From the NCBI GenBank assembly GCA_000388065.2, contig KB932221.1: a DNA stretch of 11,216 nt, one strand, 5' to 3'. Both the position numbers and the translations under genes were made by a program. Shown piece by piece: positions 1 to 11,216 of this stretch; the stretch's first letter is position 1; the number at the start of each line of letters is the position of its first letter. The stretch comes from Fonticula alba ATCC 38817. Taxonomy: Eukaryota; Protista; Nucleariida. The notes under the pieces were generated by a model, which was not told where the DNA came from, ran no database searches, and saw only the letters and a program-made list of their open reading frames with translations.

Positions 1-557
1 CCCCCCCCGGAAAGGACGTACCCTTCCGATGGCTCTATCGAGGAAGGGCCGGGCTGAGGGCGGGAGCGCCCCAAGGGAACTTGGTCTAGATGGCGAACGT
101 CCGAGAGGGAGTTGGGTTGCTTGCCGGGCAGAAAGGAGCCTCGAGAAGGCCAGCAAAGGGAGGATGGCCGCTCCAGGGCGGCCTCTTTCGAACAGGCACC
201 AGGGGGAAACCGCTGCGGGCGGGATAGATTGCCAAGTCGATTGCTCGCAAGGCAGCCCACCGGAATCCGCGCCCGCACAATGCAGAGGGCGCAAACGATA
301 AGAGGCCGCACAGGCGGGCTCGAGTAAAGGCCTTAAGCCATCTGAGTTACATGCTAATCACACGGCGTATCATATGACATGCGTGTGTCTAATATGAGGC
401 ATGGCGATTGGAGACTTTGCCACGCATGCCAACGCACTCATGCATCAGCCCCTGGTGTCGGCTCCGCACAGTTGGGCCGGCCCCCGCCCTTTCCGGCTTG
501 GTGCCATTCACCGATTCTCTCGACCTGACGTAGACTGTATTTCCCCGTCCTCTGCCT

Positions 558-578
558 CGCACACGCACACGCACACGC
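558..578. repeat. (CGCACA)3.5 microsatellite
   Basis: cgcaca cgcaca cgcaca cgc, read directly from the sequence. Confidence 0.85.
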
Positions 579-708
579 TCGGGCGTGTCCCGGCGGCGCC
601 CGAGAAGTGATGTTGCTACTTGCCTCGACATGCTCGGGCTCTTGGCCGGGCCACGCCATTTGTTTCCTCGGTGTTTACCACTGGCTCGGCACCCTGGCAG
701 CCTCCCAC

Positions 709-715
709 TATAAAA
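709..715 (+). promoter_or_regulatory. TATA box (TATAAAA), probable core promoter of the 11-exon gene; start of transcription expected near 740
   Basis: Perfect TATAAAA in GC-rich flanks, with no ATG between it and the ATG at 877. Confidence 0.55.
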
Positions 716-876
716 GAGGGCCGGCGGGGGAGGCTCTCGAGCAGCGCGAGTGGTGGCCAACGACTCAAGGACATTGAGTGCCTCCTCCCCTGTGCGTATT
801 TTTTGCCCCGAAACTGGCGCATCCTTAGCGACTCTGCGTCCCGTAACCGGACATCCTGCTGTGGCTCGATTGCGCG

Positions 877-1115
877 ATGGAGACTAGCGTGTCGATTTCC
901 CCGCCTTCACGGGTGCTCCGCCTCGGCGAGGTGGAGTTGCACATTGGCCCGAAGCCCTGGCCGGCCGGGCCGCCCCCTCTCGCCGAGGAGGAGGGTGCCT
1001 GGCCGGGACTGCTGCTCGTCGGGGCGCGGCAATTTGCCCGATTGGCCGAGGCCGCGGGCGCGACGCCGAGCGCTTTTCTCTTCCTGGAGGCCGCGGGGCT
1101 GATGCTCCGGGTGCG
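877..1115 (+). CDS. Exon 1 (coding part): METSVSISPP...GLMLRV(R), first half of N-domain repeat 1
   Basis: Lies in ORF 877..1146 and ends at phase-2 donor CG|GTGCGT (1116). Confidence 0.8.
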
Positions 1116-4100
1116 GTGCGTTGTTCGGGCGTGCTTGACCGAGTGAAGGAGGTGAAAAGGAGCGAATGGCCGGGGTGGGGGGGGGGGGCCATGTCGGCAG
1201 GGGAGTGAGCCTGACCCTCGGGCTACTGCCGTGTTTCGCTGCCGCCCCACTGGCCATCGGTTACGTGGATCCTGTGGGGGGCCATGGATGTGGTCGACCC
1301 AGGCCGGACCCACGCGCCGGCCCCCTTGGTCTGCTGTCGGAGGAGTGGGTGCGGCGCCTTTTCCCCCCCGGTCGAGAAGGGATGCTGGAAGTGCGGCACC
1401 TCCAGCCACCGGAATTGGAGGCCGCCTGCTTCGCAGTCCGGTTGGCGGTCGGGGACCAGTCGGTGTCGGCCGGCTCGCAGACCGTTCCCTTTGCATCGGT
1501 CGAGGCCGCGCTCATGGAGGCAGTGGTCGCGCGAGGGAGCCTGCTCCGTGCATCGGATGTACGTTGCCCTCGAGGGAGGGCGGTCGGGGGAGGCAGAAGC
1601 TGTGGAGGGATGTCGCCATGAGCAACGCCCGAAATTGACATGGCCCCCCGGTGGCAGACCTTCCGGTTGGTCATCGACTTGATCGAGCTGGATGTGGCAG
1701 TGACGGAGTTGCGCAGGATTTCTCCTCCGCGGGCAGGGGTCTCCTGCGGCTGGGTGGGCCCTGGGTCCCGGGTTCTGCTGGCCGCCAAGGCCGATGGACG
1801 GGTGGACTTGCTGAATGCGCCGGTCATGGTGACACTATCGGCCCCGGAAGGAGCGCGCCCCGAGAGTGAACTCCACATCCTCTACCCGGACTATCAGCCG
1901 GCCCACAACCTGGATGTGCTGCTGGCATCGGCCGAAGGCCCGGCAGGGCGCGCGCTCCTTGCCTGGCAAGCGGCCTCCGACCTTTCCGGGCTCTATGTGC
2001 GGCATGGGGATCGCGTCTTCCAGGTTCGGTACGGGTTCCTCCTGTCGAGGCATCGTCGCTCCGCCGAGCTCGGGTGTGTACTGATCTGAGCCGCGGCCCA
2101 ACTGGCCCCCCGATGGGGGAGCGGGCGCAGCCTTTGCCCGGGTGCTGGACCCGGAGGAATGGGGCTGCGGGGAGGGCGGCGTCTGCTGGCGTCCATGGCT
2201 CGCCGGGCGCATGGTCGGCCGGTGTCGCTGGCCGTGTGCCGCCCCCCGGCCCCGCTGGCTGTCGTCTGGCTGGAGACCTCTCGGGACATCGAGCAAGTGG
2301 ACCGGAGCTGGCTCCTGGCCGAGCTGGCTGGGGCGCCCCTGCGCGTGGGCCAAGTACGTGCCTGGCGCCATCGTGCCTGTCCGGCGCATGTGTTCCTGAC
2401 ATGAGACATCCCCCTCGGCCGGGAAGATCATTCGGTTTACATCGCCGGCATACTGTGTGCGAGTGGCCCGGCTCATGGACCGGGACTTTGGTGATGTGCC
2501 TTACGGGACGGCCAGCGATGGGCCGTCCGATGATCGGACTCTCGTTTATGTGCAGACGCCGCGCGGTCGGCCGGAGGCCATGCCCCGGCTGGCGTCCATT
2601 ACATCGGGCCCGGGGGAGGAGGCTGTGATGCTGCTGGAACCGGTGGCCGGCCAGGTGGACCATCCGCCGGGAACTCTCTTGGTGTCTGAGCCGGCCTTCC
2701 GGCGCATGGCCGGGCTGGTGGGCCAGGACTCGGGGCCCGTGCGTCTCCAATACCGAGGCATGGTGTTCGATGTGCGGTGCGTGAACATGTCTCGGCATCA
2801 GACGAGTGGGTCCGAGGGGCTTTCGGCACGGCCGCCGGGTTTTCTGACCCAAATGGACTCGTGGCCCAGACCGAGCAAAGGGGTCGCCCGCTTTGCCGTG
2901 GAGACCCACCCGCGGGAATTCATGCTCATGGATGAGCCGGGTCCGTTCACTTTGAGTCCTGCGCCGTGGGTGCCGGTGGCGGCCTGCATGGTGGTGGCCT
3001 TTGCCGCGGCGCCAGGCGAGGTGGCCGGCGCTGGCCGGCCCTCGGGGGACCTTTTGAAGGGCGACTTCCTGGCCACCCACGCCGGGGGGACCATGCAACT
3101 GGGCCGGGTGCGTCGAGGGGGGGGGGGGGGGGCCAGCCGCGTAGTCTGCGTATGTCCGCCTTGTTTTTCCCTCTTGCACTGACCCTGGCCATGGGGCATG
3201 CCGTGTCAGACGCTGCCCTTCGTCTCGGGTGGTCGCCGGATGGTGGCCACTGTGCATCGGCTGACGTGGCCCGGCACGCCGGACACCGAACGACCGGTCG
3301 GCTTGCTGGGCGTGGGGCATCCGCCGCGCGGCGTTCGGGCCAGGCCCCCCTCAGGGCTCGAGACAGACATCGACATGGCGGTGCCGGGGGACCCTGCTCC
3401 GGCAGGGGGCGCTGGCATGCCGGCTCCGGGGGAGGGAGTGTGTGCCACTCGGGGCCAGGTGCGGACCGATACCGAGGTCGAGGTACTTCTCGAGAGGCAG
3501 TCCAGCGACATGGCGGATGGGGCATTTTGCACGCCGCCAGACCATGGCCCTGGGTCTGGGGAAGGCCGTGGGAAGAGTCCAGGCAGGCCACCGGGCCAGC
3601 CCGGCCGCGGCTGGCTACTTGTGTCTCGTCCCGGTCGGGAGTCCGATGCACTGGGAGCCTGTTTGGAAGTGCGGGCCAGTCCGTTGGAAAGATTCCCCCC
3701 TGGCCGGGCGGCCGTCAGTCCGGAGTTCTACCTGCGCATGCGGGAGTGGCTGGCCGATGGGGCCGATGCCTTTCTCCAGTGGGGCGACCATGTCCTGCTG
3801 GTCTAGTACGTGGTGCTCTTTTTTTGGTCCCGTTACCGCGGGTGGCTTGCAGGCGCGCTAACTGGCCCTCGCCGGGGGCTGCCCAGCCCGGATCCCGATC
3901 CCCGCTCGCCGCTGACCGAGGGGCAGATTACCATCAGTCGGTGGGACTTTGGGCGGATGTTTGCGCTGGGGCCGGTGTTTTTGGCCCAGGCGACTGCCCG
4001 GCCTCGGCAGGTGAGCCAGATTGAGTTGCATCTGCTGTCGCCGGTGCCGGGCTGGGAGGGCGAGGAAATCGACCATTCGAATCTGGCACGGGCCTTTTTG

Positions 4101-5966
4101 GACCAACTGGATGGCTCCGTGCTGACGGTGGGCCAGGTGCGTCGGTCACACGGGCTCTCGGCAGGGGTGACACCCTGATACTGATGTATATTGCCATGCC
4201 CGGCGGTGGGGCGGCCGGCCGGGGCATCGCGCGTACGTGCTCGCAGGAGGTGGAGCTGGCGGTGTCGCAGGGGCGCCTGGCGTCGCGGGTAGCCCGACTG
4301 GTGGACGTCCAGCTGCGGCCGATGCCTTGCGGGCTCTTGAGCCACGGCGAGACCTGGGCCTCGGTGTATGTGAGCACGGTGAGGCACGATGTGCGGGTGG
4401 GAAACCCGCCAGCCTCGATCCTGCTGCGGCTGCCCATGCTGACCGAGGCCGTTCGGCTGCCGGTGGCGACCAATGTCAGTCCCATTCACACGGGCCCCGA
4501 TGGGCTCCAGGTGACGGGGGACACCTTGGCCGCCCTGCAGGGCCACTTCCTGGACCGGGACAGTCCGCTTTTTGTCGACAAAACGCTCGAGATTACGTGC
4601 GTTCAGGAGCAGGCCGGATCGTGGTCACGCCGTCACTTTTCCTTTGTTCCTGGACTCGGCCTGGGGGGATGATCGGGAGGCTGGAGGATTAACCGGACAC
4701 ACTGGCACTTGGCCTGGTGGTGGCAATGACACACAGGGCCCTGTCCAATCCCCGGCTTGGGCTCCGGGCCAACCACATCCTCGTCGGAGTGAATGTGCTG
4801 CGTATGATAAACGGGACCCTGCGGCTGACCTGCATCGAGCCGCCCGAGCTGCTTACCCTTTCATGCGAGGTCACCTGGACTGGCTGGTTCGGGGTGCCGG
4901 TGCCGGAGCAGAGCATGCTGGAGGAGTTGCTCCTTCAGGCGGTATCCGGCTCGAATGTCCTTCGAGCACAGCAGGTGCGCATTCGGACGTGCAAAGGGAG
5001 GGGGGGGGATCTGGCCGGGCGTCCTCCTGGTGACAGGGTGGGTGGCGGGGACGGTCGACGCGGAAATGCCTGACTTCACGCCTTTTCCCCGGCTCTCACT
5101 TTGCTCCGGCGGGGACCCGGGGGATGGGTGGGGGGCTCCCCCTGCAGGTGTATCCCGGGCCGCCGGCATCATCGGAGCTGCTGTTCACCATGTCTCGGTT
5201 GGTGGGCGACGACCTGGCAGAGTGGAACCTGGGAACCATGGTCCCGGGGATGACCCGGATTACGTTCACGTCGCTGGAGAATTCCGGGATGGATCTGACA
5301 CCGCGACCGCTGGAGATGTCGCTGCTGTGCGCCATCGGTCGCATGCCGCACCTGCGTGTGGAATTTACCCGGACACCGACGCCGCTGTACCCGGGGATTC
5401 TCCTGCCTCGGGAGGTGCTGCAGTTGGCACGCGAATCGGTGGCCGCCGGCTCGGCCGGAATGATGGATCCCCTGCCGGAGGTCCTATTCTTCGTGTGCCG
5501 AGGACGGGTGTTTGTGGCGCGGCCCTCGGACACGCATGACACCCCGGGGGTGGTGCGCGTTTGCCGGGACTTCGAGAGCTTCCTCGCCCGGGACTCGGGG
5601 GGCATCCTGCACCTGCCGTTTCTCTTCTTCCCCACGCATCTCAGCATCGTCCATATGAGGGTGGCTTTGCTGGGGGCCGGGGGGACGACGGGCGGCTCGG
5701 ACCCGGACGATGAGCCGGTCGACGTCGGCCTGGCCCTGCGCGACCTGAGGAGGGCCATGGAGGCGGCCTTCCCGGACAGCAGCATGGCCGTGTTGGAGCG
5801 GCGCTCCTTTGCCTGTCCCCGGGGGGTGATTGTCTTCACGCCGGAGCTGCTTTGGGACATCCACGGGCAGGTGGTGCCATGTGGGATATTTTGCCCCGGC
5901 GATACGCGAGTGCACTTCCGCCTGAAGGGCATCATCCTGTGTCCGGGCGGGAAGCCGGCCGAATGA
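877..5966 (+). CDS. Predicted 11-exon gene, 1309 aa, six tandem NSF/Sec18(CDC48)-type N-terminal domains, no AAA ATPase domain. join(877..1115,1303..1558,1658..2028,2131..2353,2427..2776,2870..3107,3210..3805,3887..4136,4247..4596,4737..4974,5148..5966)
   Basis: Start ATG in gcgATGg context, 162 nt after TATAAAA. The ten donors are GTGCGT x5, GTACGT x3, GTACGG and GTGCGC. Acceptors are CAG x9 and AAG x1, with branch-like CTGAC/CTAAC/TTAAC/TTGAC/CTGAT upstream. Exon lengths 239,256,371,223,350,238,596,250,350,238,819 sum to 3930 nt, all in frame and stop-free. Spliced repeat 4 reads GQITISRWDFGRMFALGPVFL...QVSQIELHLL...EIDHSNLARAFLDQLDGSVLTVGQ|EVELAV; NSF as I recall it reads [23 protein letters not shown]...CIGTMTIEIDF...[49 protein letters not shown] compares with NSF [21 protein letters not shown]. 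Confidence 0.85.
1303..1558 (+). CDS. Exon 2: PDPRAGPLGL...SLLRASD
   Basis: Acceptor CAG ending 1302 is the first AG after CCTGAC (A1214). Phase-0 donor GAT|GTACGT at 1559. An alternative in-frame CAG ends at 1200 but gives a poorer junction alignment with the other repeats. Confidence 0.75.
1658..2028 (+). CDS. Exon 3: TFRLVIDL...GDRVFQV(R)
   Basis: TTGAC branch-like motif (A1638) with CAG ending 1657; phase-2 donor CG|GTACGG at 2029. Confidence 0.8.
2131..2353 (+). CDS. Exon 4: LCPGAGPGGMGLR...GAPLRVGQ
   Basis: CAG ending 2130 (a GAG ending 2121 is also in frame); phase-0 donor CAA|GTACGT at 2354. Confidence 0.75.
2427..2776 (+). CDS. Exon 5: IIRFTSPAYCVRVARL...GMVFDV(R)
   Basis: CCTGAC (A2399) with AAG ending 2426 (a GAG ending 2405 is also in frame but only 6 nt from the branch A). 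Phase-2 donor CG|GTGCGT at 2777. Length 350 nt, the same as exon 9. Confidence 0.78.
2870..3107 (+). CDS. Exon 6: PSKGVARF...GGTMQLGR
   Basis: TTCTGAC (A2847) with first-AG CAG ending 2869; phase-0 donor CGG|GTGCGT at 3108. Length 238 nt, the same as exon 10. Confidence 0.8.
3117..3132. repeat. G16 homopolymer in intron 6
   Basis: Read directly. Similar runs: G12 at 1177-1188 (intron 1) and G9 at 5000-5008 (intron 10). Confidence 0.9.
3210..3805 (+). CDS. Exon 7: TLPFVSGG...WGDHVLLV(Y), includes Gly/Pro-rich expansions
   Basis: CACTGAC (A3182) with first-AG CAG ending 3209. The phase-2 donor TA|GTACGT at 3806 converts the apparent TAG stop into TAC (Tyr). Confidence 0.8.
3887..4136 (+). CDS. 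Exon 8: PDPDPRSPLTEGQITIS...DGSVLTVGQ
   Basis: GCTAAC (A3861) with first-AG CAG ending 3886; phase-0 donor CAG|GTGCGT at 4137. This is the most NSF-like segment. Confidence 0.85.
4247..4596 (+). CDS. Exon 9: EVELAVSQGRLASRVARL...DKTLEI(T)
   Basis: TACTGAT (A4184) with first-AG CAG ending 4246; phase-2 donor AC|GTGCGT at 4597. Confidence 0.82.
4737..4974 (+). CDS. Exon 10: ALSNPRLGLR...SNVLRAQQ
   Basis: ATTAAC (A4692) with first-AG CAG ending 4736; phase-0 donor CAG|GTGCGC at 4975. Confidence 0.82.
5148..5966 (+). CDS. Exon 11: [18 protein letters not shown]...PGGKPAE*, tail of repeat 5 plus the whole, intronless repeat 6
   Basis: CCTGAC (A5073), a pyrimidine tract, then first-AG CAG ending 5147; TGA at 5964-5966. 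Confidence 0.85.
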   Translation: [272 protein letters not shown]

Positions 5967-6319
5967 GGCCCTGGAACTAAACAAGTTACCCCGATCGTCA
6001 AACAACACGGGCGCCCTGCCTGTGGGCATGCGTCTTCCCCGGGACCGTGGAGGAACGCCGGCACCAACGGCGGTCCAAGCTGTTTGTCCGAGGGGCGGGG
6101 CGCAGATATGGTGAGAGGGAGTCCTTTTGTTTCTTCGCAGCGTGGGGCCTTTGTTCGTTTGGCACTTTCGGTCCTCCTCTGCGTGCGCTGGTGTCTCTTG
6201 ACGACTGTCAATGCATGGCGAAAAGAGGGGCCAGGACGAATGGAAGAGGTCCAGCGCAGGGGGGGTGGGGGGCGCATCGAAGCCGCGTAGGGGTGGATCG
6301 AGATGAAATGCAGATCACC

Positions 6320-6345
6320 GAGAGAGGGAGAGAGAGAAAGAAAGG
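6320..6345. repeat. Pure polypurine (GA-rich) tract
   Basis: gagagagggagagagagaaagaaagg, read directly. Confidence 0.7.
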
Positions 6346-6806
6346 CACGGAGGAAAAGGCAATCTTCCCGAGGGGTGCAGCATCGAACCACAGCCTAAGG
6401 CCGCTGTGCACAAAGAGGCAATGTCGGACATGCGCTCTTTTTGTAGGCATCTCAGTGGCAAACGCACTGTGGCGCCCGTCTCCTAGCAGGATATACAAGC
6501 CAAGTTGTTGACCCCTTCGCGACATGCGGCCGGGATGGCGGCGGCGGCGGCGATGACCAAGCATCCATCACTAGCGGGCGGCAGGAGGTGGCTCTGTGCT
6601 GAGGCTGGGGATTCCAGAGGGAGAGGCCCTTCTGATGGAGCAACAGATGCGGGGCTTGGGGAAGAGGCCGCGAAATGCGAGGGCCGGGCAGGGAGGCGCG
6701 GCCGCTGAGCAGGCCGGACGCGAGTAGGATTCCGTTGGCACTTTAGAACCCCAGCACCCACCCAGAGGACAGTGTCCTTCCCGGGGCACTGGGCGGCAAA
6801 GGGCGG

Positions 6807-6812
6807 AATAAA
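6807..6812 (+). promoter_or_regulatory. Candidate polyadenylation signal AATAAA
   Basis: The AATAAA I found downstream of the stop codon, about 840 nt away. A variant ACTAAA lies at 5976-5981. Whether this organism uses the hexamer is unknown. Confidence 0.25.
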
Positions 6813-6941
6813 ATAAGGTCGACAATATAGAGAGCAGCAGAAGCCGAGGCATGGATGAGCGTTCGGGCCGGCCACGCTGTGGTCGGGTGTGTTTTTGGAT
6901 ACCGTCTCCCCGTGTGCCACGCGGTTGGTACGTGGAATGGG

Positions 6942-7045
6942 TTTTTTTTTTTTTCGTCGCTCCCGCCGAGCGCCTTCTTTTCGAGTATTATCCTGGCGTC
7001 GCCCACCATACCTCGGGGGTGCTAGTGAGGGGGGGGGGGGGGGGG
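6942..7045. repeat. T13 (6942-6954) and G17 (7029-7045) homopolymers
   Basis: Read directly from the sequence. Confidence 0.85.
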
Positions 7046-10000
7046 CGCCTTGCCGGGATCCGGCCTCTTCCTCCCTTGGAGCCTGCATCCCTGAGGCCCT
7101 CGGGGCTGGAACTCCTCGCCGCGTCCCGAGTTCAGCCACTGTACCTCGTGCCTTTGCCGGGGCTTCGGGAGGTAGGTCACACTCCCGGTGGCAGGCAGCG
7201 CAGCACCTCAACGGCGGTGCCGGGGCTCGTGGCACACGCCCTCCCCCCTGCCCTCGGCCGCACTGGGGCCGTAGATTTGCTCGCGGCCGGCCTTTGTTGC
7301 CTCTGCATTGGTCTATTCCTTGAAGGGCAGTGACGTGCGGTGCATCCGCCCTTCTCCGGAAGGGAGAGGGGCACTCTTTCTCCCGGAGACGCAGTCTTCC
7401 TCCAATATCGCGTAGCGGGCTTGGGATGGATGCTAACATGCGTATGTATCAGTCAAGATGCTGACTGGCCTTGGATCGGTGGGCTCGACTACGCGGACTG
7501 GATGGGGCAACTACAGGCAGTGTCTGGTCCCCGGTGACAAGGCTTTCCTTTTTGCTTGAGATGCCGGTCCCTAGCAGGGCGTCTATGTGTGCCATGTGTG
7601 GGCAGGGCGGCGTTGATCGTGAAGATCTGGGTGGCACTTTGTGTGGGGTACCAGGGGCTTCGGCGACAGCCGTGGAGGGATGCTGCGTACGCCGGGGCGA
7701 GCAAAGTTGCCCCGCTCAAGGAGGAGCGTGTCGAGCGCGTGCGGGACCTCCGAGCCAAGCAACATCACCGGCTGCAAGGGTGCCCCTGCCGCCCGGCGCT
7801 CGTGGATCGGTCGGCGCTGCGAAACAGATGCAAGCCCTATGGCCCCTCACTCGCCTATGGGATTGGGTCGGACATACATTCCCACGTCTACAAAGGCGCC
7901 GGAGTGATGGTGAGGCCTCCTGGTTCCCAGGCGAAGCGGGGGCACATTCGACCACCCGGCAAGAGAGTTGTTGGTTGTCCTGCCGGCGAGGCCTTTCCTC
8001 TGCATGGGAGGCCGCCAATGCCCCACACTAAGTTGAGATGTCCAGCTGTCGTTTGAGGTCGTTGGCCGTAGTGTACAGTGGACGGACCGGGGCCTCGCTG
8101 TGGTATGTCGTCGACATGATGTCCGGTTGGTGAGCATGTCATTGCCCCAATCGGAAAGCATCTAGGGCCTTTGTCTTGGCATCTGCCTGGGTGGCCATTT
8201 GGACAAGTTGCTCATCCTGTATCTGGACCTCTCTCGAGTCAGCCTCAGCTCGAGTAGGGGTCGTGGAGTGCTCAGTCAGCTTTGCTCGGGGAACTCACGC
8301 CATGAGTCCTCCGGGGAGGGGGACATGTTCTATCGGTAGGCTAAGCGGCTGTGGAAAATAGTTCAGTGAGGGGCGTCCTCGGCCGCCACTGTCTCTCTTC
8401 CCGGGGAATTGCGATCGAGGTGACTACTGCTAGGCCAGCCCTACAGCGTGCAAGAAATACAGGCTGCTGCATGGCGAGATTTGCTATTAAGTAGAGGTAG
8501 ATATTGAGCTTATGGTTATGGTTGGGGATTGACAAGAGGACAGCATGTACATGGGGATAGGAATACCGGCTTAGGATGCGTCTGTGGCGTGGGGCCTCCT
8601 ATGCCTGGCTTGCTGAGGTGTCTAGGTCATTGCTCCGAAGGAATGTGGCCGAGGTGCTGTGTCGTTTGGTGGGGAGTGTGGGTGCAGCTTAAAAAAAAGC
8701 ATGGGTGATGCAGGAAGCGTGCCCTTCGGGCGCACTTTCAGTCAGTAAGTGAGGGCACCGCATGTCGGGGTCGTACAGCAGGAGCTCCCCTTTCGAGGAC
8801 AATCCGCCGCGAAATGTGGGGCTGAGGTCACTGCGAGCAACTTTTCAATGCCGTGGTCACAGTGCGCCCCATTTTGGCAGATAGGTCCAGATTGGCCCTC
8901 TCTCTATAAGTCGGGCACTTCGGCAGATTCCACACACAAGGAACGGATTTGAGCGACCCTGCCCGGGCATGGGAGAGCCATTTTCGTAAGGGAGACAGCC
9001 AAGATGCGGAAGTCGAGGCATGATCGAGAAGGCGTAGCTCGAGCATCTCTATGTTGTAAAGGCGTATGCAAGCTGGATTTTCGCCTGGGGTCGACGTATC
9101 GCTTTCTGACCTGTGTGTAGCATGAACTAGGGCCTACTCGGGGATTAATTGATGACAATGGACACGGAAGGGGGCCGAAGTCTCGTGCTGTGACAGGGCG
9201 ACGCTTGGGCAGCAGAAAAATGAGTTTGCTGTAGAAGATCGGCGATTGCCGGCAGTAGGCTGACCGAAGGGGTTGGGTTGAAATGCGGGACATGCTGTCA
9301 CTGGCGGAATGAAGAGGGCGCTTGGCATTATTCAGGGCGCGCCGATGAGTCAATGTCTCAGCCCTGCTGGGGCATGGTTTGATCCTACATTCCGCGACCC
9401 CCGAATATCGAAGGGTCTTGGTAAAGAGGTCACCCTCTGATGGGCGATCATCGGGATGCTATGTGGCAAGCCATTCCTGCAATGGCCGGAGTGTCTCTGC
9501 TCGAGGTGGGACTCGGGGTGAGGGGGCGGGCGGGACGCGCCGAAGGCATGGGTGGTCCCTGGAGGCGGGAGTCAGTGTATGATGACGAGCAATGTCAAGG
9601 GCGCGGCCGCTCGAGCGGAAGATGCCTCGCCGCCACTCAAGTTAAGCGGACTGGGCGCTAATCTCGCGCGGCTGGCTCCATGCTGTTGGCGTAGCATGCG
9701 TGGAGAACCGGGTGGAGGTACATCATGGTAATCCGGGATGCTGTTTACGCCACAGTGCTCTGTGAAGCGGTGCTCAACGCTGGGACACATGTGCAAGTCC
9801 CATTGGGGGGTACATTTCGCTAGGGCGTCACGAGGCATGGCTCTTCGTTTATGTCGACCATCGCCAGCGGGGAGGTGTTGTCACAGCCACGTCTGGGTGA
9901 GGCTGGGCGCGGCAGGGCGTAGAGCTATGCCAGTGAGACACTGGGAGCGGCATGTCGGGGTAGTTGGCAACATGAAGACCATGGGGAGCGATCTCCTGCC

Positions 10001-11216
10001 CGGGCGGAGGGCATCGGGAAGCTGTCGCTGGAGCAGGTTTTGTTGCCAGGCTCGCCGGTGCAAGGATCCACAGGAGCTAGGTCCGGTTGGGAGGTGGCCG
10101 AAGCTTGCGATGCGGGATGTGCCGAGCCGACACAAGTGTTGGCAGAACTACGTCTTTGGTAAGCAGGAAGACCACCAGGCGTGCATACTCCTGCTGTGGC
10201 TGAGTGCCGCGTGGGGGGATTCGTCGAGGGAGCTGGCTGGCCAGGCGCATCTGCGGCGGATGGCTCATGAGGTCGGAGGCATCGGCGATCGCAGCAAACA
10301 TCGGCCGGTGCCTGGATAAGGTGTCACCCAGGCATCGCCGGATCTGTCAGGAGTGCGCCGTCGTCGTGTGGGCGCTCGAGGCGGAGGCGGGGGCGGGGGA
10401 GGGGGCCGATGCTCGGGCGTGGTATTGGGTGTCAATCGACTGGGGCCTCTCGGGAAGTGTCGGATGACGGGCGACACACGGGCCAGAATAGCAGGACCGG
10501 GGAGGGAGAGAAATTGTGTGCAAAATGTCGTGCATGTGTTTGATGAGCGAATGTAGGTACAGGGATGGGTGAATGGGTGTGACCTTGGGGAGGGAGTGCG
10601 GCGGAAGCAGTGAGAGGCAGTGCCCGGGGTCGAGGAAGGCGCGAGGGTAAGGTGTGAAGTAGGGACACGTATGCCAGCGGGCATGTCCGCGTGACCAGTT
10701 TGTGGAATCCGGGGCCACCGCGGTAGTAGGCGGGCTAGGAGGATGTGGCAAGTGGGAGGGGGCAGGCGGGCGCGGAGAGGGCGGGCATGGGGATCCTAGG
10801 CGGGGTGAAAAGTGCGCGGAGGGGTGGCTGTCGGGGCTTTGAAGTGGCGGTAGGAGGGGCCTCAGCGAGCGTGCGTGTGTATCAGAATCAATTGGGGTCC
10901 AGTAGAACGAGGATAATAGAGAAATTGGAGTAAAAAGCCGCGGCGGGGATATCGCCAAAATCCCGAACTCTGAGCGAGCGAATGCGCCAGAGCGGCGCCG
11001 AACGCTGTTGGAAAAACACATATTCTCAGAACATCTCCCTTCAATTATCAGAATGCGTAATCCGCGTGACGCGAAAAAGGGAATTAAAAGTGGAAAAAAG
11101 TGCGGAGAGGCGAATGTCGCCGGAAGGAGGCAAAAAGAGGTGAGAAAAAGACTCCTGGCCGCTTGGGCCACATCGGCGGTTGACGAAGTGGCCTTCCGCG
11201 ACGTCACTCGGCTGAC

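Follow-up and report, generated by a model that had tools for sequence, protein, structure and literature searches.

A spliced gene of Fonticula alba encodes a predicted array of six Cdc48/NSF-type N-domains without an AAA+ ATPase module

The N-domain of the Cdc48 family stands singly or in duplicate before an ATPase ring, or alone in UFD1 and DEPDC5. It is known as a module that binds adaptors or substrates (PMC5070193, PMC4490564), does so independently of ATP in NSF, p97, PEX1/6 and UFD1, and the UT3 domain of UFD1 binds ubiquitin without ATP (bioRxiv 10.64898/2026.03.07.710261). The N1 and N2 domains of PEX1/PEX6 are the only tandem of more than one such domain per chain known to have been described (PMC5070193, PMC10777020). 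A locus on contig KB932221.1 of Fonticula alba raises the question of whether such domains also occur as a longer array without a motor, and what such an array might do: An initial annotation had read a gene of eleven exons, encoding six tandem NSF/Sec18-type N-domains and no ATPase, from the sequence of an 11,216-nucleotide stretch (the window, meaning the whole of the DNA analysed here). We conclude that the locus is an expressed eleven-exon gene, probably for six N-domains without AAA+, which belongs to a family apparently restricted to F. alba, was built by amplification of an intron-containing module, and encodes a likely multivalent scaffold or adaptor.

Mechanical joining of the eleven exons (Table 1) reproduced the proposed reading frame, giving a coding sequence of 3930 nt and 1309 aa with no internal stop on the plus strand between 877 and 5966. 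The donor is GT[AG]CG in 10/10 introns, the acceptor is CAG in nine and AAG in one, as initially described, and the intron phases run 2,0,2,0 in alternation along the gene. Mapping of RNA to the ten junctions, which had been suggested as a check, recovered every one of them: Contigs from the transcriptomes of four RNA runs show gaps of 187, 99, 102, 73, 93, 102, 81, 110, 140 and 173 nt, which coincide exactly with the predicted introns. The depth of these contigs starts in the 700–886 bin, and they reach 5997, about 30 nt past the stop codon. Codon periodicity is strong in the coding sequence (GC3 0.80 vs GC2 0.52) and follows the gene, whereas most of the flanking sequence shows little or none. 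One RNA contig starting at 1168, within intron 1, carries 255 foreign letters and was judged to be a G-run or chimeric match. Searches of the window with Tandem Repeats Finder, for tRNA and in Rfam found nothing. The stretch 877–5966 is confirmed as a genuine, transcribed and spliced gene of F. alba, and its product is soluble, with neither a signal peptide nor a membrane segment.

Table 1. Features of the F. alba locus, in positions of the window.
Feature	Position	Strand	Evidence
Candidate TATA box, TATAAAAG	709..716	+	Read from sequence; ~160 nt 5' of start codon
Exon 1, ATG at 877, first part of unit 1 barrel subdomain	877..1115	+	Splicing, RNA junction 1114/1302 (gap 187)
Exon 2	1303..1558	+	Splicing, RNA gaps 187 and 99
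Exon 3, unit 1 end and unit 2 start	1658..2028	+	Splicing, RNA junctions
Exon 4	2131..2353	+	Splicing, RNA junctions
Exon 5, unit 2 end and unit 3 start, acceptor AAG	2427..2776	+	Splicing, RNA junctions
Exon 6	2870..3107	+	Splicing, RNA junctions
Exon 7, unit 3 end, linker and unit 4 start	3210..3805	+	Splicing, RNA junctions
Exon 8, terminates in ...LTVGQ	3887..4136	+	Splicing, RNA junctions
Exon 9, unit 4 end and unit 5 start	4247..4596	+	Splicing, RNA junctions
Exon 10	4737..4974	+	Splicing, RNA junctions
Exon 11, unit 5 end and entire intron-free unit 6, TGA 5964-5966	5148..5966	+	Splicing, RNA contigs
Predicted N-domain unit 1, aa 1-219, across introns 1-2	877..1819	+	Profile 26.2 bits, 0/1000 shuffles; hhalign weak
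Predicted N-domain unit 2, aa 220-413	1820..2576	+	Profile 13.0 bits, 1/1000 shuffles; hhalign to unit 4 90%
Predicted N-domain unit 3 and linker, aa 414-689	2577..3599	+	Profile 21.1 bits, 0/1000 shuffles; hhalign to unit 6 92%
Predicted N-domain unit 4, aa 690-896	3600..4411	+	Profile 40.4 bits; counterpart in paralog P0005 matches NSF-N
Predicted N-domain unit 5, aa 897-1090	4412..5306	+	Profile 20.0 bits; hhalign to unit 4 96%
Predicted N-domain unit 6, aa 1091-1309	5307..5963	+	Modelled directly (AF2)

The six units of this product are homologous but very diverged. Pairwise phmmer comparison between them gave no match, and Smith–Waterman alignment exceeded z = 3 in only two pairs. The claim of six homologous units is upheld by a leave-one-position-out test, in which each unit was scored, against 1000 shuffles, with a profile made solely from units at the other positions: All six were detected at 13–40 bits, scores that were reached by 0–1 of the 1000 shuffles. 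A linker rich in Gly and Pro, ~90 aa in length (roughly 3330–3599) and longer than in the paralogs, splits the array into three plus three units. A duplication of a three-unit block (1-2-3 to 4-5-6) was considered and rejected, as hhalign relates 3 to 6 strongly, 2 to 5 and 1 to 4 weakly, and the tree gives no support; neither method orders the unit positions among themselves.

We assigned the fold of the units from predicted structures, because no sequence match to CDC48_N, CDC48_2, NSF or PDB chains was obtained, even with profiles. The proposed Pfam search, run with seven paralogs and 10/11 exons of the gene, returned nothing at E<=10, CDC48_N and CDC48_2 included. Against PDB sequences, neither phmmer with exon 11 nor the family profile A1 gave any match, and profile A5 found no relative, with one stray match at E 1.5. 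The ethanolamine ammonia-lyase light chain, hit by profile A4 (E 0.01, 18.8 bits), was discarded as a chance match, since a single unit position yielded it and an alpha/beta fold cannot be reconciled with the beta-rich structure that was modelled confidently. The two peptides quoted in the initial annotation are present at aa 825–841 and 1075–1086; their alignment to NSF peptides given there is not a statistical match.

The predicted structure of unit 6 was of high quality (AF2; pLDDT 88.9, pTM 0.84), and the five models concurred (87.7–88.9). In the structural comparison that had been recommended, Foldseek placed NSF-N first in the PDB at 6e-9, with the best 39 rows all being NSF, and NSF again ranked first in AFDB Swiss-Prot, where PEX1, SEC18, UFD1 and CDC48 were also matched. 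VIA-align scored the model at Z 9.3–9.8, and an exhaustive VIA scan of 48,161 PDB chains, which is independent of Foldseek, returned NSF-N (Z 9.6), the DEPDC5 N-terminal domain (9.5) and Sec18-N (9.3), followed by PEX1-N (7.8), UFD1 (7.6), Cdc48-N (7.5) and Pex6 N1 (7.3). Nothing else among these chains spans both subdomains at comparable Z; matches to one subdomain comprised designed and VAT double-psi barrels and PH1500-N. In the fold matches, the TM-scores of unit 6 are only 0.43–0.54 with an rmsd of 5–7 Å, and those to the AFDB models of two paralogs are 0.79 and 0.60. Unit 4 of the colinear paralog P0005 superimposes on NSF-N with Z 14.3 and an rmsd of 3.3 Å over 170 of ~199 residues; its best 17 rows are NSF, and p97-N follows at Z 12.9. 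Additionally, an ESM feature search with the entire paralog P0005 led to the CDC48_2, CDC48_N, PEX-1N and UFD1 clusters, and searches by shape in the ESM Atlas and in AFDB clusters concur with the N-domain fold; a feature search of the ESM Atlas that used just exon 11 was uninformative.

In the models of window unit 6 and paralog unit 4, a barrel is followed by a roll, in that order. The direct fold matches cover units 4 (via the paralog) and 6, and units 1, 2, 3 and 5 are linked to them by profile homology and by the order of their strands and helices, which is that of the N-domain in the full-length paralog model. The quality of this model is medium (pLDDT 65, pTM 0.36), with pLDDT below 50 in the barrel half of unit 2 and in that of unit 5, and at this pTM it is unusable for deciding between a ring and a rod arrangement. 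Taken together, the models support the view that the units are Cdc48/NSF-type N-domains, in which an alpha/beta-roll subdomain comes after a double-psi beta-barrel. The models likewise support NSF-N as the nearest solved structure, with a modest lead over the DEPDC5 N-terminal domain, p97 and PEX1. The originally claimed proximity to NSF/Sec18 therefore stands structurally, by Foldseek and the VIA scan and with that modest lead, and has no counterpart in a sequence match.

What sets the protein apart is its architecture. The NSF/Sec18 N-domain (PDB 1QCS, 1QDN, 1CR5) has the same two-subdomain fold and order as that predicted for the F. alba units, at 10–14% identity and without a sequence-profile match; NSF, however, carries one N-domain followed by the D1 and D2 AAA+ modules and forms a hexamer, whereas the F. 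alba chain has six and no ATPase. The N-domains of p97/VCP/Cdc48 and archaeal VAT-N share the double-psi barrel and beta-clam (Z up to 12.9, for paralog unit 4), but a single copy precedes two AAA+ rings, and the CDC48_N and CDC48_2 families miss the F. alba units. In p97, adaptors bind in a cleft between the two subdomains of the N-domain. PEX1 and PEX6, to whose PEX1-N and N1 domains window unit 6 shows structural likeness, hold two copies that are always followed by D1–D2 ATPase modules. UFD1 resembles the F. alba protein in bearing the fold on an ATPase-free chain, but it has one UT3 copy and then a UT6 tail whose SHP motifs dock on Npl4 and p97, an arrangement absent from the tail-less F. 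alba protein. One copy of the fold also occurs in further ATPase-free proteins, namely DEPDC5/Iml1 of the GATOR1/SEA complex and AFDB cytochrome-b5, CAP-Gly and cNMP-binding fusion proteins; there the lone copy is joined to unrelated domains, whereas F. alba has an array.

The product lacks an AAA+ ATPase module, as had been claimed. No Walker A motif (G..G.GK[ST]) occurs in any of the six frames of the window, there is no coding signal 3' of the gene, and the downstream ORFs match no family. The protein ends nine residues beyond the last strand of unit 6, and no D1 or D2 module follows: The coding sequence stops at 5966 and the transcripts end near 5997. Splicing of exon 11 onward into AAA exons, which the initial annotation had named as the outcome that would contradict it, was not seen in the RNA contigs.

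The gene has close company within its genome. It has about nine paralogous loci in F. alba, often as tandem pairs, and the family comprises about ten six-unit paralogs, among them H696_05766, H696_04153, H696_06122, H696_06118, H696_05299, H696_06124 and H696_05952. The window gene aligns with the paralogs colinearly over six units at 35–45% identity and has intron sites in common with them. No relatives were detected outside F. alba, and the family appears restricted to this organism. It is also under-annotated, because public protein sets seem to lack the window gene and the gene models of several paralogs are split or truncated. Every complete paralog has six units, six paralogs share conserved intron sites, and in a tree the units cluster according to their position; the six-unit array predates the radiation of the paralogs. 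Moreover, one divergent paralog retains both introns in unit 6, which is intron-free in the window gene. The array therefore grew by amplification of an intron-containing module: Each unit has two conserved intron sites, and phase-0 introns flank blocks of two exons.

How should the likeness to NSF be read? A possible, if not favoured, explanation is that the units are N-domain-like without being derived from NSF, stemming instead from Cdc48/p97, PEX1/6, UFD1 or a stand-alone N-domain protein, with NSF ranking first by chance of geometry. The DEPDC5 domain, whose score equals that of NSF (Z 9.5–9.8), the p97-N score for paralog unit 4, identities of 7–15% to all candidate N-domains, and ESM features that lead to the family without singling out NSF all suit this reading, but NSF-N came first in the Foldseek searches of the PDB and AFDB Swiss-Prot, in the Foldseek-independent scan and with paralog unit 4. 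It is hardly credible that the fold assignment arose as an artefact of modelling and the units adopt another fold, or that the locus is a transcribed pseudogene: The borderline ammonia-lyase match of the position-4 profile and the lack of any Pfam family would fit, but they are opposed by the agreement of the five AF2 models and by the AFDB models, which match for two paralogs. Further evidence against them is that the language-model features (ESM) of a paralog reach the same family by a separate method, and that the ORF is intact over ten spliced junctions, shows codon periodicity and has conserved paralogs.

Other readings concern what the chain does. It is unlikely to be a detachable subunit that recruits substrates or adaptors for an AAA+ ATPase encoded by another gene, in effect a split Cdc48-family machine; N-domains normally operate atop a hexameric ring and the six units, found in all complete paralogs, equal the subunit number of such rings, yet there is no ATPase gene within the window, none among the genes called beside the paralogs that were fetched, and no recognisable docking element. 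Very unlikely, too, is that the six N-domains fold back as a pseudo-hexameric ring or spire, imitate on one chain the N-tier of an NSF or p97 hexamer and capture SNAP/SNARE or UBX/ubiquitin-type partners without ATP; if this were true, decoys or holdases that act on AAA+ substrates independently of ATP would have evolved as a family in Fonticula. Highly improbable is a single-chain mimic specifically of the NSF hexamer N-tier, which would bind alpha-SNAP/SNARE complexes without ATP and so regulate SNARE recycling or serve it as a decoy. The number of units, the nearest structure and the 20S complex, whose SNAPs have four to six N-domains around them (PMC6160233), speak for such a mimic, whereas the low identity to NSF-N (10–14%), the long linker that divides the array into three plus three, and the low-confidence inter-unit geometry (pTM 0.36) speak against it, and some ten diverged paralogs suit diversified ligands better than one conserved partner.

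We favour a multivalent scaffold, a role that we infer purely by analogy with that of N-domains elsewhere. Six N-domains per chain, arranged as three, a flexible linker and three, would form an ATP-independent multivalent binding scaffold or adaptor, whose ligand may be oligomeric or repeated; the paralogs may differ in what they bind. A six-N-domain chain without a motor was found neither in the literature searched nor under any Pfam family, and the models support the product as a new architecture of a known domain. Such a chain would lend itself naturally to testing the capacities of N-domains in the absence of ATP, and it poses the question of whether the avidity of six clefts replaces the assembly of a hexamer. 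Its gene structure records how the array grew: A phase-compatible, intron-bearing module was amplified, its copies diverged past sequence recognition, and the 3' introns were partly lost.

Eleven stop-free stretches of the GC-rich, eukaryotic window DNA (62-72% GC) are joined via GT[AG]CG donors and CAG/AAG acceptors into a coding sequence of 3930 nt: Splicing at the coordinates proposed in the initial annotation (877-5966, + strand) reproduces exactly one frame of 1309 aa without an internal stop. The introns measure 73-187 nt and alternate in phase (2,0,2,0 etc.). Translation through a retained intron would terminate within 33 codons for eight of the ten; at intron 7 the stop already arises at the exon junction, and intron 5 is the only one that shows no stop within the stretch examined. 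GC3 of the coding sequence is 0.80 versus a GC2 of 0.52, and codon periodicity follows the gene, being weak or absent over most of both flanks. The protein has neither a signal peptide nor a hydrophobic segment. Upstream lie a short (CA/CG)n microsatellite (561-580) and, about 160 nt before the ATG, TATAAAAG (709-716).

Transcript evidence was taken from the assembled contigs of four 2012 RNA runs that hold the locus. These contigs skip 187, 99, 102, 73, 93, 102, 81, 110, 140 and 173 nt with zero mismatches, which corresponds to the ten predicted introns, and a single 2468-nt contig links exons 7, 8, 9 and 11; its numbering places exon 10 and some of exon 6 in it as well. Contigs end at ~5997, roughly 30 nt past the TGA. 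As all ten junctions are present and no joint leaves exon 11 in the contigs of the four runs, the gene model withstands two objections foreseen for it, namely missing junction reads and onward splicing of exon 11 into AAA exons. In all four runs a contig matches intron 1 from position 1168 on, after 255 unrelated letters, and contigs break at a poly-G run ending at 3132 in intron 6; both probably reflect assembly artefacts (homopolymers or chimeras) and not alternative exons.

The proposed absence of an ATPase was likewise borne out: The reading frame closes at 5966, a Walker A motif is absent from all six frames of the window (11.2 kb), and the 5.2 kb downstream of the gene yield no Pfam match, RNA family or tRNA. 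Codon periodicity is almost absent from 5967-11216, more than 5 kb past the stop; it is weakly visible at ~7560-8280 and ~9960-10400, where no gene is assigned. The + strand of this region is rich in G, with GC skew reaching +0.44 near 10501-11000, and carries a T13 stretch (about 6944-6956) and a stretch of ~19 G (about 7027-7045).

Compared pairwise, the six units of the protein are almost beyond recognition as homologues: phmmer finds no match among them, and Smith-Waterman z-values exceed 3 for units 2-4 and 4-6 only. An alignment of 28 units from the window protein and its paralogs is coherent, and hhalign connects the unit positions 4-5 (96%), 3-6 (92%), 2-4 (90%), 5-6 (86%) and 3-4 (73%), with unit 1 weakly linked to the others. 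Moreover, profiles built only from units at other positions score each window unit at 13-40 bits, which 0-1 of 1000 shuffles reach, so that the six units are indeed homologous.

Because unit 6 is free of introns, it was modelled from the window itself (alignment A1; pLDDT 88.9, pTM 0.84; five models agree). In a Foldseek search of the PDB, the 39 top-ranked rows are all NSF N-domain chains (6e-9), with p97, PEX1-N and Sec18 next, and the AFDB Swiss-Prot search returned NSF, PEX1, SEC18, UFD1 and CDC48, each at its own N-terminus. NSF-N, Sec18-N and the N-terminal domain of DEPDC5 reach Z 9.3-9.8 in VIA-align. A Foldseek-independent scan of 48,161 PDB representatives again placed NSF-N on top (9.6), ahead of DEPDC5, Sec18-N, PEX1-N, UFD1, Cdc48-N and Pex6-N1; lower ranks are half-matches only, to isolated double-psi barrels or the second subdomain. 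The model matches AFDB models of two paralogs with TM 0.79 and 0.60. The full-length model of the paralog P0005 is of medium quality only (pLDDT 65, pTM 0.36) and displays an identical strand/helix order in every unit; its unit 4 superimposes on NSF-N with Z 14.3 (rmsd 3.3 Å, 170 residues) and on p97-N with Z 12.9. The ESM Atlas shape search agrees with the N-domain fold, and language-model features of P0005 lead to CDC48_2, CDC48_N, PEX-1N and UFD1 clusters. The likeness to NSF/Sec18 claimed initially thus holds for predicted structure but not for sequence: Known N-domains are 7-15% identical in sequence, and all sequence and profile searches missed them, the Pfam search with its CDC48_N and CDC48_2 families included.

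A full HMMER scan of exon 11 against 1.84 billion proteins gave seven real matches, all F. alba hypothetical proteins (28-44% identity); a sushi-repeat protein was dismissed as spurious. Since none approaches 100% identity, the window gene itself seems to be absent from public protein sets, although the search tool may hide an entry. Besides the window there are about nine paralogous loci in total, none overlapping it, with tandem pairs on three scaffolds, and the paralogs are colinear with the window protein in all six units. The family is systematically mis-annotated: Two single six-unit genes are each annotated as two, and in other public models one or two units are missing from the start. 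At L004 and L006 the paralogs adjoin very large genes carrying repeats of the furin-like/VSP and growth-factor-receptor types, one of them beside a protein-kinase gene, which suggests regions rich in lineage-specific families.

Six-unit paralogs split into two gene models
Locus	Coordinates	Public annotation
L002	18049-23145	481 + 409 aa
L006	7252-12248	630 + 568 aa

In the unit tree, position rather than gene determines the grouping (5 changes, which is the lowest number possible, versus a shuffled mean of 20.6); therefore, the six-unit array is older than the paralog radiation. Each unit has two intron sites, one of phase 2 that follows the beta3-beta4 hairpin in the barrel and one of phase 0 within the second subdomain, past its 'VGQ' strand, and six annotated paralogs have theirs in matching places (0-1 residue apart). 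H696_05952 (L005 10001-14619), which diverges most among the paralogs, retains two extra introns at homologous sites in unit 6. Consequently, the ancestral array had twelve introns, the last two of which were lost in the lineage of the window gene. The blocks between phase-0 introns comprise whole codons (594, 588, 846 and 588 nt); we infer that intronic recombination can duplicate them with the frame kept. Two exon lengths recur, 350 nt in exons 5 and 9 and 238 nt in exons 6 and 10.

The architecture is new, the domain known: NSF and Cdc48 combine one N-domain, and PEX1/6 two, with D1-D2, whereas the window protein has six and no ATPase; UFD1 and DEPDC5 share the lack of an ATPase but carry a single copy, as do some cytochrome-b5 or CAP-Gly fusions among the AFDB cluster matches. 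The literature search found no paper describing an array of such N-domains, and as far as could be seen the six-N-domain architecture is confined to one organism. In other protists, the fold is predicted in ATPase-less proteins (AFDB clusters A0A2R5G7C3, A0A2P6UZH8, A0A0L0DKY1, A0A7J6S8R5) as part of fusions with cytochrome b5, CAP-Gly or cyclic-nucleotide-binding domains, and stand-alone N-domain-like proteins (150-230 aa) from giant viruses and archaea are found in the ESM Atlas.

The N-domain of NSF, p97 and PEX1 recruits adaptors or substrates (PMC5070193, PMC4490564), and in UFD1 a domain of this fold binds ubiquitin, and even unfolds it, without ATP (bioRxiv 10.64898/2026.03.07.710261). 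A hexamer mimic or a SNAP decoy is an unlikely alternative. Among the stretches best conserved between the paralogs are core strands and, in four of the barrels, the first psi-loop and helix. Most economically, the window protein would bind multivalently and without ATP, arranged as three units, a disordered Gly/Pro-rich linker and three further units, and its paralogs would have diversified in ligand.

What the first reader, a model, noticed from the sequence alone, without database searches (positions are those of the whole stretch)
877..5966. Six N-domains on one chain match the N-domain count of an NSF hexamer: possible ATP-independent SNAP/SNARE binder or decoy
Established: NSF works as a homohexamer whose N-domains use a basic surface (including the RK of LPQRKW) to engage alpha-SNAP on SNARE complexes. 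Seen: the repeat number is six. At the position aligned by eye to that RK, R1 has WVRRLF, R2 GGRRLL, R4 FGRMF and R5 VLRMI, while R3 (HPREFM) and R6 (RDFESFL) are more acidic. Inference: the protein could act as a multivalent scaffold, a competitor of NSF-driven SNARE disassembly, or an adaptor platform with diversified partners. The number six may be coincidental.
Basis: inference. Interest (0 to 1): 0.72.

Follow-up and report, generated by a model that had tools for sequence, protein, structure and literature searches.

The report
Motor-less chain of six N-domains
This expressed gene of the amoeba Fonticula alba encodes a protein made only of six diverged copies of the two-lobed "adaptor-grabbing" N-domain that normally fronts NSF/Cdc48/Pex1 motors, with no motor attached; nothing supports the proposed SNAP/SNARE-decoy role.

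Summary
Observation confirmed. cDNA-type contigs give ten GT..AG introns, so window 877-5966 (+) is an 11-exon gene with one open frame of 1309 aa. It consists of six homologous units of about 190-250 aa. Profile-profile alignments are in register and link all six, and the two intron positions recur in units 1-5.

The only relatives among 1.84 billion representatives are Fonticula alba hypothetical proteins. At least ten colinear loci exist, several in tandem pairs. The six-unit array is older than the gene family.

The SNAP/SNARE-decoy reading has no support. The helix aligned to NSF's "RK" is not conserved as basic, and the units carry net charge -7 to +3. The most likely role is an ATP-independent multivalent adaptor scaffold with six non-equivalent modules; this is inference.

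The scan had already noted two apparent paralogues on other DNA of this genome.

The parts
877..5966 (+). Whole coding region: 11 exons, 1309 aa plus stop. Exons are 877-1115, 1303-1558, 1658-2028, 2131-2353, 2427-2776, 2870-3107, 3210-3805, 3887-4136, 4247-4596, 4737-4974 and 5148-5966.
   Evidence: Ten GT..AG joints in spliced contigs of X1 and X3. The joined frame is open, and phases alternate 2/0. ATG 877 is inferred, because there is no RNA cover at 877-1037.
877..1798 (+). Unit 1 (aa 1-212, introns included): N-domain-like. The RK-equivalent string WVRRLF is at 1346-1363.
   Evidence: Profile of unit 1 against unit 3: E 3e-5 over 162 columns. Against unit 4: E 5e-5 over 155 columns. Unit-1 sequences form a group with 100/99 support in the tree.
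1799..2573 (+). Unit 2 (aa 213-412). GGRRLL is at 2171-2188.
   Evidence: hhalign of U2 against U4: probability 90%, E 2e-6. Tree group support 100/99.
2574..3512 (+). Unit 3 (aa 413-660). HPREFM is at 2907-2924. The G/P-rich linker runs from about aa 590 inside this unit's span to aa 689 (window 3599).
   Evidence: hhalign of U3 against U6: 89%, E 2e-6 over 148 columns. U3 against U4: 75% over 164 columns.
3600..4402 (+). Unit 4 (aa 690-893). FGRMF is at 3948-3962.
   Evidence: hhalign of U4 against U5: 95.6%, E 1e-8 over 149 columns. Tree group support 97/93.
4403..5282 (+). Unit 5 (aa 894-1082). VLRMI is at 4795-4809.
   Evidence: hhalign of U5 against U6: 88%, E 3e-6. U4 against U5: 95.6%.
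5283..5963 (+). Unit 6 (aa 1083-1309), contained in the single exon 11. RDFESFL at 5565-5585 is helix 95-101 of the model.

Best explanation
Window 877-5966 is an expressed, spliced Fonticula alba gene. Its 1309-aa product is a string of six homologous but strongly diverged N-domains of the type-II AAA+ kind. Each unit is a double-psi beta-barrel followed by an alpha/beta roll. There is no ATPase, no other recognisable domain, no signal peptide and no membrane segment.

The array arose by tandem duplication of a two-exon genomic cassette, before the gene itself multiplied to at least ten colinear copies in this species. That much is shown, with the fold itself demonstrated for unit 6 only.

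How it works is inferred. In NSF, p97/Cdc48, Pex1/Pex6, UFD1 and DEPDC5 this fold is a docking module for adaptors, peptides or ubiquitin-like folds. Here each position (U1 to U6) is conserved across paralogues but differs from the other five. So the protein most likely acts as a cytosolic, ATP-independent, multivalent scaffold that holds up to six different partners, or several sites of one partner, on one flexible chain. The partners are unknown.
For: Gene model and expression: ten GT..AG joints in cDNA-type contigs from two samples of one study and one open 1309-aa frame.

Six homologous units: in-register profile-profile alignments, the colinear alignment A5, and recurring intron positions and phases.

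No ATPase: Pfam is blank, no Walker A motif occurs in any frame, and the paralogues also end just after unit 6.

Position-specific conservation: 27-48% identity at the same position against 14-20% across positions. Five of the six unit classes form a supported group; unit 5 does too once the long-branch P0008 row is set aside.

The adaptor-binding role of N-domains comes from published reviews (PMC9265785, PMC11532144).
Against: No partner, binding site or localisation was tested. Only unit 6 was folded; the fold of units 1-5 rests on homology. No conserved surface patch was mapped.

The family is species-restricted and fast-evolving, so it might have a structural, self-assembling or even dispensable role. 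The 5' end of the transcript is not covered by RNA, so an upstream exon cannot be excluded. Two raw RNA-seq runs labelled with the same species gave no reads.
Confidence: 0.6

Rival explanations
1. One reading: the six N-domains mimic the N-domain crown of an NSF hexamer. They bind alpha-SNAP/Sec17 on SNARE complexes without ATP and act as a decoy or competitor of SNARE disassembly.
For: NSF-N is the single best structural match in both searches. The unit number equals the number of NSF protomers and is fixed in all paralogues. An isolated NSF N-domain does not bind the SNAP-SNARE complex (review PMC11532144), so avidity could matter.
Against: NSF binds alpha-SNAP through R10, R67, K68 and K104 (PMC11532144). 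At the helix aligned to R67/K68 a basic pair occurs only in units 1 and 2 of this one copy and is lost in the paralogues. Units 3 and 6 are acidic there, and all units have net charge -7 to +3. NSF leads DEPDC5, Sec18 and PEX1 by only 1-2 Z. No sequence similarity to NSF was found. A species-restricted family of ten fast-diverging copies fits poorly with a regulator of a universal machine.
Confidence: 0.04
2. A Cdc48/p97-pathway protein. The units bind ubiquitin or ubiquitin-like folds (as UFD1-N and p97-N do), or SHP/VIM/UBX-type motifs. The chain would be a multivalent ubiquitin or cofactor receptor, or a cofactor sponge.
Against: The matches are weaker than to NSF, DEPDC5 and PEX1. The Pfam hit is not significant. 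Cleft residues could not be compared.
Confidence: 0.12
3. The array has no ligand-docking role. Either it is a self-assembling or structural protein, for example the six domains packing into a closed pseudo-ring, or it belongs to a fast-evolving, dispensable lineage-specific expansion.
For: Relatives exist only in one species. Copies lie in tandem pairs and differ by about 60%. The residues conserved between units look like core positions.
Against: Open frames are kept across 11 exons and in at least ten loci. Transcripts are spliced. Conservation is position-specific at all six positions, which argues for maintained, non-equivalent functions.
Confidence: 0.15

Closest known systems
NSF / Sec18 N-terminal domain (PDB 1QDN, 1QCS, 1CR5)
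   Different: No D1/D2 ATPase, so no hexameric motor. There are six domains on one chain rather than one per protomer. Identity is 8-12% and no HMM-level similarity was found. The basic alpha-SNAP-binding residues are not conserved.
Pex1 / Pex6 (tandem N1-N2 domains before the ATPase rings)
   Different: Pex1 and Pex6 have two N-domains followed by two ATPase domains. Here there are six and no ATPase.
UFD1 and DEPDC5/Iml1 N-terminal domains
   Different: Each carries a single N-domain joined to other domains, and both are conserved across eukaryotes. No Pfam UFD1 or IML1 match occurs here.
p97/Cdc48/VAT N-domain
   Different: No ATPase. CDC48_N and CDC48_2 are not detected at significant E-values.

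Membership tests
Type-II AAA+ N-domain fold (Cdc48/NSF/PEX1-type) | N-terminal double-psi beta-barrel subdomain | tested here: met
Type-II AAA+ N-domain fold (Cdc48/NSF/PEX1-type) | C-terminal alpha/beta roll (beta-clam) subdomain directly after the barrel | tested here: met
   Full-domain alignments: 167 of 189 residues of 1qdn_A; 148-159 residues of PEX1, Pex6, Cdc48 and UFD1. PH1500-N hits fall on residues 118-227.
Type-II AAA+ N-domain fold (Cdc48/NSF/PEX1-type) | Sequence-level match to the curated families (CDC48_N, CDC48_2, PEX-1N, UFD1, IML1) | tested here: not met
   Pfam found nothing at E<=1 on the exons or on seven paralogues. The best result is one unit with CDC48_2 at E 0.19. PDB sequence and profile searches were blank for these families.
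NSF/Sec18 (SNARE-disassembly ATPase) | D1 and D2 AAA+ ATPase domains that form a hexamer | tested here: not met
   No AAA domain in Pfam. No Walker A motif in any frame of the window. The protein and its paralogues end after unit 6.
NSF/Sec18 (SNARE-disassembly ATPase) | Basic alpha-SNAP-binding residues (R10, R67, K68, K104; PMC11532144) | tested here: inconclusive
   At the equivalent helix, basic residues are not conserved between units or paralogues, and units are net acidic to neutral. No residue-level structural alignment was available.
NSF/Sec18 (SNARE-disassembly ATPase) | Binding of alpha-SNAP/Sec17-SNARE complexes | not testable with these tools
   This needs multimer modelling or biochemistry.
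Pex1/Pex6-type tandem N-domains | Two N-domains in tandem followed by D1-D2 ATPase rings | tested here: not met
   The tandem arrangement is present, with six units, but no ATPase follows.
Fonticula alba six-N-domain family (H696_06118, 06122, 06123+06124, 05766, 04153, 05299, 05952 and neighbouring copies) | Colinear U1-U6 architecture with shared intron positions and about 30-45% identity | tested here: met
   phmmer E 1e-39 to 1e-7. Full-length colinear alignment. tblastn hit boundaries in the loci coincide with the window's exon ends. The window's units nest inside each unit class in the tree.

The most novel reading that the evidence does not exclude
A single polypeptide carries a complete set of six N-domains. 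It would work as an ATP-free pseudo-hexameric mimic of the adaptor-binding crown of an AAA+ unfoldase (NSF, Cdc48 or Pex1/6). It would capture the motor's adaptors or substrates with hexamer-like avidity, and so tune or block that motor. This would be a new class of AAA+ regulator, invented and then diversified into about ten variants in one protist lineage.
Probability: 0.07. Interest if true: 0.8.

Novelty: new variant of a known kind. Interest (0 to 1): 0.45.

Why it matters
The N-domain is known as the adaptor-docking front end of NSF, Cdc48/p97 and Pex1/6. It also occurs as a single module in UFD1 and DEPDC5.

A protein made of nothing but six such modules, conserved in number and order across a gene family, is a layout I did not find in the few papers I read (two targeted searches). 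All members carry only "hypothetical protein" names apart from one automatic UniRef name on P0001.

It shows the fold can be used as a free-standing repeat scaffold. It offers six natural, highly diverged versions of one fold for studying what N-domains recognise. It also corrects several split or missing gene models in the Fonticula alba annotation.

Its weight is limited. It is confined to one little-studied organism, and no function is yet attached.

Tried and rejected
- Pfam on raw ORF pieces, on seven paralogues and on all 29 units found nothing significant.
- PDB sequence searches with exon 11 and with three repeat profiles gave no relevant hit.
- The protein-language Atlas search with exon 11 gave only weak unnamed hits.
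- Single-sequence AF2 of exon 11 was unusable, pLDDT 38.9.
- Self-BLASTP of the joined protein gave no hits. Pairwise Smith-Waterman and leave-one-out HMM tests were only partly significant. Paralogue profiles were needed.
- A word-index profile search with alignment A3 saturated at 8000 candidates and returned only the first query sequence (P0007), so it says nothing about absence.
- A two-domain alignment (A4) was rejected as fold input, because MAFFT split single units between domains 5 and 6.
- Raw RNA-seq runs X12 and X13 gave no real reads, only poly-G artefacts.
- My first domain boundaries were wrong. The strand I first took as the opening strand of each next unit is the closing strand of the previous N-domain. 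This was corrected.
- A second paralogue downstream in the window was looked for and not found. There is no DNA-level tandem repeat.
- The SNAP/SNARE-decoy reading was considered and rated low.

Full report
GENE MODEL

The window is 63-70% G+C across the gene and has no long bacterial-style ORF over 877-5966. Laying public runs on 650-6450 showed that X1 and X3 hold spliced contigs. These are small 2012 runs from two samples of one study. The contigs carry ten joints, all GT..AG.

Joined in a script, the 11 exons give 3930 nt and one open frame of 1309 aa ending at 5966. The exons are 877-1115, 1303-1558, 1658-2028, 2131-2353, 2427-2776, 2870-3107, 3210-3805, 3887-4136, 4247-4596, 4737-4974 and 5148-5966.

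Positions 877-1037 have no RNA cover, so the start codon is inferred. It sits ten residues before the first strand of unit 1, and an in-frame stop lies at 844-846. Two raw RNA-seq runs with the same species label gave only poly-G artefacts.

It was used only inside scripts. All searches used single exons by reference or database paralogues.

RELATIVES AND ORGANISM

Exon 11 (272 aa) was scored with phmmer against 1.84 billion representative proteins. Seven true relatives came back (E 3e-39 to 2e-7), plus one Sushi-repeat false hit. All seven are Fonticula alba "hypothetical proteins": H696_06122, 06118, 06124, 05299, 05766, 04153 and 05952. This fits the organism named in earlier notes of the scan.

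The window's own protein is not in that library, so the gene appears to be unannotated there. None of the paralogues has a Pfam domain at E<=1.

The paralogues align colinearly with the window protein over their whole length. tblastn of the window protein on five of the six genomic loci fetched shows nine colinear copies. With the more distant P0008 locus, which gave no tblastn hit, and the window itself, the family has at least ten copies.
- Tandem pairs lie on KB932219 (L001), KB932213 (L002) and KB932206 (L003).
- Two copies are split into two annotated genes each (H696_06123+06124; a 630-aa gene plus H696_05299).
- Hit boundaries coincide with the window's exon ends.

Only one copy lies in the window.

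THE REPEATS

Inside the single protein the repeat is almost invisible.
- Self-BLASTP gives no hit.
- Smith-Waterman z-scores reach 3-5 for five unit pairs only.
- A leave-one-out HMM recognises four of the six units.

With profiles built from paralogues the picture is clear:

| Pair | Probability | E-value | Columns |
|---|---|---|---|
| U4-U5 | 95.6% | 1e-8 | 149 |
| U3-U6 | 89% | 2e-6 | 148 |
| U5-U6 | 88% | 3e-6 | 109 |
| U2-U4 | 90% | 2e-6 | 62 |
| U3-U4 | 75% | 3e-5 | 164 |
| U1-U3 | 73% | 3e-5 | 162 |
| U1-U4 | 67% | 5e-5 | 155 |

All are in register. The U1 rows use a profile improved with unannotated upstream exons of paralogues.

A 29-row alignment of units 2-6 is colinear over about 200 columns. 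Introns recur at two fixed positions: phase 2 just after barrel strand 4, and phase 0 after the "VGQ" of the second lobe. This holds in units 1-5, while unit 6 has no intron. That pattern records duplication of a two-exon cassette.

Units at the same position in different paralogues are 27-48% identical. Units at different positions are 14-20% identical. In a maximum-likelihood tree five of the six classes form one group: U1 100/99, U2 100/99, U4 97/93, U6 99/98 and U3 87/88. U5 forms a group at 100/99 once the long-branch P0008 row is set aside. So the six-unit array predates the gene family, and the number six is fixed in it by descent.

THE FOLD

Unit 6 is the only unit contained in one exon (window 5283-5963). 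With alignment A5 as input, template-free AF2 gave pLDDT 86.8 and pTM 0.83, and all five models scored about 86. The single-sequence model had scored 38.9.

Foldseek against the PDB put the NSF N-domain in the first 36 places (1qdn_A E 3e-8, 1qcs). p97-N and Sec18 followed.

|---|---|
| NSF-N 1qdn_A (167 of 189 residues aligned) | 9.5 |
| DEPDC5 N-terminal domain | 8.3 and 8.1 |
| Sec18-N | 8.1 |
| PEX1-N | 7.9 |
| Pex6 N1 | 7.2 |
| CDC48A-N | 7.2 |
| UFD1 | 6.3 |
| VAT-N | 5.0 |

Barrel-only matches fell on residues 20-115, and PH1500-N matches on 118-227. The ESM Atlas returned NSF, CDC48, UFD1 and IML1 clusters.

The unit is therefore a genuine two-lobed N-domain. NSF is the nearest structure, but only by 1-2 Z units. 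There is no HMM-level similarity to any of these families. No Walker A motif occurs in any frame of the window. No other domain, signal peptide or convincing membrane segment is present. The highest hydropathy peak is a conserved strand of unit 3.

According to a review citing the 20S structure, NSF-N contacts alpha-SNAP through R10, R67, K68 and K104, and the isolated N-domain does not bind the SNAP-SNARE complex (PMC11532144).

In unit 6, RDFESFL is exactly the helix after strand 5. They are not conserved as basic, however.
- The Arg-Arg pairs of units 1 and 2 are not kept as pairs in the paralogues; unit 2 keeps a single basic residue there.
- Units 4 and 5 keep one Arg in most copies.
- Units 3 and 6 are acidic or histidine-rich there.
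- Net charge per unit runs from -7 to +3.

I could not obtain a residue-level superposition on NSF, so this test is approximate. Taken with the species-restricted, expanding and fast-diverging nature of the family, the SNAP/SNARE-decoy reading is unsupported. I put it at about 4%.

MOST LIKELY MECHANISM (INFERENCE)

N-domains of NSF, p97, Pex1/6 and related proteins dock adaptors and substrates, often in the cleft between the two lobes (PMC9265785). Here six non-equivalent versions, each conserved at its own position, are strung on one chain, with a long G/P-rich linker between units 3 and 4.

The best-supported reading is a cytosolic, ATP-independent, multivalent adaptor scaffold. The rivals are a Cdc48/ubiquitin-pathway receptor, a structural or self-assembling protein, and the NSF decoy.

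NOVELTY

The fold is known. So are tandem N-domains (two in Pex1/6) and ATPase-less N-domains (UFD1, DEPDC5). A six-fold, ATPase-free array as a gene family is not described in the papers I read, and all members carry only "hypothetical protein" names apart from one automatic UniRef name on P0001.

The scan had already met this family on other DNA of the same genome. One follow-up reached the same reading and one left the fold unproven. Their stretch lengths (4599 and 4519 letters) match the loci of P0003 and P0005. My fold evidence is independent of those reports.

Noticed in passing
window 1168 (intron 1, beside the G-run at about 1172-1187): One contig each in X1 and X3 reads into 1168 from 255 nt that match nothing in the window. 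This may be an alternative 5' exon outside the window, or an assembly chimera through the G-rich stretch. No AG precedes 1168.
   Followed up: partly
window 3132 (intron 6): Reads of the raw RNA-seq run X12, and the contigs, end here in long poly-G tails. This looks like a sequencing or assembly artefact at a G-run, not expression.
   Followed up: no
L001:18151-23160, L004:5252-10248, L003:5764-6000: Public gene models of paralogues look wrong. H696_06123 and H696_06124 are one colinear six-unit gene. A 630-aa gene and H696_05299 are another. H696_04153 has a unit-1 exon upstream of its annotated start. The window's own gene is absent from the protein libraries.
   Followed up: partly
L001, L002, L003: Paralogues lie in head-to-tail tandem pairs on three contigs. 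Several family loci have neighbouring genes for large cysteine-rich (VSP or furin-like), FG-GAP and growth-factor-receptor-like proteins.
   Followed up: no
window 5967-11216: The 5.2 kb downstream of the gene has no ORF with a Pfam match and no tandem repeat. GC skew rises to +0.35 near 10000-11000.
   Followed up: partly
ESM Atlas row 4: A chlorophyte cluster of 500-aa cytochrome-b5 proteins matches the unit-6 model best by query TM-score (0.57, 193 residues aligned). This may be another ATPase-less context for the N-domain fold.
   Followed up: no
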